Part shown: piece by piece, positions 1-64,000 of the stretch
How the letters are laid out: each line of letters begins with the position of its first letter
Numbering within the stretch: position 1 is the first letter of the stretch
NCBI GenBank assembly: GCA_963833225.1
Contig: CAWHXD010000008.1
Location: forward strand, 1-64,000
From: an uncultured Chloroflexia bacterium
GTDB taxonomy: Bacteria; Chloroflexota; Limnocylindria; Limnocylindrales; CSP1-4
DNA length: 64,000 nt
Direction: 5' to 3'
Made by a program: the position numbers and the translations under genes
The notes under the pieces: generated by a model
Told to the model about the DNA's origin: nothing
The model's database searches: none
The model's input: only the letters and a program-made list of their open reading frames with translations

Positions 1-386
1 CTCAACGCTTCCAGGCTGTCAATCATCGACTCGAGTTGATTTGTGTCTGGGCGCCCAGGAAGCGCCGCGCTCGCGAGGAGCGCGGCGTAGTAGTCGCGTT
101 TCTCGAGTTCCCGGTGGCGCATGGCCTTCTCGATCACCTCCTCGACGAGACCCGCAAAGTCGTCGGACTCCACAAAACCGCGGTCGACCCGATCGGAGAC
201 CTGGCCGAGACGGTCGGAGATGGCCATCAGCAGTTCGCTCTGGCGCCGGGCGCGGTCCTTTTCGATCTTCGAGAGAGCGAATGCCAGGAGACTCGCGGGT
301 GGGACTAGCAGCGCGAGAGCAACCGACGCAGCCTCGGCGACATCCAGCGCCCGATCCGAGTCGCCTGGGCCGTCAGTGCCAGCCAT
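1..386 (-). CDS. hypothetical helical protein, Abi-alpha/DUF4393-like; 3' end runs off the window
   Basis: Manually translated, absent from the ORF track: MAGTDGPGDSDRALDVAEAASVALALLVPPASLLAFALSKIEKDRARRQSELL...ESDDFAGLVEEVIEKAMRHRELEKRDYYAALLASAA. GGAGG Shine-Dalgarno upstream of ATG at 386; open to the window edge. Confidence 0.7.
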   Translation of the reverse strand, partial: MAGTDGPGDSDRALDVAEAASVALALLVPPASLLAFALSKIEKDRARRQSELLMAISDRLGQVSDRVDRGFVESDDFAGLVEEVIEKAMRHRELEKRDYYAALLASAALPGRPDTNQLESMIDSLEAL

Positions 387-519
387 CCCCCGCCTCCCTG
401 GTTATCCACCGTCGATGACCGCCAACCTGTCACTGTTCGGCGGCGCGGCCGTCAGCAGTACACCCTCGAGCGGGACGGCCCGACCAACTGCCGGTGAGGC
501 CTGGGCGCCTCGGTCTCGC

Positions 520-852
520 TCAGCGCCCCGCGCGAGCCTGAACGGCATACGCCATGAACCAGGCCTCGGTCTGTTCCGGCGTCGAGCGGTACACGTTGTC
601 GCCGGCGAGGAGGTCGCAGACGACCTCGCGAGCGCGCGCGAGTTCCCGCCTGCGATGCCCAGCCCACCGCGGATCGGCGAGGGTGAGATCGAGCTGGGCA
701 AGGGCCCGGGTCAGGGCAGCCGAACAGCGCGCCTCGTTCCCGGATTCGCGCGCCTTGATGGCGCGGCCGACGTCGGCGCCGGCATTCCCGAGCTGCTCCG
801 CGAGCGTCATGCGCTCCCAACGCCCCGGCACGAGGTCAGGGTGCAGGCTCAC
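520..852 (-). CDS. conserved hypothetical helical protein (DUF5674 partner)
   Basis: 110 aa, motifs GRW..MTLAEQLGN.G.DV.RA and LDLT.ADP...RELARAREV..D...GDN.Y. GTG start overlaps the upstream stop (GTGA). Confidence 0.8.
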   Translation of the reverse strand: MSLHPDLVPGRWERMTLAEQLGNAGADVGRAIKARESGNEARCSAALTRALAQLDLTLADPRWAGHRRRELARAREVVCDLLAGDNVYRSTPEQTEAWFMAYAVQARAGR

Positions 853-1193
853 GGAACGACGACCCGGCCGACGAGTGCTTCGATGGCGGCGCGTGCATCG
901 GGGTCGTCCACCGACCGTGTCCGGTTCCCCTGGCTGGGCCGCAGGTTGATCATCGAGTCGAACTCGAGGAACCCCGCCGCACCGAACTCGGCCGGGTACA
1001 GGTTGATCCCCCAGAGGTCGGCCTGGCGTGACCCTGCATCGAGCAGCAGCGCCTCGAGATCGCTGTGCATCCCAGCGTCGACCGCGAGCAGGCCTCGCTG
1101 CACATCGACGGCGGCTTTGACGAGGTCACCGAACGTGGCTTCGGCCATGGCGGTCAGGGCTGCGACGTCGATCTGCCCGGCTACGATCTGCAT
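849..1193 (-). CDS. DUF5674 family protein
   Basis: 114 aa from ATG 1193; motifs LVKAAVDV, MHSDLEALLL..GS.Q.DLWGINLYP, EFDSMINLRPSQGNR. Confidence 0.85.
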   Translation of the reverse strand: MQIVAGQIDVAALTAMAEATFGDLVKAAVDVQRGLLAVDAGMHSDLEALLLDAGSRQADLWGINLYPAEFGAAGFLEFDSMINLRPSQGNRTRSVDDPDARAAIEALVGRVVVP

Positions 1194-1380
1194 CCCCTGA
1201 TGTTCGCGGTCGGGACCCGCTTCGCGCAAGCGCGGCGCCCGGAGGCGCAAGTGCTCCTTGCGTCGGTCCGACCCGAAGGGTCTCGACGGAACGAGGCCAG
1301 CGCAATGGTCAATTCCGAGATGCTCAGCCGCTCCGCTTCGGCGCAATCCCGTCCATCAGCCCCTGGTCACGGAACGGCGT

Positions 1381-2043
1381 TCACGACGTGTTGTCGAGCG
1401 GTGTGAGCTGGATCTGCTTCGCGAGCGCATAGGCGACGTGCCGGTCCTCGTCATCGGCGGCGAACACCCGACCGATGACCAGGGCGGAACGGTGCGGCAC
1501 CTCGATCCGGGCCATCCCCCGCGGCACGCTCCCAGTCCAGTTCAGCTCGCAGAGGAGGAAGTCACCGGCGTCGGTCCCGGTGGTCCGCTTGCCGACATAG
1601 GCAACGTTGGCGCCACTGGTCGGGTCGGTGAACTGCACGCTGAAGTACCGCCCCGCCATCTCGGGCACATGCAGCACTCGCGGCCCCGCCTCCAGGTCGA
1701 GCCAGCCGCCGACGTAGACGAGATCGTCGGTACCGGTCGCCATCAGGCTGCCGGTTGAAGCGGTCTGGGAGGAGCGGTCTGGCTCGGCGTACAAGGTGTT
1801 GATGGGGACCGGGCCGCCGCCGAACCCGCGTTTGACAATCGCGCGCTTGAACCCGCCGACCGTGATCTGCGGCCAGAAGTAGATGAACACGAACGAACCG
1901 AGCAGCCACACGACCACGGCAGCCACCGCGAGCGGGATGATCGCGTCCACTCCGTCGGCGAGCCGCCGGTAGACGACCCAGGCGAAGACAGCCAGGATGG
2001 CGGCGGTGATCGGGTAGGGGTACTTCAGGATCAGGCGATTCAC
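1381..2043 (-). CDS. DUF1254 domain protein with two N-terminal TM helices
   Basis: DDLVYVGGWLDLEAGPRVLHVPEMAGRYFSVQFTD...GKRTTGT.AGDFL signature. Confidence 0.85.
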   Translation of the reverse strand: MNRLILKYPYPITAAILAVFAWVVYRRLADGVDAIIPLAVAAVVVWLLGSFVFIYFWPQITVGGFKRAIVKRGFGGGPVPINTLYAEPDRSSQTASTGSLMATGTDDLVYVGGWLDLEAGPRVLHVPEMAGRYFSVQFTDPTSGANVAYVGKRTTGTDAGDFLLCELNWTGSVPRGMARIEVPHRSALVIGRVFAADDEDRHVAYALAKQIQLTPLDNTS

Positions 2044-2044
2044 G

Positions 2045-2647
2045 TTACGAGACCCTGACGACGGGCGGCACTTCGTAGCTGCCGTCCAGGATGGCCGTGC
2101 CTGGCAGGTAGGCGCGGAGCATCAGCATGAACCTGCCAGGTGGTGTCGGCAGCCAGTTCTGTTCCAAGCTGCTCGGCGCCTGCGACTGGAGCAGGATGTC
2201 AACCGAACCATCGGGGTTCGTCACGAGACCCGAATGATCATCCACGCTCGAGCGGCCCATGGGACCGCTCACCATGTACCCGACGGTGTCCGTCGCGGTG
2301 AGCGACCAGAAGGCATCGTTCGGCGGGAGATGCCCTGGCGGGAAGTACAGGCGGTACGCGTGCTCGCCGCTGAGCTTCTTCCCTCCGCGATCCACGCTCG
2401 TCGTCCAGTACGCAGCCTCTTCGAACACGTTGACGACCGGCAGCGCCTTCTGCAATGCGGCACGCACCACCAGCCCGTTGCCGGGCTGACCGGCCCTGCG
2501 GATCGCCCTCCAACCGTTGACGGTCGTCGTCTCAGCCCTCGCCACCGAATCCAGCACGAGGATCGTCGTCAGGAACGCCAGGGTGGTGCCGATGATCACA
2601 CCCTGCACGACACCCGAGCTCGCCACCCAGGAGAGGACGCCACTCAT
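2045..2647 (-). CDS. DUF1214 domain protein with N-terminal TM helix
   Basis: EAAYW...D..G..LSG...YRL.FPPG.LPP..AFWSLT...NPDGSVDI...NWLPTP.G.F.L.LRAYLP signature; start at ATG 2647 (alternative GTG 2674). Confidence 0.85.
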   Translation of the reverse strand: MSGVLSWVASSGVVQGVIIGTTLAFLTTILVLDSVARAETTTVNGWRAIRRAGQPGNGLVVRAALQKALPVVNVFEEAAYWTTSVDRGGKKLSGEHAYRLYFPPGHLPPNDAFWSLTATDTVGYMVSGPMGRSSVDDHSGLVTNPDGSVDILLQSQAPSSLEQNWLPTPPGRFMLMLRAYLPGTAILDGSYEVPPVVRVS

Positions 2648-2966
2648 GCGAATCGGGCCGCGATCGTGGGGCACGTCGCTCGGGCGGCAGGGCTCGAGCC
2701 GAAGGACCAGGCACGTGACGTCGCCCGCTCGACCACGGCGACACCCGGGAGCGATGGATCGGCGGCTCGAGACGCGGCCCAGGGGACGGGGCCCTGCTCG
2801 TGAGCCCGTGACGGCTCATGCATGGGGATCATCGTAGCGATCCTTCGTCCGGCGCGGGCGTGCCCGCCCCGTTTGGAAGCTGACCCGCCGGAACCGGTCC
2901 AACAGCGGACCGCGGGTACCATGATTGAGCGTCTCCGGCGAAGAAGGCGGGTTCCAGCGTGACGAG

Positions 2967-3950
2967 ATGGCACCGATGATCGCAAATCCTGGGCCGCTCG
3001 ATCGTCTGGTCGTCGGCTCAGCAGCCGCGGTGAAGCTCGCGCGGGAGCTCCTGCTCCGCCTCACGCTGGCCGTCGGGGCCGCCTACCTCGTGTTCCTGCT
3101 GGCTTCGTACGCCGCCGTCGGCGTGGTCCCGGGCATCGAGGTCCTCCCGTTCGTCCTCGGGCTGGCCGCCCTGTTCCTGGGGCGCCGCCTGCCGACCGCC
3201 GTTGAATGGCTCCCCCTCCTCCTCATCCTCGTCGCATGGGAGGCTCAACGAGGGGTCACCGCGGCCGTCGGTCCGGCCTCATCCAACGCCATCGTCGATC
3301 TGGAACGCGCGCTCAGCGGTGGCACCATTCCGTCGGTCGTGGTCCAGCAAGCGCTGCGCCTGCCGGGAACCGTGAGCGTCCTGGATGTCGCTCTATCGGG
3401 CGTGTACGTGGCCCACTTCGTCTACCCGGTGGCGTATGCGTGGTGGTTGTGGGTTCATGACCGGGAGCGCTTCCTGCGGTTCGTCATGGCGCTCGTGGTC
3501 GTAAGCTTCGCGGCGTTCTTCACATTCCTGGTGCTCCCGGTGGCGCCGCCGCGGTTCGCGTCGCTCGGCAGCCTGCCGCTCCCGCCGGCCGACGTGATGG
3601 CCGACGTGGCCCGAAGCCTCCCGTGGACTGGCCCGTCGTGGATGTACGCGAATCTCCTGGGCAATCCGACGGCGGCATTCCCATCGATGCACGCGGCCTA
3701 TCCGCTGCTCGTGTTCCTCTTCCTGCGCGAGCGGTTGTCGAGAGCGGCCCTGCCGTGGGCGCTGTTCGTCGGGGTCATCTGGTTCGCCACCATCTACCTG
3801 GGCCACCACTACGTGATCGACGTCGTCGCCGGGGCCGCCTACGGGTGGGCCGCCTACTCGCTGACTCGGATCAGCTGGTCGCGGTTGCAGCGCTGGCAGC
3901 TGGCAGCGGTCCCGATCGACGTGGCCGACGGACCGGATCGCCTTCGGTAG
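2967..3950 (+). CDS. PAP2 superfamily membrane enzyme (PAP2_3, Aur1/IPC-synthase-like)
   Basis: Multiple TM segments; PVAPPR, AAFPSMHAAYP and HHYVIDV catalytic motifs. Start uncertain. Confidence 0.85.
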   Translation: MAPMIANPGPLDRLVVGSAAAVKLARELLLRLTLAVGAAYLVFLLASYAAVGVVPGIEVLPFVLGLAALFLGRRLPTAVEWLPLLLILVAWEAQRGVTAAVGPASSNAIVDLERALSGGTIPSVVVQQALRLPGTVSVLDVALSGVYVAHFVYPVAYAWWLWVHDRERFLRFVMALVVVSFAAFFTFLVLPVAPPRFASLGSLPLPPADVMADVARSLPWTGPSWMYANLLGNPTAAFPSMHAAYPLLVFLFLRERLSRAALPWALFVGVIWFATIYLGHHYVIDVVAGAAYGWAAYSLTRISWSRLQRWQLAAVPIDVADGPDRLR

Positions 3951-4006
3951 GGTTGCTCGAAGCGTTGCTCGAAGGCCGAACGGCCACGTTGCCCGACTCT
4001 GGGGCC

Positions 4007-4519
4007 CTACGCGCTCGATGGACCGCGTGCCCTGAAGACCATCTGCAGGAGGAGCCACCCGTTGAAGAGCAGGATCAGCACGACGAACGTGAAGTAGAGC
4101 GCCGCCTCGAGCAGGGGTGCCACGCCCAGCACGATCAGGGCCGGGGTGATGACGAGCGCGAGGACATAGAGCACGCCGCCCGCCTGAACGACGGCCCCGA
4201 ACCCCCGTGCGTCAAGTGGCGACCCGGAGGCCGCCCATTCCGGCATCCGGACCATGGCCACGACTAGGACGAAGAAGGTGACGAGGACCAGGGCGCTGCT
4301 CAGCACCCAGACCTGGTGTTCGGCGAGGTCATAGCGGCCGAGGGTCACCGGGGCAAGGGCCGCGATGATGGTCAGCAACCCCGTCACCACGACACCGCGC
4401 ACGAACGCGACCTCGAACGGGTCGCTCGCGCCGCCGCTGCGCACCGCGATGAGCGCCCCGAAGCCCACGAACACGCCGGCGATCCCGGCCAGCTCGATGA
4501 ACAGATCGGCGTCCTGCAT
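4007..4519 (-). CDS. hypothetical membrane protein (about 5 TM)
   Basis: MQDADLFIELAGIAGVFVGFGALI...; SD-like GGAGGTG upstream; hydrophobic helices throughout. Confidence 0.75.
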   Translation of the reverse strand: MQDADLFIELAGIAGVFVGFGALIAVRSGGASDPFEVAFVRGVVVTGLLTIIAALAPVTLGRYDLAEHQVWVLSSALVLVTFFVLVVAMVRMPEWAASGSPLDARGFGAVVQAGGVLYVLALVITPALIVLGVAPLLEAALYFTFVVLILLFNGWLLLQMVFRARGPSSA

Positions 4520-4834
4520 GACTCGCACCTCCGGCGCCCATGATGTTGTCGGCACCCGGGAGTCTCGGCCGGTCGGCGGACTGCGACCAGATGCGAATGT
4601 CGCGAAGCGGCTCCGATGGCCGGTCGCCCGGCGCGTGACCGGGAAGACTCGGGGGGGCAGCGGGCATCCTGCCGCGCCGCAGCTCGGATAGCGCTATGTG
4701 CGGTCCTGCGCCTTGATCAGCGGCATCGTCAACGAGCCGCTCCGTCGGCGCCGACTCCACCTCGGCCCCGACCCAGACAGGATCGGCCTTGTGTATGGCC
4801 GACGCCAAGTGCCAAGGGGCCCGGCAGCGTGCGA

Positions 4835-6154
4835 TCAGGCGTCCGCGGACATGGGCAGACGGTCGGCGGCCCGACCGAGGCCGACGAACCCGCCCGCGAG
4901 GAGCAGCAGCATCGCGGCCGCCCCGAACCACAGCACCTCGGGCGGTGCGGTGTCGAGGGTCAGGCCGGCGATCGGCGGCCCGATCCCGGATCCGATGCTG
5001 GCTGCCGCCAGCGCGATCCCCTGGTACGTGGCCCGGCGTTCGACCGGCGACAGCTCGGAGACGAAGGACGGAATGACGGGCACGAGGAGCATCTCGCCGA
5101 CCGTCACGAGGCAGATCGTGGTGGCCAGCCCGGCGACGGCCGTGGAGGGAGTGAGGAACCCGATGAAACCAAGGCCCGCCGCGTACAGCACGATCGCGAG
5201 GGCCATGACCCGGGGCTTCGAGCGCCGCTCGCAGGCCGTGGAGATCCTCATCTGGAACAGGACGATCAGGAGGCCGTTGATGCCGAACAGGAGACCCCAC
5301 ACGGGGGTCGGCACGGCGAGGCCGCCGGCCGCGTAGATCGGGAGGGTCGTGACCCACAGGAACGTCAACGCGTGGGTCACGCCCACCAGGGGCAGGAACG
5401 CGACGAACACGCGACGGCGACGCGATCGACGGCTCGCCCGGGCCGGCGGAACCCCGGTTCCGGGCGACCCTTCTACGGCATCGCCCGTCGCCGGTCCCGA
5501 GCCCTGATCTGCAGGTTCGCCGGCGCCGGGAGCCGGCCGCGTCTCGGGCAGCCAGCGGAGGGCGATCGGGACGTAGCTCGCCACGAGCAGGCCGCTGAGC
5601 CCGAACAGGAGCGGATAGCCGAGGGTCGAGAGTCCAGCGCCGATGACCGGGCCCGCGATCCAGCCGATGGCGTTGGCGACGCCGAGCAGGCCGAACGCCC
5701 GGGGCCGGCGCGCCTCGTCGACGGTGTCGGCCACGGCTGCCCGGGCCGCCGGCGGGAAGGCCGGGTCGATGCACCCGAGGAGGACCATCACGAGGCCCAC
5801 GTGCCAGGTCTCGCTCACGAATGCCATCGACATCACCAGGATGGCCGTCACCGAGATCGATCCGATGAGCACCGGCCGGCGCCCGACGCGGTCCGCCAGC
5901 CATCCGCCGGCCACCCCCGACACCGTGGAGAACAGGGAATAGGCGGCGATGACCAGGCCCGCCTGCGCTGCGGACGCGCCGAGCTCCCAGACGAGGTAGA
6001 TGGTCAGGAACGGGAAGAACAGGCTGAAGCCGAAGCTCGCGACCAGGTCACCGCTCGCGAGGACGAGGACGACCCGCGGGAACTCGGACAGGAGGGACCG
6101 CAGCGCGGTGACCGGCGCTGCGAGCACCATCGCGGCCCGGTGAGCAGCAGACAC
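4835..6154 (-). CDS. MFS transporter
   Basis: About 12 TM; motif A GWLADRVGRRPVL. Confidence 0.9.
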   Translation of the reverse strand: MSAAHRAAMVLAAPVTALRSLLSEFPRVVLVLASGDLVASFGFSLFFPFLTIYLVWELGASAAQAGLVIAAYSLFSTVSGVAGGWLADRVGRRPVLIGSISVTAILVMSMAFVSETWHVGLVMVLLGCIDPAFPPAARAAVADTVDEARRPRAFGLLGVANAIGWIAGPVIGAGLSTLGYPLLFGLSGLLVASYVPIALRWLPETRPAPGAGEPADQGSGPATGDAVEGSPGTGVPPARASRRSRRRRVFVAFLPLVGVTHALTFLWVTTLPIYAAGGLAVPTPVWGLLFGINGLLIVLFQMRISTACERRSKPRVMALAIVLYAAGLGFIGFLTPSTAVAGLATTICLVTVGEMLLVPVIPSFVSELSPVERRATYQGIALAAASIGSGIGPPIAGLTLDTAPPEVLWFGAAAMLLLLAGGFVGLGRAADRLPMSADA

Positions 6155-6312
6155 GGCCCAATCGTGGCACCGTGGAATTCCTGTCTCGCGGGCCGGATGG
6201 CCAGCTTTCGACCGCCGAACGGGCGGTCTACGACGCGCTCGGTGGCGACATGATCGTCGGGATGCAGCCGGTCGACTTGATCGTGAGGTCGACCGAACCC
6301 CCGGTACCCGGT

Positions 6313-7042
6313 TCAGCGCCTGCGAACGGACACGGGGGCCGGCGATCCTGGCGGCCCCACTGCGTGCGCGTGCGCTCGGACGGAGTCAGCGCGGAGTCCA
6401 CGCACATCGAACCCGCGGAGGATCAGCCAGACCGCGAGCACCAGCTCGTTGAGGCCGACGGGCGCCGCGAGCAGGTTCCCGGGCTCCGCCGGGCAGCGCG
6501 ACGCCGCCGATCTCGAGCACGCCACGGGCCAGGATGAGCACGCCGCCGACCAGCCCCCACAGGGACAGCCACGTGGGGACGAGCCTCGCCCGGTAGAGCA
6601 GCGCGTACAGGATGATCGCGGAGACTCCGAACATGAGCAGGGAGCCGGTGAGCGATGTCCACTCCCGGATCGAGAGCGCGACGCCGGCCTGGACGACGCC
6701 GGAGGCGGTGGACCCCTTGGCGCCGATTCCCATGACGACGCGAGCGCTGATCGCGGCCGCAAGGAGCAGCCCGCCCTCCAGGAGCCGGGCGGCGACGTAG
6801 CCGAGCGCGGCGCCCTCACCCTGACCCCGAAGCACGGGATACATCAGGACGGAGATCCCGACCACCGAGAGCACGAGGACGAGCTCCAGGAGGACGCCGG
6901 CCGCGATCTGGCCCTGGGCCGCCGCGACCGCACCCAACCCGTCCTCGATCGGCAGGACGAGGGTCCCGCCGACCACCGCGGCCACGCTCGCCACGATGAA
7001 CAGCACCCCGACCGCGCCAGCGGTCGTCCGATACGAGCTCAT
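6313..7042 (-). CDS. DUF4386 family membrane protein, frameshifted near 6482
   Basis: MSSYRTTAGAVGVLFI...LYRARLVPTWLSLWGLVG continues in another frame as GNLLAAPVGLNELVLAVWLILRGFD; one extra C restores the ORF. Confidence 0.75.
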
Positions 7043-7109
7043 CTCCAGCGCCCAGCGATCGGCGGCGTTCAGGTGCGGCTTGTCCCGGGCGAGCCGTCGG
7101 GGTGCTGGA

Positions 7110-7866
7110 CTAGCGGCTTGCTTCGAGTACTCGGATGGCAGGAAACCGCGCGCACTGCTCGTGGGCTGCCGTGAGGCACAGCGCCTCCTGATGCTCGGGA
7201 CGACAAGGGTCCGCATCGCACTCGCCTTGCCGGCGATGAGCCGTCGCGGGAGCGCGAGCGGGCCGTTGCTCTGCTCCAACGGCGTGTGACAGCGGTTCCT
7301 GGGGTCGGGGAAGCTGCACCGGGTCGTGGGGTCGTCGCCGAACCAGAAACGGGCAGACCGGATCAGCTGGGAGGACTTCGAGTCGGGGGACGGTCGCTTT
7401 GCGGCGAGGATCGCGCTTGCGCACCTCGGCACCGCTGCGAGGCCAGGATCGCGGACGCGTGCCGGCGCGAGGGGCGGTGGCGCGGCATGACCACCTCGCC
7501 CTGGCCGGCTGGACGACGGCTGGGGCCAGGACTTCGGCCATCACGGGAACGTCGGACGGCGGTGTGGCTCCGGGCACCGCCTTCGGTGGCTGGCGACCCT
7601 CAAGGTGCATGTCCTGGCGGAGCTGTAGCAGCTCTTCGCCTCGCGACGATTTATCGAACGGCAGGCCGAGCAGACCCAGAACCCCTCGGACGTCATCGCC
7701 TCGGGCTGATGGGGTGCGAGCGCCGAGGCTTGCGCCAGGTCGAATCGATGTTGAAGGGCCCGGCGAGGCGCGCCCGCTGCCCGCGGATGACCCTGGCAGC
7801 CAGCCACAGGGCCGTCGGCCCCCAGAGCAGCGCGAGGATCAGGACGAACCCCAGCTCAGGGCCCAT
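7110..7866 (-). pseudogene. TM + RanBP2-like zinc finger + Cys/His-cluster protein, multiply frameshifted
   Basis: Fragments in different frames: MGPELGFVLILALLWGPTALWLAA (TM); FWVCSACRSINRREAKSCYS; VCPFL/GDDPTTRCSFPDPRNRCH; HQEALCLTAAHEQCARFP. Pseudogene or sequencing errors. Confidence 0.5.
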
Positions 7867-8120
7867 CGTTGTGATCCGCTATGCGCATTCCAGGCCATCC
7901 ATGACCGAGAGCTGACGACGCTGGAACGCTATTCCGGGTTTGCATCTCGCCACGCCCATGCGACCGGTCGGGAGGTCGTTCAGCCATCCTCGTGATAGTA
8001 GTCCATGCCGCCTGGAGGCCGTTCGGACAAGAGCAGCATAGCTGACGGCGGGTTTCGCCTACTGCGGAGCCGCGATCCCCGGCCTGCCGGGTCGCTGCGA
8101 GTGCTGGCGCTCGTCGCTGG

Positions 8121-8678
8121 TCATTCGCGGAGGTCCGACCGGATCAGCGAGAACAGGTACGCGTCATGACCGCGATCGTGGAGGAGCAGCCGGTGGCGAA
8201 GCGTTCCCTCGAACACCGCACCGGCGCGCTCGGCCACACGTCGGCTCCGCTCGTTCTCGACGGCCATGAGGATCTCGATCCGCTCCAGGCCGACCGAGGT
8301 CAGGCCGTGGCGAGCGAGGAGCTTCGTGGCGCGCGTGGCCCACCCACGACCGGTGCGGTCCGAGCGGAGCCAGAACCCGAGGTTCGCGTAGCGGTTGACC
8401 TCGTTGAACAGGTTGAGGCCGCACCCGCCGGCCAGCAGGCCGTCATCGCCGATGATCAGATAGCTGAGCTCATCCGGATCGTGCTCGCCGCGGATCCAGC
8501 CAAGCGCGTCGGCCTCTCCGTAGTCCTCGGTGGCCCACGGCATGAACGGCCGCAACTCCGCCACGGACGCCCTCACGGCTGCGGCCATCCCGGCGGCATC
8601 GTCATCGACGGGGGCCCGGAGCACGACCGCGCCATCGGTCAGGGGAGGGGCGTCCCGCCGCGTGATCCCGTCGGTCAC
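8121..8678 (-). CDS. GNAT N-acetyltransferase, RimJ/RimL family
   Basis: ANLGFWLRSDRTGRGWAT...N.RSRRVAERAGAVFEG.LR; GTG start overlaps the upstream stop. Confidence 0.9.
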   Translation of the reverse strand: MTDGITRRDAPPLTDGAVVLRAPVDDDAAGMAAAVRASVAELRPFMPWATEDYGEADALGWIRGEHDPDELSYLIIGDDGLLAGGCGLNLFNEVNRYANLGFWLRSDRTGRGWATRATKLLARHGLTSVGLERIEILMAVENERSRRVAERAGAVFEGTLRHRLLLHDRGHDAYLFSLIRSDLRE

Positions 8679-9277
8679 GTCGCGTCTCCGGCAGGGGGCA
8701 TGCGCGCGGAGCGCGCCCGGAACAGTGCCACTGCGGCCAGGAGGATCGCCGACACGATGCCGCCGTAGGCCACCACCGTGAGGACGGTGTCGAACGCACC
8801 GTTGTTCGCCACCTGGGTCACCACCAGCAGGATCGCGTAGGCGACCACGATCACGTTCACGATCCCGAGGCCCCAGCGGATCCCGGACCGCGACGTGAGC
8901 GCCACCAGCCACAGCCCAAGGACGCCGAACGACAGCCCGCCGACCACGATGATCAGGCGCACGCCAACGAGGGTGATGGCATTGAGGAACGACAGGCCGA
9001 ACAGGAGCGTCGCCGTGAGCAGGCCGATCCCGGAGCGAAGCGCGTCAACCTCGCCGCCACGCCCGGGCGGCTCACTCCCCATCCGGCCCGCAACGTAGCT
9101 GATCCCCTCGAGGAGGAAGATCGCACCCATCACCAGCCCGGCGACGAGCTCCGCCCGGCCCGGGTCGATGAGCATGAATGCGCCCGCAACCGCGAGCAGC
9201 ACGGCGACGATCAGCTGCACCTGCCAGCGAGCGCCGAGCATCTTGGAGCCTGCGTTGCGAATGCCGCCACCGGACAC
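8675..9277 (-). CDS. HdeD/DUF308-like membrane protein
   Basis: Six hydrophobic helices; GGAGG SD before GTG 9277. Confidence 0.7.
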   Translation of the reverse strand: MSGGGIRNAGSKMLGARWQVQLIVAVLLAVAGAFMLIDPGRAELVAGLVMGAIFLLEGISYVAGRMGSEPPGRGGEVDALRSGIGLLTATLLFGLSFLNAITLVGVRLIIVVGGLSFGVLGLWLVALTSRSGIRWGLGIVNVIVVAYAILLVVTQVANNGAFDTVLTVVAYGGIVSAILLAAVALFRARSARMPPAGDAT

Positions 9278-9379
9278 GGTCCTGCCTCCATCGACTCTGC
9301 CGGACCACGGGCCTCGAGAGCGTACACCGGCACTCGCCCACACCGGAAGGCACGGCAACCGTCGGCTACAGTCCGTGCC

Positions 9380-10373
9380 ATGCCGCCGACCGAAGCCCGC
9401 CCCCAACGCATCCTCGTCCACCCGTTCCAGGCGAACGATCTCGATCCGGCCGCGGCGTTGCTGGCTGAGTGCCATCGCCGGCATCGCCTGGAGGAGCCCC
9501 TCCTTGACCCGGTGTACGAGTCGACCGACGCGGCGCGGCGGGAGATCGAAATCGCTGCTGGTGGCCGACTCGGCGACAGCGTGGGCCGCCACGGCGGATG
9601 GGTCCCTCGTCGGGTTCGTCATTGGGATCTCGAAGGATCCCGCCACCTGGGGTGACAACGTCTGGGTGGAGGCGGCGGGCCACGCCGCGATCGGTCCGGC
9701 TGTCGTCCGGGCGCTCTACGCGGTCGCGGCCGCGGCCTGGGTCGACATGGGTCGGACGAACCATCACGTCCTGGTGCCGGCCACCGCCGAGGACCTGGTG
9801 GGGGCCTGGTTCAGCCTGGACTTCGGGCAGCAGCACGTCCATGCCGTTCGCGAAGCGCCGCCCGAAACCTTCGCCATCGTCCCGAGAGGGGATGTGGTCG
9901 TCCGCCGGGCCGTGCGAGCGGACCTGCCGGCGCTGGCCGAGCTCGAGCTGGTCCTGCCTCGCCACAGCCGGCTGGCGCCGGTGTTCTCGCGCCTCCCGAT
10001 CCAGACGCTTGACGAGGTCCTGACCGAGCTTGAGAGCGACATTGACGATCCGCGGTTCGCGACGTTCGTGTCCGAGACCGCCGGTCGCGTCGTCGGCTCC
10101 GCGACCGGTTGCGCGGTCGAGGTGTCGAGCTCGAACGCGAGCCTCATCCGCCCGGCGCGGGCTGGGTTTCTCGCCTACGCGGCCGTGCTGCCGGAGGCTC
10201 GAGGGCTGGGCGCAGGTCGCGCGCTGGGGGAGACGATCCTCGCCTGGGGCCGGGACGCGGGCCACCAGGCGATCGCGACCGACTGGCGGTCCACCAATCT
10301 CGAGGCCGACGGTGCGTGGCGCAGGCTGGGCTTCCGGCCAACGTTCCGGCGCCTGCACCGGACGATTAGCTGA
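9380..10373 (+). CDS. tandem GNAT acetyltransferase, frameshifted near 9550
   Basis: N-terminus MPPTEARPQRILVHPF..DLDPAAALLAE joins the frame ending VLPEARGLGAGRAL...TDWRSTNLEA...WRRLGFRP after removing one A in GAAAT. Confidence 0.8.
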
Positions 10374-10388
10374 TCGCGCGACGTCGAC

Positions 10389-10428
10389 AAGAAAACCCCC
10401 GGGCTGGACGGCGGTCCAACCCGGGGGT
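10389..10428 (-). terminator. intrinsic terminator of the 5'-nucleotidase gene
   Basis: ACCCCCGGG...CCCGGGGGT stem followed by TTTTCTT on the minus strand, between convergent genes. Confidence 0.75.
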
Positions 10429-10464
10429 GCGGTGATCGCGCCGGTGACCGGCCGGCGGGATCGA

Positions 10465-12237
10465 CTACGGCAGCTCGTTCACCCGGTCGGTTCTCGGAGG
10501 GGCCACCGGGCTGAAGGCGCCGAAGTAGTTGACGAGGGCTTGCAGGTCGCTGCCGCCGTCGGAGCGCGGGGTGGTGATCGTGCCGAACGTGGTGAAGTTG
10601 TCACCGCCATCGGCGAGGAAGTTGTTGACCGTGACGTTGTACATGGCTGCCGGGTCGAGCGCCACGCCGTTGAGCTTCACGTTGCTGATCGTGACCGACG
10701 TGCAGTCGCCTGCGGCGATCGTCGTTGCGAGGTCGTAGGTAAATCCCTCCGACACCCCGAGATGCAGGAACGGCCGGCTCGAGCCGATCGGCTGGCACTG
10801 CTCCTCGAGCACGGAGATGATCTCGGCGCCCGTCATCGCGTACGTGACCAGCTGGTTGTTGAACGGCTGGAACGTGAACGCCTCACCGTAGGTGACGACG
10901 CCGACGCCCTCGCCGGTCGAGTCGGCGTAGGTCAGGTCGGAACGCACGCCACCAGGGTTCATGAGCGCCACCTGGGCTCCGGCCGACGAGGTCGACCACA
11001 GCTGCGCATCAGCCACGAGGTTGCCGGCGGCGGATTCGACACCACGGTCGGACCCATCCACGCCGCCCCGGTTGATGTCGGCCGTGATCGTGCCGACCGG
11101 GGTCGTGCCGGCCGCATCGTAGAGCGGCTGCCACTTGGCGATGATCGCGGTCTGGCGCCGGTCGGGCTTGAGGTCGGCCTGGACGACGATGTGGTTGGTG
11201 GCGGTGCTGAGGTTGCGGCGAACCTCGCCGGACCGCTTGTCGATCATGAGGTTGATCTCGGACACGACGCGGCCATACGAGTAGGCGCTGGTGACGATGC
11301 GTGGCTTGCCGGACGGATCGTCCAGCAGGCAGTTGTAGGGCAGGTGGGTGTGGCCGGTGATGACGGCGTCAATCTCCGGATCGAGCGCGGCGTTGATGGC
11401 AACGATCGGGCCGGAGATGCCGACACAGGAATCAACGTCGCCGGGAGGCGGCGTCTGTGAGCCGCCCTCGTGGAGGAGCACCACGATCGTCTCGACGCCC
11501 TTTCGCTTGAGCTTCGGGACGAGCTTGTTGGCGGTCTGGGCCTCATCGAGGAAGTCCCAGCCGACGATGCCCTTGGCCGCGACCAGGGTATCGGTGGCCT
11601 CGAGCGTCATGCCGATGAACCCGATCTTGACGCCGTCGATCTTCTTGATCCAGTACGGCGGCAGCGGGGTCTTGCCCGTGGTCTCGTTGACGACGTTGGC
11701 GGCCAGCCACTTGAAGTTGGCGCCACCGTACGGGTCATGCGGGAAGTAGCAGCCGTCGACCGGGTGGCAGCCGCCGTACTGCATCCGGATCAGCTCGGTG
11801 ACACCCTCGTCGAACTCGTGGTTGCCAACGCTGGACACGTCGAGGTGCATGGCGTTGAGCGATTCCACCGACGGCTCGTCGTGGAACAGTCCGGAGAACG
11901 CCGGCGAACCGCCGATCAGGTCGCCCGCGGCGACGGTGAGGCTGTTCTGGTGGCCCTTGCGCAGCATGGCGAGCTCGGCGGCAAGGTACTCGGCGCCGCC
12001 GGCGGCGACGCCGTCGATCATGCCGGGCGTGCTGGCTTCCAGGTGGCCGTGGTAGTCGTTGAAGGCCAGCAGCTGGACCGGGACGAACAGCCCTCGTCCG
12101 TGTCCGTGGCCATAGCCGGGCGGGTCGGGATGCGTGTTCCGAACAGGTTGGGCGCCCGCGCCGTCGCGGTCGCGGCCACGAGAGCAGGATGCGGCGAGGA
12201 TCGACAGGGATCGTCGACGTCCGGGGATCATGGGCAC
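10465..12237 (-). CDS. bifunctional metallophosphatase/5'-nucleotidase
   Basis: FNDYHGHL, AGDLIG, VGNHEFD, GHTH, NPGGVRSD, FLADGGDNF motifs. The signal-peptide region looks frame-scrambled. Confidence 0.93.
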   Translation of the reverse strand: MPMIPGRRRSLSILAASCSRGRDRDGAGAQPVRNTHPDPPGYGHGHGRGLFVPVQLLAFNDYHGHLEASTPGMIDGVAAGGAEYLAAELAMLRKGHQNSLTVAAGDLIGGSPAFSGLFHDEPSVESLNAMHLDVSSVGNHEFDEGVTELIRMQYGGCHPVDGCYFPHDPYGGANFKWLAANVVNETTGKTPLPPYWIKKIDGVKIGFIGMTLEATDTLVAAKGIVGWDFLDEAQTANKLVPKLKRKGVETIVVLLHEGGSQTPPPGDVDSCVGISGPIVAINAALDPEIDAVITGHTHLPYNCLLDDPSGKPRIVTSAYSYGRVVSEINLMIDKRSGEVRRNLSTATNHIVVQADLKPDRRQTAIIAKWQPLYDAAGTTPVGTITADINRGGVDGSDRGVESAAGNLVADAQLWSTSSAGAQVALMNPGGVRSDLTYADSTGEGVGVVTYGEAFTFQPFNNQLVTYAMTGAEIISVLEEQCQPIGSSRPFLHLGVSEGFTYDLATTIAAGDCTSVTISNVKLNGVALDPAAMYNVTVNNFLADGGDNFTTFGTITTPRSDGGSDLQALVNYFGAFSPVAPPRTDRVNELP

Positions 12238-12407
12238 GTTCTCCTCCGTCGCATGGGCTGTGTGGTCAGGGGCAGTCCACAGCAGATTGGGATGGTACCC
12301 GCCGCCTCAAGCGTCGGCTACCTGTCCCCACCGGCCCGGTGCCAGCACGCACCGCATTCCGCGACACCGGCCATGCGCATCCAGCCCCGGCCCGGGTCGA
12401 CCGTGTG

Positions 12408-13184
12408 TCAACGCCGGAGGCGCCAGATCATCTCGGCGGGCCAGCGCCGGGCCCAGGCCAGCGTCTCCGCCCCGCGATAGCTGCTGGTGGCGTCCGGGCC
12501 GGGCCGGAGCTCGATCAGGTCCTCGACCATCAGGCCGTTGGCCCGAAACAGCCGGATCCACTCCCCGTACGGCAGCTGGAACGAGATCATGTCGCCGTCA
12601 TCGATGGCGTGCATCCCGAAGTAGTCGATGACGAGGCGGTCGCTGACCTCGTCGGCGTCGAGCGGCCAGCAGATGGTCGCGATCGGGGTTTCGTGGCTGA
12701 ACGCGAACAGGCCACCCGGCCGCAGCAGCCGGGCCGCCTCGGGAACGGTCCGATACGGGTCAGCGAAGGTCGTGGCGCCAAAGTCGCAGAACACGATGTC
12801 AAAGGACTGGTCGGGCAGCGGCACCGCCTCCGCGCTCCCGCAGATGAGCGGGAACTCGACGCCCGCCGCGGCCATCAGGCGCCCGGCGTGCTCCAGCTGC
12901 CGCTCGGAGAGGTCCAGGCCGACCGGTCGTGCCCCGGCTCGGGCCAGCGCAATCGACCATTGGCCGGCGCCGCAGCCGAGCTCAAGGATGTCCCGGCCGA
13001 CGACGTCACCAAGGACGTGCAGCTCCGCCTCGGGGATCTGGGTGGTGCCCCAGGCCATGCCACCGCTGCCTGAGAGCTGGGCGCCGTGGCGCTCCTGGTA
13101 CTCGTCGCTGGACGCGTTCCAGGCGGTCCGGTTGCGGATCGCGTGCCCCGACAGGCCCGCGGGAGTGGTGGGTTCATCGGCCAT
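12408..13184 (-). CDS. class I SAM-dependent methyltransferase
   Basis: ILELGCGAG motif I; GLDLSERQL; SFDIVF; RLLRPGG. Confidence 0.9.
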   Translation of the reverse strand: MADEPTTPAGLSGHAIRNRTAWNASSDEYQERHGAQLSGSGGMAWGTTQIPEAELHVLGDVVGRDILELGCGAGQWSIALARAGARPVGLDLSERQLEHAGRLMAAAGVEFPLICGSAEAVPLPDQSFDIVFCDFGATTFADPYRTVPEAARLLRPGGLFAFSHETPIATICWPLDADEVSDRLVIDYFGMHAIDDGDMISFQLPYGEWIRLFRANGLMVEDLIELRPGPDATSSYRGAETLAWARRWPAEMIWRLRR

Positions 13185-13223
13185 CGGCGCAGTGTAGTCG
13201 GCGCCGGACGTACCCTGTTCATC

Positions 13224-14900
<1,677 letters not shown>

Positions 14901-14903
14901 CGC

Positions 14904-15863
14904 TCAGGGTGCGTCGCCGGTCGGCGGGACTCGCGGGTATCCCAGCTCGTCCATCCGTCGCCCGAGCAGGCGCACCAGCCAGGCAGCCTGTCCTCGGCCG
15001 ATGCTGGCGCGCCAGCGGTCCGCGGCGCCGGCATCGAAGCCCGACTGGCCCAGCTGCGTGCCTCGCGATGTGACCTGCTGCTCCAGCATGGCGGGCTCGG
15101 GGTCGATCCCCAGGAACGCGCACAGGCCGTCGACCGTGCGAGCGGGCGCCTGGGCCAGGTCCTCGAACCGCACCAGCCGGTAGGCGGCCGGGTACCGGCG
15201 CGTCAGCCGGCGGTGGTGGCGGACGGCACCGGCCCACGCCCAGGCGGTCTCGAGCAGGACAAAGCCACGGAACAGCGGTGGCAGCCTGACCAGCCAGCGG
15301 TAGGGGAGCGCGGTGGGGGTCTCGAGCCGGCGCCGGAGCTCGGACACGAAGACCGCGCGCGGATCCCGGATCATGTGCACAACCCGCCCGCCCGGGTACC
15401 ACCCGAGCAGCGTGTCCACGAACGCGACATGCGCGGGGGTCTTCTCGCCCGGGATCACCTTGCCCTTGGTGTCCGCGTACGTTCGCAGCAACGCATGGAA
15501 CTGCCCCTGGTCCGTGCGGGGCGCGGCCCGCAACCGGCGCCCGAGCTCCTTGCGCGGCACCGATCGCTTGAGCCAGCGCCAGAACGGCGACACGGGTCGA
15601 AGCCGGGTTCCGTGCTGGAACGCCGGCGAGTAGATGCGGCGCACGATGCGGCTGATCGTCTCGTCGTCGCCGAGATCCCCCTCACGGCGGAACAGGTCCC
15701 GATAGCCGCCGCCGGGCAGGAGGTGGCCGAGGTAGTGGTTCTCGGGAGCGACTCCCACGCGGGAGTGGCTGTTGAGCACGTTGCGCATCAGCGTCGTGCC
15801 GCTCCGGCTCACCCCGACCACGAAGATGGCCTCGGGTTCCGCCGCGTGTTCCTGGTCGCCCAC
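14904..15863 (-). CDS. sulfotransferase family protein
   Basis: IFVVGVSRSGTTL (5'-PSB loop), GEKTP, IRDPRAVFVS (3'-PB), VRFEDL. Confidence 0.9.
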   Translation of the reverse strand: MGDQEHAAEPEAIFVVGVSRSGTTLMRNVLNSHSRVGVAPENHYLGHLLPGGGYRDLFRREGDLGDDETISRIVRRIYSPAFQHGTRLRPVSPFWRWLKRSVPRKELGRRLRAAPRTDQGQFHALLRTYADTKGKVIPGEKTPAHVAFVDTLLGWYPGGRVVHMIRDPRAVFVSELRRRLETPTALPYRWLVRLPPLFRGFVLLETAWAWAGAVRHHRRLTRRYPAAYRLVRFEDLAQAPARTVDGLCAFLGIDPEPAMLEQQVTSRGTQLGQSGFDAGAADRWRASIGRGQAAWLVRLLGRRMDELGYPRVPPTGDAP

Positions 15864-15948
15864 GGGCCGGAGAGTACACCGCGCCGCACCGCGAGCCTCG
15901 GTGACGGTACCGTAGCGCGGGGCTGGTTCCCGCACGTGGAGGGATGCA

Positions 15949-16317
15949 TTGGACGGATCGGCGAGCGCGATCATCACGGCCGCCCTGGTCCTGTACTCGA
16001 TCGGCGTGTGGAGCGAGCGCCTGGGTGGGCGGCTACGGCCCTGGCACCTCGGGTTCTTCTACCTGGGTCTCCTCTGCGACACCATCGGGACCGGGATGAT
16101 GGTCGATTTCGCCGGCGGACTGACCTTCGACGTGCACGGGATCAGTGGCCTGCTGGCGATCCTGCTGATGCTGGTGCACGCGGTCTGGGCGACGATCGTC
16201 CTGGTCCGCCGGGACGAGGTGTGGATCCGCAAGTTCCACCGCTTCAGCCTCGTCGTGTGGGCGATCTGGCTGATCCCGTACTTCAGCCCGATGGTGTTCG
16301 CGATCGCCACGCGCTGA
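15949..16317 (+). CDS. HsmA/TIGR03987 family small membrane protein
   Basis: ALVLYSIGVWSE...WHL..F..GL.CDTIGT..M...HG..G..AI.LM..HA.WA...FH.FS..VW.IWL.PY pattern. Confidence 0.8.
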   Translation: MDGSASAIITAALVLYSIGVWSERLGGRLRPWHLGFFYLGLLCDTIGTGMMVDFAGGLTFDVHGISGLLAILLMLVHAVWATIVLVRRDEVWIRKFHRFSLVVWAIWLIPYFSPMVFAIATR

Positions 16318-16331
16318 GGAAGGGACGAGCG

Positions 16332-16862
16332 TCAGCCCGGCGTCGGCGCTTCGCGGGTCTCGTCACCGGGATCGGTCGTCGCGAGCGCCGCTCCGATCTC
16401 GCCGGCATAGGCGCGGATCGCGTCCCAGTCCCGGAAGTCGCCGATCGGGTGGGTCAGGAGGACCTGGGAGTCGATTGGGGCATTCGCTGCCAGTCGCCCG
16501 CCAAACGTCCGGTGGTCACGCACCCCGAGGCCGTGCGTGATCTCCGCCGCGTGGGCGGAGATCGGGAGCCGGGCGCGAGCAAGCTGCTCGTCGAGCGGGC
16601 CGCTGCTCCACAGCCAGAGTGGCCGGGCGGCGAGCGCGTCCCGGAAGCGATCGACGAACCGTCGCGCGTCCCGCTGCCAGTGGGCAGCATAGATCGCGCT
16701 GCCGAGGACGACCGCGTCCCAGTCGTCGAGGCTGCTGACCTGGCGGACCGGATGGGCGGCGGCTTGATGGCCGCGGTCACGGAGCACGGCGGCAATGGCT
16801 TCGGCGACCTCGGCATTCGAACCAAGCTTGGTGGCGTAGGCAACGAGGACGCGGGCTGGCAC
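16332..16862 (-). CDS. flavodoxin-domain protein (HemG-like)
   Basis: VLVAYATKLGSNAEVA, AVVLGSAIY, SSGP, FGGRL, GDFRDWDAI. Confidence 0.85.
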   Translation of the reverse strand: MPARVLVAYATKLGSNAEVAEAIAAVLRDRGHQAAAHPVRQVSSLDDWDAVVLGSAIYAAHWQRDARRFVDRFRDALAARPLWLWSSGPLDEQLARARLPISAHAAEITHGLGVRDHRTFGGRLAANAPIDSQVLLTHPIGDFRDWDAIRAYAGEIGAALATTDPGDETREAPTPG

Positions 16863-16960
16863 GGGATCCCCTTGACAATGGCCCACCAGGCGGCGATGGG
16901 CAGGTTGCCAATCTTGCCCGAAAGGCGGCATCGGTGCAGCGGCGCACCGGGGATGACGCG

Positions 16961-16991
16961 CACGGACCGGCGGGAAACCCGCCGGTCCGTG
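16961..16991. terminator. perfect 14-bp hairpin downstream of the DoxX gene
   Basis: CACGGACCGGCGGG-AAA-CCCGCCGGTCCGTG; no U-tract. Confidence 0.6.
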
Positions 16992-17024
16992 GGTCGCGTG
17001 TCCGGGCTGGGCGCCCGGGCCGGA

Positions 17025-17597
17025 TCAGATGGTGACGCGCACCGGGTTCGTGGCGGTCCCTCCGGCCGCCGGTTGGCCCGACATGAACCACTGGCGGAAC
17101 CTTGCCGGGAACGGGGCGGCCAGCACGCCGTCGAGGCCGTAATACCGGCCGGCGCCGAGGCCTGCGATGGCGAGGCAGACAACCATGTAGGTGAGGTGCT
17201 GGTTCACGATGCCGTTGCTGAACTCCCAGGCGGCGAAGAAGAACAGCAGCATCATCAGGGAACCCATGATCGCGGCGAACCGGGTGAGCGCGCCCAGGAT
17301 GAGGGCGATGCCGATCCCGATCTCACCGGCGACGACGAGGAAGTTGACCACCGTCATCGCACCCGCATTCTGGGACAGGCTGACCCAGAACTCGTGGGTC
17401 GGGTTGTAGATGGTGCCGGGATCGGCGGTTCCGGTGACGAACGGCCAGCCAAGGCTGCCGCCGGTGGCGTGCGCGAGGAAGCCTGCCGCCGAGAAGCCGG
17501 TCAGCAACTTATCGATGCCCGCCCACAGGAAGATGATGCCGACCAGCACGCGCAGCAGCGCGATGCCCGCCATGTGGAGCTTGTTCGTGACTTGCAC
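17025..17597 (-). CDS. DoxX family membrane protein
   Basis: LLRVLVGIIFLWAGIDKL, GEIGIGIALILG..TR.AA, GAGRYYGLDG. Confidence 0.88.
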   Translation of the reverse strand: MQVTNKLHMAGIALLRVLVGIIFLWAGIDKLLTGFSAAGFLAHATGGSLGWPFVTGTADPGTIYNPTHEFWVSLSQNAGAMTVVNFLVVAGEIGIGIALILGALTRFAAIMGSLMMLLFFFAAWEFSNGIVNQHLTYMVVCLAIAGLGAGRYYGLDGVLAAPFPARFRQWFMSGQPAAGGTATNPVRVTI

Positions 17598-17787
17598 GGG
17601 ACGCTGTACCTCCGGACCCTTCCGTCCGGCGACGGACGCCGGCGGCCCTCATGCGGGGTCCTGACTGGCACCCATGACGGGGCCCGGACCTCGGGCTCTG
17701 CTGGGGGCCGCATGGCATGGTACGGGCAGGCCATTGGGAGGACAACTGGTCGCCCTTCTCGAGCGGCGCAGGTCGTAGGCTTGGCCG

Positions 17788-18597
17788 GTGAGCGACACGA
17801 CCGACCGCCTGGTCCCCGCCGATCCTCGCGTCGATGCGCCGTCCGCGGCTTCCCGTCTCCGGGCCTGGCTCGCGGCAGCTCCGCCGGATGGCGCGAGCCC
17901 GGCCGACCTCCGCACGGTGGAGGTCCTTGGCCTCCGGCTTCCGCTCCGCGCCACGGTGGCGGTCCTGGCCGTGTCGCTCATCCTGCTGCTCGACTATCAC
18001 GGACGGATTGACGGGTTGGTCGAGGCCGTCCTGGGGCCGTTTGGAGAGGGGACCGCCTCGGCCAAGCGCGTCCAGTCGCTGGGCCGCCTCATCCTCGAGG
18101 GCCTCGTTCCCCTGGCGCTGGTCGTGTTCGTGCTCCGGGACCGGCCCTCCCGCTATGGGCTGCGGCTCGGGGACTGGCGGGCGGGGGCCGCGGTCGCCGT
18201 TGGGGGGTGTGCGGTCATGACGCCCGTGGTCGTGGCGCTCGTCCACCTGCCGGCGTTTGCGGCCTACTACGCGCCCCAGGCGGCATCGCCGCTCGACGTT
18301 GGGCTCACCACCGCCCTGGAGGTCATCCCGGCCGAGTTCTTCTACCGCGGGTTCCTCCTGTTCGCCCTGCTTCGCGTCGCGGGCCCGATCGCCGTCGTCA
18401 TCGCCACCCTGCCATTCGCCTTCGTGCACCTCGGCAAGCCGGAGCTCGAGACCCTGAGCACGCTCGGCGGGGGGCTCCTCTACGGCTGGCTGGACTGGCG
18501 CACCGGCTCCGTGCTGTGGAGCGGGCTTGCCCATACCTGGATCCTGGGGGTCGCGGTCGTGGCCGCGGGTGCGATCGGCGGCGGCCCTGCCGGCTGA
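17788..18597 (+). CDS. CPBP family intramembrane glutamic endopeptidase
   Basis: EFFYRG, FAFVH, AHTW motifs; multi-TM. Confidence 0.88.
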   Translation: MSDTTDRLVPADPRVDAPSAASRLRAWLAAAPPDGASPADLRTVEVLGLRLPLRATVAVLAVSLILLLDYHGRIDGLVEAVLGPFGEGTASAKRVQSLGRLILEGLVPLALVVFVLRDRPSRYGLRLGDWRAGAAVAVGGCAVMTPVVVALVHLPAFAAYYAPQAASPLDVGLTTALEVIPAEFFYRGFLLFALLRVAGPIAVVIATLPFAFVHLGKPELETLSTLGGGLLYGWLDWRTGSVLWSGLAHTWILGVAVVAAGAIGGGPAG

Positions 18598-18641
18598 GCC
18601 GCGTCCGGCATCTACCGCCAGGTCGCCGTATGCTCGGCGGC

Positions 18642-19643
18642 ATGCCCCGCGATGACGCTCCCCCCGAGCTGACGGCGCTTGCCGATGCCCGTGCCGCGGC
18701 GCGCCGTGCCCGCGACTGGGCGACCGCGGATGCCCTCAAGTCGCGCATCGAGGAGGCCGGCTGGAAGGTGATCGACTCGGGCTCGTTCTACGACCTCGAG
18801 CGCGCGTCCGCGCCGGATCTCGAGACCGACGGGATCGTGCGCTACGGATCCAGCGCATCGGTCCCGTCGCGGCTCGCGGAAGCGCCGGTCGGCGTGGCCA
18901 CCGTCCTGCTCGTCGTCAGCGACGGGCCGCACGATCTTGCCCGCGCCGTCGGGGGACTCGCGGCCCATGCGCCCGACGGCACCCGCGTCATCGTGGTCGC
19001 CAACGGGGCGTCCGACGACATCGAGGCGCTGGCGGGTGCGCTGGACGCCGCGGATCCGGGGGCCCCGGGCGTGATCACCGACGTGGTTCGCACCTCTGCG
19101 CGACTGGGCTGGGCGGCGGCGCTCAACGCGGGCATCCGGCGCGCCACAGCGCCGGTCGTCGTGGTCCTCGATCCGTCGATCGAGGTGAAGGGCGACCTCG
19201 TGTCTGCCCTGGCCAGCGCGCTGGAGGACCCCACGGTCGCCGTTGCGGGCCCCTTCGGGCTCGTGTCGGAGGACCTGCGGGACTTCCACGCCGCCCCGCC
19301 GGGCTCGTTGGACGTGGACGTCATCGACGGCGTCGCCTTCGCGTTCCGCCGGGCGGACTATGTCGAACGTGGTCCGCTCGACGAGCATTTCGCGTCCAGC
19401 GAGAGTCTCGACGCATGGTGGAGCCTCGTGCTCCGCGACGTGGCCGACGATGCCGACGAGGCAACGGAATCCCGCCGGGCGGTCCAGGTCGGCTCCGGCC
19501 TCGTCGAGCGGCACCCTCGGTCGGATCCGGAAGGACCGTCGCAGCCCGATCAGGAGCGGCTCGCTCGCCGGAACCGGTACCGCCTCCTCAAGCGGTTTGC
19601 CACCCGTCGCGACCTGCTGGTGGGCAGCGGGCCCGCCGGCTGA
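18642..19643 (+). CDS. CysRS anticodon-binding-like domain fused to a GT2 (GT-A) glycosyltransferase
   Basis: N-terminus LADARAAARRARDWATADALKSRIEEAGWKVID resembles the CysRS C-terminus; then VIVVANG, LGWAAALNAGIRRA..PVVVVLD, GPLDEHF. Confidence 0.8.
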   Translation: MPRDDAPPELTALADARAAARRARDWATADALKSRIEEAGWKVIDSGSFYDLERASAPDLETDGIVRYGSSASVPSRLAEAPVGVATVLLVVSDGPHDLARAVGGLAAHAPDGTRVIVVANGASDDIEALAGALDAADPGAPGVITDVVRTSARLGWAAALNAGIRRATAPVVVVLDPSIEVKGDLVSALASALEDPTVAVAGPFGLVSEDLRDFHAAPPGSLDVDVIDGVAFAFRRADYVERGPLDEHFASSESLDAWWSLVLRDVADDADEATESRRAVQVGSGLVERHPRSDPEGPSQPDQERLARRNRYRLLKRFATRRDLLVGSGPAG

Positions 19644-19672
19644 AGGGACAACCCGGCCGGCAATCTGGGGCG

Positions 19673-19711
19673 GATCGCCCCAACGCGGCCCAGATCGCCC
19701 CAACGCGGCCC
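19673..19711 (+). repeat. tandem 19-bp direct repeat (2 copies)
   Basis: GATCGCCCCAACGCGGCCC at 19673-19691 and 19693-19711. Confidence 0.8.
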
Positions 19712-19743
19712 TAACGAACGACGCGACCGCTCGTTATCAAGTC

Positions 19744-19805
19744 AGAGGCCTCGCAGACATCATCGTTCCCCCGGCGGTGTGGTACGGCGAGGCCTCTTTT
19801 CTATT
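19744..19805 (+). other. 11-bp inverted repeat with 32-nt loop and T-rich tail
   Basis: AGAGGCCTCGC (19744-54) and GCGAGGCCTCT (19787-97) followed by TTTCTATT. Confidence 0.55.
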
Positions 19806-19864
19806 CCCGGCACCGGCGAGGCGCGCAAACCGGCCTCACCGGTGTCCGCCCGTATACTCCCGCC

Positions 19865-21523
19865 GTGCGAGCCTGGACTGAGACGGACATGACCGATGCT
19901 GGTCCCGTCGTGCCGCCCTCGCGCCGGCGCCGCGTGGTCGTCGGGGCGATCGCCATCCTGGTTGCGGCTGGGCTGGTGGTCACGGCCTGGCCGGGCGCCC
20001 CGGTGTCGGTGGCCCCGACCCCCGCGGCTGCCGCGGACCCGGACTCGGTCACGATCGTGGCCGGGGAGCCGGCGTCGATCGACCCCGCCAAGCACGGCGA
20101 CCTGGGCAGCGCGTCCTACGTCAGCCAGCTGTACGAGACGCTGACCGCCGTCGGCCCCTCCCTGGGGATCCGCCCCGCGCTGGCCGAGTCGTGGACGGTC
20201 ACCGACGAAGGCCGGCTCGTCACCTTCACGCTGCGCCCCAACCTGGTGTTCAGCGACGGCTCGCCGCTCCGGGCCAGCGATGTCGTGCACTCCTGGCAGC
20301 GCCTGTTCCTGCCGGGCGATCCGTCGCCGCTCGCATCCCTCGTCGCCGACATGCGGGGCGCCCGCGAGCTGCTGACCGGGCAGAGCCGGGACGTGACGAC
20401 GCTGGGCGTCCGGGCCGAGGATGACCGGACGGTCGTCGTGGACATGGTGCGGGGTGGGGGAGACCTGCCGGCAATCGTGTCCGGGGCGCCGTTCGCCGTT
20501 GTGCCGTCCTCGGTGGGAGACGCAGAGATCATCCCGCACCCCGGGACGCTGGTCGGCAGCGGCGGCTACACGCTCGAGGGCGTCGATGCCGACGCCTTCA
20601 CGCTCAAGGCCAACCCCAACTACTGGGCCGGCAAGCCGGCGATCGGGACGGTCCGGATGCTGACGACCCTCAACGGGGGCAGCCCGGTCGACGCCTTCGT
20701 GGCCGGCGACGTGGATGTGACCGGGATCGGTTACTACGACGCGGGATGGATCGCGTATGACAAGGCCATCGGGCCGTCGCTGCGCTCGGACCCGTCCCTG
20801 TCCGTGACCTACTACGGGTTCGAGACCCGCCGGCCGCCGTTTGATGACGCCCGCGTCCGCGAGGCGTTCGCGATGGCCGTCGACTGGCGCCGGCTCGCGG
20901 CGCTTGATGAGCCCGGCTCGTCCGTGCCCGCGACGAGCCTCGTCCCGGTGGGGATCCCCGGGACCCCGGAAGGGGAGTACCTGCCCGCGTTCGACCCCGC
21001 CGGGGCTCGCGCGCTGCTCGCCGAGGCCGGCTACGCGACGGGCGCCGATCTCGGCCCGGTCTCGTTCATCGCCAATGGCGGGGGGTACGACGGCGGCGTG
21101 ATGGCCATGCTCGAAGAGAACCTTGGCGTCGACGTCCAGTACGCGGTGATGGAGTTCAACACCTACCAGGCGCGCCTCGCGACGGACCCCCCCGACATCT
21201 GGAGCCTGACCTGGGTCGCCGACTACCCGGGACCGAATGACTTCCTCGGCGTGCTGCTGGGCACTGGGTCCACCGCGAATGAGGGTGGCTGGTCCTCCCA
21301 GCCGTTTGACGATGCCATCGCCGCCGCGACATCGGCCAGTGATGCGGCAACCGCCACCGCTGCCTATGCCCGGGCGCTCGCGATCGTCCGCGACGAGGCT
21401 CCCGTGGTGCCGGTGACCTACGGAACGTCGTTCTCGCTGGTGCGCGATGGCCTGCTCGGGGCGTCGACCAGCGGCACCGGCATCCTGCGGCTGGCCGGCC
21501 TCGCCTGGGGCTCGGCGCCGTGA
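19865..21523 (+). CDS. peptide ABC transporter substrate-binding protein (family 5)
   Basis: SIDPA, LYETL, PALAESW, FSDGSPL.A.DV, PFDD.RVREAF, W.ADYP.P.DFL. Start GTG 19865 or ATG 19889. Confidence 0.92.
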   Translation: MRAWTETDMTDAGPVVPPSRRRRVVVGAIAILVAAGLVVTAWPGAPVSVAPTPAAAADPDSVTIVAGEPASIDPAKHGDLGSASYVSQLYETLTAVGPSLGIRPALAESWTVTDEGRLVTFTLRPNLVFSDGSPLRASDVVHSWQRLFLPGDPSPLASLVADMRGARELLTGQSRDVTTLGVRAEDDRTVVVDMVRGGGDLPAIVSGAPFAVVPSSVGDAEIIPHPGTLVGSGGYTLEGVDADAFTLKANPNYWAGKPAIGTVRMLTTLNGGSPVDAFVAGDVDVTGIGYYDAGWIAYDKAIGPSLRSDPSLSVTYYGFETRRPPFDDARVREAFAMAVDWRRLAALDEPGSSVPATSLVPVGIPGTPEGEYLPAFDPAGARALLAEAGYATGADLGPVSFIANGGGYDGGVMAMLEENLGVDVQYAVMEFNTYQARLATDPPDIWSLTWVADYPGPNDFLGVLLGTGSTANEGGWSSQPFDDAIAAATSASDAATATAAYARALAIVRDEAPVVPVTYGTSFSLVRDGLLGASTSGTGILRLAGLAWGSAP

Positions 21524-22836
21524 GCCACATGCTGGCGATCCGTGGCCGGGCGGGGCGCCTCGCGAGGGTCGCGGCGGCGCTCGTGGCGGCGACCGCGCTC
21601 CTGCTGCCGGCCGCCGCGCCGGCGTTCGCGGCCGGCGTCACATTCGGGCAGGCGGAGGCGGAGGTCACCTACGGCGAGGGCATCACCTTCACCATCCCGA
21701 TCACCGTCAGCGGGCCGCTCGAGCGGGTGGAGATCCGGCTTCGCTACCCGGGCAGCCTCGGACCGTTCATCGAGGAGATCGCGGTGCCGGCCGCAGGCCC
21801 GCAGACCCTGACCTACCGCCTGGACGCGACTGGCAGCGGTCACGTCGTGCCCAACACCCCGATCGTGGTGACCTGGGCCGTGCTCCCCGCGGGAGCCGAT
21901 GCGCCCGTTCTCTCCGAGCCGCAGACCGTCCTCTACGCCGACACCGACCACGACTGGCAGAGCCTCCAGGGGGACCTCGTGACGGTCCACTGGTACGCCG
22001 GCACCGAGGCATTCGCCCGCAAGGCGCTCAAGATCGGCGACGAGGCCGTCCGGCAGACCGCGGACCTGCTGGGCGTGACCGAGACGGAGCCGGTGGACTT
22101 CTTCATCTACGGAGACCAGGCGGCGTTCCGGACCGCGCTCGGACCGGGGACCCGGGAGAACGTCGGCGGGCAGGCGCACGCCGACATCCGGACCCTGTTC
22201 GCCCTGATCTCGCCGGGCGCGATCGACGACAGCTGGGTGGGGATCGTCATCCCGCATGAGCTGGTGCACCTGGTGTTCGACACGGCGGTCAGCAACCCCT
22301 ACCGCTTCCCGCCGCGCTGGGTCAACGAGGGGCTGGCGGTGTACCTCTCGGAGAGCTACGGCCCGGTGGACCGGAACCTCGTCGCGGACGCCGCGGCCAG
22401 CCGCGAGCTGCTGCCGCTCACGGCGCTGACGGGCCAGTTTCCGACCGAGCCCGACAAGACCTACCTCGCCTACGCGGAATCCGTCTCCGCCATCGATCAT
22501 CTCGTCCGGAGCTCGAGCCAGGACGCGCTGCTCACGCTGATCACGTCGTACAAGGACGGGCTCACCGACGACGAGGCCTTCGACCGAGCGCTGGGCATGG
22601 ACGTCGCGGGGTTCCAGGCGGGCTGGCTGGAGGAGCTGGGCGCCGACGTGCCGCAGCCGTACGGGCCGGTGGCCAATCCTCCAGGACCGGTGCCGCCCGG
22701 ATGGGGCGAGGCGACCGCGCCGCCGCCGGCCGCGCCGCGTGGGGACCTCGGCCCGGTCTTCGCGGCCATCGGCGGGGTGGTGCTGGTGGTGCTCGTGGCC
22801 ATGGTGCTGGCGCGGCGGCGTACGGCCCTGCAATGA
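21520..22836 (+). CDS. peptidase MA-like zinc metallohydrolase, secreted and membrane-anchored
   Basis: Signal peptide; HELVH and PRWVNEGLAVY gluzincin-like motifs; C-terminal TM. Confidence 0.88.
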   Translation: MSHMLAIRGRAGRLARVAAALVAATALLLPAAAPAFAAGVTFGQAEAEVTYGEGITFTIPITVSGPLERVEIRLRYPGSLGPFIEEIAVPAAGPQTLTYRLDATGSGHVVPNTPIVVTWAVLPAGADAPVLSEPQTVLYADTDHDWQSLQGDLVTVHWYAGTEAFARKALKIGDEAVRQTADLLGVTETEPVDFFIYGDQAAFRTALGPGTRENVGGQAHADIRTLFALISPGAIDDSWVGIVIPHELVHLVFDTAVSNPYRFPPRWVNEGLAVYLSESYGPVDRNLVADAAASRELLPLTALTGQFPTEPDKTYLAYAESVSAIDHLVRSSSQDALLTLITSYKDGLTDDEAFDRALGMDVAGFQAGWLEELGADVPQPYGPVANPPGPVPPGWGEATAPPPAAPRGDLGPVFAAIGGVVLVVLVAMVLARRRTALQ

Positions 22837-23624
22837 GTGCGCTGGTGGCGCGCGCGCGCGCCGTCCCAAGCTGGCAGCTCACGCTCGGGATCGCGCTGAT
22901 GGGCCTTGGCTTCCTCGTGGCCGCGCAGCTCGCCTCCGAGGGCCCGCGCATCCGGTACACGTCGCAGGAGCGCACGCCGCTGGTGGAGACGGCCCTGGAC
23001 CTCCAGGCCCAACAGGAGAGCCTCAAGGCGGGGATCCTGCAGCTCCGGGAGGAGATCGCCGGCTACGAATCGGCCGGCGAAGGGGGCGCTGCCGTGACCC
23101 AGGACCTCAACCGCCAGCTCGAGCAGGCGAAGATCGCCGCGGGGCTGGCCGCGATGACGGGGCCCGGGCTGGTCATCCAGCTGGAGGACTCGACCGTCCC
23201 CGTTCCCGAGGACGGCAACGAGCGCGACTACGTGGCTTCCGGCGCGGACGTGCTGGTGGTGGTGGAGGAGCTGTGGCTCGCCGGCGCGGAATCGGTCGCG
23301 GTCAACGGCGAGCGGATCGCCGCGACCACGTCGATCGTGGACATCGGCGGGTCGGTCCTGGTCAACTCGGCGTATATCGCGCCCCCGTACCAGATCGCGG
23401 CCATTGGACCGGCGGACATGTTCGACCGCCTCACATCGTCCCCGGGCTTCGTGGACTTCATCCGTGCCCGCTCGGAGACGTTCGGGATCGGCGTTGGCTA
23501 CGCGGAGCAGGCACAGGTCGACATCCCCGCCTACGCGGGCGTCGTCAACCTTCGTCACGGCATCGTCCTCCCCGACGCCTCGCCCGGGCCCGGCGGTTCG
23601 CCGTCCACGAGCGGGGCCCAGTGA
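22833..23624 (+). CDS. DUF881 family protein
   Basis: TM, coiled coil, AGL..MTGPGL.I.L.D, ELW.AGAE..AVNGERI, PPY.I.AIG. Confidence 0.9.
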   Translation: MSALVARARAVPSWQLTLGIALMGLGFLVAAQLASEGPRIRYTSQERTPLVETALDLQAQQESLKAGILQLREEIAGYESAGEGGAAVTQDLNRQLEQAKIAAGLAAMTGPGLVIQLEDSTVPVPEDGNERDYVASGADVLVVVEELWLAGAESVAVNGERIAATTSIVDIGGSVLVNSAYIAPPYQIAAIGPADMFDRLTSSPGFVDFIRARSETFGIGVGYAEQAQVDIPAYAGVVNLRHGIVLPDASPGPGGSPSTSGAQ

Positions 23625-24298
23625 TGCGCCGCCGGTCCAACATGCTCTCGTTCGCCGCGGTCCTGTTCCTGCTCGGGTTCCTGGTGGTCGTCCAGCTCCG
23701 GTACAACGCCGCGGACAATGGGTTGACCGGTCTCTCCGTCCAGGAGCTGGGCGAGCTGGTGGCCAACCTGACGACCCGCAACGACCAGCTGCGCGACGAG
23801 ATCCGGGTCCTCGAGGCGCAGCGCGCGGCGGTTGCCGGCGCGGTGGAAGGCGGCGACACGTCGGCCGTCCAGATCCGTGCCGATCTCAACCGGATCCGCG
23901 GCTGGTCCGGCGCGCTGGGCGTGGCGGGCCCCGGCGTGCGTGTCGTGATCGAAGGATCCCTGCCCGGCGACGGCGTGGAGCTCCTGCTCAACGAGCTGCG
24001 CAACGCGGGGGCCGAGGCGCTCTCGGTCGGGGAGATCAGGCTTGTGCCCGGGGTCGTCGTCACCGGACCCGCGGGCAACCTGGTCGTGGGCGGCAGCCCG
24101 CTGGCCGACCCCGTCGAGATCCGGGCGGTCGGGCAACCCGAGCCCCTGGGCGGCGCGCTGGCCCGCCCCGGTGGACCCATCGCCCAGCTGGCGGCGCGCT
24201 ACCCGGACGTCGTCGTCACCGTGAGCGTGGAGGACCGGCTCGACCTGCCGCCGACGGACCGCGACCTGGGTCCGACGCTCGGGACGCCGCGCCTCTGA
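23624..24298 (+). CDS. DUF881 family protein
   Basis: GPGVRV.I, LLNELRNAGAEA, P.EIRAVG.P..L..AL..PGG. Confidence 0.88.
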   Translation: MRRRSNMLSFAAVLFLLGFLVVVQLRYNAADNGLTGLSVQELGELVANLTTRNDQLRDEIRVLEAQRAAVAGAVEGGDTSAVQIRADLNRIRGWSGALGVAGPGVRVVIEGSLPGDGVELLLNELRNAGAEALSVGEIRLVPGVVVTGPAGNLVVGGSPLADPVEIRAVGQPEPLGGALARPGGPIAQLAARYPDVVVTVSVEDRLDLPPTDRDLGPTLGTPRL

Positions 24299-24330
24299 GC
24301 GTGTCGGCGGGCTCTGCTACTCTCGGGCCG

Positions 24331-24570
24331 ATGTCAGGCCATCCCGTCGTGGAGCTCTACCTCGGCGACCTCATCCGGCTCAGGCGTCGCCACCCCTGTG
24401 GCGGTGACACCTGGCTCGTCGATCGCCTCGGCGCCGACATCGGCCTCCGCTGCGAGACCTGCGGCCGTCACGTGCTCCTGGACCGGCCGGTGCTGGAGCG
24501 CCGGATCGCGTCGTTCGTGCGGCGCGGGGATCCCGCGATCAGCGCCGCGGTGACCCCGGTGCGCCAATGA
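24331..24570 (+). CDS. DUF951 family protein
   Basis: GD.IRLRRRHPCGG..W...RLGADIGL.C..CGR.V.L.R. Confidence 0.9.
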   Translation: MSGHPVVELYLGDLIRLRRRHPCGGDTWLVDRLGADIGLRCETCGRHVLLDRPVLERRIASFVRRGDPAISAAVTPVRQ

Positions 24571-26111
24571 TGGCGCCGCCGGCCGGGACCCTCACCGGGG
24601 AGCCCGGCCCGGACGGAGGCCCGGAGACCGCCGGGGCGTTCGAGGTCTTCCGCAATCGCCCGTTCCTGCTGCTCTGGCTCAGCCAGGTGTTCACGCAGAT
24701 CGGCGGCAACATGGTGCTGTTCGGTCTCACCGTCATCGTGCTCGAGACGACGCGCTCGAACACGGCGGTCAGCTTCCTGATCCTGACCTTCCTCGTTCCC
24801 GCTGTCCTGTTCTCGGCCGTCGCCGGCGTGTTCGTGGACCGCTTCGACCGGCGGTTGGTCCTCGTGGCGACCAACCTGATCCGCGCGGCCATGTTCGTGG
24901 TCCTGTGGTTTGCCGGCGACTTCCTGCTCATCCTGTTGCTGCTCAACGCCGCGATCTCGACCGTGACCGTGTTCTTCGCCCCCGCCGAGGCGTCGATGAT
25001 CCCGCAGCTGGTGCCGCGGCGGCAGCTGATCACGGCGAACGGCGTGTTCACGCTCACCCTCAACGCCGCGTTTGCCGTTGGCTACGCCCTGCTCGGGTCG
25101 ATCGTGGTCACCCTGGTCGGCCCGCAGGGGCTGATCCTGGTCGTTGCCGGGTTCTTCCTCGTGGCCGCGCTGTTCTGCTGGTGGCTGCCCCCGGCACCGC
25201 CGACCGCGAGGACGGCATCAGCCGCGGACGCGGAGCACCACAACCTCCTTGACTCGGACGCCGGCCGGGCGATCGGCTCGACGTTCGACCAGCTGCGCGA
25301 AGGCATCGGGTTCATCCGCGAGAACCGGGCCATCACCTGGTCGCTGGTCTACCTCGGGATTGCCGCCTCGCTGGTCGGCGTGCTCGGCGTGCTGGGGCCG
25401 GACTTCGCGATCAAGTCCCTGGGCCTCGAGGCCAAGGACTTTGCCGTGGTCGTGCTGCCCCTGGCGTTCGGCATCGTGACCGGGATCCTGTTGCTCAACT
25501 CGTTCGGGCACCTTGCGCCCCGGCGGCGGATCATCGAGGGCGGCCTGATCGCCCTGGGCATCTTCGTGTTCCTGATCGTCGGGGTGGGACCCTTGTCGCG
25601 GTTCCTGCAGTCGGCCGAGGCGGCCGCCGGCCTCGTGTCGCTGGCCGACTTCACCTCGCTGCTGGCCCTGGTGGTGTTCATCGCGCTGCTCGCCGGTGTC
25701 GCCTATGCGTTTGTCGCCATCCCCGCCCAGACGCAGCTCCAGGAGGAGATCCCCACCGACGTGCGGGGCCGGGTGTTCGGCGTGCTGAACATGCTCGTTT
25801 CCACGTCAAGCCTGGCGCCGATCGTGATCGTCGGGCCGCTGTCGGACCTCCTGGGGACCACGAACGTCCTGTACTGCGTCGCGATCGCCATCACCCTGAG
25901 CGGGGTCCTCTCGATCATCCGCCGCGGCCCGCTCAAGCCCGCCGAGGCGCGCCAGACGGCCACCGGGCCGATGACCCCTGCCGGCCTCGATCCCGTGGCG
26001 GTGGCCACCGCAGCCGAGGTGGAGGCGGGCGAGCGTCGTGCGGCGCTCAAGTCCGCCGACGAGGCGACGTCGGCGGCGATGGGACGAGGCGACCCGGCGG
26101 AGGACGAGTAG
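24567..26111 (+). CDS. MFS transporter (MFS_3/EntS-like)
   Basis: NRPFLLLWLSQVFTQ, AGVFVDRFDRR, FFAPAEASMIP, QT.LQE..P..VRGRVFG. Confidence 0.9.
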   Translation: MMAPPAGTLTGEPGPDGGPETAGAFEVFRNRPFLLLWLSQVFTQIGGNMVLFGLTVIVLETTRSNTAVSFLILTFLVPAVLFSAVAGVFVDRFDRRLVLVATNLIRAAMFVVLWFAGDFLLILLLLNAAISTVTVFFAPAEASMIPQLVPRRQLITANGVFTLTLNAAFAVGYALLGSIVVTLVGPQGLILVVAGFFLVAALFCWWLPPAPPTARTASAADAEHHNLLDSDAGRAIGSTFDQLREGIGFIRENRAITWSLVYLGIAASLVGVLGVLGPDFAIKSLGLEAKDFAVVVLPLAFGIVTGILLLNSFGHLAPRRRIIEGGLIALGIFVFLIVGVGPLSRFLQSAEAAAGLVSLADFTSLLALVVFIALLAGVAYAFVAIPAQTQLQEEIPTDVRGRVFGVLNMLVSTSSLAPIVIVGPLSDLLGTTNVLYCVAIAITLSGVLSIIRRGPLKPAEARQTATGPMTPAGLDPVAVATAAEVEAGERRAALKSADEATSAAMGRGDPAEDE

Positions 26112-26114
26112 GGC

Positions 26115-27771
26115 ATGTCGCGCGCCGGAGGTCTGGTCATCACCGGGAGGATCGCCACGCTGGCCGGTGACCGGGGCCCGGGCTGGGTCGAGGCGATCGC
26201 GATCGACGGAGGACGGGTCGTCGCCGCGGGGTCACCGGCGAAGGCAGCGGCGGCCCTGGGCGCCGGTGCCGCTCGCCTCGCGCTGGCGCCCGACGAGGTC
26301 GCCATCCCCGGCCTGACAGATGCGCACCTCCACCTCGCCGAGGCCGCGCTCGCCCGGGCCCGGGTGCAGCTCGAAGGGACGAGCTCCATCGACGCGCTCG
26401 TGGCTCGGGTGCGGGCTGCCGCGGACGTGCGCACGGATCCCGGCGCATGGGTCGAGGGTGCCGGATGGGATGCCGACACGCTCGGCCGGTGGCCCACGGC
26501 GGACGACATCGAGCGTGCGGCGCCCGGGCGCCTGGTGGCGATCTGGGCCCACGATCACCATGCGCTGCTGGCCAGCCGGGCCGCGCTGTCCGCCGCCGGG
26601 ATCGATGACCGGACGCCGGATCCGGACGGGGGCGTCATCCGACGCGACGCCCATCGGCACGCGACGGGGATCCTCCATGAGACGGCGGCGGCCATGGTCG
26701 CGAGGCTGGCGCCCCCGGCCACCGAAACCGAGGTCGCCGACGCGCTCCTGCCGCTGGTCGGCGAGCTCCTGGCGCTGGGCGTCGTCGCCGTGCATGACCC
26801 GGGAGGGCTCAGCGAGCGCACCGACCTCGGCGGGTCGCTGGCCGCGTACCGCTCCCTCGCGGCGGCGGGGTCCCTCGCGATGCGGGTCCACGCCTGCGTG
26901 CGGCCCGGGCAGCTGGAGGCGGCTGGGGAGGCGAGGTGGCGCAGCGGTGCGCCGATCGGCCCGGACCCCCTGGGCCGCCTGCGCCTGGGCTGGCTCAAGA
27001 CCTTCGCCGACGGATCGCTCGGGTCGCGCACGGCGGCGCTGCTCGCGCCACTCGAGCGCGCCCCGGACGAGCCCCAGCCGCCAAACGACGGCTTCGGCGT
27101 CTGGATGACGCCGCCCGACGAGCTGCGCCGGCAGGCCGGCCTTGCGGCCGGCCTCGGGATCACCACCCAGGTCCACGGGATCGGGGATGCCGCGGTGCGG
27201 GCCGCGCTGGATGCCCTGGCGCCGACGGTGGGCCGGACGGCGCTGATGCCCAGGGTGGAGCACGCGCAGCTCGTCGATCCCACGGACATCCCGCGGTTTG
27301 CCGGGCTCGGGATCGCGGCCAGCATGCAGCCCGTCCACCTGCCGGTCGGACGCCGCGAAAGCCCGGCGGCTGTGGGGCCCCCGGGCCGACGCGTGGACCT
27401 TCGCGCTGGGCGCGCTCGACCGGGCCGGTGCCGTCATCGCGTTCGGCACCGACGCGCCGGTGGAGCCGGTTGACCCATGGCCGGGTCTGTCCTGTGCGGT
27501 GACCCGCGCCGCTCCCGGCTGGCCAGCGGGGATGCCGCCGCTTGGCCCCGGTCACGCGCTCCCGTTGTGGCGAGCCATCCGCGCCGCGTGTCTCGATCCC
27601 GCGCTGACGGCCGGCGAGCACGATCGCGGGAGGCTGGTCCCAGGGCACCGGGCGGATGTCGTGGTGCTGTCGTCGGCGGCGGTGGCCGAACCGGTCGAGG
27701 TCGGCGGCCCGCTGTGGGGCGCCCGCCCCAGACTGGTCCTGGTGGACGGCGAGGTCGTGTCGGAGCGATAG
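26115..27771 (+). CDS. amidohydrolase, YtcJ/amidohydro_3 family, frameshifted near 27342
   Basis: PGLTDAHLH, K.FADGSLGSRTA, HGIGD, RVEHAQ, SMQPVH; continues as FGTDAPVE...GRLVPG..AD.VVL after one extra C. Confidence 0.88.
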
Positions 27772-27811
27772 CGGGCCGGCGGGCGCTCAGCCGCGGCCTG
27801 TTGGCCGGCGC

Positions 27812-29180
27812 TCAGCCGTCCAGCGTGGCCTTCGCCTCGGCAAACAGCCCGTTGAGGATCCGCGAGGTGGACGGGAACGCGTGGATCGTTTCCGCGAGCA
27901 CATCCACCGGCACGCGGGCCTTGATCGCGAGCACGCACTCGTGGATGGCCGCGGAGGCGTCCGGGCAGGCCATCGCGGCCCCCACCAGCTCCCGCGTGGC
28001 CCGGTCAACGACGATGGTCACGTGCCCGGTCTCGGCCTCGACGGAGAACCCCTTGGCGGTCTGCGGGAACGCCGCCACGCACTCGAAGGCGTCGAGGCCC
28101 CCGGCCAGCGCCTGGTCCAGCGTCACCCCGACCGACGCGGCCTCGGGATCCATGTAGGTGGCCCGGGGCAGCGCGCGGTAGTCGGGAACCACGTCCTCGC
28201 CCAGCGCCATCCGGACCACGAGCTCGCCCTGGTAGTGCGCCTGGTGCGTATGGAGCTCCGGGCCGGCGGGGTCGCCGGCGATCCACAGGCCGTCCGCCAG
28301 GCGGAGCGAGCCATCACGCTTGTAGGCATCGGGGCCGGAGACCTGGACGCCGTAGTGCTCGAGACCGAGATCGCCCAGCGGGAACGCCCGGCCGACCGCC
28401 AGCAGGATGGCATGGCCCTCGGCGGTGGAGCCGTCAGAGAGGTCGATCACGTGGGCGCCGTCGCGGCCCATGCCCGCCCTCGCCCCCACCGCCCGCACAC
28501 CGGTCCGCACCTCCACCCCGTCCTGCTCCAGCGTGAACCGGATGGTCTCGGCGCTGCGCGGATGCTCCGTGGGGACCAGGCGCGGCCCGGACTGGACGAT
28601 GGTCACCGGGACGCCGAAACGGGCATACACCTGGGCGAGCTCGCAGCCGGTGGGACCGCCGCCGAGGACCAGCAGGCTGCGCGGGAGCTCGCGCGCCAGG
28701 GTCGCCTCGCGGTTCGTCCACGGCTCGGTTGCCGCCAGGCCCTCGATCGGGGGAACCTTGGACGTCGAGCCCACGGCGACCACGACGTTCCGGGCGTGGA
28801 TCTCGTGGGCGACACCGTCGTGGGCCACCTCGACAACGCCGCGACCCGAGATCCGGCCCGTTCCGCGCCACGTGGTGGCGCCAACGTCGGTCAGCCGGCC
28901 GACATGCGAGGTGTCATCGGGCTCCTCGGCGCCGGACGGTCGGTTGACCATGTAGTCCCGTCGCGCCGAGGCGCGCGCCCAGGGATAGTCCGCACCCGAG
29001 GCATGTCGCTCCGCCGCATGGAGGAGGGCTTTCGATGGGACGCAACCCACGTGGGGACACGAGCCACCAAACCAGCCGCGGTCCACGATGGCCACGGAGG
29101 CGCCCAGCGCCCGGGCCTTGTTGGCGGCTGCCTCACCGGCGGGGCCGGCACCGATCACCACGAAGTCGAGGAGTTTCCAT
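27812..29180 (-). CDS. pyridine nucleotide-disulfide oxidoreductase (Lpd/MerA-like group)
   Basis: GAGPAG, GGSCPHVGCVPSK redox disulfide, GGGPTG.E, C-terminal HAFPS. Small frameshift in the first codons near 29172. Confidence 0.88.
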
Positions 29181-29202
29181 GCCCGACATCGTCACCCGCG
29201 AG

Positions 29203-30019
29203 TCAAGCGGCGCCGCGCTGGCGCCGCGCCTCGTAGAGCAGCACCGCCGCAGCCGTCGAGACGTTGAGGCTGTCGGCGACCCCCAGCATCGGCAGCCTGA
29301 CGGCGGTCACCGCCGGGTGGTCCCACGCCGCGCCGAGCCCCTCGGCTTCGCTCCCGAGCACGATCGCGATCCCGCCCGTGAGGTCGACATCGGTGTACGG
29401 GGCCGCCGCGTCCACCCGGGCGATGACGAGGCGGATCCCCGCGGCCAGCAGCGTGTCACGGACCTCGGGGCTGGCGCCGGCCGCCAGCGGCACGGCAAAG
29501 ATCGTCCCCAGCGAGGCGCGCACGGCGTTGGGATTGAACAGGTCCGTCCGGGGGTCCGCGGCGACCACCGCGTCCGCACCGGCGCCGTCGGCGCTGCGGA
29601 GGACCGCACCCAGGTTGCCCGGCTTCTCGACACCCTCGAGGACGACCACGAGGGGATGCTGCAGGCAGCCCGAGGGCAGCGAGCGAGAGGTCCGGGATCG
29701 CCGCCGTCGCCACCACGCCCTCGGAGCGGTCCCCGTAGGCCAGGTGCTCCAGCACAGGGCCCGAGACGCCGATCACGACGGCACCCGATGCCTCGGCCCG
29801 CCCCACGGCCGTCGTGCCCGCCGCCGACAGGTGGGCCTCGTCGACGTAGCACTCGACGACCCTCGCGCCGCCGTCGAGCGCGCGCGTCAGCTCGCGCACG
29901 CCGTCGATGAGCGTCAGGCCCGCCGCGTCTCGAGCCCGCCGGTCCCGCAGGGCCGCCGTGGCCCGGATCCGCGGGTTCCGGGTGCTGGTGATGGGCGCGT
30001 CGGCGTGGGGGGGCGGCAT
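29203..30019 (-). CDS. TrmH/SpoU family RNA methyltransferase, frameshifted near 29660
   Basis: ITS..NPRI N-terminus; EKPGNLGAVLRSA, GSEAEGL, SLNVSTAAAVLLYE. Confidence 0.88.
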
Positions 30020-30027
30020 CGACGCCT

Positions 30028-30864
30028 TCACCGGTGCGGGCCGCGCGCCCAGGCACCCAGCGGCAGCCTGGACCCGAGGCGGCTGTCCACGATCATCGCC
30101 TCGCCCTCCGCGGGGACACCGAAGTGCTCGCGGACCAGGGCGCCGAGCCGGTCACCTTCGAAGCCTGGCGTGTGCGCGCTCAGCAGGACCAGCGAGGGAC
30201 GAGGGCCGGCGAGCGCCGCCAGGTCCGCCAGGAGCGGCTCGAGGTCGGACTCGATCCGCCATGCGCCGTCGCCGTGGCCGTACGTCGGCGGATCGAGCAC
30301 CACGCCGTCGTAGTGCCGGCCGCGGCGCCGCTCACGCCGCACGAACGCCCGGGCATCGTCCACCAGCCACCGGACCGGGGCGGCCTCGAGACCGGAGAGC
30401 TCGGCGTTTCGACGCGCCCAGGCAACCGCGGGCCGGGACGCGTCCACGTGGACGACCCTGGCCCCGGCCTCGGCGCAGGCGAGCGTTGCCCCACCCGTGT
30501 ACGCGAACAGCGACAGGATCTCGGGTGGCCGCCCAAGGGCCTCGGCGCCGCGTCGCACCTCGCGCCCGAGCCAGGCCCAGGTCTGGACGTGCTCCGGGAA
30601 GATCCCCAGCTGGCCACCCGCCGCCGGCCGGCACTCCAGCGTCAGCGCTCCGCCGCGCACCGGCCACGGCAGGATCGGGTCGCCCCGGGCCGGGCCCTTG
30701 CGCACCCAGGCGCCCCGCTCCCAACGCAGGTCGGCCCGTGCCCACTCGGCAGGAGGCAGACGCGGGATCCAGTCCGCGACGGGCGCCGGCCGGTCGACGA
30801 GGAACGAGCCGAAGCGTTCCAGCCGGCGGCCGCCCCCGCAGTCGATGAGTTCAAGATCGGGCAT
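30028..30864 (-). CDS. class I SAM methyltransferase, RlmI/RlmK-like
   Basis: ELIDCG.GRRLERFG, GIFPEH, LSLFAYTGGAT, LDPPTYGHG. Confidence 0.88.
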   Translation of the reverse strand: MPDLELIDCGGGRRLERFGSFLVDRPAPVADWIPRLPPAEWARADLRWERGAWVRKGPARGDPILPWPVRGGALTLECRPAAGGQLGIFPEHVQTWAWLGREVRRGAEALGRPPEILSLFAYTGGATLACAEAGARVVHVDASRPAVAWARRNAELSGLEAAPVRWLVDDARAFVRRERRRGRHYDGVVLDPPTYGHGDGAWRIESDLEPLLADLAALAGPRPSLVLLSAHTPGFEGDRLGALVREHFGVPAEGEAMIVDSRLGSRLPLGAWARGPHR

Positions 30865-31087
30865 GGCGTCATCGTCGCACGGACGGAGCGGAGACCGCGG
30901 CCAGCCGGGGTGCGGATGGAAGAAGGCCCTTCTCCGGGTGGCGAACGTACTGGGAGGTCCATGACCTGCTCGATCTGCCCAGATCGCCAGAGGATGGGGC
31001 TCCGTCCGTCCCTCCGTTGGTTCGTCCCCGCGTACGATGGTGAGGCGTCGCGCCGAGACGCAGGGGCGCCAATGCGGAGACGAGGAC

Positions 31088-31958
31088 ATGGCATCCACGC
31101 GGATCTCCATCGGGGACGTCGAAGTCATCGGGCTCTCCGACGGAGAGGATCTGATCGCTTCACCGGCGAGGTACTTCCCGACCGTCCCGGATGCCGCCTG
31201 GGAACCGTACCGCCGGCTCTACCCGGACCTGTTCCTGACCCCGACGGCATTCAGCTGGAGCTTCTTCTGCTACGTGCTGCGGGCGCGCGGCCTGACCCTG
31301 CTCGTGGATGCAGGCATCGGGCCCGCCGATACACCGGAATCTGCTCCTCCACAACACGAGCGGGCGGCTGCTTGCGGAGTTGGCGGCGGCCGGTGTGCGA
31401 CCCAGGGATGTCGACTTCGTCCTCCTGACGCACCTCCACGGCGACCACGTCGGGTGGTGCGTCTCTGATCGCGATGGCGAGCGTGGGCCGACCTTCGGCC
31501 GCGCGCGCTACCTCGCGCACGAGGCGGATTGGAAGGCGTTCTCGGCTCCTGAGGATCCATCCATTGCCGCCTACGCATACGTCGGCGACATGCTCAGACC
31601 CCTCGAGACCGCGGGCCAGCTGGAACTGGTCTCAGGGATGGGTCGGACAGTCACCCCTGACGTGGACCTGGTCCATTGCCCTGGCCATACACCCGGGAGC
31701 ATGGCAGTCACGGTTTCGTCGGCCGGGGGAGCCGGGCTGTTCTGGGGGGACGCGATGGCTCACCCGGCGCAGCTCAACGAGCCCGGGTGGGACTACGTCT
31801 TCGATGTCGACAAGGCGCAGGCTCGGCAGAGTCGAAGACAGCTGGTCGAGCGGCTCGACAGGCCAGGAGTGGTCATGGGCGCGGGGCATTTCGGCCTGGG
31901 CCAGCTCGTCCTCGACAACGGAGCCCCGAGGTGGGTCGCGGTGCCGGCCTCTCCGTAG
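31088..31958 (+). CDS. MBL-fold metallo-hydrolase, frameshifted near 31345
   Basis: LLVDAGIG, then THLHGDHVGW, PGHTPGS, GDAMAHP, GHF. Confidence 0.85.
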
Positions 31959-32041
31959 GCGCCCGGTGGCCCTGCCGCGCCCGGCCACCTCATGCATTAC
32001 ACTCACTCACCGCGACCCAGCGATGGGCCGCGCACGCACAG

Positions 32042-32118
32042 GGGCGATTAGCTCAGCTGGTTAGAGCGCATGCTTGACATGCATGAGGTCACTGGTTCGA
32101 GTCCAGTATCGCCCACCA
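32042..32118 (+). tRNA. tRNA-Val(GAC)
   Basis: GGGCGAT/ATCGCCC acceptor stem; D-arm AGCTCAGCTGGTTAGAGC; anticodon arm CATGC-TTGACAT-GCATG; GGTTCGAGTCC T-arm; encoded CCA. Confidence 0.97.
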
Positions 32119-32121
32119 CAT

Positions 32122-32360
32122 CGCGTCGACCGGGACACGCCCCGTCCACAGCCCGCCAGAGCGTTGCGATCATCGGCTGAGAGTCGCAACCGGGCACCGG
32201 GGATGAGGGCACCACCCGTGAGCGGCCGGCGAACCGGCCCGGGATCCGCCCGTTAGCGCGGCACGAGAGCGCGACGCCGGGCCGTCCGGCGGCGCGAAGG
32301 CGGGTGGAACCGCGAGAGGTCTGAACCTCTCGTCCTGTCGGGACGAGAGGTTCTGTGATT
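32122..32360 (+). promoter_or_regulatory. T-box riboswitch (Thr) upstream of thrS
   Basis: Stem I with AGAG/GCTGAGA motifs; ACC specifier at 32211-13; CCGTTA box; AAGGCGGGTGGAACCGCG T-box; hairpin AACCTCTCGTCC/GGACGAGAGGTT. Confidence 0.9.
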
Positions 32361-32377
32361 CCAAGGGAGCGGATGTG

Positions 32378-34240
32378 ATGGCAGAGGACAAGGCAGCCGC
32401 CGCCGGTGGCGCGGCAGTGGTGGGTGAGGAGGAGCTCGACTTCGACGCCCCGGACCGGGGCTCGGCGGACGAGCTGCTCGACGCGGGGGCTCACGCGCCC
32501 ATCGACGCCATGCGCCACTCGACGGCACACGTCATGGCCGAAGCGGTGCTCGACCTGTTCCCGGGCGCTCGCCTGGGGATCGGGCCGGCGATCGACAACG
32601 GCTTCTACTACGACTTCGAGCTGCCCCGGGCGCTGACGCCCGACGACCTGTCCGCGATCGAGGGCCGGATGCGGCAGTCCATCGCCGCGGACCACGCCTT
32701 CGTGCGCAAGGAGGTCCCGTTCGGGGACGGCCGGGCGCTCGAGGAGTCGCAGGGCCAGCCGTTCAAGGTGGAGATCCTCGACGACCTCGCGCGCAAGGCA
32801 TCCGAGGCCGGCACCGAGATGCCGCCGACGACCTTCTACGAGCACGGTCCGTTTATCGACCTGTGCAAAGGCCCGCACGTGGCCTCCACGGGCCAGATCG
32901 GCCCGTTCAAGCTGCTCACGGTTGCCGGCGCGTACTGGCGTGGGGACGAGAAGCGCCCGATGCTCCAGCGCATCTACGGGACGGTCTGGGAGACCCAGGA
33001 CGAGCTGGACCTCTACCTCGCCCGGCGGGAGGAGGCGAAGAAGCGCGACCACCGCAAGCTGGGCGTGCAGCTGGACCTGTTCAGCTTCCACGACGTGTCG
33101 CCGGGCTCGGCGTTCTGGCACCCGAAGGGCCAGCGCATCTGGCGCACGCTCGAGGCCGCCATGCTCGAGCTCCAGGAGCGTCGCGGCTACCAGGAGGTCT
33201 CGACGCCGATCCTCGTGTCGGAGCGGCTGTGGCGCCAGTCGGGTCACTGGGACCACTACGCCGACAACATGTTCATCGTCGACTCCGAGGGGCAGAAGTT
33301 CAGCCTCAAGCCGATGAACTGCCCCGAGTCCACGTTCATCTACCGCTCCCACCTGCGCTCGTACCGCGACCTGCCGCTGCGCTTCAATGAGTACGGTCGG
33401 CTCCACCGCAACGAGCGCTCCGGGGCGCTGTCGGGTCTCACGAGGGTCCGGCAGTTCATCCAGGACGACGCGCATGTGTACGTCCGCCCTGACCAGCTCA
33501 CCGCGGAGATCGAGGCGCTCATCGGCGAGGTCAACGAGGCGTTCGGGTGGTTCGGGCTGGAACCGCGGTTCGCGTTTGCCACTCGCCCCGACAAGGCGAT
33601 CGGCGACCCTGCCCTGTGGGAGCTCGCCGAGCGCCTGATCAAGGAGGCCCTGGACCGGGTCGGCGGCGACTACGTCATCAAGCCCAAGGACGGCACGTTC
33701 TACGCGCCCAAGATCGACATCTACATTGATGACGCCCTGGGCCGTGAGTGGCAGATGGCGACGATCCAGATCGACCTCACGATGCTGCCCGAGCGCTTCG
33801 ACCTGACCTACATCGACGAGGACGGCCAGCCGAAGCGCCCGATGGCGATCCACCGGGCGATCTACGGCTCCTTGGAGCGGTTCATCGGGATCCTGGTGGA
33901 GCACTTCGCGGGCGCGTTCCCGCTGTGGGTCGCGCCCGTCCAGGCGGTGATCATCCCGATCGCCGATCGCCACGTGGGGCCCGCGGGGGAGCTGGCGGCG
34001 GAGCTGCGGGCGGCCGGCATCCGGTTCGTCGAGGTCGACGACTCCGACAACCGGATGCAGAACAAGATCCGCCTCGCGCAGGGCCAGAAGGTCCCGTACA
34101 TGCTGATTCTGGGCGACCGCGAGGTCGAGGCGCGCACTGCATCCGTGCGCCGTCGCGACGGATCCCAGGAGCAGGGCGTCGGATGGGCGGACCTGGCCGC
34201 CCGGCTGGGCGAGGAGGTCCGCACCCGGGCCCTGGGGTAG
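32378..34240 (+). CDS. thrS: threonine--tRNA ligase
   Basis: RHSTAHV, DLCKGPH, RDHRKLG, KPMNCP, FYAPKID, HRAIYGSLERF. Confidence 0.97.
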   Translation: MAEDKAAAAGGAAVVGEEELDFDAPDRGSADELLDAGAHAPIDAMRHSTAHVMAEAVLDLFPGARLGIGPAIDNGFYYDFELPRALTPDDLSAIEGRMRQSIAADHAFVRKEVPFGDGRALEESQGQPFKVEILDDLARKASEAGTEMPPTTFYEHGPFIDLCKGPHVASTGQIGPFKLLTVAGAYWRGDEKRPMLQRIYGTVWETQDELDLYLARREEAKKRDHRKLGVQLDLFSFHDVSPGSAFWHPKGQRIWRTLEAAMLELQERRGYQEVSTPILVSERLWRQSGHWDHYADNMFIVDSEGQKFSLKPMNCPESTFIYRSHLRSYRDLPLRFNEYGRLHRNERSGALSGLTRVRQFIQDDAHVYVRPDQLTAEIEALIGEVNEAFGWFGLEPRFAFATRPDKAIGDPALWELAERLIKEALDRVGGDYVIKPKDGTFYAPKIDIYIDDALGREWQMATIQIDLTMLPERFDLTYIDEDGQPKRPMAIHRAIYGSLERFIGILVEHFAGAFPLWVAPVQAVIIPIADRHVGPAGELAAELRAAGIRFVEVDDSDNRMQNKIRLAQGQKVPYMLILGDREVEARTASVRRRDGSQEQGVGWADLAARLGEEVRTRALG

Positions 34241-34271
34241 GGGAGTCGGCGGCCGGTATCCGCCATCCGCC

Positions 34272-34410
34272 TTCACGGGGAGTGAACACTTCGCGGTCGA
34301 ACGGCCGTCGATGGCTTCCGCCAGTGCGTTCCGTTGACCGATGGTGATCGGCGCCGCGCGAGGCACCGGTGGATCATCCGGTGGTGGCCAAAGCGTTCAC
34401 TCGGAGTGAA
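34272..34410. repeat. 139-bp element bounded by imperfect 22-bp inverted repeats (REP/MITE-like)
   Basis: Left TTCACGGGGAGTGAACACTTCG versus reverse complement of right TTCACTCCGAGTGAACGCTTTG; each end is itself a TTCAC-N5-GTGAA palindrome. Confidence 0.55.
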
Positions 34411-34590
34411 CGGCGAGGGGTTGCCGTGCGCGCCAGGGACGCTGGTCGCCGCGCTCGCATCGGGCCCAGCCGGACGCCTCGCGTTCGTTGCGAGCCATCG
34501 AACCTGCGTGCTATCCTCCCGCGGCGACCGCACCGGGCGTTTGGCTTTGTGCGCCGCACGATCAGCCACGACAACAAAGGGAACCACGAC

Positions 34591-35229
34591 ATCAGCCGAG
34601 ACCTGCGCATCAACCAGATGATCCGTGTCCCACAGGTCCGGGTCCTCGACGAAGATGGCTCACAGCTGGGCGTGATGCCCACGCAACAGGCCCTGGCGAT
34701 GGCGCAGGAGCGAGGCTTCGATCTCGTCGAGGTCGCTCCGACCGCGGCCCCCCCGGTCGTCAAGTTTCTCGACTACGGTCAGTACAAGTACGAACTGACC
34801 AAGCGGGACAAGGAGGCGAAGCGGAAGCAGCGGGCGGTGGAGTTCAAGGAAGTCCGCCTGTCACCGAAGATCGGCATCGGCGACTTTGAAACGAAGGTCC
34901 ACCGCGCGATCGAGTTCCTCGAGGACGGAGACAGGATCAAGGTGACCGTCCGCTTCCGCGGTCGGGAGCTGACGCACCCGGAGATCGGCCGGGGCCTCCT
35001 CGCGAAGTTCGGGGAGGCCGTCAAGGACCACGGGACCGTGGACCGGATGCCGGCCCTCGAAGGCAAATCGATGTTCATGACGCTCGCGTCGGTCCACAAG
35101 CCGAAGCAGCACGAGCACCGCAACCCGGCGGGGAGGGACGACGACGTCAATGTCGCCGAAGCCACCCCCGCCCCCGCCCCGACGCCCTCCGCCGAGCCGG
35201 CGGTCGAGGCGGCGCCAGCAGGAGAGTGA
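34591..35229 (+). CDS. infC: translation initiation factor IF-3, ATC start codon
   Basis: (I)SRDLRINQMIRVPQVR, DLVEVAP.A.PPV.K.LDYG, FRGRE..HPE.G. AAAGGGA SD precedes ATC at 34591. Confidence 0.95.
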   Translation: MSRDLRINQMIRVPQVRVLDEDGSQLGVMPTQQALAMAQERGFDLVEVAPTAAPPVVKFLDYGQYKYELTKRDKEAKRKQRAVEFKEVRLSPKIGIGDFETKVHRAIEFLEDGDRIKVTVRFRGRELTHPEIGRGLLAKFGEAVKDHGTVDRMPALEGKSMFMTLASVHKPKQHEHRNPAGRDDDVNVAEATPAPAPTPSAEPAVEAAPAGE

Positions 35230-35236
35230 GGCCAGC

Positions 35237-35434
35237 GTGCCGAAGATGAAGACCCACAAGGGGGCCCAGAAGCGAATCGGGGTCACCGGGTCCGGCAAGT
35301 TCATCCGGGTGAAGTCCTGGCGCGGACACCACCTCGAGCTGAAGTCGTCGCGCCGTACCCGTCGGTACGCCGGCAAGGTGGTCATGGGACCCGAGTCCCA
35401 GGAGCAGGTGCGCCGCCTGCTGCCGTACGCGTAG
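35237..35434 (+). CDS. rpmI: 50S ribosomal protein L35
   Basis: MPKMKTHKGAQKR...TGSGK...RRLLPY. Confidence 0.96.
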   Translation: MPKMKTHKGAQKRIGVTGSGKFIRVKSWRGHHLELKSSRRTRRYAGKVVMGPESQEQVRRLLPYA

Positions 35435-35443
35435 GAGCGCTCG

Positions 35444-35794
35444 ATGGCACGCGTCAAGCGGGGCGTCACCGCCCACAAGCGCCACAAGCGGCTGCTCAAC
35501 GCCTCCGAGGGGCGCAAGGGCACCAACCGCAAGCTCATCAAGCGGGCCCGTGAGTCCCAGCTCCACGCGCTGGCCTACGCGACCCGGGATCGGAAGCAGC
35601 GGAAGCGCGACATGCGCCAGCTGTGGATCATCCGGATCAACGCGGCGGCTCGCCTGAACGGGATCAGCTACAGCAAGCTCGTCGCGGGTCTTCGGAAGGC
35701 CAACGTCGATCTCGATCGCAAGGTCCTGGCCGACATCGCCGTCCGCGACGCCGCGACCTTCGGCCGGATCGCCGAGGTCGCTCGCACGGCTTGA
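35444..35794 (+). CDS. rplT: 50S ribosomal protein L20
   Basis: MARVKRGV...RDRKQRKRDMRQLWIIRINAAAR...LDRKVLADIAV. Confidence 0.97.
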   Translation: MARVKRGVTAHKRHKRLLNASEGRKGTNRKLIKRARESQLHALAYATRDRKQRKRDMRQLWIIRINAAARLNGISYSKLVAGLRKANVDLDRKVLADIAVRDAATFGRIAEVARTA

Positions 35795-35816
35795 TCGCCC
35801 ACGATCACGCAGCCCC

Positions 35817-35850
35817 GAGCCCTCGACGTCGCCACGGCGCTCGAGGGTTC
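35817..35850 (+). terminator. hairpin after rplT
   Basis: GAGCCCTCGA...TCGAGGGTTC stem with a weak T tail. Confidence 0.5.
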
Positions 35851-35879
35851 GTGATTCTCAGGATCTTGAACGGGAGCCC

Positions 35880-36920
35880 ATGGATCTCGCCCAGCTGACA
35901 TCGGACCTCCAGGCGCTGCGTGCGCGCGCCGTGAGCGCCTCGGCGGCGGCGCCGGACACGGCCGCCATCGACGACCTGGAGGTTGGCGTCCTCGGCAAGA
36001 AGGGGGACCTGACCGCCATCCTGCGCGGCATCGGCGGGCTGCCGCCCGAGGATCGCCCGAGGGTCGGCGCGATCGCCAACGAGGTGCGCGCGGCCGTGGA
36101 AGCCGCGTTGCTCGAGGCGAGGGGGCGTCTCGGCTCCTCGGAGCTCGCTGCCAGGCTCGCGGCGGAGACGGTGGACGTGACTGCGCCCGGCCGGCCGATC
36201 CGGCGCGGCTCGCTGCACCCGATCCTCGAGACCGCCCGCGAGATCGCCGAGGTCTTCGCCCAGTTCGGGTTCGTGGTCTACGAGGGCCCCGAGATCGAGG
36301 ACGACCTCACCAACTTCCAGATGCTCAACATCCCGCCCGACCACCCGGCGCGGGACCTGTGGGACACGCTCTACCTCGACCTCGAGGGTCAGCTGCTCCG
36401 CACGCACACGAGCCCCGGCCAGATCCGTGTCATGCACCAGGAGCGGCCGCCGATCCGGGCGTTGCTGCCCGGGCGCTGCTTCCGGTACGAGGCGGTCGAT
36501 GCCAGCCACGCCTCGGAGTTCTTCCAGGTCGAAGGCCTGATGATCGACGAGGGCACGTCGATGGCGGATCTCAAGGGGCTGCTGGACCAGTTCGCCCACG
36601 CCATGTTCGGGGAGGACCGGGCAACCCGGTTCCGGCCGGGCTACTACCCGTTCACGGAGCCGTCGGTGGCGTTCGACATCCTGTGCGTGATCTGCAACGG
36701 CGAGAAGTGCCCCGCCTGCTCGCGGACCGGCTGGATGACGATCCTCGGCGCCGGGATGGTCCACCCGGTGGTGCTCCGCTACGGCGGCATCGACCCGGAG
36801 CGCTACCAGGGGTTTGCCTTCGGGATGGGCGTCGAGCGGATCGCGAACCTCCGCCACCACGTCGTGGACCTCCGCGCGTACATGGAGGATGACCTTCGCT
36901 TCCTGGGAGCGTTCCGGTGA
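35880..36920 (+). CDS. pheS: phenylalanine--tRNA ligase alpha subunit
   Basis: HPARD, LLRTHTSP.Q, F.QVEGL, YPFTEPS, GFAFGMGVER. Confidence 0.97.
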   Translation: MDLAQLTSDLQALRARAVSASAAAPDTAAIDDLEVGVLGKKGDLTAILRGIGGLPPEDRPRVGAIANEVRAAVEAALLEARGRLGSSELAARLAAETVDVTAPGRPIRRGSLHPILETAREIAEVFAQFGFVVYEGPEIEDDLTNFQMLNIPPDHPARDLWDTLYLDLEGQLLRTHTSPGQIRVMHQERPPIRALLPGRCFRYEAVDASHASEFFQVEGLMIDEGTSMADLKGLLDQFAHAMFGEDRATRFRPGYYPFTEPSVAFDILCVICNGEKCPACSRTGWMTILGAGMVHPVVLRYGGIDPERYQGFAFGMGVERIANLRHHVVDLRAYMEDDLRFLGAFR

Positions 36921-39421
36921 GGGTGCCGCTGTCCTGGCTCCGGGACTTCGTCGACTTGGAGCTCACCCCGGAGCAGCTCGCCGAGCGCCTGACGCTGCTG
37001 GGCATGGAGGTCAAGCACGTCGAGCGCTGGGGCGCCGACTGGCAGGGCGTCGTCACGGGCGAGCTCCTGACGGTCGAGAAGCACCCGCGCGCGGACCGCC
37101 TCAGCCTGACCACGGTGACTCTTGGGGATGGCTCCGAGCCGCTCTCGATCGTGTGCGGCGCCACCAACATCGCGCCCGGTCAGCGGATCCCGGTCGCGCT
37201 CCCGGGTTCCGTCCTGCCCGGCGACCGGCGCATCGAGCGCACCGAGAAGATGGGCGTCGTGTCCAACGGCATGCTCTGCTCGGGCGACGAGCTCAAGCTC
37301 ACCGGTGATGCGGACGGGATCCTCATCCTGCCCGCCGCCACCCCCCTGGGCATCCCGCTGGCGGACCTGTTCGGCGACGTCGTCCTCGACGTGGACGTCA
37401 AGCCCAACCGCGGTGACGTCCTGTCGATCCTGGGCCTCGCCCGAGAGGTCTCGGCGGTGACGGGCGCCCCCGTCCGGATCCCCGAGATCACGGTCGAGGA
37501 GGGGACGGGTCCGTCCATCGACCAGCGCCTGGCCGTCCGGATCGACGCCCCAGACCTGTGCACCGGGTTCGGGGGTCGCTGGGTGAGCGGCGTGACCATC
37601 GGCCCGTCGCCGGACGCCATCCAGATGCGGCTCCTTGCCGCCGGCCAGCGTCCGATCAGCAACGTGGTGGATGCGTCCAACTACGTCATGCTGGAGCTGG
37701 GCAAGCCGATCCACACGTTTGACGCCGCGGCGATCCATGCCGGCGCCGACGGCCGCCCGACGATCGTCGTGCGCCGGGCCACGGCCGGCGAGCGCATCGA
37801 GACCCTCGACCACGTCCAGCGCGAGCTGACCGATGACACGCTGCTGATCGCGGATCCCGCCGGTCCGCTCGCCGTCGCGGGCGTCATGGGCGGTGCCACC
37901 TCCGAGGTGTCGGCCGCCACCCGTGAGGTCGCCATCGAGTCGGCCATCTTCGACCCGGTGAGCATCCGGCGCACCGCCCAGCGACTCGGGCTGCGGTCCG
38001 AGGCGTCCAACCGGTTCGAGAAGGGCCAGGAGCCCCGTCTGGCGCGCATGGGCGCGGACCGCACGGCGCAGCTGATCCGGTCGTGGGCTGGCGGCGAGAT
38101 CGCGCGCGGTGCCATCGACACGGCGCCCGCGCCAGTCCCGCTGGGTCGCGTCGCATTCCGCCCGGCACGAGTCAACCGACTGCTGGGCACCGACCTGAGC
38201 GCCGCGGAGCAGCAGGCGCTGCTGGCGCGCGTCGGGGTGGCCACCGAGCCGGCAGCGGCCGGCACGCCCGTGCCTGTCGCGCTGGAGCCGCAGGCCCTGA
38301 CCGTCGCCGCCAGCGCCGACGAGGCGGTGACCGCGGTGGTGCCGACCTGGCGCCGGGATATCGCCATCGAGGCGGACGTGGCCGAGGAGATCGCCCGCGT
38401 TCGCGGGTACGAGCTCACCCCGTCGGTGAGACCGGACACGGAGATGCCACACTTCCGCGCCTCACCGCTCGAAGCGAGGGAGCTGATCCGCGAGACGCTC
38501 GCCGGGGCAGGCCTCACGGAGGTCGTCACCACGGCCCTCGTGTCGCCCAGGCACGTGGAGACGTTCGTGCTGGCGCGCGACGTGCCCTCGGTGGGCGACG
38601 AGCCTCAGCCGGGCGGCGACCCCATCGAGGTGACCAACCCCCTCTCACGCGACCACTCGCTGCTGCGGCGGAACCTGCTGGGCAGCCTGCTCGACGTCGT
38701 GGGCGTCAACCTGCGCCACGGGACGGACGACGTCGCGGTGTTCGAGATCGGCAAGGGCTACGCGCGGACCGGCACCGTGCCCCGCGAATGGTGGCGTCTC
38801 GGGTTCGCGCTGGTGGGGGCCGCCGAGCCGGCGGCCTGGAACCGTCACGAGCGCCCGTATGACCTCGACGATGCGAAGGGGATCCTGGAGCTCCTGGCCC
38901 GGCGCCTCGGCCTGCCCCGACCCGTGTACGAGGCGGAGACGGCCGAGCCGCTGTTCCACCCCGGCCGGACGGCGCGGATGACCGTGGGCGACCGCCTGCA
39001 TGCGCTCGTCGGCGAGGTCCATCCGGGCACGGTTGACGCGTGGGAGCTGCGAACGTCCCGGCGGGTCATCCTCGCCGAGGTCGCCCTTGACGGGCTGGCG
39101 ACGGGTCGTCTGACGCCGGAGCTGGCGACGGTGGCGCCGCGGTTCCCGGTGGTGGATCGCGACCTGGCGATCGTGGTGCCCGAGGAGACCGCCGTCCGCC
39201 TGGTGGAGGACGTCGTTCGCGACCATGGCGGCGCGCTGCTCCAGGGCGTCACCCTGTTCGACATCTATCGCGGGGTGCCGCTCGCTGAGACGGAGAAGAG
39301 CCTGGCGTTCCGGCTCCGCCTCGGATCCGCCGATCGGACCCTGACCGAGGCGGAGGTCGAGGCCGCCGTGGCCCGCGTCGTCGCCGCGCTGCCGGCGATC
39401 GGGGCCCGGCTCCGGGCGTGA
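36917..39421 (+). CDS. pheT: phenylalanine--tRNA ligase beta subunit
   Basis: HPRADRL, IVCGA.N, PNRGD, EEIARVRGY, FDIYRG...KSLAFR. Confidence 0.97.
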   Translation: MRVPLSWLRDFVDLELTPEQLAERLTLLGMEVKHVERWGADWQGVVTGELLTVEKHPRADRLSLTTVTLGDGSEPLSIVCGATNIAPGQRIPVALPGSVLPGDRRIERTEKMGVVSNGMLCSGDELKLTGDADGILILPAATPLGIPLADLFGDVVLDVDVKPNRGDVLSILGLAREVSAVTGAPVRIPEITVEEGTGPSIDQRLAVRIDAPDLCTGFGGRWVSGVTIGPSPDAIQMRLLAAGQRPISNVVDASNYVMLELGKPIHTFDAAAIHAGADGRPTIVVRRATAGERIETLDHVQRELTDDTLLIADPAGPLAVAGVMGGATSEVSAATREVAIESAIFDPVSIRRTAQRLGLRSEASNRFEKGQEPRLARMGADRTAQLIRSWAGGEIARGAIDTAPAPVPLGRVAFRPARVNRLLGTDLSAAEQQALLARVGVATEPAAAGTPVPVALEPQALTVAASADEAVTAVVPTWRRDIAIEADVAEEIARVRGYELTPSVRPDTEMPHFRASPLEARELIRETLAGAGLTEVVTTALVSPRHVETFVLARDVPSVGDEPQPGGDPIEVTNPLSRDHSLLRRNLLGSLLDVVGVNLRHGTDDVAVFEIGKGYARTGTVPREWWRLGFALVGAAEPAAWNRHERPYDLDDAKGILELLARRLGLPRPVYEAETAEPLFHPGRTARMTVGDRLHALVGEVHPGTVDAWELRTSRRVILAEVALDGLATGRLTPELATVAPRFPVVDRDLAIVVPEETAVRLVEDVVRDHGGALLQGVTLFDIYRGVPLAETEKSLAFRLRLGSADRTLTEAEVEAAVARVVAALPAIGARLRA

Positions 39422-39563
39422 CGACGGCCCCGAGGCAGGAACCCCGACACCCTCCACGGCCCAGGGGGCTCGCCGCCCATTGCGGCCGGCTTGGAGGCAC
39501 TGCTACGCTTCCGAGCGGATCATGGCCGGTGGGGGTCCCGGTCGCCGTCACGAGGGATGACGC

Positions 39564-40148
39564 GTGAACATCGTCGACACCATCCAGTCGTTCAACCTGT
39601 TCGACCTGCTGACCATCCTGTTCCTGTTCGCCATGTTCGTCCTGGGCTACATCCAGGGATCCATCAGGCGACTGGTCGGCACGCTGTCGTTCATCTTCTC
39701 GTTCTTCCTGGCGGCGCTGCTCTCGGTGCCGTTCGGCGACTTCCTCAAGTCGTACTGGACCAACTACCCGGACGAGTACTCGGTGATGCTCGGGTTCCTG
39801 GTCCTGTTCGGAGCGGCCGTGGTGGCGTTCTTCCTGGTCATCCAGGGCACGTACAGCAAGACGCAGCTGTTCGCGAAGTACCCGGTGGTCGACGAGATCC
39901 TGGGCGGTGTGGTGGGCGTCGCCCAGGGCCTGCTCCTGCTGCTGTTCCTGACGATCATCCTGGACCAGTACTTCCTGTTCGCGCCGACCACGGCGAGGAT
40001 CGAGGAGGTGCCGCTCCTGCGGCCGATCTGGGAGTCGCTCAACGCCTCGGCCTTCGGCTCCGCGCTCCACCAGCAGGTTATCCCCAACTTCGTGAACCTG
40101 ATGGGGTTCCTGCTCCCTGACTACCTCCGGGTCGTCTACGCTCGGTAG
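39564..40148 (+). CDS. CvpA family membrane protein
   Basis: DLL.ILFL...GY.QG.IR; DEILGGVVG..QG; 4-5 TM; located upstream of mutS2. Confidence 0.8.
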   Translation: MNIVDTIQSFNLFDLLTILFLFAMFVLGYIQGSIRRLVGTLSFIFSFFLAALLSVPFGDFLKSYWTNYPDEYSVMLGFLVLFGAAVVAFFLVIQGTYSKTQLFAKYPVVDEILGGVVGVAQGLLLLLFLTIILDQYFLFAPTTARIEEVPLLRPIWESLNASAFGSALHQQVIPNFVNLMGFLLPDYLRVVYAR

Positions 40149-40834
40149 TGGCCGAGAGCCCGGGCGACCGCCCGCCACCGGCGCTGTCCCGGGAGCTGCT
40201 TGCCGGGGACTCGCTCACCGCTGCGCGCGCCCTGCTCGGTGCCCGCCTGGTCCGTGACCCCGATCCTCGGTCACCCCTCGAGCCTGCGCTCGGGGTTCGA
40301 CGGGTGGGCCGGATCGTCGAGGTCGAGGCGTACATCGGCGAGGAGGATCGAGCGTCGCACGCGCGCATGGGGCCGACGCCCAGGAACCGGGTGATGTACG
40401 GCCCGCCCGGGATTGCCTACGTGTACCTTGTCTACGGCATGCACCATTGCCTCAACGTCGTGACCGAACCGGCGTCAAGGCCGGCGGCGCTGCTCATCCG
40501 CGCGGCCGAGCCACTCGAGGGTGTCGACGCGATGCGGGTCGCGAGAGCGCAGTCGGCGCGCCGCCAGCCGGCCCGCAGGGTTCCGGACGCCCGGCTCGCC
40601 TCGGGCCCCGGCCTGGTCGCTGCGGCCTTCTCGATCGACCGCTCATGCACCGGCATCGACCTGTGCGACCCGACATCGCCGCTCCGCCTCGAGCCGGCGT
40701 TCCCCGAAGACCGGCGGGCGGAGGTCGTCGCCGCACCGCGCGTTGGCATTGCTCGTGCCGGAGAGCCGTGGGCCTCGGTCCCTTGGCGCCTGCTGGACGC
40801 ATCGAGCCCCTCGCTGTCCACCCGGCTCCCGTGA
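40148..40834 (+). CDS. mpg: DNA-3-methyladenine glycosylase (MPG/AAG family)
   Basis: RIVEVEAY.G..D.ASH, YVYLVYGMH.CLNVV, LIRA.EP, SGPG, PRVGI. Confidence 0.92.
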   Translation: MAESPGDRPPPALSRELLAGDSLTAARALLGARLVRDPDPRSPLEPALGVRRVGRIVEVEAYIGEEDRASHARMGPTPRNRVMYGPPGIAYVYLVYGMHHCLNVVTEPASRPAALLIRAAEPLEGVDAMRVARAQSARRQPARRVPDARLASGPGLVAAAFSIDRSCTGIDLCDPTSPLRLEPAFPEDRRAEVVAAPRVGIARAGEPWASVPWRLLDASSPSLSTRLP

Positions 40835-43236
40835 TGGACGAGCGATCGATCGCACTCCTGGAGTACCCGGCCGTCCGGGACCGGCTCGCCGAGAAGACGT
40901 CGTTCGAGCCATCGAGGCGCCTGGCCCTCGCCCTGATCCCGTCGAGCGACGAGGTCCTCGTCAGGCGTTGGCTGGACGAGACCGACCAGGCTCGATCCCT
41001 GCTCCAGGACCGGCCCGGGGTGGGGATCGGGGCGGCGCACGACATCGATCCCTGGGTGGGCCGGGCGGTTCGCGGCGGCCGGCTCGATCCGCACCAGTTC
41101 CTCGAGATCGCGGAGACCCTCGATGCGGGGGCGCGCCTCGCGACGTCGCTCGCCGACGAGCGCCGGCCGCTGATCCGCGAGCTGGGCCGCCGTCTGCACC
41201 CGCTGCCGGCGCTGCGCAGCACGCTCCTCCGGTCGTTCGATCCCGCCGGCGAGCTGCTCGACACGGCATCACCACGGCTGGGAGCGCTCCGCGCGACCGT
41301 CCGCGTGGCCTACGACCGCCTCCGGCGGCGGCTGGACACGCTTGTCGGCTCGGAGCTCGGGAGCGCGCTCCAGGAGCCCCTGGTCACCATGCGCAACGGC
41401 CGGTATGTCGTCCCCATCCGCGCGGACGCGAGGGCACGGGTCAAGGGCATCGTTCATGACGCCTCGGGCAGCGGCCAGACGCTGTTCGTCGAGCCGCTGG
41501 TGATCGTGGAGATGGGCAACGCGTGGCGGGAGGCCCAGTCCGCGGTCGAGGAGGAGGAGGGCCGGATCCTCGATGAGCTCTCGGCGCTCGTCGGCGGCCA
41601 CGCGGCGCTGTTGCGCGAGACCCTCGAGGCGCTCGCCCAGTTCGACTTCTGGGCGGCGAAAGCACAGCTCGCCGCCGAGCTGGACGGGATCCGGCCCGAG
41701 ACGGGAGACCGGGACGACGTGATCCTGCTCTCCGCGCGCCACCCCGGGCTGACCGGCCGGGTGGTCCCGATCGATCTCCGCCTTGGCGACGGGTACACGG
41801 CGCTCGTCATCACCGGTCCCAACACGGGCGGCAAGACGGTCGCGTTGCGCACCCTCGGCCTGCTGGCGCTCATGCACCAGGCCGGTCTTCACGTCCCGGT
41901 GGAGGCCGGATCCCGGCTTCCCGTGTTCCGCGACGTGTTCGCCGACATCGGTGACGAACAGTCGATCGCCCAGTCACTGTCGACGTTCTCCAGCCATCTT
42001 CGGTCCATCACGCGGATCGTCGAGCACGCGGGTCCCGGCACGCTGGTGCTCCTCGACGAGCTGGGCGCCGGCACGGACCCGACCGAGGGCTCCGCGCTGG
42101 CCCAGGCGCTGCTCGACCACTTCATCCGGTCGGGGGCGCTGGTGGCCGCCACGACCCACTATGCGGAGATCAAGGTCTATGCGCACGAGACCGCCGCCGC
42201 CCGCAACGCGTCCGTCGAGTTCGACCTTGAGACGCTGTCGCCCACCTACCGCCTGACGATCGGGCTGCCGGGCGGCTCGCAGGCCTTCGCCATCGCGGAG
42301 CGGCTGGGCATGCCGGCGGCGATCGTCGCCGATGCGCGAAGTCGCCTGTCCGAGAACCAGCGAGCCTTTGAGTCGACCCTGGCGTCCATCCGCACCCAGG
42401 AGCGCGAGATCGCGGAGGCGGTCGATCGAGCCCGGTCCGCGGAGGCCCGCGCCACCGAGGCGCTGCGCACCGCGGACGACGAGCGCCGCCGCGCGCGCCG
42501 CGAGCGCGATGAGGCGGTGAAGGCGGCGAGAGAGGAGGCGCAGCGCCTCGTCGATGGCCTCAAGGACGACGTCGCCGGGGTTCGTCGCCGTCTGGAGCGG
42601 GAGACCGTGACGGCGCCCGCCATCGACGCCGCGCTCGCCCGCGCCGAGCAGACCCTCGAACGCCTCCCCGAGGCACCCGCACCGCGGGAGCGCCAGGCAC
42701 CCGCTGAGCCGCGGACGTGGCAGCTGGGGGAACGAGCGCGCAGCCGGTCAGGCGGCTGGGAGGGTCGGATCGCGGCCCTCGAGAAGGGCGGCACCCGGGC
42801 GACGCTCGAAGCCGGTGGCATGCGCGTCTCCGTCGCCGTGAGCGACCTCGAGGCGGCATCCGGCATCACCGGCGGCAACGGTCTCACAACTGGTCCCGAA
42901 ACGGAGGCGGATGCCGTCCGCGCGGCGACGCGGGCCGGTGGATCGAGAGGTCGCGGGACGGGGATCTCGAACCTGGGTCTCCAGCGTGCGCGCTCGGTCG
43001 CCTCGTCCCTGGACCTGCGTGGCGCCCGGGTGGACGAGGCGCTCGAGGCGCTCGGGCGCTACCTGGACGATGCGTCGCTGGCCGGGCTGGAGCAGGTGAT
43101 CATCATCCACGGCCTGGGCACCGGGGCCCTGCGGGACGCGGTCCGGACGCAGGCCGCCTCGCACCCGCTGGTGCGGGACTTCCGGGCCGGCGAGCGTGGT
43201 GAGGGTGGCGACGGGGCCACGATCGTCCGCCTGTAG
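40834..43236 (+). CDS. mutS2: endonuclease MutS2
   Basis: HDASGSGQTLFVEP, TGPNTGGKT, IGDEQSI.QSLSTFS, DELGAGTDP; C-terminal Smr LDLRG...IIHG.GTG.LR. Confidence 0.95.
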   Translation: MDERSIALLEYPAVRDRLAEKTSFEPSRRLALALIPSSDEVLVRRWLDETDQARSLLQDRPGVGIGAAHDIDPWVGRAVRGGRLDPHQFLEIAETLDAGARLATSLADERRPLIRELGRRLHPLPALRSTLLRSFDPAGELLDTASPRLGALRATVRVAYDRLRRRLDTLVGSELGSALQEPLVTMRNGRYVVPIRADARARVKGIVHDASGSGQTLFVEPLVIVEMGNAWREAQSAVEEEEGRILDELSALVGGHAALLRETLEALAQFDFWAAKAQLAAELDGIRPETGDRDDVILLSARHPGLTGRVVPIDLRLGDGYTALVITGPNTGGKTVALRTLGLLALMHQAGLHVPVEAGSRLPVFRDVFADIGDEQSIAQSLSTFSSHLRSITRIVEHAGPGTLVLLDELGAGTDPTEGSALAQALLDHFIRSGALVAATTHYAEIKVYAHETAAARNASVEFDLETLSPTYRLTIGLPGGSQAFAIAERLGMPAAIVADARSRLSENQRAFESTLASIRTQEREIAEAVDRARSAEARATEALRTADDERRRARRERDEAVKAAREEAQRLVDGLKDDVAGVRRRLERETVTAPAIDAALARAEQTLERLPEAPAPRERQAPAEPRTWQLGERARSRSGGWEGRIAALEKGGTRATLEAGGMRVSVAVSDLEAASGITGGNGLTTGPETEADAVRAATRAGGSRGRGTGISNLGLQRARSVASSLDLRGARVDEALEALGRYLDDASLAGLEQVIIIHGLGTGALRDAVRTQAASHPLVRDFRAGERGEGGDGATIVRL

Positions 43237-43296
43237 GCCGGCCCGGCGCGGGCAGACCCGTGGCCGCCGCTCAACCGGTGACGGCGCTCGTCCTGG

Positions 43297-46029
43297 CTAC
43301 GGCCCTGGTGTGGGCGTGGGCCTGCCGATGCCGCCGCCGCCGGGATTGGGCGTCGGCGTGGGCTCCGGAGGCAGGGTGGGGCAGGGCAGCAGCGGGTCCG
43401 TCGACACGCACTGGGTTGGCGGCGGAGGTCCGATCTTGCACTTCTTGGTCGGCGCGAAGGCGCCGCCCCACGAGCGGCCAAAGGGGTACCAGCTGATCCC
43501 GTTGCCGGAACCGTAGAAGTACGCCGTGCGGGTGCCTTCCGGACCGCCGGCGACGCCGGGACCGCGGGCAGCCCGCGCCTGCCACCCTGCATCAGCGCGT
43601 TGCCAGGCCTTGAAGCCGGACTCGGCACCACTGTAGTCAACGAAGGCCTTGGTCACCATCGGGCCGATACAGCCGTCCCGCCACAGCAGTCCGCTGGCGG
43701 CGTCCACGTCCACGATCTTCGTATAGCTGGCCGACTTCGTGGGCTCGGTGCCCGGGATGAAGATCTCCTCGACCGTGGGTCTGCCACGGGTGGGCTTCAT
43801 GCCGGTGAACGCGTCCACGGTCGCGGTGACCAGGCCCTTGGGCCGGGTGCGCGAGAATCCCTCGATCTTCATCCCCTTGGACACGTCGGACATGATGGCG
43901 GACCACAGCGGGGCAGAGGTGTCGAGCGAGAGCTTGCCGTCGTTGGGGGAGTTGTCGGAGTTGCCCATCCAGACGCCGGCGACGAGCCCGGGGGCGTCGG
44001 TCGCTGCCGGCTCTGCCAGGTAGCCGTAGGCCAGCACGTCGCGGTTGTCCTGGGTCGTGCCCGTCTTGTAGGCGGCGGGGCGGGCGGTGTTGCCGGCGAC
44101 CCCGTCGGTCACCTTCCAGCGGGCCCAGAAGGGGTTGACGTTGCTCTTCGTGTTGCCGGCGAGGATGTCCGTGATGATGTAGGCCGCCTGGCGGCTGACG
44201 ACGCGCTCGCCCTCGGTCTTGAGGCCCTCGGGCGGCCAGACCTGGGCACCGGTGTCGTCGAGGACCTTGACGATGGTGTGGCGCGGCATCAGGACGCCCT
44301 CATTGGCGATCGCGCCGTAGGCGCTGATCTGGTCGATGGGGTGCACCTCGAGGGTGCCGATGCTCATCGATGCCACCGGCGCGGCCGTGCTGGGAAAGAC
44401 GATCCCGAAGTCCTTCATCCGCTGGAACTGGTGGTCGAGGCCGTTGAGGAACCCGGCCTTGACCGCCGGGATGTTGAGGGAGAACTGGAGCGCGCTGCGC
44501 AGGCGCACCGGCCCCCGCTCGACGTGGTCGGCCTGGGTCGGGGTGTACGCCTTGGCACCCGCGGGGGCGAAGTTGGTGACGACATCCATGAACATGGTCG
44601 CCGCCGTCAGCGTCCGGTCGTCGATGCCGATCAGGTAGATCAACGGCTTGATCGACGACCCGGGTTGTCGCCAGCCGGACCCCAGGACGTCGAACTGCGG
44701 CTGCATCTTCTTGGTGCCCTTCGCCGTGTACGACGCCGAGCCCGCGTAGGCGAGGACCTCTCCCGTCCGGTAGTCCACGACGCCTGCGGCGGCGTTGTGG
44801 ATGTTGTGGCCGCCGAGGTCCTTGATCCATGCCCACTCGCTGTGCTGGATCCCGCGGTTCTTGAGCAGCTGGTCCGGGTTCTTGCTGTTGGGGATGATCG
44901 CGGCCGCGTAGACCCACTTCTCGACGATGCGCTGCATCCGGTAGTCGAGCGACGTGATCACCGTGTAGCCGCCGGTGTCGATCTTCTCGCACTGGGACTC
45001 GCCGCACAGCAGCTGGCCGAGCTCGTCGCGCACCTTCCACACGAAGTGGGGCGCACGCCACGCCTGGGACGCCTGGGAGGCGAGCACCACGGGTTCCGCC
45101 TTGGCCGCCTCGTAGTCGTCGCTGGTGTACTTCGACCCGGACAGCGGAGAGCGGGTCTTCATCCACTCGAGGATCTCGTTGCGGCGCTGGACGATCGCGG
45201 TTGTCGGCGGCACGACGAGGCAGGTCGTCGTCTTGCCATTCGGTCCGGCACAGTCCTCCTCGACCGCGTTCTGGACCAGGTCGTACGCGCTCGGGGACTT
45301 GGGGATCCCGGCCAGGATGGCGTACTGGGCGAGGGTGAGGTCCGCCAGGTTCTTGCCCCAGTAGCTGTGCGCGGCGGCGGCCACGCCGTAGCTCCGGTTC
45401 CCGTAGTAGTTGTTGTTCAGGTAGGACTGCATGATCAGCTTCTTGCCGTCCTCGCCCGGATAGGCTTCGGTCAGCCGGATCGACTGGATGATCTCCCGCA
45501 GCTTCCGCTGGTACCGGTCGGCGCCGGGGGCGACGTCGGCGGCCGGCAGCAGGCGGTTGCGGACCAGCTGCTGGGTGATCGTCGACCCGCCGCGATCACG
45601 GCCGTTGAGCGTGTCCCAGGCGGCGGCGATGAAGGACATGGGGTCGAAGCCGGCGTTCGCCCAGAACGTGTCGTCCTCGATCGCGGTCGTGGCATCCACG
45701 AGCTCCGGCGGGATCTGGTCGAAGGTCACCAGCTCCCGGCGATCGGATCCGAGTCGCGCGAGCAGCACCTGGCCGGTGCGGTCGTAGACACCCGTCTGCT
45801 GGTCATAGCTGATCGCCTCGAGGGCCTGCTTGGGATCAGGCAGATCCCGGGCCAGGTACGAGTACCCGGCAACCACGCTCGTCGCGCCGACGAAGCCGAG
45901 GAGCGCGAGCGTCGTGAACAGGATCAGCGGGAGGGCGACCGCCACGTACTTGGCGGCACCGCTGCCACGCGGGCGGCGCTTGTCGTGCAACCGACGACGG
46001 CGCTGCCTCCGGGAGAGGCTGGTCTGCAT
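43297..46029 (-). CDS. class A penicillin-binding protein (transglycosylase/transpeptidase)
   Basis: IEDDTFW, GGSTITQQL, RKLRE, QPGSSIKP (SxxK), SLN, KTGTT; Pro-rich tail. Confidence 0.93.
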   Translation of the reverse strand: MQTSLSRRQRRRRLHDKRRPRGSGAAKYVAVALPLILFTTLALLGFVGATSVVAGYSYLARDLPDPKQALEAISYDQQTGVYDRTGQVLLARLGSDRRELVTFDQIPPELVDATTAIEDDTFWANAGFDPMSFIAAAWDTLNGRDRGGSTITQQLVRNRLLPAADVAPGADRYQRKLREIIQSIRLTEAYPGEDGKKLIMQSYLNNNYYGNRSYGVAAAAHSYWGKNLADLTLAQYAILAGIPKSPSAYDLVQNAVEEDCAGPNGKTTTCLVVPPTTAIVQRRNEILEWMKTRSPLSGSKYTSDDYEAAKAEPVVLASQASQAWRAPHFVWKVRDELGQLLCGESQCEKIDTGGYTVITSLDYRMQRIVEKWVYAAAIIPNSKNPDQLLKNRGIQHSEWAWIKDLGGHNIHNAAAGVVDYRTGEVLAYAGSASYTAKGTKKMQPQFDVLGSGWRQPGSSIKPLIYLIGIDDRTLTAATMFMDVVTNFAPAGAKAYTPTQADHVERGPVRLRSALQFSLNIPAVKAGFLNGLDHQFQRMKDFGIVFPSTAAPVASMSIGTLEVHPIDQISAYGAIANEGVLMPRHTIVKVLDDTGAQVWPPEGLKTEGERVVSRQAAYIITDILAGNTKSNVNPFWARWKVTDGVAGNTARPAAYKTGTTQDNRDVLAYGYLAEPAATDAPGLVAGVWMGNSDNSPNDGKLSLDTSAPLWSAIMSDVSKGMKIEGFSRTRPKGLVTATVDAFTGMKPTRGRPTVEEIFIPGTEPTKSASYTKIVDVDAASGLLWRDGCIGPMVTKAFVDYSGAESGFKAWQRADAGWQARAARGPGVAGGPEGTRTAYFYGSGNGISWYPFGRSWGGAFAPTKKCKIGPPPPTQCVSTDPLLPCPTLPPEPTPTPNPGGGGIGRPTPTPGP

Positions 46030-46124
46030 TGCGGCCGTGACGATACCATGATGCGGATGGATTCCCGTTTGACCCGATCGGGCCGGACCCTCGACGGTCC
46101 CGGCCCCGTGGCTGTGACGTGCCG

Positions 46125-47434
46125 ATGACCGGCCTGCCTTCCGGGACGGGTGACGCCGCGCTGCACAGGCTGCTCGACGAGCTCGAGTGGCGCGGGATCC
46201 TGCATGCGGCGACCCCCGGGCTCCAGGAGCGGCTCGCTGCGGGCCGGACCATCAGCGGGTACAACGGATTCGACCCCTCGGGTGACTCGCTGCACATCGG
46301 CCACCTGATCCCCATCCTCGGCCTGCTCCGCCTCCAGCGTCACGGTGGACGACCGGTCGCGCTGGTGGGGGGCGGAACCGGGATGATCGGCGATCCATCC
46401 GGCCGCTCGGCGGAGCGAAACCTGCTGGACGCCGCGACGATCGAGCACAATGTCGCCGCGATCGGCGCCCAGCTGGAGCGGTTCCTGGACTTCTCGCCGG
46501 GCCCGTACCAGGCCCGGATGGCCAACAACCACGACTGGCTTGGGTCCATCTCGCTGATCGACTACCTGCGCGACGTGGGCAAGCACTTCACCGTTCCGTA
46601 CATGCTGGCCAAGGACTCCGTCCAGGCGCGGCTCGAGCGCGGCCTGTCGTTCACCGAGTTCAGCTACATGACCCTCCAGGCGCTCGACTTCGCCACCCTG
46701 TACCGCGAGTACGGCGTTGAGCTGCAGATGGGCGGCGCCGACCAGTGGGGCAACATGACGGCCGGCCTGGAGCTGATCCGGCGCACGGCCGGGGACGACG
46801 ACGCGAGCCCCGCCCACGCCATCGCCTTCAAGCTGCTGCTCTCACCCTCCGGGGCCAAGTTCGGGAAGAGCGAGGGTGGGGACTCCGTGTGGCTGGATCC
46901 GGCACGGACGACGCCCTACGCGCTGTACCAGTACTGGATCAACGTCGACGACCGCGATATCGGGACGTACATGCGCTGGTTCACCACCTGGACCCGGGAC
47001 GAGATCACCGGCCTCGACACCGAGGTCGCCGAGCGCCCAGAGGGTCGCGAGGCGCAGCGCCGGCTGGCGTTCGACGTGACCCAGCGGGTGCACGGGGATG
47101 CCGCGGCGCACGAGGCCGTCCGCGTGACCGCGGCGCTCTTCCAGCGGGAGCCGGTGACCGATCCGGCGTTGCTGGCGACCGTGCACGCCGCGACGAACGG
47201 CCCCAGCGTGGCCGCCCGGACGCTGGATGCCGGGGCCGCCGTGCTCCTGGCGGAGACGGGCCTGGCGCCGTCAAGGGGCGAGGCCCGACGGCTCGTTGCC
47301 GGTGGCGCCATCACGTCAACGGCGTGCGGATCACGGACGCGGCAGGGGCCCTGCCGGAACCGGTTGCCGGCGAGTGGCTCGAGGTCCGCGTGGGCAAGCG
47401 CAACCGGGCCGTGGTCCGAGTCACCCGCGAGTAG
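46125..47434 (+). CDS. tyrS: tyrosine--tRNA ligase, frameshift in the S4 domain near 47314
   Basis: GFDPS.DSLHIGH, QMGGADQWGN, KFGKS; S4 continues as VNGVRI...VGKRN after one missing base. Confidence 0.93.
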
Positions 47435-47483
47435 GGGATCGACCCGGGCGGGAGGGCCGTCCGGGTCCACGCGATGGCCCCGT

Positions 47484-48242
47484 TCAGGCGCCGCCGGGGA
47501 CCCCATGGCGGGCCCGGAGGACGTCCAGCACGGCACGTGGCTCGATCCCGCGTTGGGCGAGCAGCACCAGCGCGTGGTACACGAGGTCGCCGGCCTCGCC
47601 GACCAGGAGGGCCCGGGTCTGGTCGCGGTCCTCGCCGGCACGCTCGGCCGCTTCGTCATTCTTGGCCGCCAGCAGGACCTCGGTGGCCTCCTCGGCGACC
47701 TTGCGACCGGCGACATCGACCCCGCCATCGAGCAGCGTGACCGTGTAGGACCCCGCGGGACGAGCCGCGGCGCGGTCGGAGATCGTCGCCCATAGCGCCT
47801 CGAGCCAGCGGAACCCCTGGGGCTCTGGACCAACCGGTTCGGTCGAAAGGTCGACGGGGCCTGGCCCGGCCACGGCCTCCGAGAGGGCGTCGGGGTCAAA
47901 GCAGGAGCGCGTCTCCCGGTGGCAGGTGGGGCCCACGGGCTCCACGCCGATCAGCAGCGCGTCACCATCGCAGTCGAGCGCCAGCGACCGCAGCCGCAGC
48001 ACGTGGCCGGAGGTCTCGCCCTTGCGCCACAGGCGCCCACGGGCCCGTGAGTGGAAATGGACATCGCCGGTGCCCAGCGTGGCGGCGAGGGCCTCGACAT
48101 CCAGCCAGCCCACCATGAGGATGCGCCCGTCGGCCACGTCCTGGACGACGCCGACCACCAGCCCGCCGGCATCCCAGGCGACGGCGGCCGGGTCGAGACC
48201 CAGGTCGACATCCACGGGCCCAGGTCGCGTCAGCCACGTCAT
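47484..48242 (-). CDS. hisIE: bifunctional phosphoribosyl-AMP cyclohydrolase/phosphoribosyl-ATP pyrophosphatase
   Basis: SR.R..LW.KGETSG, DCDGDAL, GPTCH...SCF; SYT..LL, KV.EEA.E, DLVYH. Confidence 0.94.
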
Positions 48243-49036
48243 GCTGGCACCCAGGCGGGCACGGTGCGGACTGGCAGTCCGGCGGCAGCCATGACGGATT
48301 TGACCTCCGCGATCGAGTAGGTGGACCGGTGGAAGATCCCGGCCGCGAGGACGGCATCGGCGCCACCGTCCCGGATGGCCTCCACGAAGTGGGCGGGACC
48401 CGCGGCTCCGCCGGAGGCGATGACCGGAACCGGAACCTGCGACGAGATGGCCCGGAGCAGCTCCGTGTCAAAGCCCGACCCCGTCCCGTCCCGGTCGATC
48501 GAGGTCACCAGCAGCTCGCCCGCACCGAGCTGGACCGCACGCAGCGCCCACTCGACGGCATCGAGGCCGACCGGCTCGCGACCGCCCTTGACCACGACCT
48601 CGAACCCCGACGGGATCGTCGTGGTGGCCGCGGCGGTGCGTCGGGCATCGATCGCGACGACCACGGCCTGGCCTCCAAAGCGCGCCGCGCACCGCGTCAC
48701 GAGCCCCGGGTCCGCCACGGCCTGGGTATTGAGGCTCACCTTGTCGGCGCCCGCCCGGAGCACGTCGCGCATGTCCTCCACAGATCGCACTCCGCCACCG
48801 ACGGTCAACGGCACGAACGCCCGGCGCGCCGTCCGCTCCACGATGTCGAGGAGAGTGCCACGGCCTTCCGGAGCGGCGGTGATGTCGAGGAACACGATCT
48901 CATCGGCCCCTTCGCGCGCATAGCGCTCGGCGAGCTCGGGCGGGTCGCCCTCGTCGGTGAGGTCCACGAAGCGAGTGCCCTTGACGACGCGGCCGTTGGC
49001 CACGTCGAGGCACGGGATGACCCGGCGGCGAAGCAT
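48239..49036 (-). CDS. hisF: imidazole glycerol phosphate synthase cyclase subunit
   Basis: [39 protein letters not shown]. Confidence 0.96.
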
Positions 49037-49689
49037 CAGGCGGCCCGCTCTGCCGACGCCCGCGCGGCTGCCGCGAGGACGTTGGCGACCAGCCGCAGGC
49101 CGGCGGTCGATGATCGCTCCGGGTGGAACTGCACGCCCAGGAGCCGTCCGCGCTGGACCGCGGACACGAATGTCGCCCCGTGCTCGGTCTGGGCAAGCGC
49201 CACATCGGCGGCCGAGGCTGCCGGCAGGCCAACGTACGAATGCACGAAGTAGAAGTCCGCGTCCGGCTCGATGCCGTCGAACGCCGGGTGCTCGCGCCGC
49301 CGAACGACCTGGTTCCAGCCGATGTGCGGCAGCGTGGGGGCGTCGTGCAGGCGCACGGTCCGGCCCGGGATGACGCCCAGGGTCTCGGCGCCGTCCTCAT
49401 CGGAGCCATCGAACAGGAGCTGGAGCCCGAGGCAGATGCCCAGGAACGGGCGATCCGCCTCGATCCACGCGCGGATGGGCTCCACGAAGCCGCCGGCCCG
49501 CAGCCGGTCCATGGCCGGGGCGGCCGCCCCGACACCGGGCATGACGAGGAGGTCGGGGCTGCCGATCTCGGCGGCCGTGACGGCACGGTGGACACGGGCG
49601 CCCGCCGCGGAGAAGGCCTGCTCGATGGACACGAGGTTGCCGGCGCCGTAGTCCACCACCGCGACCGTGGGCGTCGTCTGGCGCGCCAT
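49036..49689 (-). CDS. hisH: imidazole glycerol phosphate synthase glutaminase subunit
   Basis: DYGAGNL, PGVG, GICLGLQ, PHIGWN, YFVHSY, QFHPE. Confidence 0.96.
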
Positions 49690-50315
49690 CACCCGAGCGC
49701 GCCCTTCGTGGAGGCGACGCCGGCCCGCCTTGGATCCGGCTCGCAGGCGACTCGCAGCGCTCGCCCCAGGGCCTTGAAGGCGGCCTCGGCGAGGTGATGG
49801 TCGTTGCGTCCCGAGCCACGCAGGTGCACGGTGGCCCCGGCGGTCCGGGCAAAGGACTCGAGCGCGTGGTCGACGAGCTGCAGCGGCAGCGCCCCCGCGC
49901 GTTCCGACCGGAACGGGAGCTCGATCACGGCGTAGGGCCGCCCGCCGATGTCGATCACGGCCGTCGCGGCGGCCTCGTCCATGGGCACGGCGCTGTCGCC
50001 GAACCGGCGGATGCCGGCCCGGTCGCCGAGCGCCACCGCGAACGCCGCGCCCAGGACGAGCGCGACGTCCTCGACCGTGTGGTGCTCGTCGACATCGAGG
50101 TCGCCCGTGGCGCGGATCTCGAGATCAAACAGGCCGTGGTGGGCGAGCGAACCGAGCAGGTGGTCGTAGAAGCCGACCCCGGTCTCGATGGCGGTGGTGC
50201 CGGACCCGTCGAGGTCGAGGGCGATCGTGATGTCGGTCTCCCGGGTGCGCCGCGCGACGCGGACGCGTCGTCCGTCGCGCTCGAGCACGTCGAGGGTCCC
50301 GAGCGGGGTGGTCAT
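49689..50315 (-). CDS. hisB: imidazoleglycerol-phosphate dehydratase
   Basis: R.T.ETDI, F.DH.L, D.HHTVED, PMDEA, NDHH.AEA.FKA, STKG. Confidence 0.96.
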   Translation of the reverse strand: MTTPLGTLDVLERDGRRVRVARRTRETDITIALDLDGSGTTAIETGVGFYDHLLGSLAHHGLFDLEIRATGDLDVDEHHTVEDVALVLGAAFAVALGDRAGIRRFGDSAVPMDEAAATAVIDIGGRPYAVIELPFRSERAGALPLQLVDHALESFARTAGATVHLRGSGRNDHHLAEAAFKALGRALRVACEPDPRRAGVASTKGALG

Positions 50316-51478
50316 GCGCTGGCCTCCTCGGCAATGGCGGGCAGGGTCGGAGCGATGGCACGCACGGCCTCGAGCAGGCGGTCGTCTTCCTCCGGATCGC
50401 GGACGGTGACCCGGAGGCAGTGGCGCAGCGGGTGGCGGTGGCCGAAGGTGCGGGGCACCAGGCCCTGACGCATGAGCGCAAGCGAGGCGGCCGCGGCACG
50501 CTCCGCCGTCGCGAGGTCCAGCAGGATGAAGTTGGTGTCCGACGGCTGGGGCCTCCAACCTGCAGCCTCGAGACCCGCGGCCAGTCGCGGACGCTCGCGG
50601 CGGACCCGTTCGACGTTGGCGCGCATGGCCGTCTGGTCCCGGAGCGCGTGGGCGACCGCCGTGACGGAGATGGTGCCGATCGATCCCGGGGCCCGGTAGA
50701 CGGCGATCCGCCGGATCGTCTCGACCGCGCCGACCGCGAAGCCCACGCGCAGACCGGCCATCGCGTACGCCTTGGAGGCGGTGCGGACGGCGACGACGTT
50801 CGGGTAGCGCTCCCGCAGGCGCACCACGGACGCACCCGTGAACTCGCTGTAGGCCTCGTCGACAACGACCGCCGGCACCCCGCGCCCATCGACCGCCGCA
50901 TCCGCGTCGATGCCCTCGAGCAGCGCCTCGATGGCGCCTTCGGGCTCCAGGCGCGCGGTCGGGTTGTTGGGATTGCAGATCCAGACCAGGGTCGCGCGGC
51001 GGGCCGCCTCGCGCATCCCGGGGACGTCCATGGCCCATCCCTGGTCCGCGCCCATGCGTGGGACGGCGATCACGTGCCCACCCCGCTGCTCGGCGTGGAT
51101 CTGGTACATCGGGTATGTGGGCACGGGGACCGCGATGGACTCGCCCGCGGGCAGGAACGCCTTGGTGCACATGTCGAGCACCTCGTCCGCGCCGGCTCCC
51201 GGGACAAGCTCCTCGGTGGTGACGCCGTACGCGGCCGACGCCGCCTCCACCAGGCGCCGGTAGTCGCCGGGCGGGTACTCGGAGAGCGGTGTCTCGAACA
51301 CGCCGGCGGCGAGGATCCCCGCAAGCTCGGGCGGCGGCGCCGGGGACGTGTTGAGGTCAAAGCGAAGGACCTTCGACAACGGGATCCCGAACCGCTCGGC
51401 GATCCCCTCGTCGGTTGCCTCCCAGCTGTAGGAGGACGGGTCGGTGGGCGAGCTGACGGAGAACGGGCTGGGGCTCAC
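50312..51478 (-). CDS. hisC: histidinol-phosphate aminotransferase
   Basis: GADE, CNPNNPT, VDEAY.EF, RTASKAYAMAGLRVG; position in the his operon. Confidence 0.93.
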   Translation of the reverse strand: MSPSPFSVSSPTDPSSYSWEATDEGIAERFGIPLSKVLRFDLNTSPAPPPELAGILAAGVFETPLSEYPPGDYRRLVEAASAAYGVTTEELVPGAGADEVLDMCTKAFLPAGESIAVPVPTYPMYQIHAEQRGGHVIAVPRMGADQGWAMDVPGMREAARRATLVWICNPNNPTARLEPEGAIEALLEGIDADAAVDGRGVPAVVVDEAYSEFTGASVVRLRERYPNVVAVRTASKAYAMAGLRVGFAVGAVETIRRIAVYRAPGSIGTISVTAVAHALRDQTAMRANVERVRRERPRLAAGLEAAGWRPQPSDTNFILLDLATAERAAAASLALMRQGLVPRTFGHRHPLRHCLRVTVRDPEEDDRLLEAVRAIAPTLPAIAEEASA

Positions 51479-52818
51479 GCGGATGCCTCCTGTCGGGGCC
51501 TGCCGGCAAAGCGCACCTCGACCGCGTCGCGGTGGGCGAGGAGCCCCTCCGCCTCGGCCAGGGTCCGGATCACGGGTCGCAACGCCGCCAGTCCGTCGCG
51601 GGTGATTCGCTGGACCTGGCTGAACTTGCCGTAGGTCTCCACCGCGAGCGGGCCGCAGCTCCGGGCGAGACCGCCGGTCGGCAGCACGTGGTTGGCCCCC
51701 GACGCGTAGTCGCCCGCGGACTCGGGGGACCAGCGCCCGACGAAGATCGAGCCCGCGTTGCGGATGGCCGCCACGGCCGCTTCGAGATCCGCGACGTCCA
51801 CCGACAGGTGCTCCGGGCCATAGCCGTTCACGAACTCGATCCCGGCCTCGACGGAGGGGACGAGGACGATCCTCCCGTGGTCGGCCAGCGCCCGGCCCAG
51901 GATCTCTCGCCGCAGCGCGCCCGCCAGCCGTCGGCGGACCTCGACCTCCACCGCGTCGGCGAACGTCTCGTCCGCGGTCACCAGCAGGGCAGGGGAGTCA
52001 GGTCCGTGTTCGGCCTGGGTGATGAGGTCCGCGGCCACCGTCGCAACGTCGGCGGTCGCGTCGGCAAGCACGAGGCCCTCGGACGGGCCGGCCGGCAGGT
52101 CGATGCCGACCTCGCCCACGATCTCGACCTTGGCCGCCGTCACCCAGGTGCTGCCCGGGCCGACGACGAGATCGACGGGCGGCAGCCCTTCAGCCGGGAG
52201 GCCGTAGGCCAGGGCCCCGATCGCCTGGACGCCGCCGGCGACCAGCAGGGCATCCACGCCCAGCAAGCCGGCCGCGCCCAACAGCACCGGGTTGACCCGG
52301 CCCTCCCGGTCCGCGGGGCTTGCCGCGATGATCGAGCCGACGCCGGCGACCAGTGCCGGGACCGTTCCCATCACGAGCGAGCTCGGATACGGGGCGGAGC
52401 CGCCAGGAGCATAGACGCCGGCCCTCGCCACGGGCAGCCAGCGACGCTCGATCTCCACCCCGTCGATGACCGCGGTGCGCACCGATGTCGGCGGGCGCTG
52501 GCCCTCGGCAAAACGGCGGACATTGGCGATCGCGGCTTCGAGCGCATCGCGTGCGCCCGCCGGGAGGTCATCGGCGGCCGCGGCAAGCTCGTCGCGGGGT
52601 AGCAGGAGGCGTCTGTCATGGTGGCCGCCGCCAAACCTGGCGGAAGCCTCCCGGACCGCGACGGCCCCTCGCTCGCGGACATCGGCGAGGATCGCGCGGG
52701 CCTTCTCCCGGACGGCAGGATCCGGGACGGCCCCCCGACGGAACAGTCCATCGCGCGCCTGGATCGCGGCGGCATCAGGGTCGCGGAGATCGAGGCGCGT
52801 GATCTGGAGCTCGCTCAT
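51475..52818 (-). CDS. hisD: histidinol dehydrogenase
   Basis: G.YAPGG...YPSS, GPG..WV..AK, PAGPSE, QAEHG, PEHL, GDY.SG.NHVLPT, EGL.AH. Confidence 0.96.
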   Translation of the reverse strand: MSELQITRLDLRDPDAAAIQARDGLFRRGAVPDPAVREKARAILADVRERGAVAVREASARFGGGHHDRRLLLPRDELAAAADDLPAGARDALEAAIANVRRFAEGQRPPTSVRTAVIDGVEIERRWLPVARAGVYAPGGSAPYPSSLVMGTVPALVAGVGSIIAASPADREGRVNPVLLGAAGLLGVDALLVAGGVQAIGALAYGLPAEGLPPVDLVVGPGSTWVTAAKVEIVGEVGIDLPAGPSEGLVLADATADVATVAADLITQAEHGPDSPALLVTADETFADAVEVEVRRRLAGALRREILGRALADHGRIVLVPSVEAGIEFVNGYGPEHLSVDVADLEAAVAAIRNAGSIFVGRWSPESAGDYASGANHVLPTGGLARSCGPLAVETYGKFSQVQRITRDGLAALRPVIRTLAEAEGLLAHRDAVEVRFAGRPRQEASA

Positions 52819-53675
52819 GGGAGGATCTTCTCGATCGGGAGGACGAGGATCCCCGATGCCCCTGCGGTCTTGAGCCGCGGAAGGAGCCCCCAGACCTCGT
52901 CTGCCCCCACCACCGAGTGGATGGCGATCATCCCCGAGTGGGCCAGGGGGATCACCGACGGGGACTCGAGGCCGGGCAGGAGGTCCTCGAGCTCGCTGAG
53001 CTTGGCGGCGGGCGCGTTCATCATCAGGTACTTGCGCCCGCGGGCCGCGATGACCGAGCCAAGCATCGTCGAGATGCCGTCGAGCTCCTCCGCACGCTCG
53101 CGCGTCGCCTGCTCGTTGGTCACCAGGATCGCCTCGGACGTGAGCAGGTCACCGATCGTGCGCAGGCCGTTCATCGCGAGGGTTGAGCCGGTGGATACGA
53201 GGTCCACGATCGCGTCCGCCAGCCCGAGGCGGGGAGCCACCTCCACCGCGCCCGAGAGCGAGATCACCTCGACGGGGATCGCCTGCTGGGCGAAGAAGCG
53301 CCGGGTCACGTTCGGGTGCGAGGTGGCGATGCGGGTCCCGGCGAGGTCCGCGATCGACTCGTAGGGGGCATCGGCCGGAGCCGCGGCCGCGAGCCGGCAC
53401 CGCCCGAACCCCAGCTGGCGGAGCACGGGCAGGTCGATCCCGGTCTCGGCCAGGATGTCCCCCCCGGTGATGCCGGCGTCGGCCACCGCGTCGTTCACGA
53501 ACTCGATCACGTCGCCTGTCCGGACGAACAGGATGTCCAGGGGATGATTCTGGACGCGCGCCACCAGGCTCCGATCGTGCTCCTCGAACACCAGGCCCGC
53601 GTCATGCAGGAGCGCCAGCGTGGATTCGAGCAGCCGTCCCTTGTTGGGGATGGCCAGGCGGAGACGCTCCCTCAT
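52815..53675 (-). CDS. hisG: ATP phosphoribosyltransferase, long form
   Basis: LAIPNKGRL, LSGAVE.AP..GLADAIVDLV.TG.TL; C-terminal regulatory domain PGLESPSV...GILVLPIEK. Confidence 0.95.
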   Translation of the reverse strand: MRERLRLAIPNKGRLLESTLALLHDAGLVFEEHDRSLVARVQNHPLDILFVRTGDVIEFVNDAVADAGITGGDILAETGIDLPVLRQLGFGRCRLAAAAPADAPYESIADLAGTRIATSHPNVTRRFFAQQAIPVEVISLSGAVEVAPRLGLADAIVDLVSTGSTLAMNGLRTIGDLLTSEAILVTNEQATRERAEELDGISTMLGSVIAARGRKYLMMNAPAAKLSELEDLLPGLESPSVIPLAHSGMIAIHSVVGADEVWGLLPRLKTAGASGILVLPIEKILP

Positions 53676-53998
53676 CGCTCGTCGCCGAGGGGGTAGGGGA
53701 GGGATCCATCGGCGCCCTTGAAGCGCTCGAGCATGTCCCGGTAACCGCCCTCGCCGTGATTGAGCCACGAGGCAATCCGGGTGATCGTCGCGGTGCTGGC
53801 ACCGGTCCGCGCGCTGATCTCCGCGTAGTGCATGCCGGCGTCCAGCAGGCGCACCACGGCCCAGCGCTGGGCCATGTCGTGGATCTCGCCGAGCGTGCAC
53901 AGGTCGCGGAGGAAGCGCTCGGCCGCGTCGCGATCCCCAAGGCGGAGGATCGCCTCGACGAGCGCGTCTGTGTCCTGGGTCCGCCAGTTGTCAGCCAC
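53672..53998 (-). CDS. YerC/YecD family TrpR-like repressor (HisR)
   Basis: FLRDLCT..EI..MAQRW, Y..I...TGASTATITRI...L..G.GGY; GGAGG SD before GTG; first gene of the his operon. Confidence 0.9.
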   Translation of the reverse strand: MADNWRTQDTDALVEAILRLGDRDAAERFLRDLCTLGEIHDMAQRWAVVRLLDAGMHYAEISARTGASTATITRIASWLNHGEGGYRDMLERFKGADGSLPYPLGDER

Positions 53999-54046
53999 GA
54001 TCGTGTCCCGTCCTCCCGTCGGCCAGGCGTGTGATCGCCGTGGCGC

Positions 54047-54086
54047 TGCTGCTATGGTAGCGTAGTAGCGTGCTACAACGATAGCA
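54047..54086. promoter_or_regulatory. putative HisR tandem operator in the divergent yerC/hisA promoter
   Basis: Near-palindrome GTAGCGTGCTAC (54065-76); TAGC-like half-sites at 54058, 54066, 54074 and 54082 (8-bp period). Confidence 0.65.
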
Positions 54087-54112
54087 TAAGACAAGGAGCC
54101 AGGTCGTTGTCA

Positions 54113-54856
54113 ATGTTCGAGCTGCTGCCGGCGATCGATCTTCTCGGCGAGCGGGTGGTCCGCCTGCAGCAGGGAGACTTCGCCCGGGCAACGACGTACG
54201 GGTCCGACCCAGCGTCCGTCGCGAGCGCGTTCGTCGCCTCCGGCGCCGGCTGGCTGCACGTGGTGGACCTTGATGGCGCGAGGATGGGGGAGCCCAGGCA
54301 GCTGAGGCTCATCGCGGAGGTCGTGGCCGCCGTGAGCGGCCTGGCAAGGGTGGAGATCGGGGGTGGGCTGCGGACGGTCGGCGCCGTTGCCGGGGCGCTG
54401 GGCACCGGCGCCAGTCGCGCCGTGGTGGGTACGGCGGCCCTCCGTGACCCATCGTTCGCCGCGGAGCTGGTGGCCCGCCACGGGCCGGACAGGATCGTGG
54501 TCGCCATCGACGTCCGCGATGGCCTCGCGCTGGGAGAGGGCTGGCGCGACGGTGCGCCAGGGCTCCCGGCGGCGGACGCCATCGAGCTGCTGGCCCGGAC
54601 CGGCATCGGGACGTTCGAGGTGACGGCCATCGACCGCGACGGCCTCCTGGAGGGCCCGGACCTGGCGCTGCTCCGGGACCTCGTTGCCCTTGAGCGTGGG
54701 CGGATCATCGCCTCAGGCGGGGTGAGCTCCGTCGACGATGTCGTGGCGGTCCAGGCCGTCGGGTGCGCGGGCGCGATCGTCGGCCGGGCGCTGTACGAGG
54801 GTCACCTTCACGTCGCCGAGATCCTCGCCGCGCTCGACCGCGCCCACCATTCCTGA
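54113..54856 (+). CDS. hisA: ProFAR isomerase
   Basis: LLPAIDL...VVRL.QGD, LHVVDLDGA, GGGLR, T.I.RDG.L.GPD, IASGGV, G.ALYEG. Confidence 0.95.
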   Translation: MFELLPAIDLLGERVVRLQQGDFARATTYGSDPASVASAFVASGAGWLHVVDLDGARMGEPRQLRLIAEVVAAVSGLARVEIGGGLRTVGAVAGALGTGASRAVVGTAALRDPSFAAELVARHGPDRIVVAIDVRDGLALGEGWRDGAPGLPAADAIELLARTGIGTFEVTAIDRDGLLEGPDLALLRDLVALERGRIIASGGVSSVDDVVAVQAVGCAGAIVGRALYEGHLHVAEILAALDRAHHS

Positions 54857-54894
54857 CGGGGCCCCAGGGGTGCCTCACGGCGCCCGAGGTCCTG

Positions 54895-56970
54895 TCAGTG
54901 GCCCTCGGCCTGCTCCTTCTTGTGGGTCTCGATGATCTTCTCGGCGAGGTACGAGGGAACGTCCTCGTAGTGATCCAGCGTGGCGCTGAACGTGCCCCGC
55001 CCGCCGGTCAGCGAGCGCAGCTCGGTCGCATACGAGAACAGCTCGGCCTGCGGGACGTGGGCCGAGATGACCTGCATCCCGTCCGCCAGGTCCATGCCCA
55101 AGACGCGCCCTCGTCGACCATTGAGATCGCGGTTGACCTCGCCCATGTACTGCTCGGGGATGCGGACCTCGACGGTCATGATGGGCTCGAGCAGGACCGG
55201 CTTCGCCTGGAGCACGCCGTCCTTGAGGGCCATCGAGGCGGCGATCTTGAACGACAGCTCGTTGGAGTCCACCTGGTGGAACGAGCCGTCGTACAGGGTG
55301 GCCTTGAAGTCGATCAACGGGTAGCCGGCCAGGACGCCTTCCGCCGCCGTCTCGCGGACACCCTTCTCGATGCCGGGGAAGAAGCCCCTCGGGACGGACC
55401 CACCGACGACTCGCTCCGCGAACTCGACGCCGGCCGCGGGATTGGGCTCCAACTCCAGCCACACGTCACCGAACATCCCGTGGCCACCGGTCTGCTTCTT
55501 GTAGCGCCCGTGGACCTGGGTCTTGCCGCGGATCGTCTCGCGATACGGGACCCTGGGGGTCCGGGTGGCGATGGCGGCACCGAACTTGCGCTTGAGCCGC
55601 TCGCAGATGACCGTCACGTGGGCCTCGCCGATCGCGCGCAGGATCTGCTCGCCGGTATCGGATCGCTCGACGCGGGCCGTCGGCTCCTCCTCGAGCATCC
55701 GCTGGAGCGCCGGGCCCATCTTGTCCAGGTCGCCCTTGGACACCGGGTCGATGGCGACCTGGAGGGTGGGCTCCGGGAACGTGATCGGGGGAAGGCGCAG
55801 GCCGAGCTCGTGGGACGACAGCGTGTCGCCGGTCTCCGTCACGCCCAGCTTCGCGACCGCGCCGATCTCACCGGCACGGAGCTCGGCCGCCGGCTCCTGC
55901 TCCTTGCCGTGGAGGTAGAGCAGCTGGCCGACGCGCTCGTCCTCGCCCTTGACCGAGTTGTACACCGACCCCTGGCTCTTGAGCGTGCCCGCGAGGACCC
56001 GCAGGTAGGTGAGCCGTCCCACGTACGGATCCGCGGAGGTCTTGAACACCCGCACCAGCAGCTTGTCGCCGCCCACGTCGACGGACACGGCCTTGCCGCC
56101 CTTGTCCGTGGCCGCGTGGGGCCCCTCCTCGTCCGGCGACGGGAGGTAGCGCGCGATCGCGTCGAGGAGCGCCCCGAGCCCGATGCCCCGGGCGCCCGAT
56201 GCGACCAGCACCGGTGCCAGGATCGACTCACGGACGCCCTTGTGGAGGCATGCGTCCAACTCCGCGTCCGAGATCTCCTCCTCGCCGAGGTACTTCTCGA
56301 ACACGGCGTCGTCCGCTTCGGCCGCGGCCTCGAGCAGCTGGTCGCGACGGAGAGCCACCTCGTCGGCCAGCTCGGCCGGGATGGGGATCTCCACGTCCTT
56401 GGTGCCGTCGAACTGGTAGGCCTTGCGATGGACGAGGTCCACGTAGCCGCTGAACGTCTCCCCGGCGCCGATCGCGATATGGAGCGGCGCGATCTTGTTG
56501 CCGAACGCGGCGCGCAGGGCATCGAGCGCCGCCGCCGGGTTGGCGTTCTCGCGGTCGCACTTGTTGAGCACGAAGCAGGCCGCGATCCCGGTATCGCGCC
56601 CGGTCCTGACCGCCGTCTCGAGACCGGCCTCGACGCCACCCGACGCGTCCATCACGAACAGCGCGGCATCGGCGGCGTGGAAGCCCTCGATCATCTCGGC
56701 CACGAAGTCCGGGTAGCCGGGCGTGTCGACGACGGTGATCTCGTGCTCGCCGTGCTCGAACGTGCCGACGGCGAGGCTCAGCGACCGGTTCTGCTTCTGC
56801 TCCTCCGGCTCGTAGTCGAGGTGCGCGGTGCCATCGTCCACGCGGCCCAGGCGCGGGATCGCGCCGGCTCGAAAGAGCACCTGCTCCGCGAGGGTCGTCT
56901 TGCCGCTCCCGGCATGGCCCGCGAGCACGACGCTCCGGATATGGGCGAGGTCGTGGCTCTTCAACGTCAT
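54895..56970 (-). CDS. fusA: elongation factor G paralog (EF-G2)
   Basis: GHAGSGKTT, DTPGYPDF, NKCD, KKQTGGHG, DGSFH.VDS; G2 motif RSLS instead of RGITI; outside the str operon. Confidence 0.92.
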   Translation of the reverse strand: MTLKSHDLAHIRSVVLAGHAGSGKTTLAEQVLFRAGAIPRLGRVDDGTAHLDYEPEEQKQNRSLSLAVGTFEHGEHEITVVDTPGYPDFVAEMIEGFHAADAALFVMDASGGVEAGLETAVRTGRDTGIAACFVLNKCDRENANPAAALDALRAAFGNKIAPLHIAIGAGETFSGYVDLVHRKAYQFDGTKDVEIPIPAELADEVALRRDQLLEAAAEADDAVFEKYLGEEEISDAELDACLHKGVRESILAPVLVASGARGIGLGALLDAIARYLPSPDEEGPHAATDKGGKAVSVDVGGDKLLVRVFKTSADPYVGRLTYLRVLAGTLKSQGSVYNSVKGEDERVGQLLYLHGKEQEPAAELRAGEIGAVAKLGVTETGDTLSSHELGLRLPPITFPEPTLQVAIDPVSKGDLDKMGPALQRMLEEEPTARVERSDTGEQILRAIGEAHVTVICERLKRKFGAAIATRTPRVPYRETIRGKTQVHGRYKKQTGGHGMFGDVWLELEPNPAAGVEFAERVVGGSVPRGFFPGIEKGVRETAAEGVLAGYPLIDFKATLYDGSFHQVDSNELSFKIAASMALKDGVLQAKPVLLEPIMTVEVRIPEQYMGEVNRDLNGRRGRVLGMDLADGMQVISAHVPQAELFSYATELRSLTGGRGTFSATLDHYEDVPSYLAEKIIETHKKEQAEGH

Positions 56971-57143
56971 CGCGCGCGGTACCTCTCGATGGTTCTCCCG
57001 CGAGGCCGGCAGCCCGGCCGCGACGGGGCAGTTGGCGCAGGGTGCGCAGTTGGTGATGCCCGATCCTTCGGTGCCGGCAGGTGACGCCCGGGTGCCGGCC
57101 GACGGACGGTCTGCCACGATGTTAGCGGGTATACTCCCGCCCG

Positions 57144-57893
57144 ATGTCAGGACACTCCAAATGGTCGACGATCAAGCGCCAAAAAGGCGCCAATGACGCC
57201 AAGCGCGGCGCGATGTTCACCAAGGTCGCGCGCGAGGTCGCCGTGGCTGCCCGGGCGGGCGGTGGTGACCCGGATGCCAACTACCGGCTGCGGCTGGCCA
57301 TCGACAAGGCCCGCTCGATCAACATGCCCGCGGACAACATCAAGCGGGCGATCGAGAAGGCGACAGGCGGCGGCGATGCCGAGCAGTACGAGGAGGTTGT
57401 CTACGAGGGCTACGGGCCCGGTGGCGTCGCGGTCCTCGTCGAGGCGGCCACCGACAACCGCAACCGGACCGCAGCCGAGGTCCGCTCGATCTTCGCCAAG
57501 ACCGGGGGCCAGCTTGCCGGCTCCGGCGCGGTCGCCTGGCAGTTCGAGGTCCGGGGCCTGATCACGGTCGACCGGGGCACGGTGGACGCGGACGAGGTGG
57601 CCCTCGCGGCGATCGACGCCGGCGCCGCCGATGTCGACACGGACACGGACCCGATCGAGATCTACACCGAGCCATCGGAGCTGTACGCGGTCCGCAAGGC
57701 GATCGAGGGCTCCGGGATCGCGGTCGACGACGCGGAATCCGCGATGATCGCCAAGCAGACGGTGAACCTCGACGCGGACCACGTGCGCAAGGCCCTGCGC
57801 CTGGTGGAGCTGCTCGAGGACCTCGAGGACGTCCAGCGCGTCACGACCAACGTCGACATCCCCGAGGACGTCCTGGCCGAGATGGCCGGGTGA
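57144..57893 (+). CDS. yebC: YebC/PmpR family protein
   Basis: MSGHSKWSTIKRQK, YEGYGPGG, TDNRNRT. Confidence 0.96.
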   Translation: MSGHSKWSTIKRQKGANDAKRGAMFTKVAREVAVAARAGGGDPDANYRLRLAIDKARSINMPADNIKRAIEKATGGGDAEQYEEVVYEGYGPGGVAVLVEAATDNRNRTAAEVRSIFAKTGGQLAGSGAVAWQFEVRGLITVDRGTVDADEVALAAIDAGAADVDTDTDPIEIYTEPSELYAVRKAIEGSGIAVDDAESAMIAKQTVNLDADHVRKALRLVELLEDLEDVQRVTTNVDIPEDVLAEMAG

Positions 57894-58555
57894 TCGTGCT
57901 CGGGATCGACCCCGGGACGGCCGCCATGGGCTACGGGATCGTCGAGCGGAGGGGCGGCAGCCTGCGGGCGGTTGACTACGGCTGCCTCACCACCAGCCCG
58001 GACCTCGCCCTGCCGGATCGCCTCCGCCAGATCCATGCCCTGGTCGCCGAGCTCATCGAGACGCACCGGCCCGAGCTCGTGGCCGTGGAGCGCCTGTTCT
58101 TCTCCCGGAACGCACAGACGGCCCTCGCGGTGGGCCATGCCCGCGGGGTCGTGCTCCTCGCGGCGGCCCAGGCCGGTGTCGCGGTGCGCGAGGCGACGCC
58201 CAACGAGGTCAAGGTGGGTGTCACCGGCTACGGCGCGGCGGACAAGGACCAGGTGGGCAAGATGGTCGCGGTGATCCTCCAGCTCGCCGACGTCCCGACA
58301 CCCGATGACACGGCCGATGCGCTCGCGACGGCCATCTGCATCGCCAACGCGGAGCGCCCCGGGGTCCACGAGGGGGCAACCGCCGGTGAGCGAGCGGGCG
58401 TGATGGACCGGTCGGCCGTGGCGCCCATCGTGCGCGGCGAGACGCCCTACGAGCGGTCCGTCCGCGAGGCGATCGCCCGCGAGGCCAAGGTGCCCGCCAG
58501 GCCAGGGCGCAAGGGCGGCGGGGCGCCGCGGGCAGCTGACCGACGTGCCTCCTAG
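57890..58555 (+). CDS. ruvC: Holliday junction resolvase
   Basis: LGIDPG, VERLFF..N, ARGV, GYG.ADK.QV, DD.ADALA.AI. Confidence 0.95.
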   Translation: MIVLGIDPGTAAMGYGIVERRGGSLRAVDYGCLTTSPDLALPDRLRQIHALVAELIETHRPELVAVERLFFSRNAQTALAVGHARGVVLLAAAQAGVAVREATPNEVKVGVTGYGAADKDQVGKMVAVILQLADVPTPDDTADALATAICIANAERPGVHEGATAGERAGVMDRSAVAPIVRGETPYERSVREAIAREAKVPARPGRKGGGAPRAADRRAS

Positions 58556-58570
58556 CCGGGGTCCGCTCGA

Positions 58571-59164
58571 GTGATCGCGTCGGTCGAGGGCGTGGTCGCT
58601 GCCATCGCCGCGGATTCGCTCGTCATCGAGGTCGGCGGCATCGGCTACCGGGTGTTCACTGCGCCGGCGGTCATCGCGGGGGCATCTCCCGGCAGCCGGC
58701 TCAAGCTCCACACGTATCACCTGGTGCGCGAGGATCAGCAGGCGCTGTTCGGGTTCCGGACCCCAGAGGAGCTCGGGTTCTTCAACCTGCTGCTGACCGT
58801 GACCGGCGTCGGGCCGAAGGTCGCGCTGGCGATCGTGGGGTCGCGGGCGACGGCGGACCTCCAGCTTGCGATCCTGCAGCAGGACCAGGCCGTGCTGGTG
58901 TCGATCCCGGGCATCGGCAAGAAGCTGGCCGAGCGGATCATCTTCGAGCTCAAGGAGAAGGTCTCGGCCGCGGGGATCGCCGCCGGCACGTCCGCGGCGA
59001 CCGCGACCGCGTCCGAGGGCGAGGTGGTGGGTGCCCTGCAGGCGCTCGGCTACTCGCTCGGCGAAGCGCGCGAGGCGTCCCGGCTGGCGCTCCAGGACGC
59101 GGGCGTGGGGGCCGGCCTGGAGGAGCGCGTCAAGGCGGCGCTTCGCACACTGCTGCGCGACTGA
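58571..59164 (+). CDS. ruvA: Holliday junction branch migration protein
   Basis: MIAS..G, GGIGY.V, VRED...LFGF, GVGPK.AL, PGIGKK.AERI..EL, AL..LGY. Confidence 0.95.
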   Translation: MIASVEGVVAAIAADSLVIEVGGIGYRVFTAPAVIAGASPGSRLKLHTYHLVREDQQALFGFRTPEELGFFNLLLTVTGVGPKVALAIVGSRATADLQLAILQQDQAVLVSIPGIGKKLAERIIFELKEKVSAAGIAAGTSAATATASEGEVVGALQALGYSLGEAREASRLALQDAGVGAGLEERVKAALRTLLRD

Positions 59165-59171
59165 GGCCGCG

Positions 59172-60330
59172 GTGCGGATCGCGTTCGGCACCAACCCCGC
59201 ATTCGGTCACGTGCTCCCGTTGCTGCCGCTTGCGCTTGCCGCCCGGGACGCCGGCCACGACATCGCCGTGATCGGGGGTGCGGCCGTCGGCCCGGTGGCG
59301 GGCGCCCACGGAATCCGCCACGTGGAGGCTGGTCCGCCGGATCTCGCGACGGTCTTCGCCCAGATCGATGCCGGGAGCCTGGCGGGTCCGCGACTCTCCG
59401 TCCGCGTGTGGTCGCGGGGGTTTGCCGAGGTCGTCGCCCGCGCCGCTTGCCCACGCGCTCCTGGACCTTGCGCCGGACTGGCGACCGGACCTCGTCGTCC
59501 ACGAGGACAGCGAGCAGGGGACCTGGATCGGGGCTGAGCGGCTCGGCATCCCGCACATCGCCCTCCAGGCGACGGCATGGCGTGGGCCGATGCGACGGTT
59601 GAGCGCGGAGCCCGCGTCCCGCATCCGCGAGGAGCTGGGACTGCCGGCCCAGCCCGCGCTCGAGGCGTGGAACCGGTACGGGTTCCTGACCACGCGCCCG
59701 CCCGCCCTTCGCGATCCGGCCGATCCGATGCCGGTCGGGACCCTCGAGCTCCGGCCGGTCGCCGTCGACGACGATGGCAGCACGTCCGCCCCGTGGCTCG
59801 ACCGGCCACCGATCGGCGACGCCCGGATCGCGGTGACGCTGGGGACGGTCGCGCCCGAGCGCCGCGTGCCGCTGATCACGACGGTGCTCGACGCCCTGGG
59901 GCCTCTTGCCGCCGAGGTTGTGGTCGCGCTTGGCCCCGGGCTTGATCCCAACCAGTTCCTGCCACGCGGGGACAACGTGCGCCTGGTCAGCTTCGTGCCC
60001 ATGTCCCGCCTGCTGCCCGCAAGCGATCTCGTCGTCTGCCACGCGGGTTCCGGGACGGTCATGGCGGCGCTGGCGGCGGGACGCCCGATGGTGCTGCTGC
60101 CGATGGCGGCCGACCAGCCGGCCAACGCCGCGGCGTGCGCGGCCTCAGGCGCCGCCGTGGTCATCGAGCCCGACGGTTGGGCGCCAGGCAAGATCCGGGC
60201 CGAGGTGGAGGCTGCGCTGGCCAACCCGGAGCTTGCCCGCGCCGCGCTCGCCGTGCGTGCCGAGATCGAGGCCATGCCGCCGCCCGCGGCGCTGGTGCCG
60301 GTGCTGGAACGGCTGGCCGGCGCCGGGTGA
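59172..60330 (+). CDS. GT1/MGT family glycosyltransferase, frameshifted near 59438
   Basis: PAFGHVLPL.PLA.A...GH.; W.PDLVV; VTLGT; FVP...LL...D.VVCHAGSGT...AL..G.P...P..ADQP.NA. Confidence 0.85.
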
Positions 60331-60337
60331 CGGCAGT

Positions 60338-60351
60338 CGAACATCTGTACC
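60338..60351 (+). promoter_or_regulatory. putative LexA (SOS) box upstream of ruvB
   Basis: CGAACATCTGTACC has one mismatch to the GAAC-N4-GTTC core and overlaps the -35 region of an extended -10 TGCTAGACT (60369-77). Confidence 0.6.
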
Positions 60352-60384
60352 AAATGGACGCCTGAACCTGCTAGACTCCGACCG

Positions 60385-61458
60385 ATGACCGATGACCCCA
60401 TGAGCCTTCTCGCGGCCGGTTCCGGCGACCTCGGCGAGCTCGTCGTCGAGGGCTCCCTGCGCCCGCGGACGCTGGACGAATACGTCGGCCAGCGTGACGT
60501 GAAGGCGAGCCTCACGGTCCTGCTCCAGGCCGCCAAGGCGCGAGGGGAGGCGGCGGACCACGTCCTGCTCTACGGGCCGCCCGGCCTGGGCAAGACCACG
60601 CTCGCGACGATCATCGCCCGTGAGCTCGGCGTCAACGTCCGCTACACCAGCGGCCCGGCGGTCGAGCGGGCGGGGGACCTCGCGGCCATCCTCACCGCGC
60701 TCGACGAGCGGGACGTCCTGTTCATCGACGAGATCCACCGGCTCAATCGGGCCGTCGAGGAGATTCTCTATCCGGCGATGGAGGACTTCGCGCTCGATGT
60801 CATGATCGGCAAGGGACCCAGCGCCCGCAGCCTGCGCCTCAGCCTCAAGCCGTTCACCGTCGTGGGCGCGACCACGCGCGCCGGCCGCATCAGCGGGCCG
60901 CTGCGGGACCGGTTCGGGATGACCTACCGGCTCGACTTCTACGAGGAAGACGACCTGACGGCCATCGTCCGTCGCTCGGCCGGGATCCTGGGGGTCGAGG
61001 TGGACGCGGACGCAGCTCGCCTGATCGCGATGCGCGGCCGCGGCACACCCCGCATCGTCAACCGGCTCCTGCGACGCGTCCGTGACCACGCGGAGGTCCA
61101 CGGGGACGGCCGGGTCCACGAGCAGGCCGTGGCCGAGGCGATGACGATCCTCGAGATCGACGACCTCGGGCTCGACGCCACGGACCGCAAGCTGCTTGCG
61201 GCCATCATCCAGAAGTTCGGGTCCGGGCCGGTCGGGGTCCAGGCACTGGCCGCCGTCCTGGCCGAAGAGTCGGACACCATCGAGGACGTCTACGAGCCGT
61301 TCCTCCTGCGCCTCGGATTCCTTGACCGCACCCCGCAGGGCCGCATCGCGACGGAGGCCGCCCGGGCCCACCTCGCCTCGCTTGGCTACGAGATCCCGGC
61401 ACCGCGCCGGGCCGAGCCCGAGATGCCGGCACTCTGGGACGACCTGCCGGCCCGCTGA
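60385..61458 (+). CDS. ruvB: Holliday junction DNA helicase
   Basis: [43 protein letters not shown]. Confidence 0.97.
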
Positions 61459-61460
61459 CC

Positions 61461-62621
61461 GTGCCCGGCGCTTCCACCTTCGAGGTCCTCGTCCCGCCGC
61501 CCGCGGACGGGTCGACGCGCGCCCGCCTGGGCCGCCTGCGGCTGCCGCACGGGATCGTCGACACGCCGCAGTTCATGCCCGTCGGGACCAACGCGACGGT
61601 CAAGGCGCTCCATCCGGACGAGGTGTCGGCCGCGGGCGCCTCGATCCTCCTCGCCAACACCTACCACCTCTACCTTCGGCCCGGCCACGAGCGGATCCGG
61701 GACCTCGGTGGCCTGCACGCGTTCATGGGCTGGAGCGGACCGATCCTGACGGACTCCGGCGGCTACCAGGTGGTGAGCCTGGGGGACCTGCGGGTGATCG
61801 ACGACGGGGGCGTGACCTTCAAGAGCCATCTCGACGGGACCACCCACCGGTTCACGCCGGAGCACTCGATCGCGGTCCAGGAGGCGCTTGGGCCGGACAT
61901 CGCGGTGGCGTTCGACCAGCCCGTGTTCCCGAGCTCGCCGCAGGCGGTGGTCGAGGATGCCATGCGCCGCACCCACCACTGGGCGGAGCGCTCGCTGGCC
62001 GCGCACACGCGGACGGACCAGGCCCTGTTCGGGATCGTCCAGGGAGGCCTCGATCCGGCGCTGCGCGAGGCGTCGGCGCGGTTCATCACCTCGCTGCCGT
62101 TCGACGGCATCAACATCGGCGGACTGGCGGGCGACGAGACACCCGACGAGCGGAACGCGACCCTCGACGAAACCATGCCCTTCCTCGACGACGACCCGCG
62201 GCCGCGCTATCTCATGGGTCTCGGGTCGCCGCTGGACCTGCTCGAGGCCGTGCACCGGGGCGTGGACCTGTTCAATTCGGTGCTGCCGGCGCGCGTCGCG
62301 CGGAACGGCCAGCTGTGGATCCCGGGCGCGCGTCTGAACCTGCGCAACACGCAGTACATGGACGATCCGCGACCGGTCCAGGAGGGCTGCCCATGCCCGC
62401 TGTGCACGCGGTTCTCGAGGGCGTATCTGAGCCACCTGTTCCGGGCCAGGGAGATGCTCGCGTACCGGCTGGCGACTTGTCACAACCTGACCTTCACCCT
62501 AGACTTCATGGCCAGGATCCGCGCTGCGCTGCGCTCTGGAACCTTCCCCGTCGAGATGGCCGAATTGCGCTCCCGCGCCGTTCGCATGAGTGGCGGTGAA
62601 GTGGGCGCAAAGTCGGCGTGA
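61461..62621 (+). CDS. tgt: tRNA-guanine transglycosylase, variant active site
   Basis: [39 protein letters not shown], CxCxxC...H zinc site. Confidence 0.93.
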
Positions 62622-62663
62622 CATCCGGGTCGGTATCGTCAGCCACACATCGAGGTGGGGATT

Positions 62664-62825
62664 ATGGGATCTCGGGATCGCCCCTCCAAGGAAGCCAAGA
62701 AGAAGCCCAAGGAAAAGGCCTCCGGCCAACCCAAGCTCTCGTCGCTGTCCGACCTTCCGCAGCAGGCGGAAGTCATCAGGAAGCCACGCAAGCCGCGGTG
62801 GGACGAGGATTCGGGCGAAGGCTGA
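62664..62825 (+). CDS. small basic hypothetical protein (53 aa)
   Basis: [53 protein letters not shown]; GAGGTG SD; fills the tgt-recA gap; below the ORF-track cutoff. Confidence 0.65.
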
Positions 62826-62895
62826 CGCACCGGGCGGACGGGGACCGGGTCCCGCTCCGTCGGGTCGGCCGAGGCCGCCAGGAGCGAGGACGCAG

Positions 62896-63969
<1,074 letters not shown>

Positions 63970-64000
63970 GCTCGCCGGGATCGGCGACCCACCGCCGATG

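What the first reader, a model, noticed from the sequence alone, without database searches (positions are those of the whole stretch)
18642..19643. tRNA anticodon-binding-like domain fused to a GT2 glycosyltransferase: candidate bacterial tRNA-glycosylating or tRNA-dependent enzyme
Seen: the first ~50 residues (ELTALADARAAARRARDWATADALKSRIEEAGWKVIDS) reproduce the R..AR...D(W/F)..AD..(R/K)..(I/L)...G....D pattern of the cysteinyl-tRNA synthetase C-terminus. The remainder is a soluble GT-A fold with altered motifs (VVANG for VVDNG; LDPS at the DxD position). Knowledge: that CysRS domain reads the tRNA anticodon, and animal queuosine galactosylation uses a GT2-type enzyme (QTGAL). Inference: the fusion may target a sugar to a tRNA anticodon loop or use tRNA as a cofactor or sensor. 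The same window encodes a TGT with a queuine-type pocket, which would supply a plausible acceptor. I know of no characterised protein with this architecture.
Basis: partly seen in the sequence, partly recalled or inferred. Interest (0 to 1): 0.7.

Follow-up and report, generated by a model that had tools for sequence, protein, structure and literature searches.

The report
CysRS anticodon-domain glycosyltransferase, CysRS-linked family
This gene encodes a soluble glycosyltransferase-like enzyme carrying the anticodon-reading module of cysteinyl-tRNA synthetase, and in related bacteria the same enzyme is fused or adjacent to a second cysteinyl-tRNA synthetase, which points to unexplored chemistry centred on the cysteine tRNA.

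Summary
Window 18642-19643 (+) encodes a 333-aa soluble protein. Residues 4-45 are a true homologue of the CysRS C-terminal anticodon-binding domain (ABD). Residues ~86-290 are a variant GT2 domain, with VVANG in place of DNGS and D-x-S in place of DxD.

New here: this is a large Chloroflexota family, and its one recurrent partner is CysRS.
- In at least 10 genome families the same ABD+GT2 unit is the C-terminal half of ~800-aa CysRS-GT2 fusions with intact synthetase motifs. The five fusion genomes checked also keep a canonical CysRS.
- In 45 of 80 Limnocylindrales loci a CysRS gene abuts the gene tail-to-tail. In one genome the two genes overlap head-to-tail.
- The E. coli CysRS residues that read anticodon base G34 (R423, R427, W432, D436, R439) correspond to R17, R21, W26, D30, K33, which are nearly invariant.
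- The ABD also sits on a Peptidase_S51-like hydrolase, whose gene follows 6 of 31 fusions.

Best reading (0.55): a tRNA-Cys-addressed glycosyltransferase-type enzyme coupled to CysRS. The acceptor is unknown. No member is characterised, and no structure could be predicted because that tool was off.

The parts
18642..19643 (+). Whole gene: 333-aa ABD + GT2 protein (P0001). An alternative ATG lies at 18630.
   Evidence: 1428 homologues at E<=0.001 among 8000 candidates scored. 143 cluster representatives at E<=1e-30, mostly full length.
18651..18776 (+). Residues 4-45: CysRS C-terminal anticodon-binding (CysS_C) domain homologue. R17, R21, W26, D30, K33 align with E. coli R423, R427, W432, D436, R439.
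   Evidence: Literature passages.
18777..18896 (+). Residues 46-85: linker with the conserved G-S-S-x-S-V-P-S-R-L motif. P75 is conserved in 120/120, 92/97 and 104/112 sequences of the three groups.
   Evidence: The same VPS(R/Q) motif is seen in the fusions.
18897..19511 (+). Residues 86-290: variant GT2 (GT-A type) core.
   Evidence: PF00535 E 1.5e-10. The family profile hits GT2 structure 6yv7 at E 1.5e-13, 6p61 at 1.6e-10 and 5mlz at 1.3e-7.
18993..19007 (+). VVANG (residues 118-122), where canonical GT2 has (V/I)DNGS. The acidic residue is replaced by Ala.
   Evidence: Ala in 113/120 close relatives; Asp or Glu in 112/112 fusions.
19167..19196 (+). LDPSIEVKGD (residues 176-185), at the DxD position. 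Family signature: D-(T/P)-S-x-E-x-x-G-D.
   Evidence: D177 in 112/120 and 112/112; S179 in 102/120 and 112/112; E181 in 118/120 and 111/112; D185 in 117/120 and 93/112. Aligned to DAD of 6yv7 and 5mlz.
19266..19439 (+). Conserved core motifs: S-x-D211-L-R, A-F-R236-R237, G244-P-L-D247-E, and L-D257-x-W-W-S261-L-x-L-R265.
19512..19640 (+). Residues 291-333: strongly basic C-terminal tail (net +5, pI 11.5) on an otherwise acidic protein (pI 4.7). R310, Y313, R314, F319 and L325 are conserved.
17788..18597 (+). Context only: CPBP/Rce1-like membrane protease gene, ending 44 bp upstream. Found in this position in 23 of 80 related loci.
19865..26111 (+). Context only: SBP_bac_5, Peptidase_MA, DUF881, DUF881, DUF951 and MFS genes. 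This synteny is lineage-specific and is not part of the system.
   Evidence: Absent from the stand-alone loci of other families, L136-L142.

Best explanation
The gene encodes a stand-alone member of a large Chloroflexota enzyme family built from two parts: the anticodon-binding alpha/beta domain of cysteinyl-tRNA synthetase, and a variant family-2 glycosyltransferase domain. In other lineages the same two-part unit is the C-terminal half of a complete, apparently active second CysRS, or is encoded next to one.

Most likely the N-terminal module docks the protein onto the GCA anticodon loop of tRNA-Cys. The GT-A domain then carries out a glycosyl-type group transfer, either on tRNA-Cys itself or on the cysteine that CysRS has loaded onto it.

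Shown here: domain homology, conservation of the G34-contact residues, the fusions and adjacencies to CysRS, and reuse of the module on an S51 hydrolase. Inferred: RNA binding, catalysis, and the donor and acceptor.
For: (1) The ABD is homologous to CysS_C.

(2) The E. coli residues that contact G34 are R427, D436, W432 and R423 (passage in PMC12684709). R427, W432, D436 and R439 were mutated to change anticodon specificity (PMC13449415). They align to R17, R21, W26, D30 and K33. Conservation in the three groups (120 close relatives / 97 representatives / 112 fusions):
- R17: 119/120, 95/97, 107/112
- R21: 120/120, 95/97, 112/112
- position 26: aromatic in all but 2 gapped rows
- D30: 120/120, 95/97, 112/112
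- position 33 R or K: 94/120, 89/97, 112/112

(3) Of the 22 positions that are at least 85% identical in all three groups, 7 lie in the ~45-residue ABD.

(4) CysRS-GT2 fusions. P0278 scores 436.5 bits on TIGR00435 (cut-off 340) and also matches PF00535. 508 proteins of 441-1404 aa match its GT2 part. Of the 120 listed, 119 have both a CysRS catalytic part and GT2. Among the 105 with a near-full catalytic domain, HIGH is present in 105, KMSKS in 104, and the three further conserved CysRS motifs searched (CGPT(V/P)Y, GWH(I/L)EC, HH(E/D)(N/D)E; Zn-ligand role recalled) in 103-105. Fusions were seen in families f4, f5, f9, f24, f28, f51, f55, f66, f70 and f78.

(5) 5 of 5 fusion genomes also hold a separate canonical CysRS, so the fused copy is a dedicated paralogue.

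(6) Adjacency. In 45 of 80 Limnocylindrales loci a CysRS gene lies immediately downstream on the opposite strand. For example, L073 has a 15-bp tail-to-tail gap and its CysRS scores 367.6 bits on TIGR00435. In G029 the ABD-GT2 gene (L139:6056-6937) overlaps the start of cysS.

(7) The same ABD type is fused to a Peptidase_S51-like hydrolase in this genome and many others. ABD-less S51 genes directly follow 6 of 31 CysRS-GT2 fusions, in three families.

(8) No other neighbour is shared across families.
Against: - No RNA binding, fold or activity was tested.
- The protein is acidic: pI 4.73, GT2 core net charge -18.
- It has only the ~45-residue alpha/beta part of the CysRS anticodon-binding apparatus, not the helical bundle.
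- The conserved ABD residues could in part be structural.
- The GT2 domain lacks the second Asp of DxD throughout the family. In the target's own clade it has also lost the DNGS acid (Ala in 113/120), so it may not be a conventional NDP-sugar enzyme, or may be inactive.
- In this genome (86% complete) no second CysRS and only one tRNA-Cys gene were found, and cysS lies about 730 kb away.
- Tail-to-tail adjacency is not an operon. Within one order it may reflect shared descent.
- The S51 family and the GT2 family are not co-distributed: f3 0/16 versus 12/16, f24 1/28 versus 28/28, f10 23/24 versus no orthologue.
Confidence: 0.55

Rival explanations
1. A conventional soluble glycosyltransferase acting on a non-RNA acceptor, such as an envelope glycan, a glycolipid precursor or a cysteine-derived small molecule (for example a low-molecular-weight thiol). 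In this reading the CysRS-derived module is a leftover, a dimerisation or docking piece, or a link to cysteine metabolism rather than to tRNA.
For: - The GT2 core is closest to polyprenyl-phosphate or membrane-associated GT2 enzymes: 6yv7 at E 1.5e-13 and DPMS 5mlz at 1.3e-7.
- The C-terminal tail is basic and amphipathic, as in such enzymes (the comparison is recalled).
- In the target's family the gene sits beside envelope-type genes (CPBP protease, SBP_bac_5, Peptidase_MA, DUF881 x2) in 57-73 of 80 loci.
- In G029 a GT4 gene lies directly upstream.
- Genomes with fusions also carry a truncated MshC-like CysRS copy.
- The core is acidic.
Against: - The envelope-gene synteny is not found outside the target's lineage: 0 of 7 stand-alone loci from f3, f23 and f24.
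- The ABD is the most conserved part of the protein and keeps the G34-contact residues. A leftover would be expected to drift.
- The fused CysRS keeps its own anticodon domain and catalytic motifs, unlike MshC-type ligases, which lack the C-terminal domain (profile coverage 1-370 to 1-398).
- No transmembrane segment is predicted.
Confidence: 0.25
2. A non-catalytic GT-A-fold protein: a pseudo-glycosyltransferase that binds tRNA-Cys or CysRS and a nucleotide-sugar-like ligand, and acts as a regulator, sensor or chaperone of cysteine decoding.
For: - The target's clade has lost the DNGS acidic residue (Ala in 113/120), and the whole family lacks the second Asp of DxD.
- Among diverse representatives D177 is kept in only 44/97 and D257 in only 45/97.
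- The ABD is more conserved than the GT2 core.
Against: - D211, the F-R-R motif, D247, G203 and G206 are nearly invariant across 329 sequences.
- D-T-S-x-E-x-x-G-D is invariant or nearly so in the fusions and in close relatives. That pattern looks like a modified active site rather than decay.
- The fused partner is a catalytically intact synthetase.
Confidence: 0.12
3. One reading: a bacterial counterpart of animal queuosine glycosyltransferases, adding a hexose to Q34 supplied by the window's queuine-type TGT.
For: - GT2 family membership is shared. Animal QTGAL being a GT2 enzyme is recalled, not tested.
- The window's TGT has Gly at the Val233 position.
Against: - The targeting module is that of CysRS, with the G34/GCA-reading residues kept.
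- The family is fused or adjacent to CysRS and to no Q-pathway gene.
- TGT lies 42 kb away and shows no specific co-occurrence.
- No QTGAL-like hit appeared among the 47 PDB matches.
Confidence: 0.03

Closest known systems
C-terminal anticodon-binding alpha/beta domain of bacterial CysRS (E. coli residues 403-461, PDB 1U0B; Pfam PF23493)
   Same: Homologous sequence, with the same R-x3-R-x3-D-W-x2-A-D-x2-R...G...D pattern. The G34-contact residues are retained.
   Different: Here the domain is N-terminal, detached from the synthetase and from the helical-bundle domain, and attached to a GT2 enzyme. It has family-specific features: P7 and the A-G-W motif.
CysRS-GT2 fusion proteins of Ktedonobacteria and other Chloroflexota (annotated 'cysteine--tRNA ligase', for example UniRef A0A455T818 of Thermogemmatispora argillosa). 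Uncharacterised.
   Same: The target aligns over its whole length, ABD plus linker plus GT2 plus tail, with their C-terminal half. They share the D-T-S-x-E-x-x-G-D, S/T-x-D-L-R and A-F-R-R motifs.
   Different: The target lacks the synthetase catalytic domain. It has lost the DNGS acid and has W-W-S-L-x-L-R where the fusions have (Y/H)-(F/Y)-S-F-F-F-K. The 25 sampled Ktedonobacteria-type fusions (of the 112 aligned) form one clade (support 1.0) inside stand-alone diversity on a midpoint-rooted tree.
GT2 structures PcManGT (6YV7) and Pyrococcus DPMS (5MLZ)
   Same: Best solved relatives of the GT-A core, at E 1.5e-13 and 1.3e-7. The A-L-N-x-x-L-R-x-A-x-G and L-x-D-P-x-V motifs are shared.
   Different: Those enzymes have DAD and a nucleotide-binding Asp and are associated with the membrane. 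The target is soluble and has D-P-S and A-N.
LysX of mycobacteria (LysRS fused to an MprF-type lysyl-transferase). Recalled, not from a call.
   Same: A dedicated aaRS paralogue is fused to a transferase domain, kept alongside the housekeeping synthetase. This is the best precedent for a transferase fed by its own aaRS.
   Different: Different aaRS, different transferase fold, and a membrane protein. No stand-alone form carrying an anticodon domain is known to me.
tRNA-modifying aaRS relatives and tRNA glycosyltransferases: GluQRS/YadB, animal QTGAL and QTMAN. Recalled, not from a call.
   Same: aaRS-derived parts, or GT enzymes, that act on the anticodon loop of a specific tRNA.
   Different: GluQRS is a catalytic-domain paralogue without an anticodon domain. 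QTGAL and QTMAN act on Q34 of GUN tRNAs and have no aaRS module.
MshC (CysRS paralogue, cysteine:GlcN-Ins ligase; TIGR03447)
   Same: A CysRS-derived enzyme linked to sugar chemistry. Truncated MshC-like copies coexist with the fusions.
   Different: MshC keeps the catalytic domain and loses the anticodon domain. The target does the reverse. The fusion P0278 scores only 208 bits on TIGR03447, against a cut-off of 485.

Membership tests
CysS_C / CysRS anticodon-binding alpha/beta domain (PF23493) | Profile match at or above the curated cut-off (23 bits) | tested here: met
   22.9 bits in hmmscan of the protein (marginal). 25.4 bits, over the cut-off, in the genome scan. The family profile hits CysRS 3tqo at E 2.8e-6. 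14 of the 120 listed homologues carry a precomputed PF23493 label (my count).
CysS_C / CysRS anticodon-binding alpha/beta domain (PF23493) | Residues that contact anticodon base G34 in E. coli CysRS (R423, R427, W432, D436, R439) | tested here: met
   They align to R17, R21, W26, D30 and K33. They are nearly invariant in 329 family sequences. The contacts come from passages in PMC12684709 and PMC13449415.
CysS_C / CysRS anticodon-binding alpha/beta domain (PF23493) | Binds the GCA anticodon of tRNA-Cys | not testable with these tools
No RNA-protein modelling or assay was available.
Cysteine--tRNA ligase (TIGR00435). JGI gives this name to many homologues. | Class I catalytic domain with HIGH and KMSKS motifs | tested here: not met
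   There is no PF01406 or TIGR00435 match in P0001. The genome's real CysRS is at G000:C8:750215-751594. The target is not a synthetase.
Glycosyltransferase family 2 (PF00535, GT-A fold) | Profile match above the curated cut-off | tested here: met
   41.7 bits against 23.3. The family profile hits 6yv7 at E 1.5e-13.
Glycosyltransferase family 2 (PF00535, GT-A fold) | DxD metal-binding motif | tested here: not met
   The target has L-D-P-S. The family consensus is D-T-S: Ser in 102/120 close relatives and 112/112 fusions. The motif aligns to DAD of 6yv7 and 5mlz.
Glycosyltransferase family 2 (PF00535, GT-A fold) | Acidic residue of the (D/E)-N-G-S nucleotide-binding motif | tested here: not met
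   The target has A120-N121. Ala occurs in 113/120 close relatives; Asp or Glu in 112/112 fusions.
Glycosyltransferase family 2 (PF00535, GT-A fold) | Catalytic-base Asp (the ED/TED-type motif after the F-R-R segment) | tested here: inconclusive
   D257 is present in 120/120 close relatives, 45/97 representatives and 112/112 fusions. Its equivalence to the catalytic base rests on motif recall, not on a structure.
Glycosyltransferase family 2 (PF00535, GT-A fold) | GT-A fold and NDP-sugar-dependent transfer | not testable with these tools
   The Atlas holds no model.
CysRS-associated ABD-GT2 family (unnamed, defined here) | Full-length collinear homology to the C-terminal half of CysRS-GT2 fusions, with the shared signature motifs | tested here: met
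CysRS-associated ABD-GT2 family (unnamed, defined here) | A CysRS gene fused or adjacent | tested here: not met
   Not met in this window: SBP_bac_5 follows directly, and the only cysS found lies about 730 kb away. It is met in relatives: 45 of 80 loci, plus the fusions.
Queuosine glycosyltransferase (QTGAL-like) | Link to Q-tRNA or to TGT | tested here: not met

The most novel reading that the evidence does not exclude
tRNA-Cys is used as a scaffold for small-molecule chemistry. A dedicated second CysRS loads cysteine onto it. The ABD-GT2 enzyme then glycosylates the tRNA-bound cysteine, or joins it to a sugar. The ABD-tagged or co-encoded S51 serine hydrolase then releases the product. This would be a tRNA-dependent route to a glycosyl-cysteine or a new low-molecular-weight thiol in Chloroflexota, with the CysRS anticodon domain serving as a portable address tag for tRNA-Cys on unrelated enzymes.
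Probability: 0.15. Interest if true: 0.9.

Novelty: new variant of a known kind. Interest (0 to 1): 0.72.

Why it matters
Aminoacyl-tRNA synthetase domains reused outside translation have repeatedly revealed new biochemistry. Examples are MshC, LysX, GluQRS and cyclodipeptide synthases (all recalled).

Here an anticodon-reading module sits on two unrelated enzyme types, a GT2 and an S51 hydrolase, rather than a catalytic domain being reused. The GT2 type is also welded to a dedicated, intact second CysRS in hundreds of proteins.

If the module still reads the GCA anticodon, this would be the first bacterial glycosyltransferase addressed to a specific tRNA. It would mark either an unknown tRNA-Cys modification or an unknown use of Cys-tRNA-Cys.

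It is directly testable, because cultured Ktedonobacteria such as Thermogemmatispora carry the fusion. It would also correct a widespread mis-annotation as 'cysteinyl-tRNA synthetase'.

Tried and rejected
- Operon or neighbourhood clue in the window. The downstream cluster SBP_bac_5 / Peptidase_MA / DUF881 x2 / DUF951 / MFS is conserved in 57-73 of 80 Limnocylindrales loci. It is absent from 7 stand-alone loci of other families. An all-against-all comparison of 20 loci found no other shared neighbour. I rejected it as lineage synteny.
- Loose linkage in family f3. A truncated CysRS copy lies 6-26 kb from the gene, but in G009 the genes in between are unrelated: acyl-CoA dehydrogenase, FTR1, dienelactone hydrolase and rhomboid. 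I did not use this as evidence.
- A dedicated extra tRNA-Cys. None was found. This genome has one tRNA-Cys(GCA) among 54 tRNAs. A BLAST with that tRNA gave one full-length hit in each of 5 fusion genomes. That query is of limited sensitivity.
- Co-distribution of S51 and GT2: not seen.
- Promoter, terminator and Rfam scans of 17.0-21.0 kb: nothing.
- Taxonomic reach beyond Chloroflexota. The Atlas lists look-alike clusters whose few labelled members are Actinomycetota. The 20 distant homologues I looked up that carried names were all Chloroflexota. This stays unresolved.
- Literature. Searches found no description of a CysRS-GT2 fusion or of this architecture.
  - Passages only were read from PMC9976931, PMC11580382, PMC4519929, PMC5424206, PMC13449415 and PMC12684709.
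  - Hauenstein 2004 and Ghosh 2011 were not held and are known to me only through those passages.
  - The supplementary Table 2 of PMC12684709, which lists all anticodon contacts, could not be seen.
- Complex prediction (GT2 core with S51 core) did not complete, so there is no result of any kind.

Unpublished genomes. The tallies include G344, G227, G145, G038, G272 and G173. G344 is one of my 104 orthologue-bearing genomes. One of the 26 canonical CysRS sequences (L109) comes from G038. No other claim rests on these genomes.
Full report
WHAT IS THERE. Window 18642-19643 (+) is an open frame of 333 codons. A second ATG lies four codons upstream at 18630, which is the start used by the identical database entry P0002 of 337 aa. 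The window has about 70% G+C. All 80 related loci fetched from named genomes are Chloroflexota MAGs, mostly labelled Limnocylindrales or 'uncultured Chloroflexia'.

Pfam finds Glycos_transf_2 at residues 96-213 (E 1.5e-10, 41.7 bits against a cut-off of 23.3). It finds CysS_C, 'cysteinyl-tRNA ligase anticodon binding domain', at residues 4-43 (E 9.3e-5, 22.9 bits against 23). No 19-residue window is hydrophobic enough for a membrane helix.

THE N-TERMINAL MODULE IS A REAL CysRS ANTICODON DOMAIN.
- The six-frame genome scan scores it over the Pfam cut-off, at 25.4 bits.
- The first 63 residues alone hit E. coli CysRS residues 411-449 (E 6.8e-4).
- A 40-sequence family profile hits Coxiella CysRS 415-454 at E 2.8e-6.
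- An HMM built only from the family's N-termini finds the C-terminus of all 26 canonical CysRS loci tested.

For E. coli CysRS, passages in two papers give the contacts. [quoted passage not shown] G34 is held by hydrogen bonds from Arg427 and Asp436, by stacking on Trp432, and by a water network with Arg423 (PMC12684709). Arg427, Trp432, Asp436 and Arg439 are the residues mutated to change anticodon specificity (PMC13449415).

In the alignment these are R17, R21, W26, D30 and K33 of the target. I counted them across 120 close relatives, 97 diverse cluster representatives and 112 fusions:
- R17: 119, 95 and 107
- R21: 120, 95 and 112
- D30: 120, 95 and 112
- position 26: aromatic in all but 2 gapped rows
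- position 33 R or K: 94, 89 and 112

Of the 22 positions that are at least 85% identical in all three groups, 7 fall in this ~45-residue module. It is the most constrained part of the protein.

THE GT2 DOMAIN IS A CONSERVED VARIANT, NOT SIMPLY DECAYED. The closest solved relatives are the GT2 enzymes 6yv7 (E 1.5e-13), 6p61 and DPMS 5mlz.

At the DxD position the family has D-(T/P)-S-x-E-x-x-G-D. This is invariant in the 112 fusions (D, T and S each 112/112; E 111/112). It is nearly invariant in the 120 close relatives (D 112, S 102, E 118, final D 117).

The acidic residue of the DNGS motif is kept in all 112 fusions but is Ala in 113 of the 120 close relatives, including the target.

D211, the A-F-R-R motif, G203, G206, G244, D247 and S261 are nearly invariant across all 329 sequences. 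D257, at the ED/TED-type position, is kept in 120/120 and 112/112 but in only 45/97 of the diverse representatives.

The protein is acidic overall (pI 4.73, core net charge -18) with a very basic C-terminal tail (net +5).

THE FAMILY AND ITS ONE RECURRENT PARTNER. The stand-alone form is abundant:
- 1428 hits among 8000 candidates scored.
- 143 representatives of 50%-identity clusters at E 1e-30 or better, most of them aligned from residue ~5 to the end.
- 390 species genomes in the genome collection.

In a sample of 401 Chloroflexota genomes the profile gives a bimodal result. By my count from the listing, 104 genomes have a full-length match at E 2.3e-40 or better. The rest show only generic GT2 similarity.

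Eleven genomes have two copies, one of them in a frame of about 800 codons. Reading those frames showed complete CysRS-GT2 fusions. P0278 scores 436.5 bits on TIGR00435 (cut-off 340) and matches PF01406 at E 2.5e-98, followed by the ABD, the same VPS(R/Q) linker motif and the GT2 domain.

A search with the GT2 part found 508 such proteins. Of the 120 listed, 119 have both halves. Among the 105 with a near-complete catalytic domain, HIGH is present in 105, KMSKS in 104, and three further conserved CysRS motifs in 103-105 (their Zn-ligand role is recalled). They are named 'cysteine--tRNA ligase' in Ktedonobacteraceae and Thermogemmatispora.

Fusions were also read in families f4 (the target's own class), f5, f9, f28, f51, f55, f66, f70 and f78. 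All five fusion genomes examined also contain a separate canonical CysRS and a truncated MshC-like copy. The fused enzyme is therefore a dedicated extra paralogue.

The association also appears as gene adjacency. In 45 of the 80 Limnocylindrales loci a CysRS gene lies immediately downstream of the ABD-GT2 gene on the opposite strand. In L073 the two stop codons are 15 bp apart, and the neighbour scores 367.6 bits on TIGR00435. In genome G221 this neighbour is a second CysRS beside a canonical one elsewhere. In G029 a 293-aa ABD-GT2 gene overlaps the start of a full cysS on the same strand, preceded by a GT4 gene.

The three GT2-associated CysRS examined score higher on NF011108 than on TIGR00435. 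The window genome's own CysRS does the reverse.

In the window's genome itself (86% complete) only the canonical CysRS was found, about 730 kb away, and one tRNA-Cys gene.

A SECOND ENZYME CARRIES THE SAME TAG. The genome's third CysS_C hit (G000:C7:112182-113528) is a 449-aa protein. It has a Peptidase_S51/cyanophycinase-like N-terminal domain and a C-terminal CysRS anticodon region, matching NF011108 positions 368-487 at E 4.6e-8.

Relatives occur in 113 of 401 genomes. Short forms of about 350 aa carry an ABD that scores 52-65 bits with the GT2-family N-terminal HMM. That is higher than any canonical CysRS, which score 18-43 bits. The putative nucleophile Ser135 and His180 (S51 motif positions, recalled) are invariant in 15 aligned members.

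ABD-less S51 genes of 245-257 aa lie directly downstream of the CysRS-GT2 fusion in 6 of 31 fusion loci checked, in three families: f4, f28 and f45. The two families are not co-distributed overall, so this link is suggestive rather than firm.

WHAT IT MOST LIKELY DOES. Shown: homology of both domains, selection on the anticodon-contact residues, and repeated fusion or adjacency to a catalytically intact CysRS paralogue. Inferred: that the module still binds the GCA anticodon loop, and so addresses the GT-A domain to tRNA-Cys.

Two sub-readings remain open.
- Action near the anticodon loop. This is favoured by the short linker between ABD and GT2.
- Action on the cysteine esterified to the 3' end. 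This is favoured by the retention of an active synthetase in the fusions and by the associated serine hydrolase. It has a precedent in LysX-type aaRS-transferase fusions (recalled).

I put 0.55 on 'tRNA-Cys-addressed, CysRS-coupled GT2-type enzyme' without choosing the acceptor. The other readings are:
- 0.25: a conventional glycosyltransferase whose ABD has another role.
- 0.12: a non-catalytic binder or regulator.
- 0.03: the queuosine idea.

AGAINST THE QUEUOSINE/TGT IDEA. The TGT exists (window 61515-62546) and does have Gly at the Val233 position; its best PDB matches, 4hqv/4gcx, show Gly at that aligned position. But it is 42 kb away. TGT is present in 333 of 401 genomes, including families with no orthologue of this protein, and was not found in f4, where a fused relative is present (G325). 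The targeting module is that of the cysteine system.

LIMITS.
- No structure could be predicted, and the Atlas holds no model.
- The complex prediction did not complete.
- Several counts come from my reading of long listings.
- Kin are not independent, so the 45 of 80 adjacencies may trace to few events.
- The library searched holds no paper describing this architecture. That does not cover subscription journals.

Noticed in passing
outside the window: G000:C7:112182-113528 (-), locus L002:1438-2787: A 449-aa protein with a Peptidase_S51/cyanophycinase-like domain fused to a CysRS anticodon-binding region. Relatives occur in 113 of 401 Chloroflexota genomes. ABD-less versions follow CysRS-GT2 fusions in 6 of 31 loci. 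It may be a tRNA-Cys-directed hydrolase.
   Followed up: partly
window 61515-62546 (+): The tRNA-guanine transglycosylase reads GGLAGDE, with Gly where Z. mobilis TGT has Val233. Its best PDB matches, 4hqv and 4gcx, show Gly at that aligned position (my reading: V233G-type entries). This may be a queuine-salvaging type.
   Followed up: partly
loci L010-L089 (for example L073:8973-10553, -), and G221:C20:31922-32941: Many Limnocylindrales carry a second, divergent CysRS (higher score on NF011108 than on TIGR00435) placed tail-to-tail with the ABD-GT2 gene. The window genome lacks it at this position.
   Followed up: partly
genomes G111, G165, G287, G273, G225; family f3 genomes: These genomes have three CysRS-like genes each: a canonical copy, a GT2-fused copy, and a truncated copy of about 410-420 aa covering profile positions 1-370 to 1-398 (MshC-like). 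In f3, 15 of 15 genomes have a canonical plus a truncated copy.
   Followed up: no
L139:4644-8325 (genome G029): A compact same-strand run: a GT4 glycosyltransferase, then the ABD-GT2 gene (293 aa), then cysS. The last two overlap.
   Followed up: partly
window 19865-26111 (+): A conserved Limnocylindrales gene string: SBP_bac_5, Peptidase_MA, DUF881, DUF881, DUF951, MFS. It is present in 57-73 of 80 related loci and looks like an envelope or division cluster.
   Followed up: partly
whole genome G000: ARAGORN calls a tRNA-SeC(TCA) on contig C7 and two tRNA-Ile(TAT) genes. The latter anticodon is unusual for bacteria.
   Followed up: no
proteins P0279 (597 aa) and P0280 (720 aa): Longer database forms. 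One joins the CPBP protease domain to the GT2 protein and may be a merged gene call of the adjacent genes. The other adds an An_peroxidase domain (PF03098) after ABD+GT2.
   Followed up: no
window 13086-14900 (+): An ABC-F type protein with two ABC_tran domains and ABC_tran_Xtn. This is a translation-factor-like ATPase lying 3.7 kb upstream.
   Followed up: no
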